Shown here: positions 1-60,405 of the stretch, in pieces | Layout of the letters: every line of letters begins with the position of its first letter | How positions within the stretch are numbered: the stretch's first letter is position 1 | Source: an uncultured virus (IMG/VR IMGVR_UViG_3300009408_000009) | Taxonomy: Duplodnaviria > Heunggongvirae > Uroviricota > Caudoviricetes | Virus record (IMG/VR): IMGVR_UViG_3300009408_000009 | Length of the DNA stretch: 60,405 nucleotides | Reading direction: 5' to 3' (one strand) | Made by a program: the position numbers and the translations under genes | The notes under the pieces: generated by a model | What the model saw: only the letters and a program-made list of their open reading frames with translations | Database searches by the model: none | Told to the model about the DNA's origin: nothing

Positions 1-527
1 TCAATACCATTTTGTCCATTCCAAAATTTATTTTCGGTGCGTTTTGTTACGATTGATCTTGACCAAGAATACATTGAATCGCGTTTTACAGCTCTTTTCA
101 TAATTCTAATAAACCTATCTTCAAGAGTAGGTTCAGCAAAATAATCATAAATTGATAATCCGCCATCAGATGATTTGCCACTAGATATTTTTGTTTTTAA
201 CATAGTTGGAAAAAACTGATTTATCACGGATGCATCTTTATTAAAATTTTGAATTATTCCAAGCGATTCTGTATCATTAGTTAAATCCTTTTCCAAAAAA
301 TTGCAATCATTTCCTTTTAATTTTCTAAATGATTTTATTATACCATCTTTGTTCCTTCCAATTACAGGTGGTGTACCATACACATCCCATTGGTGAGTAA
401 CTTCATTACGTAATAGTTTGGCCCAATTCACAAATTCTGTATCAGTCATTTGTAATAATTGATGATACGTTGTATTCGATTTAAATTCAGAAAATCTGGA
501 ACGTTCATAAAAATAGTTTTTACTCAT
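1..527 (-). CDS. Partial (3'-truncated) phage protein, probably a DNA methyltransferase N-terminus
   Basis: ATG at 527, frame open to the window edge (MSKNYFYERSRFSEFKSNTTYHQLLQMTDTEFVNWAKLLRNEVTHQWDVYGTPPVIG...). Resembles N-termini of MTases from T4-like/large phages; no catalytic motif is visible in the window. Confidence 0.45.
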   Translation of the reverse strand, partial: MSKNYFYERSRFSEFKSNTTYHQLLQMTDTEFVNWAKLLRNEVTHQWDVYGTPPVIGRNKDGIIKSFRKLKGNDCNFLEKDLTNDTESLGIIQNFNKDASVINQFFPTMLKTKISSGKSSDGGLSIYDYFAEPTLEDRFIRIMKRAVKRDSMYSWSRSIVTKRTENKFWNGQNGI

Positions 528-566
528 TTATTATAATATTTGAAATTGATTTTCAATAAATATAAA

Positions 567-1280
567 TTACGAATTTACCTCTACTAAAAAATAATCGGTT
601 GTGTATTCGTCCACTTCAAAATGAATGTGAGCCAATCCTTGGGTTGAAATATTTAACGTTGCAGTTTTTGCTTCTTTATTTGCAACAAGAATTTCTTTTA
701 AGTATTTTGCTGAAAATGATATTGGTTTAACTTCATCTGTGGTTTCACATTCAACATCAATAGAAATTCTATTTGAGTTAATATTTTCATACCCAATAAT
801 AATTTGATGTTTATTATTTTTAGATAAAAATGTGAAATTATCTACTTCTGCAAGTGCTCCTTTTGCTTTAATGAATTTTGTAATAAAATTTTGGTCAAGT
901 TTTAATTTTACATCAAACTCTGGTAATTGTTTTAAATCAGGTACGGTTGGTATAACTGATAAATCAGCCAGCATATAATTAATTGAGGTTGATTCATCCT
1001 TAAATTTGGCAGAAGCTACTTTATCGTTAACTACTGATAATTCAAAATCTATATCAGCACCAAGTACTCCTAGCATTTTTATTAATTTTGTAGTATCATA
1101 CACTCCGAATGTTAAATCATTTTGGTCAAATCCAGTCATATTAACTGTACCAAGTACTGATTTATCATCTGAAATAAATGATGTATTTAAGGTATTGTTT
1201 GATGATTGCCATTTTACTGATTCTACGAGACCAGCCAAATTATACTTACTAATAAATCTGTTTAATTTTTGTTTTTCCAT
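567..1280 (-). CDS. DNA polymerase sliding clamp (gp45/PCNA-like)
   Basis: 237 aa, directly downstream of PolB; FGVYDTTKLIKML and YMLADLSVIP motifs like gp45-type clamps; PCNA-like C-terminal YFLV. Confidence 0.8.
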   Translation of the reverse strand: MEKQKLNRFISKYNLAGLVESVKWQSSNNTLNTSFISDDKSVLGTVNMTGFDQNDLTFGVYDTTKLIKMLGVLGADIDFELSVVNDKVASAKFKDESTSINYMLADLSVIPTVPDLKQLPEFDVKLKLDQNFITKFIKAKGALAEVDNFTFLSKNNKHQIIIGYENINSNRISIDVECETTDEVKPISFSAKYLKEILVANKEAKTATLNISTQGLAHIHFEVDEYTTDYFLVEVNS

Positions 1281-1317
1281 TTTTTGTATTTAAATTTAGT
1301 TTTTATGTATTCTTATT

Positions 1318-1350
1318 GCTAATATACGAATAATTTTTTAATTATCCTAA
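1318..1350 (-). promoter_or_regulatory. Bacteroidota-like host-sigma promoter
   Basis: TTAGGA...TTCGTATATTAG upstream of the clamp gene; the same architecture recurs at about 9020, 24230, 31140, 31745 and 41420. Confidence 0.6.
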
Positions 1351-1421
1351 TATTTTTAGTGTTTATTATTTGTTTTTACATGTCATGGTCATGACCATAC
1401 ATTATAATTCTATTTAATTTA

Positions 1422-2375
1422 TTAAAAATTAAAAAATTTACTGGCAGTTTTTTGTTCATTAAGTACTAATCCCCATTTTAATACATCATAAAAATCTTGA
1501 AGTTTTCCTAATAATTCTCTTTCAAATATTTTTTCATGATTAATATAAGTATCTATAAATTTTGTTATTTCTGGTGGGTCTTTATATCCAGTAAATCCTA
1601 CTGCATCTAATCCAAACGGATTACGTTTTAAATACACCCATTTTATTTTATCGCCGTTTTTCATTGGTGCGTATTTATATGGAGTTTTGTAATATTTTAA
1701 TAAATCATTATACGCAATACCAGCTTTAACATGAGCAGGTGCACCCTTTTTAAAATCGAATAATTTTGTGCTCCCAACATTCATATATTTACTTAGTTCC
1801 TTTACTGCAGAATTTTTAGCTATATCTGTGTTTGATAACTGTATCATCGAACTTTTGAATCCTAATATTATATCTGATATTGTACTTTGCGGTGTATCTT
1901 TTAATATTTCTATAAGTACTTTTGACATTAAATCTTGAAATGCTTTTGGAAATGATGAACGTATTACATCTAACCCTTTAACATCAAGTTTATCAACAGG
2001 TACACCATTATTAGAAATAATCCATTGAGCATATCTTTTTTTGGCTACCCAAAATCCTGCGCGTGCAACATATTCCTTTTTTATTTGTAATCTGTGTTGT
2101 TGTACATTTAATATTTTATCTGCAAATATATCATAAAATTTATTTAAATAATTTTGCATTTCTCCTGCAATATTATCCACTTTTTTAGCTATATTTGCAG
2201 GTGTGTCTTGTTCCCATTTAGGGTTTCGGTAGTCTAATAACGGTACTGCCGAAAAAAATACTGAATCTGTATCAATTTTCTCCCCGAAAGATTAAACTAA
2301 CGGGGAGAACGCATCGATATAGATATTGCTATCTACTGTAGCACCACCTATATCGAGTATTTTTTTTATTTTCAT
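1422..2375 (-). CDS. polB: Family B DNA polymerase, C-terminal subunit (motif C, palm, thumb), interrupted by a 42-nt stop-containing insert
   Basis: From ATG 2375: MKIKKILDIGGATVDSNIYID-[AFSPLV*SFGEKID]-TDSVFFSAVPLLD..., in frame with the 1422..2180 ORF (AKKRY, KGLDVIRS). Removing 42 nt restores YIDTDS. Confidence 0.85.
2271..2312 (-). other. Putative translational bypass (hop) element / coding gap
   Basis: GAT (2315-2313) ... GAT (2273-2271); 9-bp stem TTCTCCCCG/CGGGGAGAA (2278-2286 and 2301-2309); in-frame TAA at 2294-2292 in the loop. Confidence 0.65.
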
Positions 2376-2391
2376 TTATTATATATTTTTA

Positions 2392-4164
2392 TTAATTTAA
2401 AACTAAATCATCATTTGGTTGCAATTCTTTAGCCGGTATTGTTGTTATAATTCCATTACGAGTTATAGTCATTTTAGTATTTGGACTAATTTTAATAATT
2501 TTATTATTTTCTAACTCAATCTTCATCGGAGTTCCGCCAATTTCTTCATTATATTTAAGATTACACATATTCGCCGTTGACTTAATAATTAGCTGTCCTG
2601 TCGTTGTAACTGCTTCAGCATTTTCTCTATCATAAAAACGAAATGCGGGGAGACCCATTGTGCCATATAAACTATTAAGTAAAATTTTCTGTACAAGCTG
2701 TCGTTTTCCATAAAAATTATATTGTTCACTATCGCCAGATTTACCATATTTTTTCATTAAATTTTTATATTTTACTCGTTGATCAAACCATAATGAAAGT
2801 ATACCTGGAATACAACCTACTATATCTTTTCTGTACAAAACTCCATTAGTTGATACACTATAATCTTGCTCTTTTATAAGTTTAGCTAAGTTTTCCGAAG
2901 TTATAGTATTATTATCAATAGAATATGTTTTATTAGTATTATTTAAAAATTGTTGTGAATCCCAGTTAATAATTTTAGCAATTTTAGTTTCTGGCGAAAT
3001 ATTTAATGTCATAATAATAGATGGATACAATGATGTTAAATCTAAATCATATATCCAATCATGTTTACCAACTATTGGTTCTTTTACATATGCACCAATA
3101 AATTTTCCCTTTCCCGCTTCTTTTAATGCTTTCATTTTTTCTCTTCTATCTGCAGGTTTATTAGGAGCAACTAAATTTTTACGTTTTAAATAAGTTAATA
3201 ATGCACCTTCTAAATATTTAGAAGAATATACAAAATCTTCATATGGTACATGACCTGAATGACAAATTCCTCTACATAAATCAATAAATTGTAGTTTCTT
3301 TTCTAATTTTACTACAATTTCAACATCTACTGTATTATATTCGACAAATTTATTAATATCTGTTTGAAATAAATCATCAAGGTTTCCTTCATATTCAATT
3401 TTACCTTGATTTAGTTCAAGTTTACCAACGGTATCTAATCTATAATTAGGCAATTCATTATAATTGAATTTCTTATATAATGATAAATAATCTAAGCAAC
3501 TTACCCCCGCTAAAAAGAATCTTTGGCGATACGGTGAATAAAATGATTTTCCAATCGGTGATAATCTATTTGCGTAGTCTATTCCTAATATTCGTTTTAT
3601 ACGATTAAATAAGTATGGAATATCAAAATAGTCAATATTCCAACCTGTTATAATATCTGGTGCTATATCTTCATATATTTCTAAAAATTTCAAACACATA
3701 GCTATTTCAGTTTTAAACGGTAACACTAATGCCTTTGATGTTTGTTTTGCTTGCATTTTACCGGTTTTATCCATTACAAGTACAACATATTTATTACTAA
3801 TATTATCGTGCAACCCAATAGCAGTCAGCTCGTTAGTTGATTCATTAACATTAGGTAATCCACTTTCCATTTCTACCTCAATATCAAATGTAAATACTTT
3901 AATACCAGTTGAAATTTCATCTGAATCTGTGTAAGTATCTACGAGTACTCTTGTAGTTTCAGGTACATCAGATTCAAAAAGATTAATGTCATCCTTTGAA
4001 AACTTATATATCTTAGTTAGTTTATCACCATAAATTGATGTGTAACTACCATTAATATTTTTTTCATATGCGTATCGAGAGTATGGAAACGAAATATATC
4101 CGTTAGTGTCATCCCAGATATGCATTAAATTCTTCTCCCTCTGATAATATATATTTTTATAAAT
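2392..4164 (-). CDS. polB: Family B DNA polymerase, N-terminal subunit (3'-5' exonuclease, motifs A and B) with intein-like C-terminal tail
   Basis: FDIE, GWNIDYFDIPY, YNTVDVE, DLTSLYPSII, QKILLNSLYG. The frame extends 13 codons upstream of ATG 4125 to ATT 4164 (start uncertain). Confidence 0.9.
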   Translation of the reverse strand: MYKNIYYQREKNLMHIWDDTNGYISFPYSRYAYEKNINGSYTSIYGDKLTKIYKFSKDDINLFESDVPETTRVLVDTYTDSDEISTGIKVFTFDIEVEMESGLPNVNESTNELTAIGLHDNISNKYVVLVMDKTGKMQAKQTSKALVLPFKTEIAMCLKFLEIYEDIAPDIITGWNIDYFDIPYLFNRIKRILGIDYANRLSPIGKSFYSPYRQRFFLAGVSCLDYLSLYKKFNYNELPNYRLDTVGKLELNQGKIEYEGNLDDLFQTDINKFVEYNTVDVEIVVKLEKKLQFIDLCRGICHSGHVPYEDFVYSSKYLEGALLTYLKRKNLVAPNKPADRREKMKALKEAGKGKFIGAYVKEPIVGKHDWIYDLDLTSLYPSIIMTLNISPETKIAKIINWDSQQFLNNTNKTYSIDNNTITSENLAKLIKEQDYSVSTNGVLYRKDIVGCIPGILSLWFDQRVKYKNLMKKYGKSGDSEQYNFYGKRQLVQKILLNSLYGTMGLPAFRFYDRENAEAVTTTGQLIIKSTANMCNLKYNEEIGGTPMKIELENNKIIKISPNTKMTITRNGIITTIPAKELQPNDDLVLN

Positions 4165-4176
4165 AATTTCTAAATT

Positions 4177-4290
4177 TTAATTGTTATAACTTTTTTTCTT
4201 ACACCGTTTACTACGTTGATGTACTGCTAAATGAGTTGGTGGTAAATTTTTACCGCAAATATTGCATATTGTACGTGGTATGGGGTTTTA
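4177..4290 (-). pseudogene. Zinc-finger remnant, probably of a decayed endonuclease gene
   Basis: Start-less frame IPRTICNICGKNLPPTHLAVHQRSKRCKKKSYNN*. Confidence 0.35.
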
Positions 4291-4420
4291 TTAGGTTCAG
4301 ATATTCGTTATTTATGAATTTAAGATTTTGGTAAACGTAACCAATCATATGAATATGAACCATCTTTATGTTTTTGTGTAATAATAATATTCCATAATTA
4401 CCTTTCTTTGGTAGTAAACA

Positions 4421-4593
4421 TTAACTTTTCTTAAATTTGTTTATTTCTGATATTGGATATCCATCTGGAAAACAAATATATTTTGTAGCAGTTGGGCTCA
4501 TGTGTGATAAATTTATTTTATCATTCTCGTTTAGTATTATCATGATTGGTTCATTTTCCGCATCATAAACTGTATTCCTATTTTTACTTTCAT
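4421..4593 (-). pseudogene. Small hypothetical gene with a 1-nt frameshift
   Basis: MKVKIG, then a shift near 4575 into NTVYDAENEPIMIILNENDKINLSHMSPTATKYICFPDGYPISEINKFKKS*. Confidence 0.45.
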
Positions 4594-4608
4594 AATTTTA
4601 TTTATTAT

Positions 4609-5853
4609 TTATGGTTTCTGAAATAGCCATATAGGCTCGCAGAAAGTTTTAGTATTTTCATTTGATTCTTTAATTGTTTCTTCTGAGTAGTGTTCTGTAT
4701 TTCTTGCGGTTAAAGTTCCACCAGAATTTGGACGCGATGCCATTGCCATTCCAATACATCCTTTATATATCATTCCGTGTTCTGTTAAGAAATCATTCAT
4801 TGGATTACAAATTTCTAACCAACTTTTATCCATTGACAATTTACTATTGCTATATACATCTGCTATATTAATTGCTATAATTCCACTTTTTTTTACAGTT
4901 GGTATTATTTTTTCTAATGTTTTATGTAAAAAATCTTTGTTCCATTTATTTATATCTTTGTATCGTACCCAACTTTGTGTATCATCATATGAGTATCGTT
5001 CCACCGAAAAATAGGGTGGTGATGTAAATACAATATCAAAATAATTTGTATAGTTTGAATAATCAAAATCTTCGGCTGGCGATACATAGAAATCAGTTTT
5101 CTTTTTGTTTTCAAAAAATGAAGAATTTTTTGTGTAAAATTCTTTTTGCTTTTTATAAAATGGATGATTCTCTTTTCTCGGGTCTAATCCAACGTAATGT
5201 TCCGTACAATCCGCCGAATAAAAACCAGCTAATCTATCACCCCAGCCCATTGAAAAATCCAATATTGTTTTTGCATTATACATTTCATATAAAGCTTTAG
5301 CTACTGATGGTTTAAATTGTGCACAAATATATTTGCGTAATCCAATCATAGTTCTTAATTCAGATTTTCCAACTTTTTTTAATTTAAGAGAATATGCTGA
5401 ACCCATTAATGAAGTCATAAACTTTTCATTTATCCAAGTTCGTGCAGGGCCCGGTGAAACTGAACCATCTACACTCCATCTATTAGTTTGTTGAAAATAA
5501 TTTGAAGATTTATTTCCGGTATTTAATCTACTAAAATACAGTTGCTTATCGTTATACGTATAAGGATACCGCGATTTAGATGCTTTACGTGGAAACCACT
5601 CACCCTCTTTTAAAAGTTCGTTATATCTCACCCCTTTAAGTTTCATGTAATCTTTATACGCATCGCGTTCTGATATTTCTGCATATGGTATTTCGTAAGT
5701 CATAGCACATTTTGCCATTTGCAACTTTACATCATCCTTTTCATATGTGTTTTTAATATGCTCCCATTGTTCTTCGTTGATGAAGAAGTAGGGAGTCATA
5801 TTATAAAATTGTTTAAAATAATCTGTTATATTCATTTTATTGGATGAGTTCAT
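4609..5853 (-). CDS. DNA amino-methyltransferase (N4-C/N6-A)
   Basis: SAM-binding ILDFSMGWGDR followed by catalytic FTSPPYF. Confidence 0.85.
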   Translation of the reverse strand: MNSSNKMNITDYFKQFYNMTPYFFINEEQWEHIKNTYEKDDVKLQMAKCAMTYEIPYAEISERDAYKDYMKLKGVRYNELLKEGEWFPRKASKSRYPYTYNDKQLYFSRLNTGNKSSNYFQQTNRWSVDGSVSPGPARTWINEKFMTSLMGSAYSLKLKKVGKSELRTMIGLRKYICAQFKPSVAKALYEMYNAKTILDFSMGWGDRLAGFYSADCTEHYVGLDPRKENHPFYKKQKEFYTKNSSFFENKKKTDFYVSPAEDFDYSNYTNYFDIVFTSPPYFSVERYSYDDTQSWVRYKDINKWNKDFLHKTLEKIIPTVKKSGIIAINIADVYSNSKLSMDKSWLEICNPMNDFLTEHGMIYKGCIGMAMASRPNSGGTLTARNTEHYSEETIKESNENTKTFCEPIWLFQKP

Positions 5854-6010
5854 TATTATCTTTAGTTTATAGTATTGTTTTTATGTAATTCTATATGACA
5901 ATTCTTATGTAATATCACAATGTTAACTACTTTATTTTTACCAACATTAGCATAGTGTTCAATATTTTATAATTTTAACTAATATCGACATTTATTTGAT
6001 ATATACAAGT

Positions 6011-6913
6011 TTATTCTTTTTTATTTTGTGTAGAACGTAAATATTTTATTGAATCTTGATAACTACCTCCCAACGAAAAAAACGCTATTTTACCTTTTAA
6101 TTTATGAATATTTTGGTCTAACCATTTCCATGATTTTTTTTCCCAAAATTCGTTGCAATCAAATGGTACAATATAATCTTCCATCATATCATTGAAATCG
6201 AACTCTGGTTTGTAAAGATGAATATTATTTTTATCACCTGCATAATTTTTATTTAAAATTTTACGTGTTGAATTAATAGTAGACATCGTAATACTATGTA
6301 CCTGACGTTTGTTTTCTACAATATCTTTCCAATTATCATATTTTAAAAATCCTTTAATTAATCCTGCAGCAGTTACACCACTTCCTATTCCAATAATTAA
6401 ATGGTCAAAATCATTAATTTTCATGATTTCTTCCATTTTATCTTGCATATATTTTACATAAACTGGATGATTAAATGCGTGTGGTAGCATTTGCCAGCCT
6501 TTTTTCTTATTTATACCTTTTAATTTATTTTCCATTAATGCCATCATATTTGGTTTTAACGGAAACATAGTAGCACCATTTTCTTTAATTCGTTGTAATA
6601 ATTCAGGTGGATATGATTTTGAATCTGGATATGCTGAAATATATTCTATATCATGCATTGGACATAATTTTGATAAAGTCCAACCCGTCCAACTTCCATA
6701 TACTGATAAATGTACCAATGGCTTATTTTTATCAATCGCATTAGACATTAATAATTTATCTATAGCTTCAATTTTACCCCAACGTGGATATTCATTTCCA
6801 TCTCCTACCAAATCGCCACGTATTACACTAACTTCTCTTCCATTTAGCATAAATTTATCAATTCTAAATGCTTCTTTAGGCAATTTATAATAATTCATTT
6901 TTTTTGTATCCAT
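6011..6913 (-). CDS. PLP-dependent fold-type II enzyme (ACC deaminase/D-cysteine desulfhydrase-like)
   Basis: IRGDL...WGK Schiff-base-lysine region; IGIGSGVTAAGL phosphate-binding loop. Confidence 0.6.
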   Translation of the reverse strand: MDTKKMNYYKLPKEAFRIDKFMLNGREVSVIRGDLVGDGNEYPRWGKIEAIDKLLMSNAIDKNKPLVHLSVYGSWTGWTLSKLCPMHDIEYISAYPDSKSYPPELLQRIKENGATMFPLKPNMMALMENKLKGINKKKGWQMLPHAFNHPVYVKYMQDKMEEIMKINDFDHLIIGIGSGVTAAGLIKGFLKYDNWKDIVENKRQVHSITMSTINSTRKILNKNYAGDKNNIHLYKPEFDFNDMMEDYIVPFDCNEFWEKKSWKWLDQNIHKLKGKIAFFSLGGSYQDSIKYLRSTQNKKE

Positions 6914-8286
6914 TTGTATACTCCTGTATTATATGTTTCTATCGGATTTCGTAACTCTTTATGAGAAAATCCATTCATTTTTCTAAAATTATCTTGAATG
7001 ACATGGATCATTTTTTTTCTATTATTAAAATTTATAGTCGTATCATTTAAAATAATGTGTTCAATATAAACTTTAAAATTTGTACCTTTTTGAAACGCTC
7101 GTTTTTCTTGATTGATTACCTCTTTCGGTAAGTATGGTGTAAACGCATCAGCTAATGGTAATTTCCATTGAGTACCGTGTGATAATACTTCATTTGGTAA
7201 GTTTGTTGTATAATTAAGAAAATCTGTATCAAAAAATGGACATCTTAATTCTATTGTTCCATAATTCATAAATACAGTATTACCTCTTAATAAATTACCA
7301 TAATGTTGTTTTTCAAATAAGTTTTTCCTAATATCAGACCAATCTGGCTTTTTACTAAACATTCGTATCATTCCGTATGAACCATATGATTCGTCTGAGC
7401 CTTCTCCGCTAAACGCAACTTTAATTCCATCTTTACACATTTCTTCGGCTATAAACGATTGTAAAATACCAACTTCTGTTTGTACCGTTGACGGATATTC
7501 TATTACTTTAATTGATTCCAAAAATCGTTTTTTTAATATATTTGGGTCATTTGGAATATTAACTTCAACTAATTCAACATTCAAATATTTTGCTACTATT
7601 CTAGCGAAATGTAAATCTCTTGATTCTTCATCAAATTTTGCAGTATAAGCTTTGATAGTTGGAATTCGAGCTGAAAGTAAGTAAGTAATTACTGCAGAAT
7701 CAATTCCGCCACTTAAAGATGTTGCTATTGGCACATCTGATAATAATCGTTTATCAACTGCGTTACGTAATAAATTATATGTGATTAGTCCAACTTCTTC
7801 GCGTGTATTAATCTTTGTAGCAGTATTAGTAAAATTAAAATAAAAATTATTATGAATTTCTAACTTATCGTTATTTAAATTAATTTCAATCAATGAATTT
7901 TTAGGTACGATACGTGCAATTGCAGTTGGATGAATACTATTAATAGATTTTAACTCACTAGCAACAATTGTATGGGTAGTTCCATTTTGATATATATACA
8001 ATGGTAATTTACCTACCCAATCGCGAGAAATTAATAATTTATTATTATCATAAATATTCCAGATTTCGCCATTAACAATTAAATAAACACCGTCTGACTC
8101 CATTGGTTGCCTACCTGAGTCAGATGTATCATTTATAGATAAACGATTATGTCCTAATACTATATGATGATTATTAATATCAAATTCATTAATACCGCGT
8201 GAATCATTACCTCTATGGGCAATAGTTTCAAGCATATTATTTACATCTGATTTAGTATAACCAATAGTAGCTACAATTCCACACAT
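6895..8286 (-). CDS. Asparagine synthetase B-like amidotransferase / ATP pyrophosphatase
   Basis: N-terminal MCGI, HNRLSI, NGEIWN, SLSGGIDS, SGEGSDE, ELRCPFFD; apparent internal deletion in the GATase domain. Confidence 0.85.
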   Translation of the reverse strand: MCGIVATIGYTKSDVNNMLETIAHRGNDSRGINEFDINNHHIVLGHNRLSINDTSDSGRQPMESDGVYLIVNGEIWNIYDNNKLLISRDWVGKLPLYIYQNGTTHTIVASELKSINSIHPTAIARIVPKNSLIEINLNNDKLEIHNNFYFNFTNTATKINTREEVGLITYNLLRNAVDKRLLSDVPIATSLSGGIDSAVITYLLSARIPTIKAYTAKFDEESRDLHFARIVAKYLNVELVEVNIPNDPNILKKRFLESIKVIEYPSTVQTEVGILQSFIAEEMCKDGIKVAFSGEGSDESYGSYGMIRMFSKKPDWSDIRKNLFEKQHYGNLLRGNTVFMNYGTIELRCPFFDTDFLNYTTNLPNEVLSHGTQWKLPLADAFTPYLPKEVINQEKRAFQKGTNFKVYIEHIILNDTTINFNNRKKMIHVIQDNFRKMNGFSHKELRNPIETYNTGVYKWIQKK

Positions 8287-8287
8287 A

Positions 8288-8986
8288 CTATCTATTTAAT
8301 TTTTTTAATAAAGCTATTGTTTTTTTCTTTTCATTATTCATATCGCCTAAATGACATGAGCAAGCCAATATTGAAACTTTCCCTAATTCCTGATTGCTTT
8401 CCTTAGCTAAAAATTTACCCATATCAACTAACGCGGAATAATCAGCATATCCACTTTTAGATACTCTGTTTGAACGTATGACTGATGTTAGATATAGTTT
8501 ACCATTTCTAGGTTTAACATCTATTCCTAGCATACATGGTTGAGAATATGGGTTTCTTGCGTCTCGCGATGGATCAAATATTATCATTTCACACCGTTTA
8601 ACTGCTTTTCCTGTTTTTAATATCTTAATTACGTTTTCAACTTGGTTAAATGTTCCTTGCCATGCAATCATTCTACCCCAGTATGAATCGTGCCAATGTT
8701 TTTTAATAAATTTATATTCTAATTTTGAATCGGTATCTATAAATTTATTCTTAAATTTAATAAGTTTTGGTTCTACAAATGTAACAGTTCGTGCATAATC
8801 AATTCTATCATCACCCATGATTTCTCTAAATGATGGTTCAAACCATGAATCCTCTTTAAATTCTGTAATTTCTGTCATTACATTAAGTTCTTCGGTAAGA
8901 TTACCTACTTTTACTCCATGCTTTAATAAATGATTGGCTGTTTTACACCATCCATCGCCAGGTGAAGTTGCTTTTATTACTGTCAT
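8288..8986 (-). CDS. Thymidylate synthase superfamily protein, dCMP-type
   Basis: PC catalytic motif, RS at +20/+21, Asp at +31 (cytosine-specificity position), SCH motif. Confidence 0.75.
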   Translation of the reverse strand: MTVIKATSPGDGWCKTANHLLKHGVKVGNLTEELNVMTEITEFKEDSWFEPSFREIMGDDRIDYARTVTFVEPKLIKFKNKFIDTDSKLEYKFIKKHWHDSYWGRMIAWQGTFNQVENVIKILKTGKAVKRCEMIIFDPSRDARNPYSQPCMLGIDVKPRNGKLYLTSVIRSNRVSKSGYADYSALVDMGKFLAKESNQELGKVSILACSCHLGDMNNEKKKTIALLKKLNR

Positions 8987-9005
8987 AAATATTTTTTGAA
9001 TTAAC

Positions 9006-9038
9006 TTAAATATACGAAAATTTTTTCATATATCCTAT
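9006..9038 (-). promoter_or_regulatory. Promoter heading the base-modification operon
   Basis: TAGGA...TTCGTATATTTAAG about 20 nt upstream of the TS-like ATG. Confidence 0.6.
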
Positions 9039-9069
9039 TTTTTTTGATTATATTGAAATATTCTTTTTT

Positions 9070-9252
9070 TCAAATGTGTTTCCAAGTAGTTCGATTTACT
9101 ATTTGTCCCACATTCCAAGTAGTTATTTTATAGTTTCGTGCAATAATTTTGTGAGAAAACCCCTTAGCATGAAGTTCTCGTATTTCCAATACTTGTTTGC
9201 TGGATAATTTAGCATTCCAGTGAGTCTCGCCTCTTAATCTATTTCCGCCCAT
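9070..9252 (-). CDS. Small HTH DNA-binding protein (HNH-associated C-terminal-type domain)
   Basis: GETHWNAKL...VLEIR...IARNY...IVNRTTWKHI pattern. Confidence 0.65.
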   Translation of the reverse strand: MGGNRLRGETHWNAKLSSKQVLEIRELHAKGFSHKIIARNYKITTWNVGQIVNRTTWKHI

Positions 9253-9314
9253 ATGTTGCGTTACTATAACTTTATTTTTACTACAACCTATTTTTTGTTT
9301 TTAATAGCAAAATT

Positions 9315-9515
9315 TCAAATACTATACCATATCATCAAATGTTTAATAGCGTTTTCATCTTCGCCGCCTAATTTATATGTTCCTCGTTTTAGTATTTTAT
9401 TTATATTACGTACTGATTTATTATAAGAAATATCGGTATGTGGGGTTTCCCACCATAAACATATTAATTGTTTTAAAAATTCAGATTGTTGCTTTGTAAC
9501 TTTTATGTTTTTCAT
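9315..9515 (-). CDS. Hypothetical protein
   Basis: 66-aa ORF; its ATG lies inside the repeated element. Confidence 0.55.
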   Translation of the reverse strand: MKNIKVTKQQSEFLKQLICLWWETPHTDISYNKSVRNINKILKRGTYKLGGEDENAIKHLMIWYSI

Positions 9516-9610
9516 TAATAATCAAATATAGTTTCAATAGTTGTAATTAGTTTTATAAAATATTTTATAAAACTTTATTATATTAAATGTAAAAGAACAT
9601 TATACTATTT
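9506..9610. mobile_element. Miniature element (or empty site) made of the two ends of the TnpB element
   Basis: 9506-9562 is nearly identical to 45628-45684, and 9561-9610 to 47163-47212; joined through a perfect 26-bp palindrome AGTTTTATAAAATATTTTATAAAACT (9549-9574). Confidence 0.75.
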
Positions 9611-10634
9611 CGCACGCATTTCCAGCACATGCTAATTCCCCAGTTAAATCAGTAGTATCACGTTTTTCTATAATTTGTGTTACATCAATATCTTTTAATG
9701 TTTCCATTAATCGTTCGTATTCTTTTTTTGTAATATCCTGAAAAGGTGCCTGTTTATAAGTACCACCGTTATATGGCAATACAGATAATCCATTGTAAAC
9801 TCTACGATTTTTCCACATCCATTCGCCTATTTCTTCCCATTCATCATCTTTTATAGAAACCGTGCATGATACATTATTTTGATTTTGACCTTTACGATAT
9901 CCTTCGTGCACCCAATTTTCTGAAATATGTTTTACTCTTTCTAGTAAATCAATTGGCGATTCATGACGAGTTATAGCTCCAATCGGTGCCTTTTGTGGTA
10001 CTGATATAACTGCTTGTGTTTTTGGATTAAAAAATTCATCCTCAATTAATTCAGCATGATTTTTCTTTAAGTATTTATATATTGATTCATCTTTACCAAT
10101 TCGTACTCGTCTAATATAATAATCATTATGCCAAGCGTGAATTCCACTACTTGTACCTAATACTAAACTTGTAGTACCCGCAGGTTTTGTTGTAGTTGTT
10201 CTGGATGCAGGATTAATTCCTATTATCTTGGCAATTACTTTATTAGTATCATTTACAATATTCGCAGTTTCTTTAAAATCTAGTTTCATATTAGATTCTG
10301 ATGCTATACCCGTCATACTTACTCCAATTAATGCATCTTTTTCGGTCGTTTTTCTCCAAATATCACGTAAATAATGAAAATCAGTATATCCTGCTTGTAG
10401 TGTACCTAAGAATGCTGCTGCTTTAGCTCTTTTATTAAAATCATCTTGATTTTTTACTGAAGCCATATTAATTTCAGTTAAATTACAAAATTGAAATGGC
10501 CTTAGTGAAATTTCACAATTATGGACTAATAAGCCATCAGCAAAAAAGTTATGATTATCAGCTACCTCAATATCGTATACATCAGTATTTTTTTCTATTG
10601 TTATTTTTTTTATCTTAATTCGTTTTAATTTCAT
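9600..10634 (-). CDS. nrdJ: Class II ribonucleotide reductase, part 3, with N-terminal C-intein (39 aa)
   Basis: VYDIEVADNHNFFADGLLVHN|CEISL; CNLTE; KPAGTTS; C-terminal CAGNACEIV. Confidence 0.9.
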   Translation of the reverse strand: MKLKRIKIKKITIEKNTDVYDIEVADNHNFFADGLLVHNCEISLRPFQFCNLTEINMASVKNQDDFNKRAKAAAFLGTLQAGYTDFHYLRDIWRKTTEKDALIGVSMTGIASESNMKLDFKETANIVNDTNKVIAKIIGINPASRTTTTKPAGTTSLVLGTSSGIHAWHNDYYIRRVRIGKDESIYKYLKKNHAELIEDEFFNPKTQAVISVPQKAPIGAITRHESPIDLLERVKHISENWVHEGYRKGQNQNNVSCTVSIKDDEWEEIGEWMWKNRRVYNGLSVLPYNGGTYKQAPFQDITKKEYERLMETLKDIDVTQIIEKRDTTDLTGELACAGNACEIV

Positions 10635-10700
10635 TTTGTATTCTTCTTATTGGTTTCCATATTTTATCTTTCCAAAATCCTTTAATTTCAACAATTTTTG
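10615..10700 (-). pseudogene. Remnant of a PD-(D/E)xK-type endonuclease between nrdJ parts
   Basis: Start-less frame IVEIKGFWKDKIWKPIRRIQNEIKTN* overlapping the part 3 start. Confidence 0.45.
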
Positions 10701-10730
10701 TAATTTCATTTTTTTCGTTATATATAAAAA

Positions 10731-11762
10731 TTAAATTTTCAATAAAACATCACTTTCGGTTAAGTCTTTTGCTTCCACGTATCCACGATTTTCAGTAAAC
10801 ACCTTATGGTCAGGTGTCATCTTTATAATTGAACCATCTTCTAATTCCAATGAAATAACATCAGCGTGTTTTCTAGTTAGTAACCCATTCGTAATCTGTT
10901 TTTTTTCAACTTTACAAGTAGATGTATTATATGATAAAATATTTGGTGCAGTACCTCCCCGTTCATGTAATTCTACCAGTTCTTTAATAGTCCAGGTCTT
11001 ATCAGTATCGGTACTAATTACGGTTTCTGGTGCCAAACAACATGGATTTGTACCCCATTCTTGATCATTGGTAAAAAATATACCGGGCTCGCCTGCACCA
11101 GATTCTTTAATTCGTTCCCAAATTCCATTAAATTTTTGTTTGCGAATTTGATGTCGTAATATAACAACACTATTGTTGGCTCTACCACGCTGAGGATTCC
11201 GTACATACCAATCACCAGTTTTGCATGCTAGCATTTCGGTATCATTTAAATTAAATAATGATATCATTGCTGCTCTACGAATACCACCTGCTAATACTGC
11301 ATCTGCAATATGACACATAATATCGTGTGATTCTAAAGTTGTTAGTTGTGTTCTATCTTGTTTTTCACGCAGCATTCCTTCGATTTTAGTAATAGCCAAT
11401 CTAAGTGGTTCGGGGCCAGGAGCCTTTCCTCCTGCAGTAATAAGTAATGCTCCTTTTTCTCTAATATCACTATAATCAAATTGAATATGCGCACTAATTT
11501 TTCCTGTATAGGATTTAAATAATGTTTTTATTGCATCTGACCATCCTATGATACTATCTTGAATAACATATTTCCTATTATATTCATAATTTGGTTTTCT
11601 AATTTCTGGTAACTGTTCTACATGATGCTTTTGTACGCTAAAGCCAACCCCCGTATTATGTACTACTTCTCCAGCTGCTAAACAGAAATTTTGTGTTCCT
11701 TTGATTGATAAATCATAATAATTACGAGTATCTTCAATAAATGTTTTTTTAATTATTTTCAT
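10731..11762 (-). CDS. nrdJ: Class II ribonucleotide reductase, part 2 (C-intein 1, extein, N-intein 2)
   Basis: GEVVHN|TGVGFSVQ; GGIRRAAMI; GTNPC|CLAPET...TPDHK. Confidence 0.9.
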   Translation of the reverse strand: MKIIKKTFIEDTRNYYDLSIKGTQNFCLAAGEVVHNTGVGFSVQKHHVEQLPEIRKPNYEYNRKYVIQDSIIGWSDAIKTLFKSYTGKISAHIQFDYSDIREKGALLITAGGKAPGPEPLRLAITKIEGMLREKQDRTQLTTLESHDIMCHIADAVLAGGIRRAAMISLFNLNDTEMLACKTGDWYVRNPQRGRANNSVVILRHQIRKQKFNGIWERIKESGAGEPGIFFTNDQEWGTNPCCLAPETVISTDTDKTWTIKELVELHERGGTAPNILSYNTSTCKVEKKQITNGLLTRKHADVISLELEDGSIIKMTPDHKVFTENRGYVEAKDLTESDVLLKI

Positions 11763-11985
11763 ATTATAATTCTAATAATAATTTTTTATGTATATTTTTT
11801 ATCCCAGTTTTAATAATATCAGTTTCCCACCAAACAAATACCTTTTTGCCAGTAAGTTGCTCTATACGTTGGATTCTGGTTGCATCCGTTTTCCAAGTTT
11901 CTCCTACAAGTTTACCTCGTATTACATCGGTTTCGTTATATAAAGCTGGGTTGCCGTGTCAATAATCACCATATAATAAAAACAT
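11763..11985 (-). pseudogene. Decayed Vsr-like (DUF559-type) endonuclease
   Basis: MFLLYGDY*HGNP...VWWETD: GDYWH motif with TGA in place of TGG; N-terminus missing. Confidence 0.65.
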
Positions 11986-11987
11986 AA

Positions 11988-12641
11988 TTATTTAGGAATT
12001 TCACTTTCATCAGCAAATTTTATGTCATCATCTTCGGTTAAATGTTGCGCTTCCACCCATCCTCTATTTGTTGTTAAAAATTTATGATCAGTGGTACATT
12101 TTATCACCTTGCCACTTTCTATTGTTAATTCCATTTTTGGTTTTGATGCAGTTGGCGTCATTCCAGCAAAAGTAGGATGCACCCAATTATATTTACCTGT
12201 CGTTTCATCGAGGGTCAATATATAATCATCAGTTGTTACATCAATAATACGTTTATCACCATCTTTTGTTTTTATCAAAGTGTCAGGGTCAAAGCATCCG
12301 CCTAACAATAAAAACATAGTTTCTGAAAAACTATATATTGAATCTACCGGCAGGAATGCACAATTATAGATTCTTGCGTTATTAAGTTCAATTGGTCTGC
12401 CACCAAATTGCATTGACCTCATTGAGGGTAACACTTTTTTTGTATAAACAAACTCCTCGTATAACTTAGTTATATCATCCTTTAATTCAGGATAAGATTT
12501 TATATGCATTTTTTTATTACGGTTTACAATTTCTAACCACGTTTCTCTACGGTTCTCAATAGATAAATGTCTTGCGTATTTCATGTGTACTATAATATCG
12601 CTAAGTATTTTTTTATCTAACTCTACATTAGTATTGTTCAT
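11988..12641 (-). CDS. nrdJ: Class II ribonucleotide reductase, part 1, with C-terminal N-intein
   Basis: RRETW, LPSMRSMQFGG, YNCAF, LLLGG|CFDPDT...TTDHK. Confidence 0.9.
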   Translation of the reverse strand: MNNTNVELDKKILSDIIVHMKYARHLSIENRRETWLEIVNRNKKMHIKSYPELKDDITKLYEEFVYTKKVLPSMRSMQFGGRPIELNNARIYNCAFLPVDSIYSFSETMFLLLGGCFDPDTLIKTKDGDKRIIDVTTDDYILTLDETTGKYNWVHPTFAGMTPTASKPKMELTIESGKVIKCTTDHKFLTTNRGWVEAQHLTEDDDIKFADESEIPK

Positions 12642-12710
12642 ATTTTGTAATATTCATTTTTAAAAAGTTTTTGTTTCAGTTTTTATTTAATAAATTAATT
12701 TTAAAATTCA

Positions 12711-12881
12711 TCATTTATATTCTTCCACCGAAGCCTTTCTGTAATCGGTAATTAACTTTTTAAGCTCTCCAATAGCTTTTCTAGCACGTATTTTTGCTAC
12801 TTTAGTTGTTTTGTTGTGTTCACTTTTAAATTCTTCGAATAATTCGTTTATACGATCATAAATGTCATTTGAGGTTGTCAT
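12711..12881 (-). CDS. Histone H1-like Hc1-type small basic protein (56 aa)
   Basis: MTTSNDIYDRINELFEEFKSEHNKTTKVAKIRARKAIGELKKLITDYRKASVEEYK; RARK...ELKK..YRK.S signature; not in the ORF track. Confidence 0.7.
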   Translation of the reverse strand: MTTSNDIYDRINELFEEFKSEHNKTTKVAKIRARKAIGELKKLITDYRKASVEEYK

Positions 12882-12981
12882 AAAATAGTTGTTTTTGTTT
12901 TAAATTAAATAATTGATTGTCCGCGATTGCGGATTTATAAATACATCATAAAAAGTTTTTGATGATTTTTTTTGTTAAATA

Positions 12982-13782
12982 TTATGTATTAAAAAAATCT
13001 TTAAATTTCATGTTGAGTTTATATTTTTGATAATTGTGGTTAAATACATTCATATTAAAGGTTGGCATCGTTATTTCATTATATTTTCCAAGCGATACTC
13101 GTTTTTCAAAAATTAAATCTATATCCTTTGGATATTTTTTATTAGTATATTCTGGATATTGATTTAATATTTTCTTGCTTGATTTATTTATAGGATATAT
13201 GTATCTAAACATTAATCCTCTAATTCTAACTATTCCTTTGTATTCACAAAAATCATGAGTTAACCAAAATATTTTTTCTTTGTTTTCATATATAGCATTT
13301 TCTATACATAATTGTTTTGCGCTTCGTGGATGTATTTTTTCATGCGTTTCGATATCCATATATACACTTGTTTTAAAACTACCTAAATAACGAAAATTAG
13401 ATGCTTGATAAACATAACCGCATTTTCCCATTATTCCATCAGCCATTGTATATAAAAATTTTATATCTAATGATGTTTTTATCCATTTTATTAATAAACT
13501 TGTTGACTGAGAGCCAAAATTACTTTGATTTTTACTCGGTAAAAAACACATTTTGCCGATTTCTAAATAATCAGAACTTTTGAAATTATGCTTATAAAAT
13601 ATTTTATGAATTGTACCAAACGGTTGAGTTCCCCAACCCAAAGTTACAACACCAACTAATTCTTCATTTTCAAAATAGCCAAGATAATGTTTTGTTAATC
13701 TAGGTAAAATTTTACTATAATGATATTTTTGTATAAAATCAATAGCTCTTTGCGGATAAATAGGTTTAATTATTAATTTCAT
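12982..13782 (-). CDS. Mom-like GNAT-fold DNA modification enzyme
   Basis: FIQKYHYS, LVGVVTLG, EIGKMC, YTMADG...GYVYQASNF. Confidence 0.7.
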   Translation of the reverse strand: MKLIIKPIYPQRAIDFIQKYHYSKILPRLTKHYLGYFENEELVGVVTLGWGTQPFGTIHKIFYKHNFKSSDYLEIGKMCFLPSKNQSNFGSQSTSLLIKWIKTSLDIKFLYTMADGIMGKCGYVYQASNFRYLGSFKTSVYMDIETHEKIHPRSAKQLCIENAIYENKEKIFWLTHDFCEYKGIVRIRGLMFRYIYPINKSSKKILNQYPEYTNKKYPKDIDLIFEKRVSLGKYNEITMPTFNMNVFNHNYQKYKLNMKFKDFFNT

Positions 13783-13810
13783 AAATCGAAAAATTTATTT
13801 GATTTTTTAT
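13777..13810. repeat. 34-bp direct repeat, copy 1
   Basis: TTTCATAAATCGAAAAATTTATTTGATTTTTTAT, identical to 15144-15177. Confidence 0.95.
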
Positions 13811-15149
13811 TTTGAGCTGGAGTTGCTGATTCTTTATCTAAAACTTGAAGAGCGGTTTCAATTCTTGCTTTTGCTATTTTAAAATAATCAGCATTATCAT
13901 CTATACCAATAAAATCATATCCAAGTTGTTTGCACGCTTTTCCTGTACTACCACTACCCATAAATGGATCTAATACAATTCCGTTTGGTGGCGTTACCAT
14001 TCTTACTAAATATTTCATTAGTTTGGTTGGTTTTAGAGTCGGATGATTATTCTTTTTTGGTAATACGGAATTTCGTTCACTTCCATCTGGTCTGAATTTA
14101 TTAGTGTTCATTCCATAAAGTTGTCCATTATCACGTTTTGCTGATTCTTTATACTCGAAATCATCTAATCCTTCATCCCTATCTTTTTTACTGGCTTTTG
14201 CACAATAGAAAAATCTCGATGCGTTTCCACTATAGCCGTGTTGATTATTTTGATTTGCGAACCCATTTAAAAAATTTGTATTAGTATCACTTTTATAACT
14301 AGATTTATCAGATGCTACTTTACCACTTTTTGTATCTGGAAATAAATCAGTTACTTCTTCACTACCATCATGTATAAAGTTTGCTGGCCATCTGCCATTG
14401 GGTTTTATAACATCCACCCTTTCAGATTTATTTTTAGTCATTCCCCACGTTTGATTATTAATATCAGTATCACGCTGAGACCGATTAATAGTACGAAGCT
14501 GAGAATTATCAATATCCAAATTTAATGGCACTCTACTTGCATCAATATTTATTCCACCTGTACCGTGTTTTATTACATTTTTAACTATCGTATTTTCTGA
14601 AAGTGGTTTTCTTGCCATTACAATTGGTTCATGAGCTGGTTTTAATGATGTTCCCCAGCCTTCCCATTCTGAATTTCCCTTTGTAAGTATTTCCGCGTCA
14701 TATCCAAAGTGTTTTATATTATTTCTATTAGCTGGGTCTGTAAGATACCCTGCACCTTTTGTTTTAACTGTCTGAACATCACCTCTTATTTTTTCACCGA
14801 TTATTTCTCGTTTATTACCAAGTTGTTTATCAATCGCTTTACCAATATTATAATTTTTTGGAAAACCGCTTCCGTAAACCCACATTATTTGGTCTCGTAT
14901 TTCAAACCCCGCATCCTCAATATTTACAACCATTCTATGATAAGTTCTAGCTCCAGAAAATGATAATAAATATCCACCCGGTTTTAATACTCGTAAACAT
15001 TCTTTCCATAATTCTACGGTTGGAACGTCATAATCCCATTTTTTACTCATAAATTTTAAACCATATGGTGGATCGGTTACAATACTATCTACGGAGTTAT
15101 CTTCTAATTCTTTCAATTTTATTTCAGATTTACCTAATAATATTTTCAT
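13779..15149 (-). CDS. Beta-class DNA methyltransferase with large insertion
   Basis: TDPPY; HPTLKP; LDPFMGSGST. Confidence 0.9.
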   Translation of the reverse strand: MKILLGKSEIKLKELEDNSVDSIVTDPPYGLKFMSKKWDYDVPTVELWKECLRVLKPGGYLLSFSGARTYHRMVVNIEDAGFEIRDQIMWVYGSGFPKNYNIGKAIDKQLGNKREIIGEKIRGDVQTVKTKGAGYLTDPANRNNIKHFGYDAEILTKGNSEWEGWGTSLKPAHEPIVMARKPLSENTIVKNVIKHGTGGINIDASRVPLNLDIDNSQLRTINRSQRDTDINNQTWGMTKNKSERVDVIKPNGRWPANFIHDGSEEVTDLFPDTKSGKVASDKSSYKSDTNTNFLNGFANQNNQHGYSGNASRFFYCAKASKKDRDEGLDDFEYKESAKRDNGQLYGMNTNKFRPDGSERNSVLPKKNNHPTLKPTKLMKYLVRMVTPPNGIVLDPFMGSGSTGKACKQLGYDFIGIDDNADYFKIAKARIETALQVLDKESATPAQNKKSNKFFDL

Positions 15150-15177
15150 AAATCGAAAAATTTATTTGATTTTTTAT
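15144..15177. repeat. 34-bp direct repeat, copy 2
   Basis: Identical to 13777-13810; encodes KKSNKFFDL* and overlaps the next ATG. Confidence 0.95.
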
Positions 15178-15847
15178 CTTTTATCATTAATCGTTCACTC
15201 ATTACATCAAAATATTCCTGTAATTGTTCAATTCCAATAAAATCTCTATTTAAGTTTTTACACGCAACTCCAGTTGTACCGCTTCCTGCGAACATATCCA
15301 ATACAATATCATTTTCATTTGTATGTATTCTTAATAACCGTTCTAGTAATTCCACTGGTTTTTCAGTTGGATGTTTTCGTTTTTTACTACTTGGACTTGA
15401 ATACTTAAATGTTTTTAATTGAGTAGCATATCCTGTATTATTATAAGTACAGTTTTTTCCTCTTACATATACCATAAATTCTAAATTTGAAATATATTTT
15501 CCATTACCAAATGGTACTGGATTTGGTTTATCCCAAACTAGCAATGTTGTTGAAAACCCTAAGTTTTCCCAATAACTCATTATTTTTGATATTTGTTTAT
15601 TTGAGCAAAATACAACTAAATTTACTATTTTGCAAACACGTTGAATTTCACTAAATATAAGATTCATATTAAATCCATTACTGATGAAATTTATATGAGT
15701 ATCTTTTACCAGTTTTCGTTGCGCGAATTCACTTTTACCACCACCATGATTTTCTAATTTATATGGAGGGTCTACTAATATAAAATCAATCGAGTTATTC
15801 GGTATATTTTTTAATTCGTCATAACAGTTTCCATGTATTAATTTCAT
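15146..15847 (-). CDS. Beta-class DNA methyltransferase
   Basis: VDPPY; HPTEKP; LDMFAGSGTT. Confidence 0.9.
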   Translation of the reverse strand: MKLIHGNCYDELKNIPNNSIDFILVDPPYKLENHGGGKSEFAQRKLVKDTHINFISNGFNMNLIFSEIQRVCKIVNLVVFCSNKQISKIMSYWENLGFSTTLLVWDKPNPVPFGNGKYISNLEFMVYVRGKNCTYNNTGYATQLKTFKYSSPSSKKRKHPTEKPVELLERLLRIHTNENDIVLDMFAGSGTTGVACKNLNRDFIGIEQLQEYFDVMSERLMIKDKKSNKFFDL

Positions 15848-16462
15848 TTAATCTAAAATAACAGTATTAGCCCAATGTTTAATAGACCTTATTTCGGTAG
15901 GATAAAAATCTGTAATACTATTTATAAAATTACTGTTTATTCCTTCAAATACAAACGGTCTTCCATTAACAGTTGAGTAAAATTCTCCAGCTTTTCCAAA
16001 AAACGGTTTTCCTAATTTTACTTCTTTACCAATAGTACCTCTGCCTGGATATCCAGATGGACATTTGTTTGTACTTATTAAGTAGTATTCTCCTGATGGT
16101 TTGCTGTATGTTATAGAATCTTGATTAAAATATGTGCCTAACTTAATAAGATCTTTTTTTAATTTTCCTGTATCCTTTAAATCAACTACAATATAAGAAG
16201 TCTCTTTTACTGCTATCGCATCAGGTGTTTTGAAATTTTCTATATAAACTCCTTTTATCTCCGTCACACCATACCCCATAGATAATAATTTACTTTTTAA
16301 TAAAACGTTATTATGCTTATTTTCTTTCTTAAATATCTTTTCTCCTTTACCACACTCTTTTCTGTTACGAAACGCAGTAATTGTTCCCGAATCATGTGTT
16401 GTTACGTGTTTCCAAATTCTTGATAATGAAGATTCTTTAATTATATCTTTTAGTTTTTTCAT
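15848..16462 (-). CDS. Conserved phage protein, possible SAM-lyase/DUF3293-like fold
   Basis: ITAFR...N...GVYIE...ETSY...QDSI pattern; N-terminal KLKDIIKE motif. Confidence 0.4.
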   Translation of the reverse strand: MKKLKDIIKESSLSRIWKHVTTHDSGTITAFRNRKECGKGEKIFKKENKHNNVLLKSKLLSMGYGVTEIKGVYIENFKTPDAIAVKETSYIVVDLKDTGKLKKDLIKLGTYFNQDSITYSKPSGEYYLISTNKCPSGYPGRGTIGKEVKLGKPFFGKAGEFYSTVNGRPFVFEGINSNFINSITDFYPTEIRSIKHWANTVILD

Positions 16463-16516
16463 AGTAATTATAATGAGTTAAAAAATGATTTATTATTTGT
16501 TGTGCATAATTTATTT

Positions 16517-17053
16517 CTAACCCATATTTAATAAACCAGACAACAATGTATGCATAAAACTATACATATTAAAAAAAAGTAGAAATGGAAGTAACACTCC
16601 CATGTTTTCAAGATATTTTTTATGTAAAAGTTTCTTTTGCATGAGTGCTCCGTTATTTGATTCTTTAGTAGTTAATATTCCATTCGATGAAGTGCCATCA
16701 TAAACTTGAATAAATCCAGAGTTTGTATCCATTTTACAAGGAAATGTGATACCATCTGGCCCAAATCTGTTTTTCACAATATGAACCCTTGCAGTATTGT
16801 TTAATTTATCTTTTGCTTTTCTACTCCAACTCATTATAAAATCTGCATTCATTACCTTTGCATATGAATCAGCTATTTTATCTGCTTCAATTATTTCACT
16901 ATCAATTGCTGAATTATGAGTGTAAATCTCATTAGCAAAAAACATATGAGTATCATCTACTGTAATATCAACCGTTTCTTCTTCACCAATCAGTTGAATT
17001 GATTCTATTTCATCTAATTCAAAAGATTCTGTATTTAATTTATGTTCTTTCAT
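16517..17053 (-). CDS. DnaB/gp41 helicase, part 3, with C-intein (47 aa)
   Basis: ETVDITVDDTHMFFANEIYTHN|SAID; ADF; KNRFG. Confidence 0.9.
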   Translation of the reverse strand: MKEHKLNTESFELDEIESIQLIGEEETVDITVDDTHMFFANEIYTHNSAIDSEIIEADKIADSYAKVMNADFIMSWSRKAKDKLNNTARVHIVKNRFGPDGITFPCKMDTNSGFIQVYDGTSSNGILTTKESNNGALMQKKLLHKKYLENMGVLLPFLLFFNMYSFMHTLLSGLLNMG

Positions 17054-17154
17054 TTATAAAATTTAAACATTTATCTATAATCTGTTGTTTATCATTTTTT
17101 CCACTTCTTGTTTTTAAAAATTATCTTTTTGTGTTTTAAGTTTTTTTGTTAAGA

Positions 17155-18348
17155 TCATTTTTCCATTTTTTTTAAACCATCTTCTTTTCCATATTTTTCA
17201 ATATAATGATTTTCTGAAAAGGTTGCTTTCTTTTTTGAAACTTTTTTTGTAAAAAGCTTATCACCTACTTTTAGACCAGTTTCAATTGATTTTTGTTTGC
17301 CGTACTGTGTTGGGAAAAGATGTCTTGCAGAGCATTTAACTACTTTACCACTTTTTAATTTTATTTTATAAACTGGTTGCGTTTTCTTTTCAAATACATG
17401 AGTCACATTTTTATATCCATTATGTGTAAGAACTTTATCACCTTTCTTAATACTACCGATTTCGACCTTACCCAATGGCGTATCTACTTTGGTATCCAAT
17501 GTTAAACATCGATTTGTCTGGCTGGCTGTCCAGACCGGAATATTCTTCATTCCGCTTAATCCTCGTAATTCAATATAAACTCCGCCTTGCTCTTGATATG
17601 TTGAATCATTTCTACCAGTTGAAGATAACATTAAATCCGCATAATCAATAATGATTAAATCTGGTTTTTTACCAGCTGCTATCATTTGTTCAATATGTAA
17701 TTCTATTTGCTTAGTACTCACTCCACGCGGTGGAAAATACTTAATCATTATATTACCTTGTAACGCCTTTATTTTAGAATATATCTCAGCTTGTTTATCT
17801 TTTAATTGGTTTGTTGCAATATGAGTAATTACAGTATCATATCTAGCACCCACATAAGATTCAGAAAGTTCCATAGTATAATGAGCTACTTGTTTTCCTA
17901 TACTCGATGCATATGCACCAATACAAGTTAAAATCCAAGTATTATGTGATAATATACCATTGCCATAAAAACATTGAACTTTATCAACCATTAAATCATA
18001 TAGAATTTTAATTTTTCCTTCTTTAATTTTTCTAATTTTTGCAGTACCGTTTTCAGTTTCTATAATATCATTTTCAATATTAATATCCTTAACAAGTTTC
18101 CACTCTCCATTTACTTTCAATTTATGTTCCCAACCGCATTGCAATGTTTTATTATTAGTAAAATATAAACGTATGGATTTTTGAGAAACGGTTCTACAAA
18201 TTGATGGAACTGAATAGTATCCATATGGGGTTTTCACTTTTACATCATAATGCATTTCATGAATATATTCAGCCTTTTCAGGAATATTATTATTTTTGAA
18301 AAAGGTATCCAACCGTACAGTTTCTCGTACTTTACGTGTATGTATCAT
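17155..18348 (-). CDS. DnaB/gp41 helicase, part 2 (long C-intein 1, extein, N-intein 2)
   Basis: GNGILSHN|TWIL; IIIDYAD; WTASQTNR|CLTLDT...SARHLFPT. Confidence 0.9.
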   Translation of the reverse strand: MIHTRKVRETVRLDTFFKNNNIPEKAEYIHEMHYDVKVKTPYGYYSVPSICRTVSQKSIRLYFTNNKTLQCGWEHKLKVNGEWKLVKDINIENDIIETENGTAKIRKIKEGKIKILYDLMVDKVQCFYGNGILSHNTWILTCIGAYASSIGKQVAHYTMELSESYVGARYDTVITHIATNQLKDKQAEIYSKIKALQGNIMIKYFPPRGVSTKQIELHIEQMIAAGKKPDLIIIDYADLMLSSTGRNDSTYQEQGGVYIELRGLSGMKNIPVWTASQTNRCLTLDTKVDTPLGKVEIGSIKKGDKVLTHNGYKNVTHVFEKKTQPVYKIKLKSGKVVKCSARHLFPTQYGKQKSIETGLKVGDKLFTKKVSKKKATFSENHYIEKYGKEDGLKKMEK

Positions 18349-19255
18349 TTAAAAATTTTTTTATTTTATGTTTAACTATTTCAGCATTTTCATTATAGTC
18401 ATGTTCCCATATAATTAAAATATCATATCCACTCTGTTTAAGTTTAGATATTTTATTGATATCATAATTTCGTTTTATTGTAACATCTTCTTTATATGTT
18501 GGGTGTATATCGCCGGTTTCAAATAAACGATTACTACAATGCCAATAGTCTCCGAAATATTCTATAATTTTATTATCAACTTTAATATCAACATTATACC
18601 CGATAACAAATTCATTAGCTACTGCATTATATCCCAAATCTTTTTGTACAAAATCAAATAACTCAATTTCTGCTAAGCTTTTATAATTTGTCGTAAAATT
18701 ACCAAATCTACTAACTAATTTGTCAGCGCCCAATTTTTCAGAATATCGCTTCATTGAGTTTGATATTTTTAATTTGCTTTTATTACTATGAATTTTGCCT
18801 GTAAATTTTTTTGATTTTGCAGATAGCGATGTTTGAGTTTTACTTATTTTTTCAATAGCATCCTTCTCCGAATATCCTTTGTTTATCCAAAATTCTACTC
18901 TAAACGATGATCTTTTGTTTCTATCTGATTTGGGAGCTGCAGCAGATTTATTTGCATTTTTAGTTTGAATTTCGCTAACTTTTCGTATAGCTTCTTCCTT
19001 TACATATCCTTGCTTAATCCAATAGTTGTAATCAAAAATACTAGATTTATTTTTCTTATATTTATCTATCCATTTTTTCTGCTTAAATCGCTCCTTCCAC
19101 ATCTTAGATAAATTCTGCTTTTGGTATTCTTGGGTTGTGTGTACAGTAGCTACATTATATAATAATTTATAATCAGCAATATTCATATCGTGTTTACGTG
19201 TAATATGGCTTACAAGAGATTTTCCTACAAATCCACAAATTTTACATACGTAAAA
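18332..19255 (-). CDS. Free-standing Vsr-like homing endonuclease between helicase parts
   Basis: IIEYFGDYWH, IIWEHD; upstream in-frame CKICG...SH zinc-finger before ATG 19186 (start uncertain). Confidence 0.75.
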   Translation of the reverse strand, partial: FYVCKICGFVGKSLVSHITRKHDMNIADYKLLYNVATVHTTQEYQKQNLSKMWKERFKQKKWIDKYKKNKSSIFDYNYWIKQGYVKEEAIRKVSEIQTKNANKSAAAPKSDRNKRSSFRVEFWINKGYSEKDAIEKISKTQTSLSAKSKKFTGKIHSNKSKLKISNSMKRYSEKLGADKLVSRFGNFTTNYKSLAEIELFDFVQKDLGYNAVANEFVIGYNVDIKVDNKIIEYFGDYWHCSNRLFETGDIHPTYKEDVTIKRNYDINKISKLKQSGYDILIIWEHDYNENAEIVKHKIKKFLNDTYT

Positions 19256-19257
19256 TT

Positions 19258-20040
19258 TTACATAGTCTTACCAACACCACATTGCTTCATTAATTTTTGA
19301 GCATCTGATGCTGTTATTGATATTTTATCATTTAAACGTATAATATCCCATGGTTTTTGCCATATTATGTATCCATTTTCAAGCTCAAATCCAATTTCAT
19401 CATATTCTATATCAATTTTAGTATCACCACCAACACATTTCCCTACACCGCTTGGTGCAACCACCACCGCTAATTCGCCACCACCTAATCCACCATTCAT
19501 CAATTCATCTATTGGCTCCCAACCGGTTGGGATAGTGCTTCTGTTTTCCTCTGAATACCTTTTCTCAAAATCTACTTTGTAATCCATACCTAAATCGGTA
19601 TTAATTCCAACTTTCATCGCCTTATCTACTTCAGTTTTAATTTTATCATATTCACCTAATTTTAATAAATCAACCGATTTTAAAATTACTTGTTTTAAAT
19701 TTTGATTGATGCAAAACCTAGTAAATTCATCTTTAATATATTGTAAATCTACGGTGCCAACTTGTGTAAAAATATGACGTAATTGGTCTATTGCTGTTTT
19801 TTTTAATATTGGGTTTTCAAGTTGTTCTATTTTAACCTTAAACACATCAAGTGTTGGTGGTTTTTTATATAACGCATGATAATCAATTATTTCACTTACT
19901 AACCATTTATTTGCTTCTGATTCAAAAAATATTGGTTTAATAATATCAGTTAAAGTATCTAAAAATTGCGCATCAGTAAGTAAACTAGAAATAGTTTTTG
20001 TTTGAAAACTATGACCATATTTTTGTAAACTGTCTTGCAT
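19258..20040 (-). CDS. DnaB/gp41 helicase, part 1, with short atypical N-intein
   Basis: IPTGW...GGLGGGEL...APSGVGK|CVGGDTKIDIEY. Confidence 0.9.
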   Translation of the reverse strand: MQDSLQKYGHSFQTKTISSLLTDAQFLDTLTDIIKPIFFESEANKWLVSEIIDYHALYKKPPTLDVFKVKIEQLENPILKKTAIDQLRHIFTQVGTVDLQYIKDEFTRFCINQNLKQVILKSVDLLKLGEYDKIKTEVDKAMKVGINTDLGMDYKVDFEKRYSEENRSTIPTGWEPIDELMNGGLGGGELAVVVAPSGVGKCVGGDTKIDIEYDEIGFELENGYIIWQKPWDIIRLNDKISITASDAQKLMKQCGVGKTM

Positions 20041-20045
20041 ATTTA

Positions 20046-21119
20046 TTAAGTATGTGTTATGAGGCTACCATATGTAGTGTTTATCCAATTGTTTATGTTA
20101 CTGCCAAATCCATTTATAATACCATATTTTAAACAAGTTTGAAAAAACTTAGGTTTGTTCAAAGGAATTATTTTTTCATCGTATCGTGTTAATATATTCA
20201 TTTTAATACTAGCATTCATGGTTGGATTTTCTAATTGCATTAACTCTCTATTTAATAAAATTTGTGATTCTGCATTTATAATATCATCATATAATTTAAT
20301 CGGTTTTTGCTTTTCATTTAAACGTATATCCCGTTTCTTTTTTGCTAAGTCAAGTAAATCATTAACTGTTAGTTTTCGTTTCTCGCTTAGTTCTGGAAAT
20401 CGTTTTAAAAGGGTTGTTATACCGCAACCTTTAATCCCAGGAATATTATCTGATACATCGCCATCTAAAACTCTGTATAACAATACGTTATATGATTCTA
20501 TTCCGAAATCTTCTTTAATTATTTGTCTATTATAAATTTTCTTTTTTGTAGGTGACCAAACAATAACTTTGTCATTAACAAGTTGTAAAAAATCTTTATC
20601 TGTTGACATGATTACGGCTTCTTCATCCGGTTTTAAAAGTTGAGTAGCTACGTACCCCATAACATCATCAGCCTCAACCATATCATAAATCATAGTAGTA
20701 ACTGGTAATACACTTAGTACATCATCTAGCCATCTATATTGTCGTTTCATCGAAGTTCGTTCATCTTCTTTAGTCATCATTTCGGGGTATTGACGATTTA
20801 CTCGTAATTTATTTTTTCCTCGATTTGCTTTATAACCACCAAACTTCTTTTTTCTTGAAGTTGAACCATCCTTCCCATCAAAAACTACAACTACACGTGT
20901 TGGTCTTACTTGTTTAATTGCATATCCAATTGATTTTAATACACCTGTAATTCCAGCTACATGGTCACCATTATCATTCATTGTTGGAATTGCAGACCAA
21001 CATCTTATGAAAGTATTTGTACCATCAATTATTAATACACGAGAATTTTGATGCATATTAATATTTTTAGTATGATCTTTTTCAACTGAATATAAAATGT
21101 TCTTATATAATTCTTTCAT
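20046..21119 (-). CDS. 5'-3' exonuclease / flap endonuclease (T4 RNase H-like)
   Basis: IIDG, VVFDG, YKANR, EADD, STDKDFLQL, GDVSDNIPGI. Confidence 0.9.
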   Translation of the reverse strand: MKELYKNILYSVEKDHTKNINMHQNSRVLIIDGTNTFIRCWSAIPTMNDNGDHVAGITGVLKSIGYAIKQVRPTRVVVVFDGKDGSTSRKKKFGGYKANRGKNKLRVNRQYPEMMTKEDERTSMKRQYRWLDDVLSVLPVTTMIYDMVEADDVMGYVATQLLKPDEEAVIMSTDKDFLQLVNDKVIVWSPTKKKIYNRQIIKEDFGIESYNVLLYRVLDGDVSDNIPGIKGCGITTLLKRFPELSEKRKLTVNDLLDLAKKKRDIRLNEKQKPIKLYDDIINAESQILLNRELMQLENPTMNASIKMNILTRYDEKIIPLNKPKFFQTCLKYGIINGFGSNINNWINTTYGSLITHT

Positions 21120-21139
21120 TTGTAACTGTTTTTAAATAA

Positions 21140-21180
21140 AGTATCATCGGTATGGAATATACCTTACCGATGCTTACTTA
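21140..21180 (-). terminator. Intergenic hairpin (terminator or processing site)
   Basis: CATCGGTA...TACCGATG stem between the recA and exonuclease genes. Confidence 0.4.
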
Positions 21181-21190
21181 ATTGATTGAT

Positions 21191-22453
21191 TTAATCATCT
21201 ATACCAGGTGCTTTAGTATCTAAAGTATTTTCACTGGTATCTAAAGTATTCACTTTATATGATAGAATTTCTTCATGACATATTCGTTCATATATTTGTT
21301 TCTTTAAATCATTATCCGCTTCTAATAAAGTTGGAAAATCTTTTGAAAGAAATTTATGAATTTCGCCAGTTGCAACATCTGTATAAGTATACCATGCACC
21401 TGCTTGAGTTATAAGTTTAGTTTCTTTCATTACCGATAACCATGAACCAACATCATCAATTCCTCTGTTGAAATAAATTTCAAAATCAGCTGCACGTAAT
21501 GGCGGGCCCATTCTATTTTTAATAACTTGGCATCGAACTTTCATTCCAATAATTTTTTTATCCTTATTTTTAATTTGTCCCATGTTTTTTAATCGTAATC
21601 GTACTGATGCATGAAAAGCTAAAGCTTTACCACCACTAGTAGTCCACGGGTCTCCAAACATTGCACCCATTTTAACTCTAAGTTGATTTGTAAAAATTAA
21701 TGATATGTTTTGTCTACCTATTAAGTTAGTAATTTTCCTCATTGCTTTAGAAATAATAATAGCTTTTTGAGTAGCGTATCCCGCTTGATCGTAATCTCCC
21801 GCTAATTCAACTTTCGTACTAGCACCTGCAACTGAATCGACTACAATAGTTACTAATCGTTCTCTATCGGTTTCCCTCACTTTTTGAATTATAGCTTCAA
21901 TATATTCAAATATATCCTCTACTGTATCTGCTGATATATAAAGTAGTTTAGAAACATCTACACCGATTGCTTCTAAAAATTCTCTACTAACTGCAGTTTC
22001 GGTATCAATTAGAACAGCCACGCCCCCTTGCTTTTGTGTTTCTGCAAGGGAATGCGCTGATACTAATGATTTTCCTGAATTATGATTTAAAATTCCATTT
22101 CCAAAGTATGAATGATCTTTACTGTCTACTTTAATATCTACGATACGATGTAATCCAATGTACTCTACTGATTTAACTACTTGATATACATCATCATTTG
22201 TATAAATTTTTGTTATTTTTGGTTTTAATTTATCAGTAGATATCCAACCTCGCGAAGTAAAAAATTTGTGTTTAGCAGAAGTTTTTATTTTTTTACCATC
22301 ATTTAATGTAACTAAAAAAGTAGGTAATACCCCTTTATCAAAATAATCAACAATAGGTACAAATTTATTATTTTTAGTTTTTACTGATATAGTTCTTCCA
22401 TCATTTAATAATGTCTGTACTTGTGATATTGGAATTTGTGTTGCTGTACTCAT
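21191..22453 (-). CDS. recA: RecA/UvsX recombinase, part 2, with 125-aa C-intein
   Basis: TSAKH block B; GNGILNHN|SGKS; IDTE; VVDSVA; TSGGKALAFHASVRL; KNR. Confidence 0.9.
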   Translation of the reverse strand: MSTATQIPISQVQTLLNDGRTISVKTKNNKFVPIVDYFDKGVLPTFLVTLNDGKKIKTSAKHKFFTSRGWISTDKLKPKITKIYTNDDVYQVVKSVEYIGLHRIVDIKVDSKDHSYFGNGILNHNSGKSLVSAHSLAETQKQGGVAVLIDTETAVSREFLEAIGVDVSKLLYISADTVEDIFEYIEAIIQKVRETDRERLVTIVVDSVAGASTKVELAGDYDQAGYATQKAIIISKAMRKITNLIGRQNISLIFTNQLRVKMGAMFGDPWTTSGGKALAFHASVRLRLKNMGQIKNKDKKIIGMKVRCQVIKNRMGPPLRAADFEIYFNRGIDDVGSWLSVMKETKLITQAGAWYTYTDVATGEIHKFLSKDFPTLLEADNDLKKQIYERICHEEILSYKVNTLDTSENTLDTKAPGIDD

Positions 22454-22610
22454 TTAGTCATTATTTATAACTGTTTTTTCTTAATTTTTTCTGTATTATT
22501 TTATTTAAATGAAACTCGCGAGTTTCATTTTTTATATTCTTTTGAGTAATATTCTACTAACTTTTCTTTTTTTCATAATACTAATATTAGTATTACGGAA
22601 ATAGAAAAAA

Positions 22611-22880
22611 TCATTCAATAATTACATCAATAAGTGTATCTTCCGTTACACATTGTTCTAATCCGGTTATTTCTACGATTCTTCCAACTGGAAATCCACC
22701 ATAAGCACGGTTCGAAATCGCTATATCCAAAGTTGCACACCCAGAAGATACCCAGCCCATTACATTTGTAGGGGCTTCATCAGAATCTAAAAAGAATGCA
22801 ACTTTTTGGCCTTTGGTTTTTTTGTTTAGCTCGGCCGCAAGAATATCCGCTAAGTTTTCGTCTTTTCCATCTTTTGCCAT
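22611..22880 (-). CDS. recA: RecA/UvsX recombinase, part 1, with 13-aa N-intein
   Basis: SSGCATLD...GGFPVGRIVEITGLEQ|CVTEDTLIDVIIE*. Confidence 0.9.
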   Translation of the reverse strand: MAKDGKDENLADILAAELNKKTKGQKVAFFLDSDEAPTNVMGWVSSGCATLDIAISNRAYGGFPVGRIVEITGLEQCVTEDTLIDVIIE

Positions 22881-22895
22881 TTGAAAAATTATTTT

Positions 22896-23702
22896 TTATT
22901 TGTTAAATAGTTCGTCAAATGCTGCTCCAACATCAGTTGCGTTTGATGTTACTGTTGTAGGTTGTTTAGTTTCAGGCGCAGCAGTTTTAATTGCAGGCGG
23001 ATTAGGTTTTGAAGTTGATGCAGAAGCAACGGGTTCAGTTTTAGGTTTATCAGGATTTAACCAACCTTCAAGTACAGATTTTAATTCATCATATGAAAGT
23101 TCAGAATATAATTCTGTAATTTCAGTTTGTGTATCTAAAAATCTAGTAGTATCATCTTTAGTATTAGCTAATGGTGTTTGATTTGGTTTAACTCTGATTG
23201 TAGTTACAGGATATGAAGTACCTGCATCTTCTGCAGATTTATACTCAATAGTAATATCTCTACCAGATTGAGGATCTGTAATATCACCGTAATCTGGGTC
23301 AGCAATAGTGCTTAATAATTCTTGATATACAGTTTTACCGAACCCCCAAAATTGTACGCCTTTTGCTTCTTGATCTCTAACTAAAACTGGAACAAATGTA
23401 CGAAGTTTTGGCTCCATTGCTTTTGCAGCTTTCCAGTCCTCTTTATCTCCCATTCGTTTAAGTTTGTCTGCAAACTCAACAATAGGGTCAGGTCGACCAA
23501 ATGAAATGGGAGATAAATAAGTTTTGTTGTTTACGTTATAATGAAAATAAAGTTCGATAAAGCAGTTGTCTGGAACAAATTTGTAAGGAACTATTCTAAC
23601 TTGTTGTTTACCTGGAGTTGGTTTCCACAATAAATCTGATTTTCTTTGAGTGTTTTGCAGTTTGTTCAGTCTACCTCTGATTGCGTTAATGTCTAATGCC
23701 AT
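22896..23702 (-). CDS. Single-stranded DNA-binding protein (gp32-like)
   Basis: VRIVPY, FHY, WGFGKTVYQEL, DITDP.SGRDI; acidic/aromatic tail AFDELF. Confidence 0.8.
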   Translation of the reverse strand: MALDINAIRGRLNKLQNTQRKSDLLWKPTPGKQQVRIVPYKFVPDNCFIELYFHYNVNNKTYLSPISFGRPDPIVEFADKLKRMGDKEDWKAAKAMEPKLRTFVPVLVRDQEAKGVQFWGFGKTVYQELLSTIADPDYGDITDPQSGRDITIEYKSAEDAGTSYPVTTIRVKPNQTPLANTKDDTTRFLDTQTEITELYSELSYDELKSVLEGWLNPDKPKTEPVASASTSKPNPPAIKTAAPETKQPTTVTSNATDVGAAFDELFNK

Positions 23703-23860
23703 CTTGTTTTAAATTTAATTATTATTTATTAATGTTTTATGGTTTTATTTACGTGTCTTTTACCTACACGCGGTGTATATATAAGTATGTATTTTTTATA
23801 AAAATACGCCGTTTTTTTGAAGTTTTTTTGTTATGTTATATTCTAATTATAATATTGTAT

Positions 23861-24184
23861 TTATCTTAATTTTTGGTCAATATATCGTTTAATATCTTTG
23901 ATATCCATAGTATCTGTACCCTTTTCTGAAAATAATTTTGCAGTATATGTTTCGGTTCTATTACGCAAGACAATTACATTATAATCTGATAATTTCTCAT
24001 CTAATACATTATTCATATCCGTCATAAAAGTGGGTGGGGTTGATGCCGGAGTTCCAATCATAAAAATTGGTTTTATACATTTTTGACTTAAGCTAAAATT
24101 ATCATATAAACTATTATGTGTTAGTATGGCAGTTGCAGGTTGTTCAGTACTGTATGTTTGGATATATCCATTAGATTTTGACAT
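23861..24184 (-). CDS. Hypothetical protein
   Basis: 107-aa ORF with an upstream promoter motif. Confidence 0.55.
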   Translation of the reverse strand: MSKSNGYIQTYSTEQPATAILTHNSLYDNFSLSQKCIKPIFMIGTPASTPPTFMTDMNNVLDEKLSDYNVIVLRNRTETYTAKLFSEKGTDTMDIKDIKRYIDQKLR

Positions 24185-24214
24185 ATATGAATCTTTTTTT
24201 TATGTTGAAGTAAT

Positions 24215-24247
24215 GTAAAGATACGACATTTATTTTAAATATCCTAA
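24215..24247 (-). promoter_or_regulatory. Bacteroidota-like promoter
   Basis: TTAGGA...TCGTATCTTTAC. Confidence 0.6.
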
Positions 24248-24264
24248 TTTTTATAGTAGTTTTT

Positions 24265-25425
24265 TTATAATTTTTTTATGTTTGATAAGAGGGCTAATCC
24301 AGTCTTAAATATTTCATCATTAAACCAGTGGTTTAATTTATTAATGGCGTCACTATTATATGACCTATTAATTATCAATTCATTACTATCTTCATCTGTT
24401 GTATTAACTATTTCTTCACTAATTTCCGCATTATCATAAATAGCTAAATTATATACATTTAATGAATATGGACAGGTATTATTAACAAAATTAAGCGTAT
24501 TAGTATATGTTTGTTTTGATTCACCCAATAATCCAATAATGAGATTTAATATTACATTTATATTGTATTTTTTCAATATTTGTACGGATTCTTTTAAAAG
24601 TTTAGTAGTTACTGGTTTTTTAAATGCTTTTAATATGGAATCATTATAACTTTCAACACCAATTTCACACGCAAATATATGTAAATCTTCAAAATTTATT
24701 TTATGAATTTGAGAGCCGGTTGTCTGAACGATAAATCCATTAAATATTGGATTGTACTTTTTTATTATTTTATAAATATCCTTTAATAAACGATAATTAG
24801 AAGATTGGCCAAATGTTTTATCATCTATATAAATTAGTTTAAAATCTAATTTCTTAAAACTCTCTACTTGTTGTAAAATTATATCTTTATTCACTTCGAC
24901 AACCGTATTATCGATCATGCAAAATTTACAATGATAATGACATCCAGTTGACATTTGTAAACGTGGGATTGTAGTATTTTTATCAAACATGGAATAATCC
25001 GTTCCAAATTTATAAGGTACTCCAATTAAATTACATAACTTATTTATATTTTCTATATAGATTGCATCTGTATTTTCTAATTTAGTGTATCCACCATAAT
25101 AAACCGTTTTATCGATACCAGAACATAATGTATCTATAATATTTTTATTTGTATTTAATACTGAAAATATTACTGAATCGTATGATGAATTATTTATAAA
25201 TTTTATTGAATCCTCTATATTTCGGACTATATGTAATTCACAATTAGGAATAGTATATGCAGTTTGAGCAATCCAAACAGGAATTTCCCAAAAATCATCT
25301 GGTCTTTGATATCCATCCTCTAAATGTAACTTATATATTGTATTGTAGTATAACGAAGAAATATCATTATTATCGTTATCACTATTAATCAAGTTGTTAC
25401 TAATCTGACAAAGCAGTATACTCAT
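24265..25425 (-). CDS. Radical SAM enzyme, possibly B12-dependent
   Basis: GCHYHCKFC (CxxxCxxC), IDDKTF, EIGVES. Confidence 0.8.
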   Translation of the reverse strand: MSILLCQISNNLINSDNDNNDISSLYYNTIYKLHLEDGYQRPDDFWEIPVWIAQTAYTIPNCELHIVRNIEDSIKFINNSSYDSVIFSVLNTNKNIIDTLCSGIDKTVYYGGYTKLENTDAIYIENINKLCNLIGVPYKFGTDYSMFDKNTTIPRLQMSTGCHYHCKFCMIDNTVVEVNKDIILQQVESFKKLDFKLIYIDDKTFGQSSNYRLLKDIYKIIKKYNPIFNGFIVQTTGSQIHKINFEDLHIFACEIGVESYNDSILKAFKKPVTTKLLKESVQILKKYNINVILNLIIGLLGESKQTYTNTLNFVNNTCPYSLNVYNLAIYDNAEISEEIVNTTDEDSNELIINRSYNSDAINKLNHWFNDEIFKTGLALLSNIKKL

Positions 25426-25595
25426 TCAATTATTTTTTTAATACCAGCAAACATATATAATTGTGAACCGGAACCTGACTCCCCCCCTCCTTACAATTAG
25501 TGTACCTAGCCTTAATGGTTTAAAAAAATTATACAATTTATCTAAAATTGTAGATTTTTCAGTAATTAGTGATGTTAATTTAATTGGTTTCATAT

Positions 25596-26003
25596 TTAAT
25601 TTTTTGAAAATTCAAGAATATCATAAATTCTAGTTGGAATCTTGTTAGTTCCTTCATTATTAGTAATAACGATAGAATTTCTTAATTGTTCCCAATCAAT
25701 AATAAAGTTTTTATCGAGAACCCCATAATTTTCTTCTTTTACTAACTCGTTTAATGCGTTAATAGTATATAATGTATTATATTCTTTTTTTCTGTGTACT
25801 AAAATTGTGTTATGTAATGGTAAATGCGGTTTATAATCAGTATCTATATTATACGTGACAAAAAGTTCATCTAAATTAGTTTTATTTTGTAATATATAAA
25901 TATAATTATAAACTACATTATATGTGTTTTGCACTTGATCTAGTACAGTTGTTAAATTGGATTTATCAGTAAAAGTACATAAAAGTTGTGTATGCATCGT
26001 CAA
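25596..26003 (-). CDS. Conserved phage hypothetical protein
   Basis: TQLLCTF, VHRKK..NTLYTINALN motifs; TATATTTATA motif upstream. Confidence 0.65.
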   Translation of the reverse strand: MTMHTQLLCTFTDKSNLTTVLDQVQNTYNVVYNYIYILQNKTNLDELFVTYNIDTDYKPHLPLHNTILVHRKKEYNTLYTINALNELVKEENYGVLDKNFIIDWEQLRNSIVITNNEGTNKIPTRIYDILEFSKN

Positions 26004-26068
26004 GTTATTTTTATTAGTTCTTGTATAAATATAAACAGTAAACTAGAAAGATAAACTTTTTTTAATAT

Positions 26069-28441
26069 TTATAATACTTTAGATTTCAACATTTTCTGTA
26101 AATCGTTACCAAACGCACCAATTACAGCATTTTGACCGACACCCTTTGTTCTGTATTTTTCCCTGCCAATTTCAGCGTTAGTTGTATCAAATAATAATGT
26201 AGCAGTATCTGCACTAACTTTTAAAGTTTTTCTTAAATGGTTAAATAATAATTTTTTATCATCATCAGTAACTACAGTACCATTAAAATGACTCAAAGCT
26301 GCTAAAGAATCTCGCATTGTTTTAGAATTTACGGTATAACCAGCAATATTCATATCACCAATATCATCTTCGTTTTTATATATGTATCTGTCCCAGTGCA
26401 TTTGCTTCATGTATGATTCAATATACGTTTGCATATATGGCCCATTTTGGTTTGGGTGAGTTCCAAATTTAGTATGAGTCATTGGTATTGAATTAGTTTT
26501 TTCATTTAATTTCATATCAGACGATAAAAATGTATCTATTGATTCATTATATGTATCTGTATTTAGAGTATTTTGATTCATTTTTGTACTAGGATAAATA
26601 TAAGCGTTCTCCCATGTGTTATCATGTCTAGTCAAATCAGTTATTAATTGAGTATGAGCTACAGACATCGAATCGCGTGTTGTAGCTCCAACTTTTTCAA
26701 TCCAATTCATATCAGGTGATAACATTGTATTTAATGATTCGATAGAAAACGGTTGTGCTCCTATATTTTTATATCCATTCACAGTTTTAAGTGTTAATTC
26801 TTTAAGTTTTAAATTTTCCAACTCAATATTATCACGTCGCATTCTATTATATACCGCTCTAACTAATTTTACATCATCAGATACTTTTATTATATATTTT
26901 TTTACTGAATTGGTGTTATCACCATCTTTTGCTAATCCAAACACAACACCTGCTATAACATTATCTGTATATGGTGGTTGTATATTGTTTTCTCTAAAAT
27001 ATCTATTAATTTTTACGCCTATCGCAGAATCTAACTTTATTGATTTTTTTAAATCAACCATATAATTTTTTCTGCGTTTTTGGCCTCCATCAAAGTTTTT
27101 AAATAATTCACCTAAATTATGTTTTTCTGAATATTCTATTGGATTATCAATGTTATCGCGAACCGCTTGTCCAGAGATACTACCTGCAGTTTCTACAATT
27201 TTTGCTGCACCTTTGGTAATTTTAGATAAATTATCTACTATTTGTTTTGCATCTCCTTCTGTCATATTATAATCCCTTGCTACAGATTTAGCAGCTAATT
27301 GCATTACAGCTCCACGTTTATTAATAGTAGAATTAAATACAGGCGCACTAAATGATTTTTTATTTGAAGTGTGTTTAAATCCGATAGTGTTATCATTAGT
27401 TTCATACAAAATACCAGTATCGGTATCTTCTCTTAATTTAATAAACTTTAATTGTCTTGTATAAAATTTTTCTTTTGAACTATCACCGTTTTGTACAGCA
27501 GTAGCTACTTTATTTTTAAAAAAATTAATTAAGGTTTGTTTAGTATTATTCCTATTATTTACCGGATCCATTATTCCAATTGGATATGGACTAGATTGAG
27601 GCGATTTAAAATTATATATGCTATTAGATTCTAATTCGTTTAATTCACTTTGGCCAGTTTTATAAGCTATTTTCATCCACTTTATAATATCATTATCTGT
27701 TAATCCTTTACTAATAGCAGAATATTTTATATCATCAAAATTATTTTGCAAAAAATCATCTTCGGATGTATTATGTTTATATATAGATTCAACCGATATA
27801 ATACCATATAATTCACCAATTGTAGAACCGCCAGTACCAGGTTGAGTTTTTTTGCCACTAAGAATATCTTCACGTTCAGATTTGAATTTAGTTATATCAA
27901 CTTTTTCTGAACTGCCACCTTCTACTCTTTTTAATGTATCTGCTTCATCTTTTATTTTCTTTTGATACATAGGGTCACTAAACGTTTTTTTAACATTTTC
28001 CTCAGCATCTGATTTTGTTTGGTCTGATTCTGAATTTACATTACTAACAATTGGATTACTCTGAGCAGTTGTATTATTAGTAGCACCGCCGGCTTCCCCT
28101 TGTGATGCTTTTTCTTGTTCATATTCACTTGTTGACATTGGGGTATAATTATCATTATCGTCTTTTTTATAATGTTTAGCTCCTTCTTTTCCTGTATTTG
28201 CTGATTTATCAAAATCAGCTTTTCGCACGTATGCACTGCCTCCAACGTGTATGTAGTTATTATCATCTTTATCTTCTATTAAAAAATCTAAAGTTGGCTG
28301 TACTAATTCAGGAAATCCTCTTTCATATAAAATTTCTGATAATAAAGATTGTTGAGATTTTTTTGTAAAATCAACAATACCATCTTTGCAGCGATATCCA
28401 ACTTCGGATATTATACTACTTATAAATTCCTTGCTTTTCAT
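26069..28441 (-). CDS. Large hypothetical (possibly virion) protein
   Basis: 790-aa ORF; no catalytic motif recognised. Confidence 0.6.
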   Translation of the reverse strand: MKSKEFISSIISEVGYRCKDGIVDFTKKSQQSLLSEILYERGFPELVQPTLDFLIEDKDDNNYIHVGGSAYVRKADFDKSANTGKEGAKHYKKDDNDNYTPMSTSEYEQEKASQGEAGGATNNTTAQSNPIVSNVNSESDQTKSDAEENVKKTFSDPMYQKKIKDEADTLKRVEGGSSEKVDITKFKSEREDILSGKKTQPGTGGSTIGELYGIISVESIYKHNTSEDDFLQNNFDDIKYSAISKGLTDNDIIKWMKIAYKTGQSELNELESNSIYNFKSPQSSPYPIGIMDPVNNRNNTKQTLINFFKNKVATAVQNGDSSKEKFYTRQLKFIKLREDTDTGILYETNDNTIGFKHTSNKKSFSAPVFNSTINKRGAVMQLAAKSVARDYNMTEGDAKQIVDNLSKITKGAAKIVETAGSISGQAVRDNIDNPIEYSEKHNLGELFKNFDGGQKRRKNYMVDLKKSIKLDSAIGVKINRYFRENNIQPPYTDNVIAGVVFGLAKDGDNTNSVKKYIIKVSDDVKLVRAVYNRMRRDNIELENLKLKELTLKTVNGYKNIGAQPFSIESLNTMLSPDMNWIEKVGATTRDSMSVAHTQLITDLTRHDNTWENAYIYPSTKMNQNTLNTDTYNESIDTFLSSDMKLNEKTNSIPMTHTKFGTHPNQNGPYMQTYIESYMKQMHWDRYIYKNEDDIGDMNIAGYTVNSKTMRDSLAALSHFNGTVVTDDDKKLLFNHLRKTLKVSADTATLLFDTTNAEIGREKYRTKGVGQNAVIGAFGNDLQKMLKSKVL

Positions 28442-28458
28442 TTGTATTTTATAATTTA

Positions 28459-28797
28459 TTAATATTTATGGTATTTAGCTAGTTTTTTAGAAACTAGCCA
28501 GTCGTTAAGACATACTAAACCCGTTTCAGTTTCTAAATATGTATCGGCTACATAATTAGCATTTTTATCTGGAGTAGCTTTGTATGTTTTTATTATAACA
28601 TTTTTATTTAAGATTAAAGCTCTTAATTTATCGCGTGAAATTCTTCCAATTTCTTGGTCTATACCGTGTACTTGCGGGGCTGTAATACCGTATAGTCTAA
28701 TAGTTAATGTGTAGCAAATTTTGAAACCCAACTGAATAATCACTCTGATAGTATCACCATTAGGTACACTCACTACTTTAGCATTGTATTCATACAT
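28459..28797 (-). CDS. Thermonuclease (SNase)-like protein, degenerate active site
   Basis: NGDT, IRLYGITAPQ, LNDWLV; the usual DGDT and DKYGR are altered. Confidence 0.65.
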   Translation of the reverse strand: MYEYNAKVVSVPNGDTIRVIIQLGFKICYTLTIRLYGITAPQVHGIDQEIGRISRDKLRALILNKNVIIKTYKATPDKNANYVADTYLETETGLVCLNDWLVSKKLAKYHKY

Positions 28798-28899
28798 ACT
28801 GTAAGGGCGTTGTGCATCTTTTTGTAAAAAATACGTGTTAATATATCATTCCTTAGTTATAAGTATATAAAACTATAGCTAATATGCATATTTATATGA

Positions 28900-30195
28900 T
28901 TAAACCTGCGAATAATCAGTTCCCCACGATGCTTTTACTGGATATCCAAAACTTTCTAATATGTTTTTTATATTTTTTGCTTCATTTACTCCATTATTTT
29001 TGTCATATTCAAAAAGAAATGCGTCATATGAATATAGACACAACGAGTTTATTCCATTTTCATATAATTTTGAAATTATTTTCATATTTGTTTCTGTTTC
29101 AGTTGCTTGTAATAAATAATTGAAAACTTTTTGCGGTGTAGCATTATCTATCCAATTCAAAAATATTTTTCTGCCAGATGGTGTTTTAACATATCCATAT
29201 TTTTTAGCTTTGTTATATATTTTTTGAATATATAAGTCTACCTTATTAAAAAACGGAATTTTTTTATCTTCCGTATTAACCCCTCCATAAAGTATTCTAA
29301 ACGTTCTAGATTTTGATTCTGTATAATTACAACCATACATATTAGCCAACCATAGGTGCGTCGATGTTTTTGGTAATTTAAAATTTATCATCTTTGCAAT
29401 AAGTCGTACATGATATGCATCGTAATCAAATGATAAAAATATTTTATCAAATCCCGGTATAAAAATTTCACGTGTGCCATCATTTTTATTAAGAGCTCCA
29501 TAATTAATACCAGCATGATGATTAGATGGTCGTGATGTTATTGTATATGGATTATATTCTGTATAAACTTTGTTTTCTTTAATATGTTTTATTGCATTCG
29601 GAAATCTATTTATAAATTTTTTCTTATCTATATGAATACCATGTTGTTCTAATTTTGATAAAATCGGTATCATTACTTGGTCTACCCAATTATCTGTAAA
29701 TGAGTATAATATAATATTTATTAAGGGGGTAGTAATACCTCGTAATACCTCAATCCACTTCATTATAGGAATGCTTTTACCTAAATCATCGTGTAACCCT
29801 AATCGAGTATAAAACCCCGTTAAATCTCCTATTTTTTCATCAATCTGATATAACTCATTATTATTAAAAAAGTTATCTGCTTGCATATCATATAAATTTT
29901 GAATGCCTAAATTTGTCTGCAATAATCCTTTTTTATAAAATGTTTTTTTCTTTTGAGTTGACCGAGTTAAATCAATATTAAGTCGTTCGCAATCATTATG
30001 ATTAAAAGGTAAAATATAATCCATTTTATATAATCCTTGATCAGTTTCATCATCGCGAAACCTCACATATAAAAATGATATATCATTATTCATTGGATGT
30101 GTTTCCGTATCTGCCCAAACGGGAAATATCAAACACGGTTCAGTATTCCAATAATTTAAAAAATTATCTATATCTTTTTTAGTTTCTAGTATCAT
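28900..30195 (-). CDS. Divergent family A DNA polymerase-like protein
   Basis: TSRPSN, FDYDAYHVR (motif A-like), KSRTFRILYG (motif B), NYLLQ, YSYDA (motif C-like). Confidence 0.75.
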   Translation of the reverse strand: MILETKKDIDNFLNYWNTEPCLIFPVWADTETHPMNNDISFLYVRFRDDETDQGLYKMDYILPFNHNDCERLNIDLTRSTQKKKTFYKKGLLQTNLGIQNLYDMQADNFFNNNELYQIDEKIGDLTGFYTRLGLHDDLGKSIPIMKWIEVLRGITTPLINIILYSFTDNWVDQVMIPILSKLEQHGIHIDKKKFINRFPNAIKHIKENKVYTEYNPYTITSRPSNHHAGINYGALNKNDGTREIFIPGFDKIFLSFDYDAYHVRLIAKMINFKLPKTSTHLWLANMYGCNYTESKSRTFRILYGGVNTEDKKIPFFNKVDLYIQKIYNKAKKYGYVKTPSGRKIFLNWIDNATPQKVFNYLLQATETETNMKIISKLYENGINSLCLYSYDAFLFEYDKNNGVNEAKNIKNILESFGYPVKASWGTDYSQV

Positions 30196-30225
30196 TAATT
30201 CTATCTAATTAATCTTTGTGAAATA

Positions 30226-30483
30226 TCAATTAATAGGAGATAAAATTAATGCGCGAGGGTTCTTTTTTAATTCTTCGTATTCATAATCAGTCATACAATT
30301 ATCTTCTGCAGTCCATTCATCAAAATATACGTCTCCATTCCAAGTTGTTTCAGGCATATATCTAGCTTCAAAGTTTGCTTGAGATAACGGTGAATACCCA
30401 TTTCCTTCTGAGTCATGTTGCAATATTACCTCCATATCGTCAGGAAGATTTTCAATATAATTTTTCAATTCTTTAACAGTCAT
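30226..30483 (-). CDS. Hypothetical protein
   Basis: MTVKEL...DSEGNGYSPL small phage protein. Confidence 0.6.
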   Translation of the reverse strand: MTVKELKNYIENLPDDMEVILQHDSEGNGYSPLSQANFEARYMPETTWNGDVYFDEWTAEDNCMTDYEYEELKKNPRALILSPIN

Positions 30484-30495
30484 TTTTTTTTTTAT

Positions 30496-30669
30496 TTACA
30501 TTAGTGGTAATGAAATTCCATTAATATTAATTAAACTAATAAATCTTCCGGCTCTATAATGCTCAAATCCTCTAATTCTTGCTTTTTTAAGATTAGGAAA
30601 AGATTCAATAAAGTGACCTCTACCTTCTAAAGCTTTACTGGTTACTGTGTATTTTCTGATTTTTGTCAT
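30496..30669 (-). CDS. Hypothetical protein (57 aa)
   Basis: MTKIRKYTVTSKALEGRGHF...; ATG overlaps the upstream stop. Confidence 0.45.
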   Translation of the reverse strand: MTKIRKYTVTSKALEGRGHFIESFPNLKKARIRGFEHYRAGRFISLININGISLPLM

Positions 30670-30965
30670 AATTTAATGTTTACAGTTATATTATTTTTAT
30701 TTATTCCTCGTTTTCCAAATTTTTTAATAAAATGATTAAGAGTTAAATCGCAATAGTCATCTTCCCAATCGCCAATATAATATAATTTATGAATTTCATT
30801 AATTACACCTTTACTATATAAATTTTCATCTAAAGTATCTGAAACAATAGAGTTTTTTATTTTACTAAAAAAATCTTTTGGCGGTAGTTTTGGTGGATCG
30901 ACTGACTTTAATTTTTTCCAAAAATTAAATATTGATTTACGTTTGAATTTTTTGCTAGAATCCAT
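30666..30965 (-). CDS. Hypothetical protein
   Basis: 99-aa ORF. Confidence 0.45.
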   Translation of the reverse strand: MDSSKKFKRKSIFNFWKKLKSVDPPKLPPKDFFSKIKNSIVSDTLDENLYSKGVINEIHKLYYIGDWEDDYCDLTLNHFIKKFGKRGINKNNITVNIKL

Positions 30966-31154
30966 TGAATCTGGATTGATGTTCCAACCTACATTGTCTT
31001 CAGTTTCAAAATAACTGTTATTTATTTTTTTTCTGATTTATATTTTAGTAGGGGGTTATCTACTAGAAAACTCCAAATATTTGGAGTCCTTTCTCTGTCC
31101 AATCTAACATTATATTTTATTTTATGTAAATATACGAAAAAAAAATGAGAAATC

Positions 31155-31337
31155 CTAATTTTTTCTATTGTTATTTTTTGAAAGATACACAATTTCACCC
31201 ATAAGTTGGCCGATACCAACTATAACTGTAAATTCAAATCCAGTTATTTTCCACATTACCCAATATATAAATGAATATATTAAATATTGAACAACTCTTG
31301 AATTACTCCAACTTTCGTTATTTTTAAATGTTAACAA
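31155..31337 (-). CDS. Small membrane protein
   Basis: Two hydrophobic stretches; coupled to the upstream ORF. Confidence 0.5.
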   Translation of the reverse strand: MLTFKNNESWSNSRVVQYLIYSFIYWVMWKITGFEFTVIVGIGQLMGEIVYLSKNNNRKN

Positions 31338-31696
31338 TATTTAAGTGAATCTATTCCTAATTTATTATATAGTAAAGTACTGTAGTTGGTTTCTCCAGTA
31401 TTACCACTTTTTATTGAAATACTAAGAGTTTTATGCAACATATCATAAAACTCTTTTGAGATTTTTTCAAACCCTACTGGTTTTACGATATATTTATCAT
31501 TATTTTCCCATTCAATAATATCACCAACTGAAACTGATGGTGAACTTTTTGCGTGTACCTCGTTTTGACCATACTCAAAAACTTTATTCAAATCGTAATT
31601 AATATCGCCCGTTAATATACTATAAGGAACGTTAACTATTCGCACCATTCCTTTATTAAATTTCATTTGTTCTACTTTAAATTCTTTAGTACCCAT
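31331..31696 (-). CDS. YodL-like domain protein
   Basis: SVSVGDII...YIVKPVGFEKI. Confidence 0.5.
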   Translation of the reverse strand: MGTKEFKVEQMKFNKGMVRIVNVPYSILTGDINYDLNKVFEYGQNEVHAKSSPSVSVGDIIEWENNDKYIVKPVGFEKISKEFYDMLHKTLSISIKSGNTGETNYSTLLYNKLGIDSLKYC

Positions 31697-31726
31697 ACTT
31701 TTTAATTTTTATTATCTTGTTATTAT

Positions 31727-31760
31727 AGCAAAGATACAAAAAAAAATAGAGATATACAAG
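31727..31760 (-). promoter_or_regulatory. Canonical Bacteroidota -33/-7 promoter
   Basis: TTG...TATCTTTGC matches the TAnnTTTG consensus. Confidence 0.7.
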
Positions 31761-31813
31761 TTTTTTTACTATTAATTTTCTTTATGTAATATACAAAAAA
31801 ATATTTATATTTC

Positions 31814-32209
31814 CTAATTTTTCTTCCAATATTGTATTAAGTTTGGCAAGTACATATTTAGATTTCTGATATTGACAGATGCTAATTGGATTGATGTTTT
31901 ATTAGAAAGTTTGACTCCTTTATCAATTATTTTCTTTTGAGGATTTCTGATAATTTCTTTTGAGCCACTAATTCGCCATCGTAAAGTTGTGGTATTGAAT
32001 AATACAGAAGATGATAATCTTCCATAATCTGATGCGGATATTTCAAATATAGGTGCTGATGAATCATTCACACGTTGAGTAAAATATCTATTAATATATC
32101 CTTTGAAATAATCATTTTTGGTAGGAATTATAACAGATGCTTTAACTTTTACATTTAAGCGTTTAAATTTTCCATTTGTTAAATTAGTATATTTATCGTT
32201 TATATTCAT
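31814..32209 (-). CDS. Conserved tail-region hypothetical protein
   Basis: PT..DY..GYI.RYF motif; last gene of the baseplate cluster. Confidence 0.6.
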   Translation of the reverse strand: MNINDKYTNLTNGKFKRLNVKVKASVIIPTKNDYFKGYINRYFTQRVNDSSAPIFEISASDYGRLSSSVLFNTTTLRWRISGSKEIIRNPQKKIIDKGVKLSNKTSIQLASVNIRNLNMYLPNLIQYWKKN

Positions 32210-32211
32210 AA

Positions 32212-34716
32212 CTATATTTTAATATTTCTCATTGTTGCTTTTACGGTAGTTTTCCATAAATTATCACTTATGTCATGTGAAACTTCCATTATCTGAAACG
32301 TTCCTGATTTAAACACACTTGGTAAATCTATTATACGAAATAAATCACCTATTTTGAGACCAGAAATTCCATGAATTTCAAAATTAAATTCAATGCTCAA
32401 TATAGCAGGATTACTTATTGAGTGTGAACCATTAGCAATACTAAGTTTGCCTTCATCTCGCAATCTTATAGTTGTTAATAATGAACTATCACTCCAACCA
32501 CCTACTAAGAAAAAGTTTTCTACTGTGGTTTTATTACTACTAGAAAGCCAATCAAACCACCCATTTCTGATATCAGCTCGACTTCTAAATTGATGTTTTG
32601 GAATTATAATTGCTTTTTTCATATATAATTCTAAATTTTGTTTTTTAATCTGGTCTTGTGATAATTTTTTACTGCTAGTTGGTGATGGTTCAACAGTTGC
32701 GTTATTTACTGATTTAAAACTATTTAATATTGCTACTACTCTATCTTGGGTTTTACTAAAAAAGAAACTTCTAGGTAGAGGTTGACCTTCAGCTTGAGTT
32801 TCTACTTTAAGTGAACTTCGTTGTCCTAATATTGTATTTTGCATAATAGCAGGAATATCCATATTTAGGTCAGATGATAAAAATGGACATCCAATTCCCT
32901 TGCTTTGAAACTCTGGAATTTTAAGTTTTGTCTTATCTATATTTCCTAAAAATGTAGTATCTTTTATTTCTAATTGGTAGTTAGGTAAAGTTGATTTTGA
33001 TTTTGATTTTTTACCAAATTTTATTGGATTATTTGCATTTTCATATATTTCAAATTCCCAATAAGAATTAGCTGCAGACGATATACCATTTAATAATTCA
33101 TAATAAATATCTTTGGCAACATAATTGCTTCTGGATATTACGTTTATAAAAAAATCAAAATTAATATATAAATCATCTAAATATCCATAATTTTCAGCTT
33201 TATATGTAACTGATGTTTGGGTTTCTTTTAAAAATTTAGGTAGTGAATCATGTGTTTGAGGAAACGCATAATCATTGTTTGAGTCATCCTCAAACATATT
33301 GCCATTTACAACTGATCCTGATACATTGTTTTCTATTCTGTCTACATCAATAGGCCATTTGTCTATTAATTTATGAGATGTAATTGCATTAACTAATCCA
33401 AATTCTGGTAATTTACTATTTGGTATATACAATTTACTTAAATCTGTTGAAAATATGTGAGAATGCGCGCGAATTACAGTATCGCGTGTATTAATTTTAT
33501 AACTGTATGTAGTTACTTCGGAACAATTTTTAGCAGGAAGTGGTTCTAAATTAGCATTATATGTATTTAATATGGCAAATGCAAGTTCAATTCGTATAAA
33601 TGAGTGCTTTTCAGATATTAATTCAATTCCATCCGGAATATCACTAGTTATTGTAATATTACTAGCAGTGTCAGTTTTCAATTTTATAGTAGACCCAGCA
33701 AGACTTCCAATATCTTTACGTATTTCATCATCTATATTAATATAGTTTCCTGGATCATTCCATGGTCTGCCACGTTTATCGACTTGATTATCTTTTACTA
33801 AGTTTTTAACTAATTCAGTCTGTTTTGCTAATGGTAGTTTATTGTACATTTGCATAAATAATCCACGACCATATGTGTTTTTATTTTTAGCAGCTGTGTC
33901 AATTGCTTCTGGTTTAAATTTTATTCCAGTATCGGTTGATATAGCAGAAAATTTATCATTTAATAATACTCCGTTTTTTTGAACTTGTAAATATGCGGGT
34001 ACTTGACCAATAGATACTAATTCTACACTTACGATATAAGTATCATTCTCTGCGTTTTTATAACCACCGCCTGTAATACGTCCCATAAATCCATCGTATG
34101 TTCCATTTGATTTTTTTCTTTTACTTAAAATTGTATTATAATTATTATATGCTGCTATAGCGCAAGGCCCCTTTTGTTTTAAATCTGCCTTACTGTTTAT
34201 TGAATCGCGTGTATTCCAGCCAAACTCTACTAATACAGCAAATCCAGGTTCGTAAAAATGCTTAGTTACAATTTCTGCTTGTGATAATGTATAACACTTA
34301 ATATCAAAACTTGCTTTACGAGTTAAACCTCTGCCTCCGTTTTCAATGGTTAGCGAATCTATGGTAGGTGATGGTCTATGAGCTCTGTCCGGTGAATCGG
34401 TATACACAGAATTTCCCTTAAAATCAGTTCCAACCCTTCCTGAACGACTGTTTCCACCGTATGCAGTTGTGAATGAATTATTTTCTGGCAAACTTTCTAA
34501 TATTAATCCTTTACCTTCTGCTACAGTATTTTCACCATTTAGTAAAGTTCCGGTTACATTAGTTTTTTGAATTGCAGGATGTTTACCTACAGTTCCAGCT
34601 GATGATATACGTATCCATGCCAATAACTTACTTGTATCAATATTGTTATTAGCGCGAGATTTCATCAAATCTACTGTATATTTTTGTAATGCTCCTAATG
34701 CAGGAAATACTCCCAT
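32212..34716 (-). CDS. Baseplate hub-like tail protein
   Basis: LVEFGW; C-terminal GISGLKIGDLF...VSH...WKT; position after LysM gene. Confidence 0.6.
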   Translation of the reverse strand: MGVFPALGALQKYTVDLMKSRANNNIDTSKLLAWIRISSAGTVGKHPAIQKTNVTGTLLNGENTVAEGKGLILESLPENNSFTTAYGGNSRSGRVGTDFKGNSVYTDSPDRAHRPSPTIDSLTIENGGRGLTRKASFDIKCYTLSQAEIVTKHFYEPGFAVLVEFGWNTRDSINSKADLKQKGPCAIAAYNNYNTILSKRKKSNGTYDGFMGRITGGGYKNAENDTYIVSVELVSIGQVPAYLQVQKNGVLLNDKFSAISTDTGIKFKPEAIDTAAKNKNTYGRGLFMQMYNKLPLAKQTELVKNLVKDNQVDKRGRPWNDPGNYINIDDEIRKDIGSLAGSTIKLKTDTASNITITSDIPDGIELISEKHSFIRIELAFAILNTYNANLEPLPAKNCSEVTTYSYKINTRDTVIRAHSHIFSTDLSKLYIPNSKLPEFGLVNAITSHKLIDKWPIDVDRIENNVSGSVVNGNMFEDDSNNDYAFPQTHDSLPKFLKETQTSVTYKAENYGYLDDLYINFDFFINVISRSNYVAKDIYYELLNGISSAANSYWEFEIYENANNPIKFGKKSKSKSTLPNYQLEIKDTTFLGNIDKTKLKIPEFQSKGIGCPFLSSDLNMDIPAIMQNTILGQRSSLKVETQAEGQPLPRSFFFSKTQDRVVAILNSFKSVNNATVEPSPTSSKKLSQDQIKKQNLELYMKKAIIIPKHQFRSRADIRNGWFDWLSSSNKTTVENFFLVGGWSDSSLLTTIRLRDEGKLSIANGSHSISNPAILSIEFNFEIHGISGLKIGDLFRIIDLPSVFKSGTFQIMEVSHDISDNLWKTTVKATMRNIKI

Positions 34717-34718
34717 AT

Positions 34719-35009
34719 TTATTTATTAAAATTATTAATAATAGTTATATAATCTTTTGGTATTCGTAGTATTGTACCGTCATCTACTGCAAAAACGCCA
34801 TCATGAATATTATTTGCGCTTGCGATTATCCACCATAACGATTGATCATCATAAAACTGTTTAGCCAATGTATCTAATCTATCGCCTTGTTGTACAACTG
34901 CATATATATCCGTATCATCTAATGGTATATTTGGATATATTTTTGTTCTATACGTCTCACGACCATCTGATAATTTGTTAATTTTTGTATTTTCGTTTCT
35001 ACTTGCCAT
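34719..35009 (-). CDS. LysM-containing baseplate wedge protein
   Basis: GDRLDTLAKQFY...LWWIIASAN...LRIP. Confidence 0.8.
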   Translation of the reverse strand: MASRNENTKINKLSDGRETYRTKIYPNIPLDDTDIYAVVQQGDRLDTLAKQFYDDQSLWWIIASANNIHDGVFAVDDGTILRIPKDYITIINNFNK

Positions 35010-35012
35010 ATT

Positions 35013-36635
35013 TTATAATAAAGTTTTAGGTACTGAAAATGTATTTAGTTTCGCCAATTTAGTTATATTAGAAGTTAGAGCAGCAGGGCCAGTTCGTGGA
35101 CTTTCATTAAACGTCATATTAGTTTTAGTTAAACTAGTAGGATTAGCATATAATCCTTTTGATTCTACCCCAATATTTTCAATAAATTTAATTGAGACTG
35201 ATACATCTATGTATTTTGGTAATAATCCAACACTAGGATCAATCTCCCATGTTGTATTATCAGGTAATGTATAACTTAGTGAACTTATATACCCTACTTT
35301 GTTATTATACATATCACCAAGTCTAAAATTAATAATTGGTGGATTAATTAATGTACCTCTATCTTTAATTGTTTTAAATTTAGGGTACGTGTATTCAGTT
35401 AATTTTGTAATTTTTTGCCAGTTATTAATTAATTCTTGACTATTCATACAATAAATTTGTAACGAAAATGTTAATTCTCTGCCAACACCGCTGTATGTAT
35501 AAAATTCATATGGATTACCAAAAAAAGAATTAGATGACCAATTTGGCGAAACAGTTTCAGTAATGCCATTTAATAATGTTCTAAAATGAGTTTTTGGTGT
35601 TTTTGTATCATCTTGTCTACCAATCCAAAACGGAACTAAATCATATTTTTCATATTTTTCTGTACTATAATTTACAGTATTAGTCGTATTAACATCTTGC
35701 AAATTTATAATATCGTGTGTACCTTTAGGTTGAGTTGAACCAGCTAATTGTGGAGCAGCAATTCCATATTTTATTTCTAATGAATCTTTTGTAATTTTAT
35801 TATCTAACTTATCGCCAGTATTGCCAGTATAAGGGGTATCTATACTGTATGATGTTAATTCACTACCAAGTGATGTATTATCTCCAAATTTTTCTTTTCT
35901 AATTTGGTGACCTAATTCGGTTGTCCATAACTCACTATGTCGGTCTACGCCATATATTGGTGAATATTTTGCTAAATCAATAGGTTTTATATGTTGAAAC
36001 GTTTCAAGGATCTCTTTGCGAAACTTAGTTTTATTACCAACTTGTTCTTTATAATTTAATTTCTTCTTTACATCAGTATATGTATTTGTATTACTATATT
36101 CAAAAAAATTTAAAGGTTTTGGAGTTGTAATTCCGGATGATACTGTATTACCAAATAAAGCGTTTCTTAGTTTATCTTTTCCTAATTTAATAGTATTTCC
36201 TAATAATTGATGTCCTATTGTTTTTAAATTTCCGCCACCAGTTTGTTTTAAAAATTTACCAAATTCAGTTCCATTTTTTTCATCTATTACATCTTGTGCA
36301 GTTTTATCGCCTTTCATTTCCGCAGCCACAGTAGTTGGTATTAAAGGGTGCGGAATACCTAGTGTTTCATTTACTTTGTTACGAACCGTAGTTATGGCTT
36401 TTCCAAGAATTCCGCTATTACCAACTTTACCAGTAGCAGCAGTTTTCATTACATCTAATGTTGGGGTGGTTCTTAATGCTATACGAGTTGTATCACTTCC
36501 ATATAGTAATGGATTATTTGCATCCGCTAAACTGCGGGTACGGATTCCATTAAGTTCTTCTTTTACTAATGTTTCTGAGTTAGAAGTTATATTGTCATAT
36601 ACTGAACCTTTAAATAAATCTCTTAAACTTGCCAT
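35013..36635 (-). CDS. Baseplate / tail tube initiator-like protein
   Basis: C-terminal FYTY.G..R, PPIINFRLGD, WEID...LPK; follows the tape measure gene. Confidence 0.55.
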   Translation of the reverse strand: MASLRDLFKGSVYDNITSNSETLVKEELNGIRTRSLADANNPLLYGSDTTRIALRTTPTLDVMKTAATGKVGNSGILGKAITTVRNKVNETLGIPHPLIPTTVAAEMKGDKTAQDVIDEKNGTEFGKFLKQTGGGNLKTIGHQLLGNTIKLGKDKLRNALFGNTVSSGITTPKPLNFFEYSNTNTYTDVKKKLNYKEQVGNKTKFRKEILETFQHIKPIDLAKYSPIYGVDRHSELWTTELGHQIRKEKFGDNTSLGSELTSYSIDTPYTGNTGDKLDNKITKDSLEIKYGIAAPQLAGSTQPKGTHDIINLQDVNTTNTVNYSTEKYEKYDLVPFWIGRQDDTKTPKTHFRTLLNGITETVSPNWSSNSFFGNPYEFYTYSGVGRELTFSLQIYCMNSQELINNWQKITKLTEYTYPKFKTIKDRGTLINPPIINFRLGDMYNNKVGYISSLSYTLPDNTTWEIDPSVGLLPKYIDVSVSIKFIENIGVESKGLYANPTSLTKTNMTFNESPRTGPAALTSNITKLAKLNTFSVPKTLL

Positions 36636-36636
36636 A

Positions 36637-39360
36637 TTATGCTACACTCAATCCAAATGAGTTTCCTGTTTGTTTTTCGCTATGTTTCATTACACTGCTA
36701 GTTACTTTATCCTTATCTAAATACACATCTCTTTTTGATTTTACTTCAGCTATTAATGTATCCATTTTGCTCAACATTTGTGTTTCGTAATCCGATACTG
36801 ATTCTGTTTTTTTACCACCAAGTAAATCTCCAACACTATTAATTAATCCGCCAATTCCTTCTGCAAGTCCACTAACTGTGTTTCCGATAGAAGCCGTAAT
36901 AGAAAAATTACTTAATGCATCTAATTTTGCAGGATTAATTCTATCAAGTTGAGTTGCAATCATATCAAGTGATTTTCCCATGCTTAATAAGGCAGCTGAT
37001 GTTTGAGTTAAACCTGGGCCCATAGTCGATAACTGATTTAATGGTATCATAGCCAATAAAGCAAATGGAGTAGCCAAACCAAGTGTTGTTAATCCAAGTG
37101 CTAATGAACCTAATCCAATTCCTAATGTAATTATAGAACTAGCAACAGTTGCAGAATCTGATACTGTACTTAATAATGGCCCTATTGATTTTTCTAATAT
37201 TTCAAATCCATTACCAATTGATTGTAATGCGTTTCCTAATATCAACATAGAACCAGCTACTACAACCATAGCTGCGACTCCTACTAATAATGGACCTACC
37301 ATTCCTTCTGACATTACTGTTCCAAGTAATATTACTCCACCGATTAGTACAGCCATTGAAACTACTGCTTTGCCAACTGCGTTCCAACTTACTTTCATAA
37401 ATTCTTGAACAGCTTTTCCAAATACAAAAACTGCTCCTGCTGCTACAACCATAGCTGCGGCTCCTGCTAAAAGTTTAGGTGGTTTCAGTTTTTGAATACT
37501 GTCAGTTAAACTTGTTGTACCTTTGCCAATTTTTGGTGAGGATTGTTTATTTGAGTCAACTCCTTTAAAAAGTTTATTTTTAAATCCACCTAATGCTTTT
37601 CCTAGTTTTGTATTTCCGATAGAGCCAAAACGTTTTCCTACATTGCCAATTTTTGGTATCATTCCTAGCATGTTTTTGCCTATCTGTAATGTACCTTTTA
37701 AAATTCCACCCACAGATAATCCAACAGATTGTAATCCTAAATTAAATTGGCCTGTTGATGCTACAATAGCTCCTAATCCTTTTAATGAAGTTCCTAAAAC
37801 TTTATTTAATCCAGCATCAATTGAAGTTCCCCATTCTGAAAATGTTTTTTTAATTACTTGACCAGATTCACCAATATGTTTTTGATGATCTAACATTTTT
37901 TGTAATTGAGTTACTGATAATCCTATTGCTTCTGCAGCAGCTTTTCTTTGGAATACATCCATTCTATTAAATGAATCTATTCCTCCAAGTTGTTTCAATG
38001 CTTCTGTTGTTGCCTCTTTGAGGTCACCATCATAAGCTAATTGTCTAGCCTTATTAAGATTTATGTTTCTTCCTAATAATGCACTTAATTGTAATTCTGA
38101 TGCTATACTACTTTGAAAATCTAATAAACTATCAGCTACTCCAGTAAGTGTACTCATATTAGTACCTAATTTTTGAGCATAAACACCTGCTTTAATTATA
38201 TTATCACCACCGTTTTTTGCATATAATGCAAATGCTTCGGCACTATCAGCTAAATCTGATAATACTGCTGAAGGTATAACGTGGTTTTGTTTTGCAAATT
38301 CTTTTGTAGTAGCAATCATATTTGTTGCTACTGATGTACTATCTCCATTTACTCTTGAAAAACTACCTATTAATGATACAGCTTCAGTATTTGAACTACC
38401 CATTGTGGATGCTATTAATCCAACATTTGTTTGAACAGTTAATGTTGCAGCACTTAATGAACCAAGTTCGCTAGATAATGATTTCACTGTCCCAGCTGTA
38501 TCATCAAATGCAAAACTTAATAATCCAGCTTCGGTTGATGCTAAATTTACATCTCGTATTGTAAATCCTAGTTTTTTATTAGTATCTACTATATTATCAG
38601 TTACAAATCCAGATGCAGTAATTAAAGCGCCAAAAGCAGTTTGCGGACGTTTTAAAAATGTAGATAAAGTTGCACCTAACGCAGTAATTTTAGTTTTTAT
38701 ATTTTTTATTACCTTTGCTTGACTTTCAAGAATATCTTTATTTTTTGAATCAATAGATGATAATGATTTAGCCTCGTTTGTTTGCGCTTTTATACCCGCT
38801 TCAATATCTGATTGTTTTTCTAGAAAATCTTTAGCAATACTGCTTCTTTTATCAAGTAATTCAACTTCGCCTTCTAACTCACTTTGAATGCTTTTCATAT
38901 CATCTAATATATGAGCTTTACTTAATTCATCTTCCTCAGATAATTGTGATAATTTAAGTGCTAATGATGATTGATCTTTATAATGTTTTAATACAGATTC
39001 AGTAATTTGCGCTTGAAATTCTTGAAGGTCAGTTAATCCCTTTGCAGAATTTCGTTGTATTTTGATTGAACCCAAAATGTCCATATGTTTTAACGCTTGA
39101 GCTGATATACTTTTTTTTATTTTATTGTATACCGTGCTTAATGAGCCCAATGTATCTTTTAAGTCATACATTGAATTAACTTGGCTACGGGCAGAAGTTG
39201 CAGATTCACGTTCAAGTTTTAAAATAGCTTGCAAGCGCGCTTTTGTTTTGATATAAGTTTTATCAAGTTTAGCTGCTTCTTTTCCATGCAGTTTTTGAAT
39301 TTCCTTTATTCGTTCTACAAGTTTAAGGCGTTCTTTTAATATTTCGTTTTGAGTGGCCAT
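36637..39360 (-). CDS. Tape measure protein
   Basis: 907 aa, coiled-coil plus Ala/Gly-rich hydrophobic segments; INLNKARQLA motif; position in the tail module. Confidence 0.8.
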   Translation of the reverse strand: MATQNEILKERLKLVERIKEIQKLHGKEAAKLDKTYIKTKARLQAILKLERESATSARSQVNSMYDLKDTLGSLSTVYNKIKKSISAQALKHMDILGSIKIQRNSAKGLTDLQEFQAQITESVLKHYKDQSSLALKLSQLSEEDELSKAHILDDMKSIQSELEGEVELLDKRSSIAKDFLEKQSDIEAGIKAQTNEAKSLSSIDSKNKDILESQAKVIKNIKTKITALGATLSTFLKRPQTAFGALITASGFVTDNIVDTNKKLGFTIRDVNLASTEAGLLSFAFDDTAGTVKSLSSELGSLSAATLTVQTNVGLIASTMGSSNTEAVSLIGSFSRVNGDSTSVATNMIATTKEFAKQNHVIPSAVLSDLADSAEAFALYAKNGGDNIIKAGVYAQKLGTNMSTLTGVADSLLDFQSSIASELQLSALLGRNINLNKARQLAYDGDLKEATTEALKQLGGIDSFNRMDVFQRKAAAEAIGLSVTQLQKMLDHQKHIGESGQVIKKTFSEWGTSIDAGLNKVLGTSLKGLGAIVASTGQFNLGLQSVGLSVGGILKGTLQIGKNMLGMIPKIGNVGKRFGSIGNTKLGKALGGFKNKLFKGVDSNKQSSPKIGKGTTSLTDSIQKLKPPKLLAGAAAMVVAAGAVFVFGKAVQEFMKVSWNAVGKAVVSMAVLIGGVILLGTVMSEGMVGPLLVGVAAMVVVAGSMLILGNALQSIGNGFEILEKSIGPLLSTVSDSATVASSIITLGIGLGSLALGLTTLGLATPFALLAMIPLNQLSTMGPGLTQTSAALLSMGKSLDMIATQLDRINPAKLDALSNFSITASIGNTVSGLAEGIGGLINSVGDLLGGKKTESVSDYETQMLSKMDTLIAEVKSKRDVYLDKDKVTSSVMKHSEKQTGNSFGLSVA

Positions 39361-39363
39361 TTA

Positions 39364-39555
39364 TTATAAGTCATCTAATGTTTTTCGTAAATCAATATAA
39401 TTTTTTTCTAAAGTAGTTAATTTATCAGTTACATTTGAAGATACACCTCGTTTCTTAGCTTGTGAAATAAATCGTTTTTGAGTACCTAATTGTAGGTTAT
39501 CAAGAAATTTATTTATAAAATTAGTTACAGATAGTTCAGTTATTCTTTTTTTCAT
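39364..39555 (-). CDS. Hypothetical protein
   Basis: 63-aa ORF with TATATTTATA motif upstream. Confidence 0.55.
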   Translation of the reverse strand: MKKRITELSVTNFINKFLDNLQLGTQKRFISQAKKRGVSSNVTDKLTTLEKNYIDLRKTLDDL

Positions 39556-39590
39556 AATATAGTAGGTGTTATAGTCTATAAATATATAAC

Positions 39591-39627
39591 AAAAAAAAAG
39601 AGTGAAGAAATATTATTTCCTCACTCG
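39591..39627 (-). terminator. Rho-independent terminator
   Basis: GAGTGA...TCACTC stem followed by a U-tract on the minus strand. Confidence 0.6.
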
Positions 39628-39864
39628 TGTTATGTGGCCTGGTGTCTTCCTGTTAGATTTCATTGCAGCTATAGTCTTCGATTCTTTCTTTTTAGATTCA
39701 AGTAATTTATTATAATAAAATTTTCTCCAATGGATAGGCATTGTATATAAAGATTTCCAAGAAAATCCATTGCCATAATTAGCTTGTTCCCAAAGTTGTG
39801 TATGAAGTTGAATACTATAATTAGTCGGTAGGGTAAAAAAACCCAACCCCAAACGGGATATCAA
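39613..39864 (-). CDS. Tail assembly chaperone extension, probably reached by frameshift
   Basis: Weak TTG start; overlaps the upstream ORF at a T7 run; YTMPIHWRKFY motif. Confidence 0.6.
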   Translation of the reverse strand: MISRLGLGFFTLPTNYSIQLHTQLWEQANYGNGFSWKSLYTMPIHWRKFYYNKLLESKKKESKTIAAMKSNRKTPGHITRVRK

Positions 39865-40612
39865 TTACCTCACTTTCGCCAGTTAACTCTGATTCGAAGT
39901 TGAACGTAAAATCCACATCTGGACTAATTGATTTAACATAGCTACGTAACGCTTTACTATCTCTTGCTAATAATTGGTTTTGTACCCAATTGTTAATAAA
40001 TCCTTTATCTGTATTACCGTTTACATCAATAATCATGTATCGTAATCGTGTACTAATATCATGAGAAACACCATCTTTGGATTTATTTAATCGTTGCAAT
40101 GCTTTAACTTCTGCATTTATATTTTTTTCATCCTTATGAGTTAATAGTTTAAATACAATTTTTATTTTAGAATTTGGTAAAGTAAAATCATAACGATTTT
40201 CAGTATTTAATTTTGAAAAATCAACTTCTTTAATCTGAATAGAACCTAAATCTATATTTACTTTTTGTAATTCACCACTAAATGGGTCATTAACTTCTAT
40301 ATTATAATTAGGGCCATATCCCAATACTCTTGTAGCTAAAAGAATAGCATTTTTATCACCTAAAAATATATCATCTACATTTATATCATCTTGAACCACA
40401 ACAGATTCAAACAATCGATCAAGAGCCACCCCCTTTCTTATCAAATTTTGTGATGCTAAAATATCTTCTTCCCTTGCAGTCATATATTTTAATTCCACCG
40501 TACCCTTTGATAACGGGTTTGTTTCTGGATATAGTTTTCCATTAGATGGAAGGTCTATAACTTCAGTTGGAAATTTAATTTTTGTCATTTTACTTAATTT
40601 ATTGTTACACAT
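39821..40612 (-). CDS. Baseplate hub / tail assembly chaperone (gp26-like)
   Basis: LPS.GKLY, YMTAREEDIL, RILGYG-like, C-terminal GFFYP. Confidence 0.7.
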   Translation of the reverse strand: MCNNKLSKMTKIKFPTEVIDLPSNGKLYPETNPLSKGTVELKYMTAREEDILASQNLIRKGVALDRLFESVVVQDDINVDDIFLGDKNAILLATRVLGYGPNYNIEVNDPFSGELQKVNIDLGSIQIKEVDFSKLNTENRYDFTLPNSKIKIVFKLLTHKDEKNINAEVKALQRLNKSKDGVSHDISTRLRYMIIDVNGNTDKGFINNWVQNQLLARDSKALRSYVKSISPDVDFTFNFESELTGESEVIDIPFGVGFFYPTD

Positions 40613-40805
40613 ATATATATATGTATAAATAAAAAAAAAGAAATACTTTTGTATTTATTTCTTCAAAAATATTTTTTTGGAATTGCCATATACTTATATG
40701 TTTCTGCATCGCCATATCAGCGATTTGAGTCTGACCAGAAATAGAATCTAACTTTTAGTAATTCATCTGTTGATTTTTCGTCTGTAAAAATCATATGTTT
40801 AAATT

Positions 40806-41210
40806 TTATGTTAAATGTAATATTGTTTTTTCAAATTCTCGTCTATGATTTCTATTATGTAACCACATATTAAAACCATATACGTTTCGTTGCCATTCTT
40901 TTGATAATTTAGCGTTGATCATAGTTAATACTTTATATTCAGAAGTTGGTAACATTGGAAATAATCTATATGTACTAGATATTGCGAAATAACGGCCGTT
41001 ATCTTTTTTTGTATCTGCTACTAAATGCCAAACGTTATCTAACATCCAATATTCTTTTGAATACGATTTTTTATTACCACGAATTAAATATTCTCCGTTT
41101 GGTAAATTTTTGTATTGTGGTAATGGTGAATCTACAATATCAAAATCCTCTAATAAATTAGTGTGTGTCCACCATTCCGGAGCATTTAAAAATTTTATCT
41201 TATTTTTCAT
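40806..41210 (-). CDS. Hypothetical protein
   Basis: 134-aa ORF. Confidence 0.5.
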   Translation of the reverse strand: MKNKIKFLNAPEWWTHTNLLEDFDIVDSPLPQYKNLPNGEYLIRGNKKSYSKEYWMLDNVWHLVADTKKDNGRYFAISSTYRLFPMLPTSEYKVLTMINAKLSKEWQRNVYGFNMWLHNRNHRREFEKTILHLT

Positions 41211-41465
41211 AATACTTTATTTAAGTTCAAGTGAATTATAAGTGTATCCCTCACAATCAGTATATGTATCGGATAAATATTTTGAATATTCATCAAATAT
41301 CATATCGAATTGGATCTTAGATAGCTCATTTCATACGGTTTATAATATTTTCACTTTTCATAATTTAGTTGTTTTAAGTTTTACTTATAGTTTTATTACA
41401 TAGTAAATATACAAAAAAAAATCGTGATACTACAAATTTGAAATGCTAAAGTTTTGTTAAAATTT

Positions 41466-41993
41466 CTATGTATTATATGATGGGTGAAGTTTATGATGAC
41501 ATTTTTTACATAATGTTTTTCCTGATGTGCTATTATCTATATGATAATCTATAACTTTATTTGCAATATCTCGTTTTTCATCAAATGTATATTCATTAGT
41601 TTTATCAACAAATTTTTGAAGTATTTGTGGCATTTGTTCTTTATCATGATGAACTTCTAATTGTTTATTAGATCCACAAGATTGACAAGTAAATTTTTCT
41701 TTTATTAATATTGGATATATCCAATCTGTATATAATCTTTTATTTGAACGTATAATATTATTTATTGAAGATACGCCACCTTTCCAATTATGTGATTTTA
41801 ATCCGTATTCAGCAACAATACTTCCAAATTGCCATTGTTCAGACATTCGATGTTTTCTTCGTTGAATTTCATTTTTATCTGACTGTATAGTGATACTACC
41901 GCATTTACCATATTTGGCAACTCGATCATCTGTTTCTTTGGTTAACCCTGTGTTCCAAACTATTCGTTCTCCGTTTTTGAATTGTTTTTTACG
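41466..41993 (-). pseudogene. 5'-truncated HNH endonuclease
   Basis: CQSCG..LEVHH...TLCKKCH; frame open upstream (WNTGLTKETDDRV) to a stop at about 41996 with no start codon. Confidence 0.6.
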
Positions 41994-42046
41994 TTAAGAT
42001 ATGATTAAGAAGTTATTAGCAATTTCCTAATTTAGAATGATTCTAA

Positions 42047-42535
42047 TTAATACTCTAAAATTGCGTAATCATAGGCTAACGTTAATGATATTTCTACCAC
42101 ATCACTTGCAGACCAGTCTAAATCACCGAATTCTGCTGATAATATGAATGCACCTTTTAATTTCCATTGTTCTGTTTTATCACCAAGAGGGCCTAAAGTA
42201 TAGCAGTCTATATCTTTTTTGTACATTCCTGCATATCCATCTCTACCTGTTAATGATTCATGAGATAATCTTACCCAATCCATTACTGCTTGTGCTCCAC
42301 TAGGTACAATTGGATCATATAGTGTCATGGTTACATCTTGCCACTCGCCTTTTCCCTTTAGTTTTCGCTTTATATTAATATGATCAAGAGTAATAGCTTC
42401 AAATTGAAGTTGGGGTTTTGTTACTGTTTTTATCATATATGATGGAATCCCATCTATCTCCATGATAAAATGATTTTTTGTTTTCGGTTCAAAGTCCGTA
42501 TAGAACATATCCGAAAATTCTAAGACAGATGCCAT
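42047..42535 (-). CDS. Tail tube protein (gp19-like)
   Basis: FEPK, LYDPIVPSGAQAVMDW, WKLKGAF, LAYDYA. Confidence 0.85.
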   Translation of the reverse strand: MASVLEFSDMFYTDFEPKTKNHFIMEIDGIPSYMIKTVTKPQLQFEAITLDHINIKRKLKGKGEWQDVTMTLYDPIVPSGAQAVMDWVRLSHESLTGRDGYAGMYKKDIDCYTLGPLGDKTEQWKLKGAFILSAEFGDLDWSASDVVEISLTLAYDYAILEY

Positions 42536-42576
42536 AATTTATTTTCTTTTTAGTTAATTTCTATTTTTGTTACACC

Positions 42577-42586
42577 TATAAATATA
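42577..42586 (-). promoter_or_regulatory. Phage (late-type) promoter motif TATATTTATA
   Basis: Exact copies at 26024, 39577, 42577, 45197, 45577 and 47050, each about 20-42 nt upstream of a minus-strand start. Confidence 0.65.
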
Positions 42587-42620
42587 AGAAAATATTTTTT
42601 TCACTTATTTTAGAAAAAAA

Positions 42621-42749
42621 TATAAATTAAAAGATACGTTAGAAAATTTTAATCCAAAATTAACAGAATGGGAAAATATGCGAATAAATGGGTATGATAG
42701 GATTTGGGACTGCGGAAATTATGAATACACTAAAAATTATTTAAAATAA
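42621..42749 (+). pseudogene. C-terminal remnant of a Hef-like homing endonuclease
   Basis: FNPKLTEWENMRINGYDRIWDCGN with no start, on the opposite strand. Confidence 0.65.
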
Positions 42750-42775
42750 AAAAACCACCCTAAAGAGTGGTTTTA
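42747..42775 (-). terminator. Rho-independent terminator after the sheath gene
   Basis: AAAACCAC...GTGGTTTTTTT on the minus strand. Confidence 0.7.
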
Positions 42776-42797
42776 TAAAAATATTTAAATATATTAG

Positions 42798-45155
42798 TTA
42801 TCCATTGAATTGTGCTCCTGTACTTTGGATGTTGAAATCTAGTACAATAAATTCAGCTGTTCGTGTAGGTTGTAAAAATAATTGGCCTACTAACATATTT
42901 CTATCAATAACATCAGGTGTATTATTAGTTTCATCCATTACTACTTTAAACACAGTTAAACCTTGTCGTTGTTGTATTCCTTCTAAATATGGATTAACCG
43001 TATTTAAAAATTTATTACGAGTAGTAGGTGTATTTTGTTCAAATACTAAGAATCTTGATGTAGATGCAATAAATTTTTTGACTTTAATAAGTAATCTTCT
43101 TACGCCAATTCTATCTAATGCTGATGATGCATCTTGTAATGTTTTTTGTCCATAAGCTGCAATTCCAGTACCAGGAAATACGGCTATAGGATTTACTTTA
43201 TTTTCATATAATTCATCACGTTCTGCATGAGTTAATCTGTTTAGCACACTTACTGCACCGACAAGTCCACCACGATTTAATCCAGCTGGTGCCCACCATT
43301 CTGCTGAGATTGCGTCACTTGCTGCATAAATTCCTGGCATTAATACTGATGGTGGTATTGCTGTTAATTTGTTAGTATTTCTATCAATAGTTTTTACCCA
43401 TGGATAATATGTACCTACATAGTTTGAATCCACTTTTTGAGCTTCTGTTGTTGCTTGTGCTATACTATCATTTTGAGAAGTTATATCACCGATATAAAAC
43501 GCATCTTCACGAGTTTCTACCATGTTTACAATTTTATCAAATGAGTATGAATGTAATCGTCTAATTATTCCTGGTGCAGCTACTAAATTAATATCCCATG
43601 CATCTTCGTTTGATATTGCGTTAGTTGCTTTTAAATATGCTACAGAACCTAATGCGGTTGAATTAGATAAATCGAAACCTTGCGAATTATCACTTGTAAT
43701 AGATACTCCTAAATTTATAGCTCTCGTTGGAGTTACACCATCAAATCCATTTTGAAACCCTATTGTAAATTGTCGTTTATTAATATCAGTTGTATCTGAA
43801 CCTGTTGCTTCATATCCAAAATTATATGGTGTTGCTACACCACCACTTGCAGCATTAATAGTATCATCAAATGAAAATACCGTATTAATACCTACTATTG
43901 CTGATGTTGGAATTGGGTTTAAGTAAGTTGCGTTATCTTTTTTTACGTTTGTTGTTATTAAATCAATTCCTGCAAAGTTTGTATCTTCTGTACTTGTGTT
44001 TTCGTTTGAACCAGTTGAGAAAATTACAGCTGGTACAGTAAGAGTTGTACCTGTTATATTAATTGGATTTATATATGCAGCATGTGCGAATGGAAATGAT
44101 ACACGTGGAAATGAATTTTCTGGTGCAACTTCTACACGTACATATTTTGAATTATTATCATAATCACCGTTATCAGTAATTTTACCTGATGAATTAATGG
44201 TTAAATGTTTATCGCCGATTACTTTTAATATATAATTAGATGATGCAGGATTCATAGTAACATTACTATATACTTCTTTTACCACTTGTTTACTATCAGT
44301 ATCGTTGTAATCTCGTATTAAAATAGAAAATGTAGGCCAAGGTTCTGGAATACTTGTTGTTGCATCTTTTATCTTAACATTATAAATACTAATTTTATAT
44401 TCTTTGTTATAATTTGTACCATCACCTAAAGTATGAAATCTAAATAAATTATTTCTTGTTGATGAAATAAGTTGTGATTGTATCCATGGAGTTGATGCAT
44501 TTGTTGCAGTATTTACATCTGTGTCTGCACCATAATTAAATTCTTGGGTTGGCAATTCAACTAAAGATACTATTCCACCAGTACCAAGATCAGTATCAGT
44601 ATTAGCAGCATTTTCAAAATAATTATAAGCATAAGTACTTTTGCTTCCTTTTGGTGAATTTCCAAATACGTCATTAATATCGTTAGGTGATGATGTTAAT
44701 ACAGATGATGAAACTGGAGCTGAACCGGTTACTGTAATATTAAAATCTGATGAAGATGCTATACTACTAATAGTAGAACCAGAAAATCCAGTTAATTCAC
44801 CGCCTTCATCCGTAGATAATAATGATGCGATTAATGTATTACCACTCGAACCTGATATTGAAATTCCGATTGGTGCTATGTGTTGATACCCACCTACATG
44901 ACCTACTCTAACAATAGTTACAGTTCCGGCTTCACGTAAATAGTTTTGTACGGTATATCCTGTATAGAATGTTCCATCAGGTGTACCAAAAATTTCTTCA
45001 AATTCTGATTGTGTATTTACAATTGTTGGTACGAACGTTGGGCCTTTTTTGAATGGGCCTATTATTGCTGCACCGATATTTCCAATTCCTTGTGCCAAAA
45101 ATGATGTATCATTTTCACGAGTGAACACACCAGGCGATATAATTTTTTCTGCCAT
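42798..45155 (-). CDS. Tail sheath protein (gp18-like)
   Basis: SPGVFTRE, YYPW, WWAPAGLNRG, GQKTL, VRRL, EFIVLDF. Confidence 0.95.
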   Translation of the reverse strand: MAEKIISPGVFTRENDTSFLAQGIGNIGAAIIGPFKKGPTFVPTIVNTQSEFEEIFGTPDGTFYTGYTVQNYLREAGTVTIVRVGHVGGYQHIAPIGISISGSSGNTLIASLLSTDEGGELTGFSGSTISSIASSSDFNITVTGSAPVSSSVLTSSPNDINDVFGNSPKGSKSTYAYNYFENAANTDTDLGTGGIVSLVELPTQEFNYGADTDVNTATNASTPWIQSQLISSTRNNLFRFHTLGDGTNYNKEYKISIYNVKIKDATTSIPEPWPTFSILIRDYNDTDSKQVVKEVYSNVTMNPASSNYILKVIGDKHLTINSSGKITDNGDYDNNSKYVRVEVAPENSFPRVSFPFAHAAYINPINITGTTLTVPAVIFSTGSNENTSTEDTNFAGIDLITTNVKKDNATYLNPIPTSAIVGINTVFSFDDTINAASGGVATPYNFGYEATGSDTTDINKRQFTIGFQNGFDGVTPTRAINLGVSITSDNSQGFDLSNSTALGSVAYLKATNAISNEDAWDINLVAAPGIIRRLHSYSFDKIVNMVETREDAFYIGDITSQNDSIAQATTEAQKVDSNYVGTYYPWVKTIDRNTNKLTAIPPSVLMPGIYAASDAISAEWWAPAGLNRGGLVGAVSVLNRLTHAERDELYENKVNPIAVFPGTGIAAYGQKTLQDASSALDRIGVRRLLIKVKKFIASTSRFLVFEQNTPTTRNKFLNTVNPYLEGIQQRQGLTVFKVVMDETNNTPDVIDRNMLVGQLFLQPTRTAEFIVLDFNIQSTGAQFNG

Positions 45156-45229
45156 TTTTATTTACTCCTAATTATTTTTTTATATTAAAATTCACATATA
45201 AATATAAAATAGTTTTTCCAAACTACTTT

Positions 45230-45541
45230 TTATTGTTTTGTTTCTGTTTGATTTTCTTGGTTATTTGTGTTTAAAGGGGTAAACACGCCGTTTTCTGGAT
45301 TATAGTTTCCATCCCCATACTTTTTATTTAATGATTTAAATAATTCTTGTTCTACTACAACTAATTTATTATGTTGCGCAGCTAATGGTTCTTCTTTTTT
45401 TTCTAATTCGCTTAATTCAAATAATTTTTTCTTCTTTTCGATTGAAATCTGGCCTAATTGAGTAAATACGCCAGAAACCTCTAATCTTAAATCATTTATT
45501 TGTTTAATTTCATCATTTGTAAACTTAATTGATTTTGTCAT
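45230..45541 (-). CDS. Conserved coiled-coil tail-region protein
   Basis: QLGQI...LNKKYGDG..NP..GVF motif. Confidence 0.6.
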   Translation of the reverse strand: MTKSIKFTNDEIKQINDLRLEVSGVFTQLGQISIEKKKKLFELSELEKKEEPLAAQHNKLVVVEQELFKSLNKKYGDGNYNPENGVFTPLNTNNQENQTETKQ

Positions 45542-45704
45542 TTTTTATCTATGTTAGTTATTAATGTATATATATATATAAATATAAAGAAAAAATAAAA
45601 ACGTATGATTTTTCATTATAATTTTATTGTTTTTCATTAATAATCAAATATAGTTTCAATAGTTGCAATTAGTTTTATAAAATAATATAAAATTAACTAC
45701 TTTT

Positions 45705-46891
45705 TTAGCTAGAGAGACTATATACTCCTCTACTGCGGATGTTTATTGCTGCATTATAATCTGCATCAAGTTCGTTTCCACAAGATATACATTTATATTT
45801 TTCTCCGTTTCTGGAGTGTTTATTTATGTTACCACAATTAGAGCATGTCTGACTGGTATAAGCTGGTGAAACCTTCACCATTTTTATACCATTAACCAGA
45901 CATATATCTGTTAGTTTTTCAATTGTTTTAGTATAAGACAATCTTTGTAATTTATTCATTACTTTATGATAAATCTTGCCTTTAGTATTTTTCTTAACAT
46001 CTAATAAGTTCTCAATTACAAGTGTACTTATATTATCAAGTTTTAATTGTTTACTATAATAATTAATTAAATTATCTCTATGCTTTAATAATTTCTTAAA
46101 TTTTTTGCTACCTTGTTCTTTATTTGAAAGTTTAGTATAAACTTTTAAAAGTTCTTTGCCAATAAATTCTTTATTAGAAGTTGTAATTAACTTTTTATAA
46201 CCAAGATCGATTCCAATGGATTTACCAGTAGTTTTAAGTTCAGGTGCTTCTTTAAACCAAACTAGATTAATATAATAATCTTTGCCTATTTGCTTTAATT
46301 GTATATTGCTTTTTAAGGTATAACCACTATCTAATAAACTATTAGAATGTTTATGTTGCTTTAGTGGTAATTTTATATTAATTGCTCTAGTACCTTTCTT
46401 ATTAAAATATGGAAGTGTTATTTTAACAAAGTTATCAAAGTGATTTCCAATTTTAATATCAAAAAAGCGTTCGTCTAAATTAATAGATATATTTTTTAAA
46501 GAAGACATTTTAAAATATTTAGTCAAATAAACAGGTGTTAGTTTTAACTTTGAAAATTTAGTATTAACAAACTTAGAGTCAGGATGCATTTTAGCCATAT
46601 AAGCATATACCTTTTTATAAGTGTAATAGCGTTTAGCTTTTGCTTTCTTGCTTTGAGAACGGATTATACTAGAAGCATGTTTATAAATTAAGTTTTTATA
46701 TCTACTATGCTTAATTATTTTAGTTGGAAGTATTTTGCTAGATAAATTAGATTTTAAGGGTAATTTTCCAGTTATAATATAAGTTATGTAAGTTTTTAAA
46801 TCATTTTTTAGCTAAAAAATAATGCATCAAGTATTACTAACTTATTTTTATTAGCAATATTAACTATATTATGTTTTGACGTTTTAATCAT
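45705..46891 (-). pseudogene. tnpB: TnpB/Cas12f-like RNA-guided nuclease with an early frameshift
   Basis: GIDLG, VIENL, CSNCG/CISCG, DADYNAAINI intact; ATG 46891 (MIKTSKHNI) stops at TAA 46810-46808 and continues in the -1 frame. Confidence 0.8.
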
Positions 46892-47022
46892 TTTCTTATT
46901 TCTTGCAAAATAAATTGTCTTATTTTTGTAGACATATCAAGTAAATCGGCATTACATACTTCTTTAAACTTCTTTTTTATATCGGTTGGTACTCTAACTA
47001 TTATTTGATTAGTATGTTTCAT
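46888..47022 (-). CDS. Ribbon-helix-helix DNA-binding protein (44 aa)
   Basis: MKHTNQIIVRVPTDIKKKFKEVC...MSTKIRQFI; ATGA-coupled to tnpB. Confidence 0.7.
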   Translation of the reverse strand: MKHTNQIIVRVPTDIKKKFKEVCNADLLDMSTKIRQFILQEIRK

Positions 47023-47107
47023 ATTAATTAGTATTATATTGTTACTACTTATAAATATAAGAAAAATAAAAAAGAAGCAAGATTTGAGCAATTATTTTTA
47101 AAAAAGT

Positions 47108-47140
47108 TTTGGTAAACTCAAATAATTTTCGTATCTTTAA
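47108..47140 (+). promoter_or_regulatory. Outward-facing Bacteroidota-like promoter inside the TnpB element
   Basis: TTTGG...TTCGTATCTTTAA on the plus strand. Confidence 0.5.
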
Positions 47141-47241
47141 TGAAAGTAACCATAGTTTATATTATTTTATTAAACTTTATTATATTAAATGTAAAAGAAC
47201 ATGATACTATTTGATTATCTTTTTAACATTTATTAAACTCA

Positions 47242-47430
47242 TTATACCACTATTATTTTAGGGTCTCTTAAAGCTGAATTAGGGTCAACAATTATTCTTA
47301 CATTATAGTTTTTCATTCCCTCTTGCAAATATAATATAAAATCATTCTTCCTTTTTTCATATTCTCTTTTTTGCTCGATTAGAGTTAATTCTTCGTCTGA
47401 AAATTCTTTTTTTTCTACTGTTTTTTTCAT
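47242..47430 (-). CDS. Hypothetical protein
   Basis: 62-aa ORF. Confidence 0.55.
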   Translation of the reverse strand: MKKTVEKKEFSDEELTLIEQKREYEKRKNDFILYLQEGMKNYNVRIIVDPNSALRDPKIIVV

Positions 47431-47481
47431 TTTTATATATTTAGATTAATATTCTTAAATTATTAGTATTGTCGCATTTAA

Positions 47482-47970
47482 TTACTGTAAAGTTAAACTT
47501 ACTATACTACTATATCCTGATGTATTCCCTGCTGCATCAAATGCATTTACTCTATAGCTAACATAATCACCTACAGTTCCAGCTGCAGCGTCATAAAAAG
47601 AATTACCAGAAGGAGAACTTCTAAGTATCCAAGCACCACTGCCTATTTTTCGTTCTACATTGTAGCCCGTAACTGCTACATTATCAGTAGATGCGATCCA
47701 ATCTATTTGTACTTTAGTAAGACCTGGTATTTGAGATGCTGATAATCCAGTAGGTATGCTAGGAGCTATAGTATCTGATGGTGGTGGTGGTGGTGTATTT
47801 ACGTAACCTCTAAAATTTGTTAATCTATCTTTTACCCCTACATAAGTAGCATCAAAAGTACCTGTTGCATCTATAAAAGATTGAGATTGACTTCTTCCAC
47901 TAGTATTAGAAGTACCATATATTTCTAAAGTTACATCTGAAAACTTTATTGGTAACGTTGTTGCTATCAT
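47482..47970 (-). CDS. Fibronectin type III domain protein (fibre-associated)
   Basis: DTIAPSIPTGL...WIASTDNVAVTGYNV...YRVNAFDAAGN. Confidence 0.8.
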   Translation of the reverse strand: MIATTLPIKFSDVTLEIYGTSNTSGRSQSQSFIDATGTFDATYVGVKDRLTNFRGYVNTPPPPPSDTIAPSIPTGLSASQIPGLTKVQIDWIASTDNVAVTGYNVERKIGSGAWILRSSPSGNSFYDAAAGTVGDYVSYRVNAFDAAGNTSGYSSIVSLTLQ

Positions 47971-50900
47971 AATTCTAATTTATTCATTATTAAATTTAGC
48001 TTATGTCTTAATTCTAAGTTTTCTTCTTTTAATTGTGCTATTTCAGCAGAATGTAAATCAATATAACTTACAGATTTTATACCTTCAGAATTAGTTCTTA
48101 CAAATTCAGGATTAGCTTTTTCTAATTCTTGAGCTATTACACCAACTCTTAATTGTTTGTTTTTATCAGAGATGAATCTAAATGTTTTATAGTGGGTATC
48201 AATTTTCTTAGATTTAAAAGGTTTAATATCAGTTTTTAATCTTTCATCTGAAGTACCTATAAAATCCGTTGCTGTAACTGTGCCACTAGCAACAATATTC
48301 TTTGCGTACCAATCTACTGTTGAGAGGTTAGAGTTTCCTGCATTATATATTGTATGCCATGTTTTACCATTCATACTTCTTACAGAAAAAGCTCCTGTAT
48401 CATTATTACCATATGCAAATTGAACTCCCCGATTTATAACATCACCACCTGCAACATTCCATACATGTCCATCAGCAATAGTAGAGGGTTTATTAGTTGC
48501 AGATGATTGAAAAAATCTTGATTCCCCAATAATTGATACAGTATTTAAATCTAAAGAAGCTTCATATGCACTACCATTACTCATTGAGTTACCAAAGTTA
48601 GTAGGTCTTGGCTTGCCATTCCAATTGGTACTATCTACAGCTTTTGCAGAGATGCCTAAGTATTTAGAAGCTAAAGACACATTGTTTTCATATAAAGTTA
48701 CACCATATATAGTATTGAAATTCCATGATGAAGTACCTAAAGAGCTTGAGCCTCCCGATGTGGATGGGATAATTCCATTTACGGTTGTTCTTAACCAATC
48801 AGTCGTAGAACCACCTTTCCCTATGAATTGAGAATATGATGCTGACTTATTATACCTTACTACTTCATTTGCACCATTATCTGTGTCTAAAGATCCATAT
48901 AGGTAAGCATTACCCGTTCTTGCATCCACGGAAAAAGCAGGATTCCCTTGACCTACAGTTCCTGCAAAAGTGGAGCTTACTGAAAATCCATACCAAGTAC
49001 TTATATCTATGTTGTTTATTTTTCCTAGGCCTGCAAAATCAGCTCCGCCTGTTATTTGAGCTCCACTTATTAAAGTTGTTGGGGTGGATGCATTACTAAC
49101 AAAACCAAAACCCATTGCGCTCTGTCCTTGTATATTACCATACAATAAAGAGGAAAAATTATCATTTACATCACTTCTCAAAAACTGGCTACTATCAATT
49201 CCATCTAATAAATTACTATCTGATGCTTTTGCAGATATGCCTAAATATTTAGAAGATAATAATGTTCCCCCTTCTGAAATAGTGCCTGATGCAACAATAT
49301 TCTTTGCGTACCAATCTACTGTTGAGAGGTTTGAGTTGCCTGCGTGGAAGATGGTATTATTATCCCAAAAGAAAGAGCCATCTCCACTAAAGTTTAATAA
49401 TTTAAAACCTCCTGCACCATTCCAAACTCTTAGATTTGCTGTAGATACATTTGTACCATTACCACCATTTGGATAATAATGGTCATATACATTTGTCGCA
49501 TTATACATATAACGATAAAAATGTTGTGGTAAAGTTGAAGCTGTACCACTAATATCTACATCCCCTGTAAAAGTTTGTTTGGAAGTAAAAGTTTGAGCCG
49601 AAGCTAATTTTGCAAATGCGGTACTATCAATTCCATCTAGTAAATTACTATCTGATGCTTTTGCAGAGATACCAAGATATAATCCTGCGTGGTCGCCCCA
49701 ACTATATGCAGTATTCCAATTAGTACTATTGCCTCCTGTTGCTGTTATTATACCATTTACATCTATTCTTTCATTGACTCCACCTGTGTAAAAAATAAGG
49801 GGTGTAGTACCTTCAGTCATTACTCCTGCATATCCAGCACCAGAACGCAAGACAATAGAGTCTGTATTAGTAACTCTAAAATTACCACCTTCAACATGTA
49901 ACTTTTCTGATGGACTACTAGTTCCAATTCCAACGTTGCCAGTTGATTTTACATAAATAGTATTTGTCGGAGTGGAGGGTTCAATTTGAAAAGGATTTGT
50001 AGTATGAGTAACATCACGAACTGTAAAACCATCATTTGTGCCCTGGACATAATTTCTCCATACTTGAGCATCATTTGACATTCTAAAACCTGCTTCTGAA
50101 TTTATATCTGTACTCTTTGCTTCTATATCTATGCCAGAAGCCCCCACGACGTTAAGTTTATATAACGGATTCGTCGTCCCGATGCCGACGTTACCATTTG
50201 CTGTAATTCTCATCTTTTCAGACAATACAGCGTTATTAGACGTTCTAAAAGCTAGAAACCCATCATCGGGAGACCAAGCTTCAACTCCACCTTTTATTTG
50301 TGCATAATTAATATTAAAAGTTCCATCATTTCCTTTAAATAATATTCCCGCGTATGTTGCATCAACTCCTGCTGGAAACTTTAAAGTAAATCCATCAGAA
50401 TTATTAGTTGGAGAAATAGATTCAACAGATACAAATGAAGGCGTCCCTAATGTTGTTACATCTTGATTTATGAAACTATGATCAGAACCATCATTTGAAA
50501 TATGAGTAAATGCAGTATTCCAATTAGTACTATTGCCTCCTGTTGCTGTTATTATACCATTTACATCTAGTGGTGTTGTTGGGGTTATCGTTCCAATTCC
50601 GACGTTTCCAAATGTATTATAAACATTAGTTCCATCACTTTGCCATCTTCCGTTATAATCTAATGCGTTTAGGTGATAATATTCTGAAGAAGTACCCCCT
50701 TGTAAACCTGTGGTATTGTTGTGTGAAACTGTAGAACCAAATTCTACCCATGCAGTTCCGTTGTAGGTATAATTTGTGTTTAGATTTTCATCCCAAAGAG
50801 TAAAACCTTTATTAGGCACAAATTCTACCCAAGCTCCACTATTCCACTCATATATGCTGTTTGCATTAAATGTAATAGCTGTAGATATAGACCCTAATCC

Positions 50901-51740
50901 TGTTGTATTATTTATGTACCTGTCTCCTTCAGCGGGTGTTAAAGGTTCTGCGATTGCAAAATTTAATTGATTTAAGATGCTATCTTGCCAATCTAAACCA
51001 GCAATAGCTGAATTCATTTGGTCTAACCTTACTAAATGATTATTAGCCGTGGCATTGTTATTACTAATAACATTGGCAAAAGTAGGCGTTGCAGAAATTG
51101 TTACATCTTGATTTATGAAACTATGGTCTGAACCATCATTTGAAACATGCGTAAATGCAGCATTCCAATTAGTACTATTACCTCCTGTTGCTGTTATTGC
51201 CCCGTTAATATCTAATTTGGTTGCTGGAGTGGTTGTTCCAATTCCAACATTACCGCCACTATAATTTATTCCACCAGTTGCGTTGTCCCACTGAGAATAT
51301 AAATTAGCACCCTCTGTTAAATTATCCGTTGTTTTTGTGGCTAATTGAGTATCCCATAAACTGTTAAAATCAGTTATTCCGTATCCTCCAATAGTTGTAG
51401 GTTTACTTTGTAAATCTGAAAATAATCTAGTTGTTAATTGGTTTAGATTTGTTATGGGTATTTGATAATCAGTTCCCGCTATTGCTGTACTAATATTTCC
51501 TAGGCCATCTGCTTTAACTAAACCATTAATAGCACCTACAATAGGGTCGGTTTCTGTAACAGATGTTAAATATCCTGCTGTTGAGTGATTACCCCAACTA
51601 TATGCAGTATTCCAATTAGTACTACTACCACTTAATGCTGTTATTGGCCCACTGACGTTATTGCTGCCTGATATAACTAAATTAACTCCGATTTCTACGT
51701 GAGTAGAATCTTCGACTATTTGACTTTTATATTTGCTCAT
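47967..51740 (-). CDS. Tail fibre with C-terminal intramolecular chaperone (peptidase S74)
   Basis: GNVGIGT repeats; SDERLKTDI; GVIAQEL; C-terminal coiled coil. Confidence 0.85.
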   Translation of the reverse strand: MSKYKSQIVEDSTHVEIGVNLVISGSNNVSGPITALSGSSTNWNTAYSWGNHSTAGYLTSVTETDPIVGAINGLVKADGLGNISTAIAGTDYQIPITNLNQLTTRLFSDLQSKPTTIGGYGITDFNSLWDTQLATKTTDNLTEGANLYSQWDNATGGINYSGGNVGIGTTTPATKLDINGAITATGGNSTNWNAAFTHVSNDGSDHSFINQDVTISATPTFANVISNNNATANNHLVRLDQMNSAIAGLDWQDSILNQLNFAIAEPLTPAEGDRYINNTTGLGSISTAITFNANSIYEWNSGAWVEFVPNKGFTLWDENLNTNYTYNGTAWVEFGSTVSHNNTTGLQGGTSSEYYHLNALDYNGRWQSDGTNVYNTFGNVGIGTITPTTPLDVNGIITATGGNSTNWNTAFTHISNDGSDHSFINQDVTTLGTPSFVSVESISPTNNSDGFTLKFPAGVDATYAGILFKGNDGTFNINYAQIKGGVEAWSPDDGFLAFRTSNNAVLSEKMRITANGNVGIGTTNPLYKLNVVGASGIDIEAKSTDINSEAGFRMSNDAQVWRNYVQGTNDGFTVRDVTHTTNPFQIEPSTPTNTIYVKSTGNVGIGTSSPSEKLHVEGGNFRVTNTDSIVLRSGAGYAGVMTEGTTPLIFYTGGVNERIDVNGIITATGGNSTNWNTAYSWGDHAGLYLGISAKASDSNLLDGIDSTAFAKLASAQTFTSKQTFTGDVDISGTASTLPQHFYRYMYNATNVYDHYYPNGGNGTNVSTANLRVWNGAGGFKLLNFSGDGSFFWDNNTIFHAGNSNLSTVDWYAKNIVASGTISEGGTLLSSKYLGISAKASDSNLLDGIDSSQFLRSDVNDNFSSLLYGNIQGQSAMGFGFVSNASTPTTLISGAQITGGADFAGLGKINNIDISTWYGFSVSSTFAGTVGQGNPAFSVDARTGNAYLYGSLDTDNGANEVVRYNKSASYSQFIGKGGSTTDWLRTTVNGIIPSTSGGSSSLGTSSWNFNTIYGVTLYENNVSLASKYLGISAKAVDSTNWNGKPRPTNFGNSMSNGSAYEASLDLNTVSIIGESRFFQSSATNKPSTIADGHVWNVAGGDVINRGVQFAYGNNDTGAFSVRSMNGKTWHTIYNAGNSNLSTVDWYAKNIVASGTVTATDFIGTSDERLKTDIKPFKSKKIDTHYKTFRFISDKNKQLRVGVIAQELEKANPEFVRTNSEGIKSVSYIDLHSAEIAQLKEENLELRHKLNLIMNKLEL

Positions 51741-51743
51741 ATC

Positions 51744-52046
51744 TTAAATTATCACAGCGAACTTATGATTTGGAGTTACTGGTTTAATCTCATATTGCGC
51801 CCATTCTTTTGGTTGTGAGGTTTTCCACATAACATCTACGTTATAAGTAGTGCCTTTTTTTATTAATACTTGTTTATCGGTTTTTGGGTCATAAGAGAAT
51901 TTATCTTCAAACCCCCATGCGTTTATCCCATTAGTTAATTCTGTTACTGTAATATCTTTAAAAGATAAACTACTACCTTTTGGTATTAATGTTTCTAACA
52001 ACTGTTTAGCTGTTACTTCGTCTGGAAATGAATATCTATTTATCAT
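51744..52046 (-). CDS. Hypothetical fibre-associated protein
   Basis: VDVMW...W..YEI.P.TPNHKFA motif. Confidence 0.6.
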   Translation of the reverse strand: MINRYSFPDEVTAKQLLETLIPKGSSLSFKDITVTELTNGINAWGFEDKFSYDPKTDKQVLIKKGTTYNVDVMWKTSQPKEWAQYEIKPVTPNHKFAVII

Positions 52047-53893
52047 AACATTATAATTTTATTAAATCTTCCATTAGGAATCTGATATGTTCCTGGTATA
52101 GTTGTTATAGGAGCTTGGTCTATATTATTTATTGTTTCAATGATACTTGTTACTCCTACTGGTGGTGTTACTGTAACAACATCCGCTACCCTTGTTACTG
52201 TTGTGCCTAAGGTCTTTATGTATGAGGTGGCTGATGTGCCTAATTCTATTTGTGCACCATATAAATATATACCCTTTATTCCATCACTTATATAATTAGG
52301 CATTATTGTATTACCGTTATATGTGAATGAATTATCTTCAAAACCCCCTATATTTAAATTATTTGGATAATGTGTTGCTGGATTTGTTATTGTAAAAGTT
52401 ATATATTTCCAACCATTAATCAATGAGGTAAATATATAAGAATAAGTACTACTAGATACGGAAGATGAAAATAAACTACCATCTGTTAAGTCTATTATTA
52501 TACCAATACCACTTGAATTAGATGCGTGTAGAAATGAACAAGCAACATATTTCTGTCCTCCCTCTTTAACAAAAAAAGAAGCTGTTGCAGATAAATCTGT
52601 TGTATTAGAAAAAGACCGTACTAAATGATGTCTTTCTAATGTTGTAGATGATATTATTTTATCCGCCGTTAAATTACCATCTGGTGATATAATATTATTT
52701 GCAGTTACACTAACACTCCCAATATGATTCCAAGCAGTAACATTATCAAACTCCTCACTTCTTAAAGCTAAATTAGTACTTTGACCTTCTACTAATATCT
52801 CTGGAAAACCATTTGTGTAATCAAAGCGTATTACGTCATTAGCCTCTGTTACTAATATTCCATCACTATTAATTCTAGTTGCTATTGAAGCTCTTGATAC
52901 TGTGAAGTCGCCTGTTCTATCTGGCGGTAATATACTATATAATTTAGATAATTTTTCTGCGCTTGGTATTGTTAATAAACTTGGATATATATTTTGTTGT
53001 TTAATAGCAGCATATTCATATCCCGCTGAATTAGGATAATAAGTAGCTCCATCATTTATAACGGTATCCCTGTAATTTGCAATATATGATTCTCCAAATG
53101 AAATATTTCTTTGTGATATTATTAATGTAGATTGTGGTGAAATTTGTTGTAGTGTTACAAATTCAGTAAAATTTACTGCATCTTGTCCAGATTGAGGTAC
53201 ACTAAAATTATTATCAACATCATTATAGGCTAAATTATCTGTAATACCATATCCTGAAATAGTTGTAGGAGTAGTAACTAAATCAATAAAATCTATTTGA
53301 TGGGGGTTACCTGTTATAAGTTGTGAATGAGTATAGGCAGTATTCCAATTCGTTGAGTTACCACCTGTTGCTGTTATTATACCTGCTGTAAATGGATTAC
53401 TAGAATTATCTAAAGCATAACCTAAATCTACCCAATTAGTGCTATCAAAAGTTATTATTTTATTTAAATTTTCATCCCAAAGAGTGTAATTTTTTCTAGG
53501 TACAAATTCTACCCAAGCTCCAATATTCCATTCATATATACTATTTGCATTAAAAGTAATAGAATTAGATATAGACCCTGTTCCTGTTGCAGTGTTTATA
53601 TATCTAACTCCTTCATAAGGTGTTGTAGGCTCAGAAGTAGTAAAATTTAATTGACTTATAATATTATTCTGCCAATTTGAAAATACGACATTAATATTAT
53701 TATTTACATAATTCATAAAATTTGATAATGTCTGCCTTTCTAATATTTTTGTTATATTATTTTCTATCAATATTTCATCTGCATCTACTGCTGTACCAAT
53801 TTTAGCAGTTAAATTTTGAGCATCAACAGCATCGTTAATTATAGAATTTATTGCTAAAGTGTTAGCTGCTACTTTTTCTGATAATATACTCAT
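52043..53893 (-). CDS. Spike/fibre protein with carbohydrate-binding-like domain
   Basis: SRASIATRIN...LVEGQSTNL...GAQIELGTSATSYIKT; shares modules with the tail fibre. Confidence 0.7.
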   Translation of the reverse strand: MSILSEKVAANTLAINSIINDAVDAQNLTAKIGTAVDADEILIENNITKILERQTLSNFMNYVNNNINVVFSNWQNNIISQLNFTTSEPTTPYEGVRYINTATGTGSISNSITFNANSIYEWNIGAWVEFVPRKNYTLWDENLNKIITFDSTNWVDLGYALDNSSNPFTAGIITATGGNSTNWNTAYTHSQLITGNPHQIDFIDLVTTPTTISGYGITDNLAYNDVDNNFSVPQSGQDAVNFTEFVTLQQISPQSTLIISQRNISFGESYIANYRDTVINDGATYYPNSAGYEYAAIKQQNIYPSLLTIPSAEKLSKLYSILPPDRTGDFTVSRASIATRINSDGILVTEANDVIRFDYTNGFPEILVEGQSTNLALRSEEFDNVTAWNHIGSVSVTANNIISPDGNLTADKIISSTTLERHHLVRSFSNTTDLSATASFFVKEGGQKYVACSFLHASNSSGIGIIIDLTDGSLFSSSVSSSTYSYIFTSLINGWKYITFTITNPATHYPNNLNIGGFEDNSFTYNGNTIMPNYISDGIKGIYLYGAQIELGTSATSYIKTLGTTVTRVADVVTVTPPVGVTSIIETINNIDQAPITTIPGTYQIPNGRFNKIIML

Positions 53894-55884
53894 AATTTTA
53901 AATATTTATTATTAGTTTGTATTAAAGCAGGTATATCTTGCTTTTGTCCAACATATTCTATAACTCCTTCTGAATTATATGAAAAATTAGATTTAATCAT
54001 ATCTACAGATACTGTATTCATATTTGTATTTTCTATATTATTTATCTTAATTTCACTAAACTTAGCATACCCAACACCATTTATTAATACAAATTTATGT
54101 GATAAAGCATAAGCTAATTTTTTAGCTCTTTCATTTTCTAATATAGAAAATGAAATTGATATTCCTTCATGTATTGTGTCATATATTAAAATAGCAGAAT
54201 TATCAGTAACTATATTTTTAAAATCATCATTTAATAATATTTTAATAGAATCAAATTCCACATATAGTATATTTTTAATTCCTGTAGAATAATATATATT
54301 TGAATTAGTATCATTATAATATTCTATTTTTAAAGCATTCTTTTGTACTGATTTTATATCTATATTATCAGATTTAAATAATTTATCTACCCAAGATGAA
54401 TGAATGGTATCTGATATAGCTAATTCTATTCTAAATACACCTGTTAATGTTGTAAAATTAGCAATATATTCATATACTTCATAATTTTGTATATTATAAA
54501 CTGATGATACTATTGCTGCTGTTGGCTGACCAGTATATAATTTATCTATTATTATTGAATTTTTTTTGATTACATCATCATAAATAATATCTTTAATCTC
54601 AAATAAAACAGAATCTAAATATAAAAGTTGTCCTATAATTCCAAATTCAGGTATTCCACCATCTAAAATATATGTGCCAGTTATAGCACTTGTATTAAAA
54701 TCATATGTATTTCCACTTGTAAAATATATTCCTGTTTGTGTTCCATTATAATTATAATAAAAAGCATCTCTTTTATCCTCCCTACCTATATTAGTTGTTT
54801 TTTTAACTACTGGCATATTTATTATAGTGCCATCTTCTTTAATTAAACTAGCTAAAAAAGTATTATAACTTGATTGAAATTGTGTAGTAATAGCATTTGA
54901 TGTTAAAAATAATTGTTTATTACTATAAATTAACATATTCCCATTTGTCAAACTATCACATACAGGAGTATTAGTATCAGTAGGAAATATATTTATATTA
55001 TCTATTGTTTCATTTTCGTAATATTGAAATGAATTTTGTGGTGGTATATATGCGTATGCTGATAAAAGATATGAAGAATAACCTATACTTCCAAAAGAAT
55101 CTATTGTATATGTTTTTGAAACAACACATCCATATTGGTCTTTTACATATACTGTATAACTGCCTGGCGTTTGTGATGAAAAAAAGTTATCATTTTGAAA
55201 TGTTATATTATCCAATGAATATTGTAAAGTCAATCCAGAAGATACAAATATAGTAACTGTAGCCCCATTCTGATTTGCAACATATTTTATTTCTATATTC
55301 GATGAAGTAAGTTTACTTGGTAGAGATAAGTTTTTTGTAAATGTAGAAACATTATTTAATGTATTTACAATAATTTGAATATTAGTATCTCTAGCAAAAT
55401 CAAAGCTATAAGTATTTGAATTAATATTAGAAGCTATAACTGGACTAGAAATATTATCTATATTTATATTAGTATTTATGGTAACTTTTATATTATCACA
55501 AACATTTATTAGAGATTGAGAAAATGATGTTGATGTAATATCTATTCCAACAGGTAGATTAGGCAACTGTGTAATAACTATATTTGTACCATCACTAGAA
55601 TTTACTGTAAATATAGTATCATTTGTTAAAGCTTCTATCGTAACTAAATTACCTCCGAAATATTGTATTTTATATAAATTCGTTATACTATAATCAGTAG
55701 TAACAGATTGTACAAAAGATAATGCATCTTGATCTGCTGTTGTTTTTATAGTAACCTCATTAGGTGCATTACGAACACTCCTCCACCCTTCTTGAATTAT
55801 ATTACCATTATTATCACTTATACTAATTAAATCTCCTGGAAATAATACAATGCCAGTAAAAGTAATATTCAATACATCTCTCAT
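53890..55884 (-). CDS. Minor tail/structural protein with an Ig-like/SprB-like repeat
   Basis: YSLDN..FQ..NFF....G.YTVYVKDQYGC. Confidence 0.55.
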   Translation of the reverse strand: MRDVLNITFTGIVLFPGDLISISDNNGNIIQEGWRSVRNAPNEVTIKTTADQDALSFVQSVTTDYSITNLYKIQYFGGNLVTIEALTNDTIFTVNSSDGTNIVITQLPNLPVGIDITSTSFSQSLINVCDNIKVTINTNINIDNISSPVIASNINSNTYSFDFARDTNIQIIVNTLNNVSTFTKNLSLPSKLTSSNIEIKYVANQNGATVTIFVSSGLTLQYSLDNITFQNDNFFSSQTPGSYTVYVKDQYGCVVSKTYTIDSFGSIGYSSYLLSAYAYIPPQNSFQYYENETIDNINIFPTDTNTPVCDSLTNGNMLIYSNKQLFLTSNAITTQFQSSYNTFLASLIKEDGTIINMPVVKKTTNIGREDKRDAFYYNYNGTQTGIYFTSGNTYDFNTSAITGTYILDGGIPEFGIIGQLLYLDSVLFEIKDIIYDDVIKKNSIIIDKLYTGQPTAAIVSSVYNIQNYEVYEYIANFTTLTGVFRIELAISDTIHSSWVDKLFKSDNIDIKSVQKNALKIEYYNDTNSNIYYSTGIKNILYVEFDSIKILLNDDFKNIVTDNSAILIYDTIHEGISISFSILENERAKKLAYALSHKFVLINGVGYAKFSEIKINNIENTNMNTVSVDMIKSNFSYNSEGVIEYVGQKQDIPALIQTNNKYLKL

Positions 55885-55886
55885 AT

Positions 55887-58115
55887 CTAATTATTAATCA
55901 TATATAAAACCCATTTTCCTGTTTTTGGTTCAATAGATTTTATATATCCTGTTTTATGTTTATTATCTCTATCTAAATATTTAACTTTAAAATAGAAATT
56001 AGGTATTTGTGTTAAAACACCATTATAATCTATTTTAGTTGTTTCTTTTATTTTATTTAGTAAAACATCATCTATATTATGATAAAATGATATTTCACTT
56101 GAAATAAATCTAGGTTTTGGTAAATTTCCTATAATAAAACTACCATCTTCCGATATTTCACTTTCATTTGCTAATTTAGTCTTTAATTTACTATTTGACA
56201 AAGAACTTGAATATATTATACTGTCATTTAGATTTTTTTGCAGACAAGCATCAAACCACCAAGCATGTCTAAACATAACATTCGCAGGAGAAAACCATAA
56301 CCCTGTTGCTGTTTCTGGTGAATAAATACCAGTTGGTTTTATCTCAAATCTATCTTGCCAAGTTTTTTGAGTAAATGTATTTCCTTCTTTCTTCATATCC
56401 AATATCCAAATATCAGTATCATATCTAGTATCTGTAGTCCCATATTCTAGTTTATTCTTCATTGTTGCAAATGCTTGTCCATAACTATCAGCTCTAATAA
56501 AAGAAGTTTTATCATATTTAGTCTTTACTTTACTTAATGGTGTTGTATATCTATTTATGGTATTCGGTTCATCTAATCCTTTTGATTCTGCATATAAAGA
56601 AACTGCATCATTTGGCTTTTTATAACCAAATTCTAAAGATGAATAAGATATTGGTAAAATATACTTTATAGAAACATCAGATATCATATCTGGTAAATCA
56701 ATTATAGTTTTTTGCTGATAAAAATATTTTAAATCTTCCATTATTGCAATTTCAGTACCATTTATTATCTTTATACCAAAACCTACATTAAATATATTCA
56801 TTATAGATTCTATCAAATCCTTTGGTGAAATAGTAAATCTTTTATATCTACTATTCTTATCTGATAAATCTTCAAAAAATTGCCTTAACCACATACCACT
56901 TGTTAATCCCATTAATGCTCCATCGCCATCTGATATATATCCTTTTTCAGTTCTACCAAAATATTGAGATTCAAAAGTATTATTTTTATCTGTAATGATT
57001 TCTATCATTTTTTCAATAGCATCATACACATATACAAATTTAGATGCTATATCTACTCTTGTATTATCTTCTGTTATAATACAACTTGTATGATTTGGGT
57101 CAAAAGATAAAGATATTGCTGAACCCTGGAAAGCATCTACACTAAAAGTGTTTATTAAAACACAAAGGCTATCTCCTTTATTTATTGAGTATTTTACATC
57201 ACCTGTATAACTTATAGATGTCGGAACATTTGGAGATGTTAATATAGTACTTCCAAGTTGAGTTATTTTATATGGTGTAAAACTTGCACCATCTTTTAGA
57301 TACATTAAATAAATCGACATACCCATAAATCCAGTTGTATAAAAATCTATTTTAATGTCTAAATCTATATCTAAATCTTGATCTATTGGAGAATCTAAAT
57401 ATATACAATTATCTATTTCAAATGTTTGATTAAGGATTAATTTGTTAGTATTATAAGCTATTTCCATTTGTACTGGACTAGATGCATTATTACCATCTAT
57501 TATAGTAGCTCCAAAAGGAATTGCTATCGTTGAACGGTATAGAGCATTTACAGCACCATTCCAATCTTTATTTGGTAAAAATAATTCAAATTTACTGATA
57601 TATTGTATTGCTCTTGGATGAACAATCATATCATTAATATTTATCTTATCAATTGTTTTCCCTTTTAAATCTGTAGTTCTTTCTATTTCAATATCATCAT
57701 TTCCCCTAGATTCATAATTTTTAGATAATGTGCTTGAACTAAATTTAATTGTAACAAAATGTTCTTCTATTTGTATTGTCGAAAAATCTAAATAACCCCT
57801 ATAAGATTGTTTAAAAGTTGATGTATTTGGATTTTGTAAAGTACTTTTATCTGTTAAAAAAGATTTAGTTAATATTAACTCTGAATTAAGACCTGTTAAA
57901 TCATTTACATTAATAATATAATCTTTTGCTTCATTATAAAATTTTAAATTATTAGAAAATTCTGAAACTATTCCATGATATTTACTATGTCTCTTAAATT
58001 TTAAATTATCCTCATTCCACCCATCTGGTTCTGGAATTTTTAAACTTCCAAAATCTTTATTACTAAATTTGTATTCTACAATATTTTGATATGTATTTCT
58101 ATATGCCATTACCAA
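55887..58115 (-). CDS. Siphovirus-like tail tip protein
   Basis: IPEPDGW N-terminal motif; directly follows a tape measure-like gene. Confidence 0.55.
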   Translation of the reverse strand: MVMAYRNTYQNIVEYKFSNKDFGSLKIPEPDGWNEDNLKFKRHSKYHGIVSEFSNNLKFYNEAKDYIINVNDLTGLNSELILTKSFLTDKSTLQNPNTSTFKQSYRGYLDFSTIQIEEHFVTIKFSSSTLSKNYESRGNDDIEIERTTDLKGKTIDKININDMIVHPRAIQYISKFELFLPNKDWNGAVNALYRSTIAIPFGATIIDGNNASSPVQMEIAYNTNKLILNQTFEIDNCIYLDSPIDQDLDIDLDIKIDFYTTGFMGMSIYLMYLKDGASFTPYKITQLGSTILTSPNVPTSISYTGDVKYSINKGDSLCVLINTFSVDAFQGSAISLSFDPNHTSCIITEDNTRVDIASKFVYVYDAIEKMIEIITDKNNTFESQYFGRTEKGYISDGDGALMGLTSGMWLRQFFEDLSDKNSRYKRFTISPKDLIESIMNIFNVGFGIKIINGTEIAIMEDLKYFYQQKTIIDLPDMISDVSIKYILPISYSSLEFGYKKPNDAVSLYAESKGLDEPNTINRYTTPLSKVKTKYDKTSFIRADSYGQAFATMKNKLEYGTTDTRYDTDIWILDMKKEGNTFTQKTWQDRFEIKPTGIYSPETATGLWFSPANVMFRHAWWFDACLQKNLNDSIIYSSSLSNSKLKTKLANESEISEDGSFIIGNLPKPRFISSEISFYHNIDDVLLNKIKETTKIDYNGVLTQIPNFYFKVKYLDRDNKHKTGYIKSIEPKTGKWVLYMINN

Positions 58116-60405
58116 TTAGATTGATTTGCTCTCCATATTTCATCATCTAAATTCAAATTAGGTTGATTAATATAGTTATTTATTTTAGCTTTATTAAAAC
58201 CTTTTTCTATTGAACCTTCAATACCATTTAAGATAACATCAATCATACTTTTGTCCTCTATCTTATTTAATTTTATTGGAGAAATATTTATTGTGTTTAA
58301 TAAATCACTAAAATCTTTATGAATTATATCTCCTTTTTGTCCTTCTATGACTACATTTTTACCCTGTGGTGCAAATATCTCACGACCTCTTTGTACATAT
58401 TCTTGTCGTTTTTCATTCATTAAATATTTACCATCATAACCCATAACACCACCTTTTTCAAATTTAGGCATAGGAGTAGATAAAATAACAGCAGTTTCTA
58501 AAGCACCTAAAGCTATAATTGGTAATATATTTAAAAATCCTTTTTTAGCAGCATTTGTAATAGCAACTGCTATATTTATTGCAGCTCTAGCTAATGATAC
58601 TTTTTTATCTATCTTCCATTGTTTTTCCTTTTCTTTTTTTATTTTTCGATTTAATGTTTCTTTAGATGCAGCTTCTTCTCTATCTAAAAGTTTTTTTCTT
58701 TGTGTATTATCTCCTGCTAATCGCCTTAATACATCATATTTTTTAGTTTCAGCATCTATTTCCCTTCCTATATTATTGATTCTCGCTTGGGTAGAATTTG
58801 CAAATAACTCACCTATTTGACTTATGATTTCTCCTGTAAGTTTTAAAGCATCTGTAATTTGTTTAATATTATCTTTAGTTCCTTTTGTTGTAGTTGGGTC
58901 AATAAATGGTATTTTACCTTGTTCTTGTAATGCTTTAATTTTAGCATTTAACTTTGTTACATCAATTCCTAAATTACTTAATATCTTAGATTCTAATATA
59001 AATTCTTTAACTTGTAATTTAATACCTTCTTGAAAAGCATTATATTTAACTCTAGCAGTTTCTCTTATTAAAGTTTGTTTATCCTTTTCTGTTTTTTTAC
59101 TATCATTAAAAGTTTGTTTAATAATTGCTAATTGTTTGTTTGCATCAGCTTGAATTAAACTTTGACCTATTTTTTTACTTCTTTTTTATTAGTTGCAGTT
59201 TCTAATTCTTTTTTTCTTTGTGCATTTAAAGCATCTATTTTATCTTTTGTTTCTAAAAATGTTATATCTACTTGTTTGTTTTTATTTTCTTCTGCTAATT
59301 TAAGTTTTTCAGAATAAAGTGTTTTGTCATTATCTATCTTTTCTTGATTGGCTTGTATTTCTAATTTTAAATCTGCTACTCTTATTTTATTAGATAGGTC
59401 AAAAAATTCTTTTTCTGATTTAATATTACCTCCACCAACTTTAGTTCTTTTAATTTGATTTATTAAATCTTGTCTTAATTTAATTTCTGTAGCTATTTGG
59501 TTTAATCTTTCTTTTTGAGTTACTTTACTTTCTTTATTTGCTTTAGTATTTACATCAGCTAAAAGTCTTTGTTCTTTGGTTAATGCAGAAATTTCATCAG
59601 TTAAATTTTTAATATTTCTTATTTTTTTAGCTGCTGCTGCTTTTGCAGTTGCTTCTGCTGCTGCTTTTTTATCTGCTTCCTCTTTGTTTTTTTTATCTAT
59701 TAAATCTTGTCCACTTAATATATCTTCATTTAATTTTATTTCTCTTTCTTTATCTCCAATTAGTTTTTTATTTAAAAATAAAGCCTCTTGTGCATCTAAT
59801 TTTTGTTTTTCTGCTTGTTGAGTTGCTTTACCAAATTTTTGTTCTTGAAATGAAACACTAAATTCTCTAGCTTTTAATGTTTGTTCTAATCCTTTTTTTT
59901 CTTCTTTTAATGCTTCTAAACTTTTCTTTAATGTTGGTAAATTAACTTTAGCTCTTAATTCAGCTAAATCTCTTTCAGCTTTTATATTTTCTCTTACTTT
60001 TATTGTATTTGCCTCTGTTGCATCTCCAAAATTATTTTTAGCTGTAATAACATCAGGCATATTATCTTTGAATACTTTTAATATTCTATTTAATTCTTTT
60101 TGCTCATCCTTATTAAGTTTTATGCCTTCTTTAAAATTTTTAATTTTAATTTGTAACTTATCATAAGCATCAGCCATTTTACCTAATGATTCTCTAGTAT
60201 CATTAGATTTCTTTATTGAGCTTATAAATTCATTATTTTGTTTACTTAATGCTTTAGCCGTTTCAGAAGCCGATACATTTAATTTATCTATAACCCATAT
60301 TAAACCTGTAATAGCTATTACAATAATACCTATTGCATTTTCTTTTAAAAATTTAGAAAAAGTCCCTAAAGCTAATGATGTTTTATTTATTCCAAATGCT
60401 GCCGA
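58109..60405 (-). CDS. Second tape measure protein (5'-partial) with a -1 frameshift at about 59170
   Basis: Open from the window end (KENAIGIIVIAITGL) through coiled coil; after the A7 run it continues in the -1 frame to ...AVILSTPMPKFEKGG. Confidence 0.75.

Follow-up and report, generated by a model that had tools for sequence, protein, structure and literature searches.

A stop-bearing hairpin insert in motif C of a split phage family B DNA polymerase: a probable case of programmed translational bypass

The family B DNA polymerase (PolB) of the uncultured phage studied here is encoded in two halves, and the second half is interrupted, inside its catalytic motif C, by a 42-nt insert that holds a GC-rich hairpin and an in-frame stop codon. 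Judging from the sequence and its relatives, ribosomes probably skip this insert by programmed translational bypass, and the whole would form a cassette analogous, not homologous, to the T4 gene 60/MobA element. As described in the accessible parts of two sources, programmed bypass is known only in the gene 60 family, at one topoisomerase site, and in yeast mitochondria (10.1101/2022.08.31.505936; PMC5009743); our literature search turned up no DNA polymerase in which it had been reported.

Anatomy of the interrupted gene

The window, that is, the whole stretch of 60,405 nucleotides analysed, carries the gene on its minus strand (Table 1). Pfam matched DNA_pol_B_exo1 and DNA_pol_B on the N-half, and all PolB motifs are kept across the two halves. 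The initial annotation had proposed that an unannotated ATG, 16 nt past the stop of the first half, opens a frame reading NIYID, 42 additional nucleotides and then TDSVFF; it had also described a 9-bp GC-rich stem with a TAA in its loop, two matching GAT codons, and a GAG 6 nt before the second of these. All of these elements are present, at the positions given in Table 1. The insert reads GCG TTC TCC CCG TTA GTT TAA TCT TTC GGG GAG AAA ATT GAT, after which ACA GAT TCA (TDSVFF...) continues in unchanged frame to the stop; residue 1 of the resumed part aligns with RB69 gp43 D621. Upstream, the second half starts with an extension, MKIKKILDIGG, followed by ATVDSNIYID, the latter being homologous to unsplit PolB. 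All split relatives inspected have in common a 46-aa tail on the N-half, related to that of the window, and the MKIKKI... tail on the second half.

Inside the gap, no other GAT or GAC triplet occurs in any frame, either in the window or in L276, a relative with a similar insert, and in the window no ATG, GTG or TTG separates the loop stop from motif C. Past the second GAT, a canonical start codon first appears 29 codons downstream. The gene caller begins the second half at GTG 2180, so that motif C is lost, and gene callers would truncate or mis-start such polymerases.

Table 1. Features of the split PolB locus in the window
Feature	Position	Strand	Details
PolB N-half ORF	2392..4125	-	577 aa; exonuclease and polymerase motifs A and B; stop TAA 2394-2392
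C-terminal extension of N-half	2395-2532	-	last ~46 aa; absent from unsplit relatives
Spacer between halves	2376..2391	-	16 nt; no homing endonuclease gene here
Start of second half, first 21 codons	2313..2375	-	ATG 2375-2373; MKIKKILDIGGATVDSNIYID; final GAT 2315-2313
5' stem-loop, 5' arm	2345..2357	-	CTCGATATAGGTG
5' stem-loop, 3' arm	2313..2325	-	TATCTATATCGAT; last codon is the proposed take-off
Proposed take-off codon GAT (Asp)	2313..2315	-	aligns with RB69 D621
Insert	2271..2312	-	42 nt: 39 nt proposed not to be decoded, plus landing GAT
GC-rich hairpin	2278..2309	-	9-bp stem TTCTCCCCG/CGGGGAGAA, 14-nt loop
In-frame TAA in hairpin loop	2292..2294	-	7 codons past take-off; would end translation by non-hopping ribosomes
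GGGGAG	2280..2285	-	candidate mini-Shine-Dalgarno (GAG 2282-2280) or, alternatively, Shine-Dalgarno sequence for a restart
ATT	2274..2276	-	sole near-cognate start between loop stop and motif C
Proposed landing codon GAT	2271..2273	-	GAG ends 6 nt 5' of it
Remainder of second half (TDSVFF...)	1422..2270	-	second motif-C Asp (RB69 D623) and KKRY; stop 1424-1422

Folded alone, 101 nt of this region reached -30 kcal/mol (z -4.69; none of 200 shuffles was equally stable), and in this fold the flanks extend the stem as initially described, with 11 of 12 pairs formed. The hairpin pattern is found once in the 60.4-kb window, against 0.00 to 0.01 copies expected. Scans of the collection for the hairpin core returned nothing beyond the PolB site save three unrelated-looking matches, for a pattern with about one to two random matches expected on a rough estimate; the matches in L083 and L275/L277/L278 were rejected as chance (an unrelated sequence in one case, a shared terminator-like hairpin lying between convergent genes in two, and a cellular-looking contig in the fourth). 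A looser hairpin scan of viral contigs yielded two L086-type contigs and nothing else. The window contains no tRNA genes.

Selection, homologous inserts and a covarying 5' stem-loop

Codons on either side of the insert were compared with those of 12 unsplit relatives. For the seven codons before it, 84 comparisons gave 38 identical, 46 synonymous and no nonsynonymous cases; for the 14 codons starting at the landing GAT, 168 comparisons gave 70, 89 and 9, respectively. Judged by these substitutions, the flanks of the insert are translated and under strict purifying selection.

The comparison set comprised 96 distinct relatives, 86 with an unsplit and 10 with a split PolB. Interruptions are present in seven of the 10 split forms (two of the seven having come from pattern scans aimed at interruptions) and in none of the 86 unsplit ones, and every interruption lies in motif C. 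The inserts are of two kinds, homologous hairpins of 42 or 43 nt and stop-bearing inserts of 5 or 6 nt. Hairpins homologous to that of the window are present in L086 and in L276/L280, two genomes with different intervening endonuclease genes. The 43-nt element of L276/L280 changes the frame and keeps GAT...GAT; its loop has TAG where the window has TAA, and CAT directly follows the take-off codon. Two relatives with 5-nt inserts, L048 (ACG TAA CC) and L258 (ACC TGA CA), have the layout ACN-stop-ACN, in which a Thr codon and a stop are followed by an overlapping Thr codon 5 nt on. The codons for take-off and landing match in the window and L276/L280 (GAT) and in L048 and L258 (Thr), and do not match in L086, L030 and L244; in the four short-insert relatives the stop (TAA or TGA) directly follows the take-off codon. 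No canonical or near-cognate start exists in the target frame of L276/L280 or L048, where DSVFFSAVP is still in frame with the remainder, and CTG is the only possible start in L258. Homologous interruptions recur across several metagenomes (L085 with L030, L207 with L086, L280 with L276). A pattern for start codons inside motif C proved too degenerate, with no relevant case among the 80 matches listed, and protein-led scans for other interrupted classes in genome contigs (P0051) and viral contigs (P0105) gave distant or unrelated loci only.

Covariation in the hairpin can be followed across three distinct elements, in which 26 of 27 cells are paired and two of the nine pairs are changed on both sides. 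The stem initially described is retained; with three sequences, its covariation is not significant.

The second structure, a stem-loop 5' of the insert, separates interrupted from uninterrupted split genes. In the window it forms 12 of 13 pairs, with a duplex energy of -14.5 kcal/mol, and is part of the minimum free energy structure of the 139-nt fold. All seven interrupted forms have it (-10.2 to -19.1 kcal/mol, 11 to 13 of 13 pairs), its 3' arm ending at motif C's first Asp codon, which in the window is the proposed take-off codon. It is absent from all three uninterrupted split forms whose DNA was in hand (-2.4 to -4.2 kcal/mol), and the 86 unsplit forms average -4.4 at the same site, two of them reaching -10. 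Over the seven interrupted alleles, 61 of the 63 cells of the 9-bp core are paired and three pairs are changed on both sides; the covariation score of 0.360 was reached by none of 500 shuffles, and slid controls were paired in 2 to 45% of cells. This stem-loop resembles the 5' stem-loop of T4 gene 60.

A hop over the insert and its alternatives

How could a polymerase with an intact motif C be made from such a gene? We infer that the 42 nt are a coding gap skipped by ribosomes, and the trigger and efficiency of the hop are part of the same inference. Translation of the second half would begin at ATG 2375 and proceed to the take-off GAT, the first motif-C Asp. There, the peptidyl-tRNA(Asp) might release its codon, while the adjoining downstream GC hairpin would impede normal decoding. 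The mRNA leaving the ribosome could then form the 5' stem-loop (2357-2345 with 2325-2313) and so pull the message forward; the GAG may pair with 16S rRNA at its anti-Shine-Dalgarno sequence, and the tRNA would re-pair at the landing GAT, decoding being resumed at ACA. The predicted product joins 21 and 282 aa into a 303-aa subunit, the length proposed at the outset, with the motif YID|TDS intact. Ribosomes that fail to hop would end at the loop TAA. The gap belongs to a cassette, together with the tails added to the end of the N-half and to the start of the second half, the 5' stem-loop and, in some relatives, a homing-endonuclease-like gene between the halves; the T4 MobA/gene 60 element suggests by analogy that the interruption may protect the conserved DNA of motif C from being cut by an endonuclease.

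The GAT-to-GAT hop of the initial annotation gains strong support from comparison: selection on the flanks, the 43-nt element, the stop-hop layouts and the 5' stem-loop all argue for it. Some observations point the other way. The homologous element of L086 has an ATG with a Shine-Dalgarno-like run, an unmatched landing site, and a GAT within the 3' arm; the insert of the window offers an in-frame ATT with GGGGAG, and an insertion event could have left the matched codons behind as a target-site duplication. Moreover, the codon after take-off is GCG in the window and CAT in L276, and the stop lies seven codons on, so the usual slow-A-site trigger is missing; GCG, which makes up 3.8 of every 1000 codons of the window, is uncommon, but neither absent nor a stop. 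Shine-Dalgarno-like motifs stand upstream of five of the 49 ORFs, and anti-Shine-Dalgarno pairing may therefore count little in this host.

The alternative that survives best, although we regard it as unlikely, is a polymerase made in three pieces, by termination at the loop TAA and restart at the ATT, a possibility the initial annotation had itself raised. A 27-aa mini-ORF (MKIKKI...NIYIDAFSPLV) would be translated, stopping at the TAA would open the hairpin, and the same or new ribosomes would use GGGGAG as a Shine-Dalgarno sequence for a third subunit, (f)Met-DTDSVFF, to which the mini-peptide, held by the tails of the split, would supply the NIYI strand in trans. As the insert is in frame, with GGGGAG-AAA-ATT before GAT ACA GAT, a restart could indeed yield a third piece keeping both Asp residues: the ATT is the only near-cognate start, adjoins GAT ACA GAT, and lies 3 nt past GGGGAG. 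L086 has an ATG at the matching place (the gene caller starts its protein at MYTDSVFF), and L030 has TAA ATG between DT and DS. Among the best 120 short relatives, 34 gene calls are atypical (DNA was seen for L086, L030, L048 and L276); nine calls begin inside motif C and five enter from an out-of-frame start, so initiating the last piece separately may be a solution that many of them use. Selection on the mini-ORF is equally required by a restart. However, ATT is a poor start codon in bacteria, starts led by a Shine-Dalgarno sequence are rare in this phage, and L048 and L276/L280, the latter with an element clearly homologous to that of the window, have no usable start in the target frame. 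A restart also leaves without a role both the covarying 5' stem-loop, which is exclusive to interrupted alleles, and the landing GAT conserved in a shifted frame. Were it to occur, the catalytic hairpin of a replicative polymerase would be divided among separate polypeptides, no less a surprise than a hop.

Removal of the hairpin at the RNA level, between the repeated GAU triplets and followed by ligation of the ends (a mini-intron, or repair by a nuclease plus a ligase), is very improbable. It would suit the compact hairpin between repeated triplets in the window and L276, and versions of 42 and 43 nt would be equally removable. It fails to explain why inserts of 5 and 6 nt occupy this site, no Rfam family reached its gathering score (best E-values 0.16 and 0.87), and splicing of this kind is not known from bacteria or their phages.

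Equally improbable is that the allele is defective or decaying, or the sequence misassembled, such that no polymerase is made from the locus as written. The sequence is known from one sample only: the likely source run was the sole match to the stretch, no RNA run being listed. A Logan contig from that run (6607 nt, mean word depth 285) contains the identical 801 nt without variant; two assemblers therefore agree on the insert, although the second assembly is not independent support because it was built from the same reads. Homologous interruptions in several metagenomes also speak against an artefact. As to decay, the motifs are complete in both halves and selection is strict on either side of the insert. 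The record is about 31% complete, so that a second polymerase is possible, and the window also has, at 28900-30195, an ORF for a divergent family-A-like polymerase. Nevertheless, the family-A-like gene coexists with an intact unsplit PolB in all four complete relatives, and is therefore not a replacement; PolB is single in each of these four, and the 71-kb record of this phage has this PolB only.

Three further candidates were rejected: readthrough of the stop, which would add 14 residues to motif C and would not restore the frame in L276; frameshifting by -1 or +2 at the 5-nt inserts, for which neither a slippery site nor a re-pairing codon exists at these offsets; and a functional split intein. 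Inteins typically have terminal Cys/Ser and His-Asn residues; the tails, about 57 aa in total, lack them, and the Pfam Intein_splicing match is weak (E 0.005, 17 bits versus a cut-off of 35.8).

Comparison with known recoding systems

The likeness to gene 60 noted at the outset (a split gene, a gap in its second half, and GAG 6 nt before landing) holds and can be extended. The T4 gene 60/MobA cassette in the large subunit of topoisomerase II has been described by Manning and Atkins (bioRxiv 10.1101/2022.08.31.505936) and, in the accessible part of that preprint, is reported from Topo2L alone. As far as that part describes it, both systems split an essential replication enzyme into halves that have gained C- and N-terminal tails; some members of the gene 60 system have a homing endonuclease gene between these halves, which others have lost, and some relatives of the window have a putative one there; and in both a short gap, proposed to be non-coding here, interrupts an invariant metal-binding motif early in the second ORF. 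The codons for take-off and landing match, being GAU/GAC Asp codons in several gene 60 clades; GAG precedes landing by 6 nt in the window and 7 nt in L276, compared with 5 to 7 nt in gene 60 cassettes; a stem-loop lies 5' of take-off, and a hairpin stands where the gap begins; and some gene 60 members likewise shift the frame, with a later in-frame stop (10.1101/2022.08.31.505936). The systems differ in their host gene, here PolB motif C and there the Topo2L Toprim domain (T4 genes 39/60). Unlike gene 60, the window has no stop or rare codon directly after take-off, as the initial annotation had pointed out for the stop; its hairpin, which begins 3 nt past take-off, has a greater size (9 bp, 14-nt loop); its nascent peptide has just 21 aa; and the PolB site also exists with 5- and 6-nt inserts. 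A blastn search of 50,697 phage records with the 139-nt cassette and the 2.8-kb gene gave no match.

Byp elements of Magnusiomyces capitatus mitochondria, of which 81 are reported in one genome, spread like GC clusters (10.1101/2022.08.31.505936; PMC5009743). According to the accessible parts of these sources, they too are GC-rich hairpin inserts (27 to 55 nt) in AT-rich coding sequence, with matched or nearly matched take-off and landing codons and a length that is not necessarily a multiple of three; by contrast, they depend on an unassigned A-site codon. Here, the hairpin has one copy in 60 kb, and its homologues are all at one site of one gene.

The original paper on stop-hops in E. coli reportedly dates from 1987. 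In these synthetic or low-level events matched codons lie on either side of a stop, and no natural in-frame case is known according to the accessible text of PMC5009743. L048 and L258 share that layout, with a second Thr codon that lies 5 nt downstream of the first and overlaps the stop; the window differs by its gap of 42 nt.

A wider reading, which we put forward tentatively, is that the split PolBs of large aquatic T4-like phages, members of an abundant clade, represent a second, independently evolved family of bypass cassettes, in which the 5' stem-loop would drive hops of 5, 6, 42 or 43 nt over stop-bearing inserts in the DTD motif; the stem-loop would then end at the first Asp codon, at the take-off codon or one codon before it. 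On this reading, the interruption would protect the most conserved DNA of the gene against the cassette's own homing endonuclease, and bypass would serve mobile elements as a general and evolvable means of immunity rather than being a peculiarity of gene 60. Natural stop-hops would be represented for the first time, by the short forms, and the system would be only the second of its kind known in phages. Being non-homologous to the first, with natural variants whose lengths range between 5 and 43 nt, and with a 5' stem-loop that covaries, it would offer a ready-made comparative series, which could show the signals that suffice for take-off, forward drive and landing.

Split polymerases as such are known from the gp43 of T4-like Aeromonas phages, discussed with other 'fractured genes' by Dassa et al. 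2009 (PMC2677866), citing Petrov and Karam. As described in the accessible part of that paper, these are also family B polymerases in two genes, some with a homing endonuclease between them, the endonuclease types being modular; they differ in being broken only once, the pieces having normal signals for start and stop, or in carrying split inteins, and that part describes neither a second interruption in motif C nor recoding (PMC2677866). Among the relatives of the window, an endonuclease-like ORF lies between the halves in L276, L280, L282, L052 and L070. That of L276 has 301 aa and a NUMOD3 motif, and its C-terminal domain is common to L282 (91%) and L052 (41%).

An interruption inside motif C of a split polymerase gene

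The family B DNA polymerase (PolB) gene of the window is split into two ORFs, the second of which is interrupted inside the catalytic YIDTDS motif (motif C). The initial annotation had described an ATG at 2375, an in-frame insert of 42 nt, a stop-bearing 9-bp hairpin, a GAT on either side and a GAG 6 nt before the second GAT, and all of these were found (see table). An identical 801-nt stretch occurs in a Logan contig of the likely source run (mean word depth 285), so that the insert is supported in a second assembly, one made from the same reads and not independent. Folded alone, the 101-nt region reaches -30 kcal/mol (z -4.69), a stability equalled by 0 of 200 shuffles. The GC hairpin occurs once within the window, where G+C is 25-35% along the full length. 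The feature is real and non-random.

Features of the polB locus in the window and in split relatives, with a family-A-like ORF elsewhere in the window (handles beginning with L are relatives' polB loci)
Feature	Locus	Position	Strand	Details
PolB N-half ORF, 577 aa	window	stop TAA 2394-2392	-	
N-half tail, ~46 aa	window	2395-2532	-	TPMKIELENN...DDLVLN
Second-half ORF	window	start ATG 2375	-	16 nt past N-half stop; frame MKIKKILDIGGATVDSNIYID, last codon GAT 2315-2313
Second-half N-terminal extension	window	2343-2375	-	MKIKKILDIGG
5' stem-loop arms	window	2357-2345 and 2325-2313	-	
Insert, 42 extra nt	window	2312-2271	-	GAT ... GAT; GCG TTC TCC CCG TTA GTT TAA TCT TTC GGG GAG AAA ATT GAT
GC hairpin	window	2309-2278	-	9-bp stem TTCTCCCCG/CGGGGAGAA; 14-nt loop containing TAA
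Resumed frame	window	through stop 1424-1422	-	ACA GAT TCA ... (TDSVFF...); same frame as before insert
ORF of unknown function, 414 aa	window	4609-5853	-	directly upstream of PolB; related ORF in same place in L281
Divergent family-A-like polymerase ORF, 431 aa	window	28900-30195	-	Pfam DNA_pol_A 31.8 bits (cut-off 34.3); phrog_17 DNA polymerase
Insert, 43 nt	L276 = L280			GAT ... GAT; same hairpin core; loop TAG; frame shifted
Insert, 42 nt	L086 = L207 = L208 = L279			same core; TAA one codon past GAT; GGGGAT AAA ATG TAC then ACA
Insert, 6 nt	L030 = L082 = L085			ACG TAA ATG GAT
Insert, 5 nt	L048 = L084 = L282			ACG TAACC GAT
Insert, 5 nt	L258 = L281			ACC TGACA GAT
Insert, 5 nt	L244 = L248			ACC TGATT GAT
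Inter-half ORF, 301 aa	L276			NUMOD3 motif
Three small ORFs, 67/86/62 aa	L082 (= L030)	1786-2442	coding orientation	between PolB halves
Second break of PolB N-half	L052	75-1293		230-aa HNH endonuclease gene; PHROG endonuclease matches, E 4e-23

Pfam assigns the N-half to DNA_pol_B_exo1 and DNA_pol_B, and the part past the insert to DNA_pol_B. Residue 621 of RB69 gp43 aligns with the first residue after the gap, so that the DTD of the window motif is D621-T622-D623. There is no close cultured phage (best tblastn identity 47.5%). Another intact polB, a possibility raised by the initial annotation, was not found: the split gene is the sole PolB in the 71-kb IMG/VR record G001 (100% identical to the window over the gene), and four complete relatives (214-289 kb) have one PolB ORF each, of 838-843 aa. 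The family-A-like ORF is kept at 57% identity in these same four relatives, and is therefore no stand-in for the broken PolB; it is a second polymerase-like gene within the T4-like replication set.

Codon comparisons with 12 unsplit relatives indicate that both flanks of the insert are translated: in the seven codons before it (DSNIYID), 38 comparisons are identical, 46 synonymous and none nonsynonymous, and from the second GAT on the counts over 14 codons are 70, 89 and 9. The window's stretch from the loop stop to motif C lacks ATG, GTG and TTG and offers only ATT; a canonical start first appears 29 codons downstream. Given these comparisons and the lack of a start, both a product from the gene caller's GTG and the decay of the remaining polB that the initial annotation had asked about (9 nonsynonymous cases of 168 after the insert, 0 of 84 before) are excluded.

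Split and interrupted forms among relatives

Protein-led scans of viral contigs gave 80 loci (of 572 relatives) and a further 72, and pattern scans a few more, which were collapsed to 96 distinct sequences of the PolB C-terminal part. Unsplit forms account for 86 and all read an uninterrupted ...NIYIDTDSVFF; ten are split at the window's place, with the N-half tail and MKIKKI-like second-half starts. Seven of the ten are interrupted inside motif C and three are not; two of the seven (L276 and L086) were first found by scans targeting interruptions, the L086 contig being recovered by the protein-led scan too. L276 and L280 are distinct genomes, with N-half ends 97% identical and different genes between the halves. 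In a quick tree, split forms are dispersed among unsplit ones, L048 (5 nt) is the sister of L276 (43 nt) with support 100, and the C-part of L030 (6 nt) is nearly identical to that of uninterrupted L052; close relatives have therefore gained, lost or exchanged the interruption.

The phenomenon is common, as judged from the 120 best matches among proteins of 155-496 aa, classed from protein sequence. Fragments of unsplit genes make up 50 and second halves without interruption 36, while nine begin within motif C (MDSVFF, MTDSVFF, VTDSVFF, LTDSIFF, MYTDSVFF), five have an out-of-frame N-terminus leading into DSVFF, and 18 start 3' of motif C, one of them being the gene call from GTG 2180 in the window. 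The other two have two or three additional in-frame motif-C residues and no stop (relative proteins P0048 and P0111, YIDTQIDSVFF and YIDTQFTDSIFF); these residues are either insertions tolerated by the loop, or skipped as well.

A related N-half tail of ~45 aa is present in all split forms inspected. That of the window matches Pfam Intein_splicing weakly, below the cut-off (E 0.005, 17 bits), and resembles an association module rather than a functional split intein; '(E/D)IGG' flanks the PolB break on either side. Only a short spacer separates the halves in the window, L086, L258 and L244. The C-terminal 110 aa of the L276 inter-half ORF are 91% identical to the L282 ORF and 41% to that of L052, L280 has another variant, and L030 has three small ORFs in the endonuclease gene's place, none with a Pfam match. 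Since uninterrupted L052 and L070 likewise carry an endonuclease-like inter-half ORF, this gene alone is no predictor of interruption. The 86-aa ORF of L082 has a Cys-rich C-terminal part, and its counterpart precedes the endonuclease gene in L052, where polB is broken into at least three pieces and has two distinct endonuclease genes.

RNA structures, bypass and alternatives

The 13 nt up to and including the Asp codon that precedes the interruption pair with a stretch 13-25 nt upstream that codes for the N-terminal tail. This 5' stem-loop occurs in all seven interrupted forms (11-13 of 13 pairs; duplex -10.2 to -19.1 kcal/mol), against -2.4 to -4.2 in the uninterrupted split forms (n=3) and a mean of -4.4 in the 86 unsplit forms, two of which reach -10. 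In its 9-bp core 61 of 63 cells are paired, and at three pairs both partners have changed (one is A-U in the window, L086 and L244 but G-C in the four remaining forms). Covariation scores 0.360 (shuffle mean 0.245; 0 of 500 shuffles reach it), and sliding the partners by 1-3 columns leaves 2-45% of cells paired. The predicted stem-loop is a marker of interrupted alleles. The alignment of homologues proposed by the initial annotation recovered insert homologues and a covarying 5' stem-loop, but for the GC hairpin the covariation is not significant with three sequences (109 of 500 shuffles equal it): across the three distinct elements 26 of 32 positions are the same, with 26 of 27 stem cells paired and two both-side changes (C-G to A-U; U-A to G-U).

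The proposed extension of the hairpin by its flanks appears in the 101-nt fold; in a 139-nt fold (-45.5 kcal/mol, z -6.36) the hairpin instead stands next to the 5' stem-loop, and the take-off codon therefore lies in the latter. An outer helix of this fold, between the A-run of the KIKKI codons (2358-2367) and the U-run of the VFF codons (2253-2262, minus strand), surrounds both as a three-way junction; it may reflect fortuitous A/U pairing or act as a barrier 3' of the landing site.

The best-supported reading is that ribosomes probably hop over the insert, as the initial annotation had proposed, from take-off GAT 2315-2313 to landing GAT 2273-2271. The hop would be driven by zipping of the 5' stem-loop while its 3' arm exits the ribosome; the hairpin, 3 nt downstream of take-off, would cause the pause, and the GAG 6 nt upstream would aid landing. 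The supporting facts are comparative: the translated flanks, the 5' stem-loop, and the DSVFF frames of L276 and L048, which have neither canonical nor near-cognate start, so that at least two interrupted types need recoding. That ribosomes hop, what triggers them and how much product results are inferences. Elsewhere this frame has starts: CTG only in L258, ATA, CTG and ATT in L244, and ATG in L086 and L030. The startless types have matched codons, GAT ... GAT in L276 and, in L048, ACG then ACC 5 nt on, overlapping the stop; L258 is laid out similarly (ACC, then ACA), and in all four short inserts the stop directly follows the Thr codon. The gap contains no GAT or GAC in the window or L276, and one in L086, in the hairpin 3' arm.

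Several points weigh against the hop. Take-off is not followed by a slow codon (GCG, 3.8 per 1000 codons in the window; CAT in L276), and SD-like motifs lie within 20 nt 5' of the start in 5 of 49 window ORFs of at least 100 aa. (PolB-N, with GAGGGAG, is among these few; 47 of the 49 are on the minus strand.) Moreover, the window insert is in frame, and its ATT and GGGGAG are suitably placed before motif C for termination at the loop TAA followed by restart at ATT 2276-2274, yielding a three-piece PolB; L086 also appears built for restart. We consider restart unlikely for the window, and a three-piece PolB, too, would be unusual. Removal of the insert from the RNA and a defective allele or artefact are each very improbable, and what probability remains falls to mechanisms not considered.

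Relation to known systems

A literature search that covered few subscription journals turned up no DNA polymerase for which bypass is reported. The portion consulted of a 2016 review (PMC5009743) knows of no natural in-frame stop-hop, and that of PMC2677866 describes split gp43 and fractured genes, with no second break in motif C. No similarity of the cassette to 50,697 phage records was detectable. The interruption is most likely a new form of programmed translational bypass without homology to the known cassettes, carried by a mobile element that splits genes.

The closest known system, as far as the part of its description consulted goes (10.1101/2022.08.31.505936), is the MobA/gene 60 element. 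In both, a gene is split, tails are added, a gene for an endonuclease (here a putative one) is optional, and the gap interrupts a metal-binding motif near the start of the second ORF. Take-off and landing codons match in both (GAU/GAC among gene 60 members), a mini-SD precedes the landing codon by 5-7 nt, and some members shift frame and contain in-frame stops further on. Both also have a 5' stem-loop, for which zipping was proposed as the drive in gene 60. Unlike gene 60, the window cassette lies in another gene (PolB) and lacks an adjacent stop, its hairpin is larger, and 5- and 6-nt variants coexist with it.
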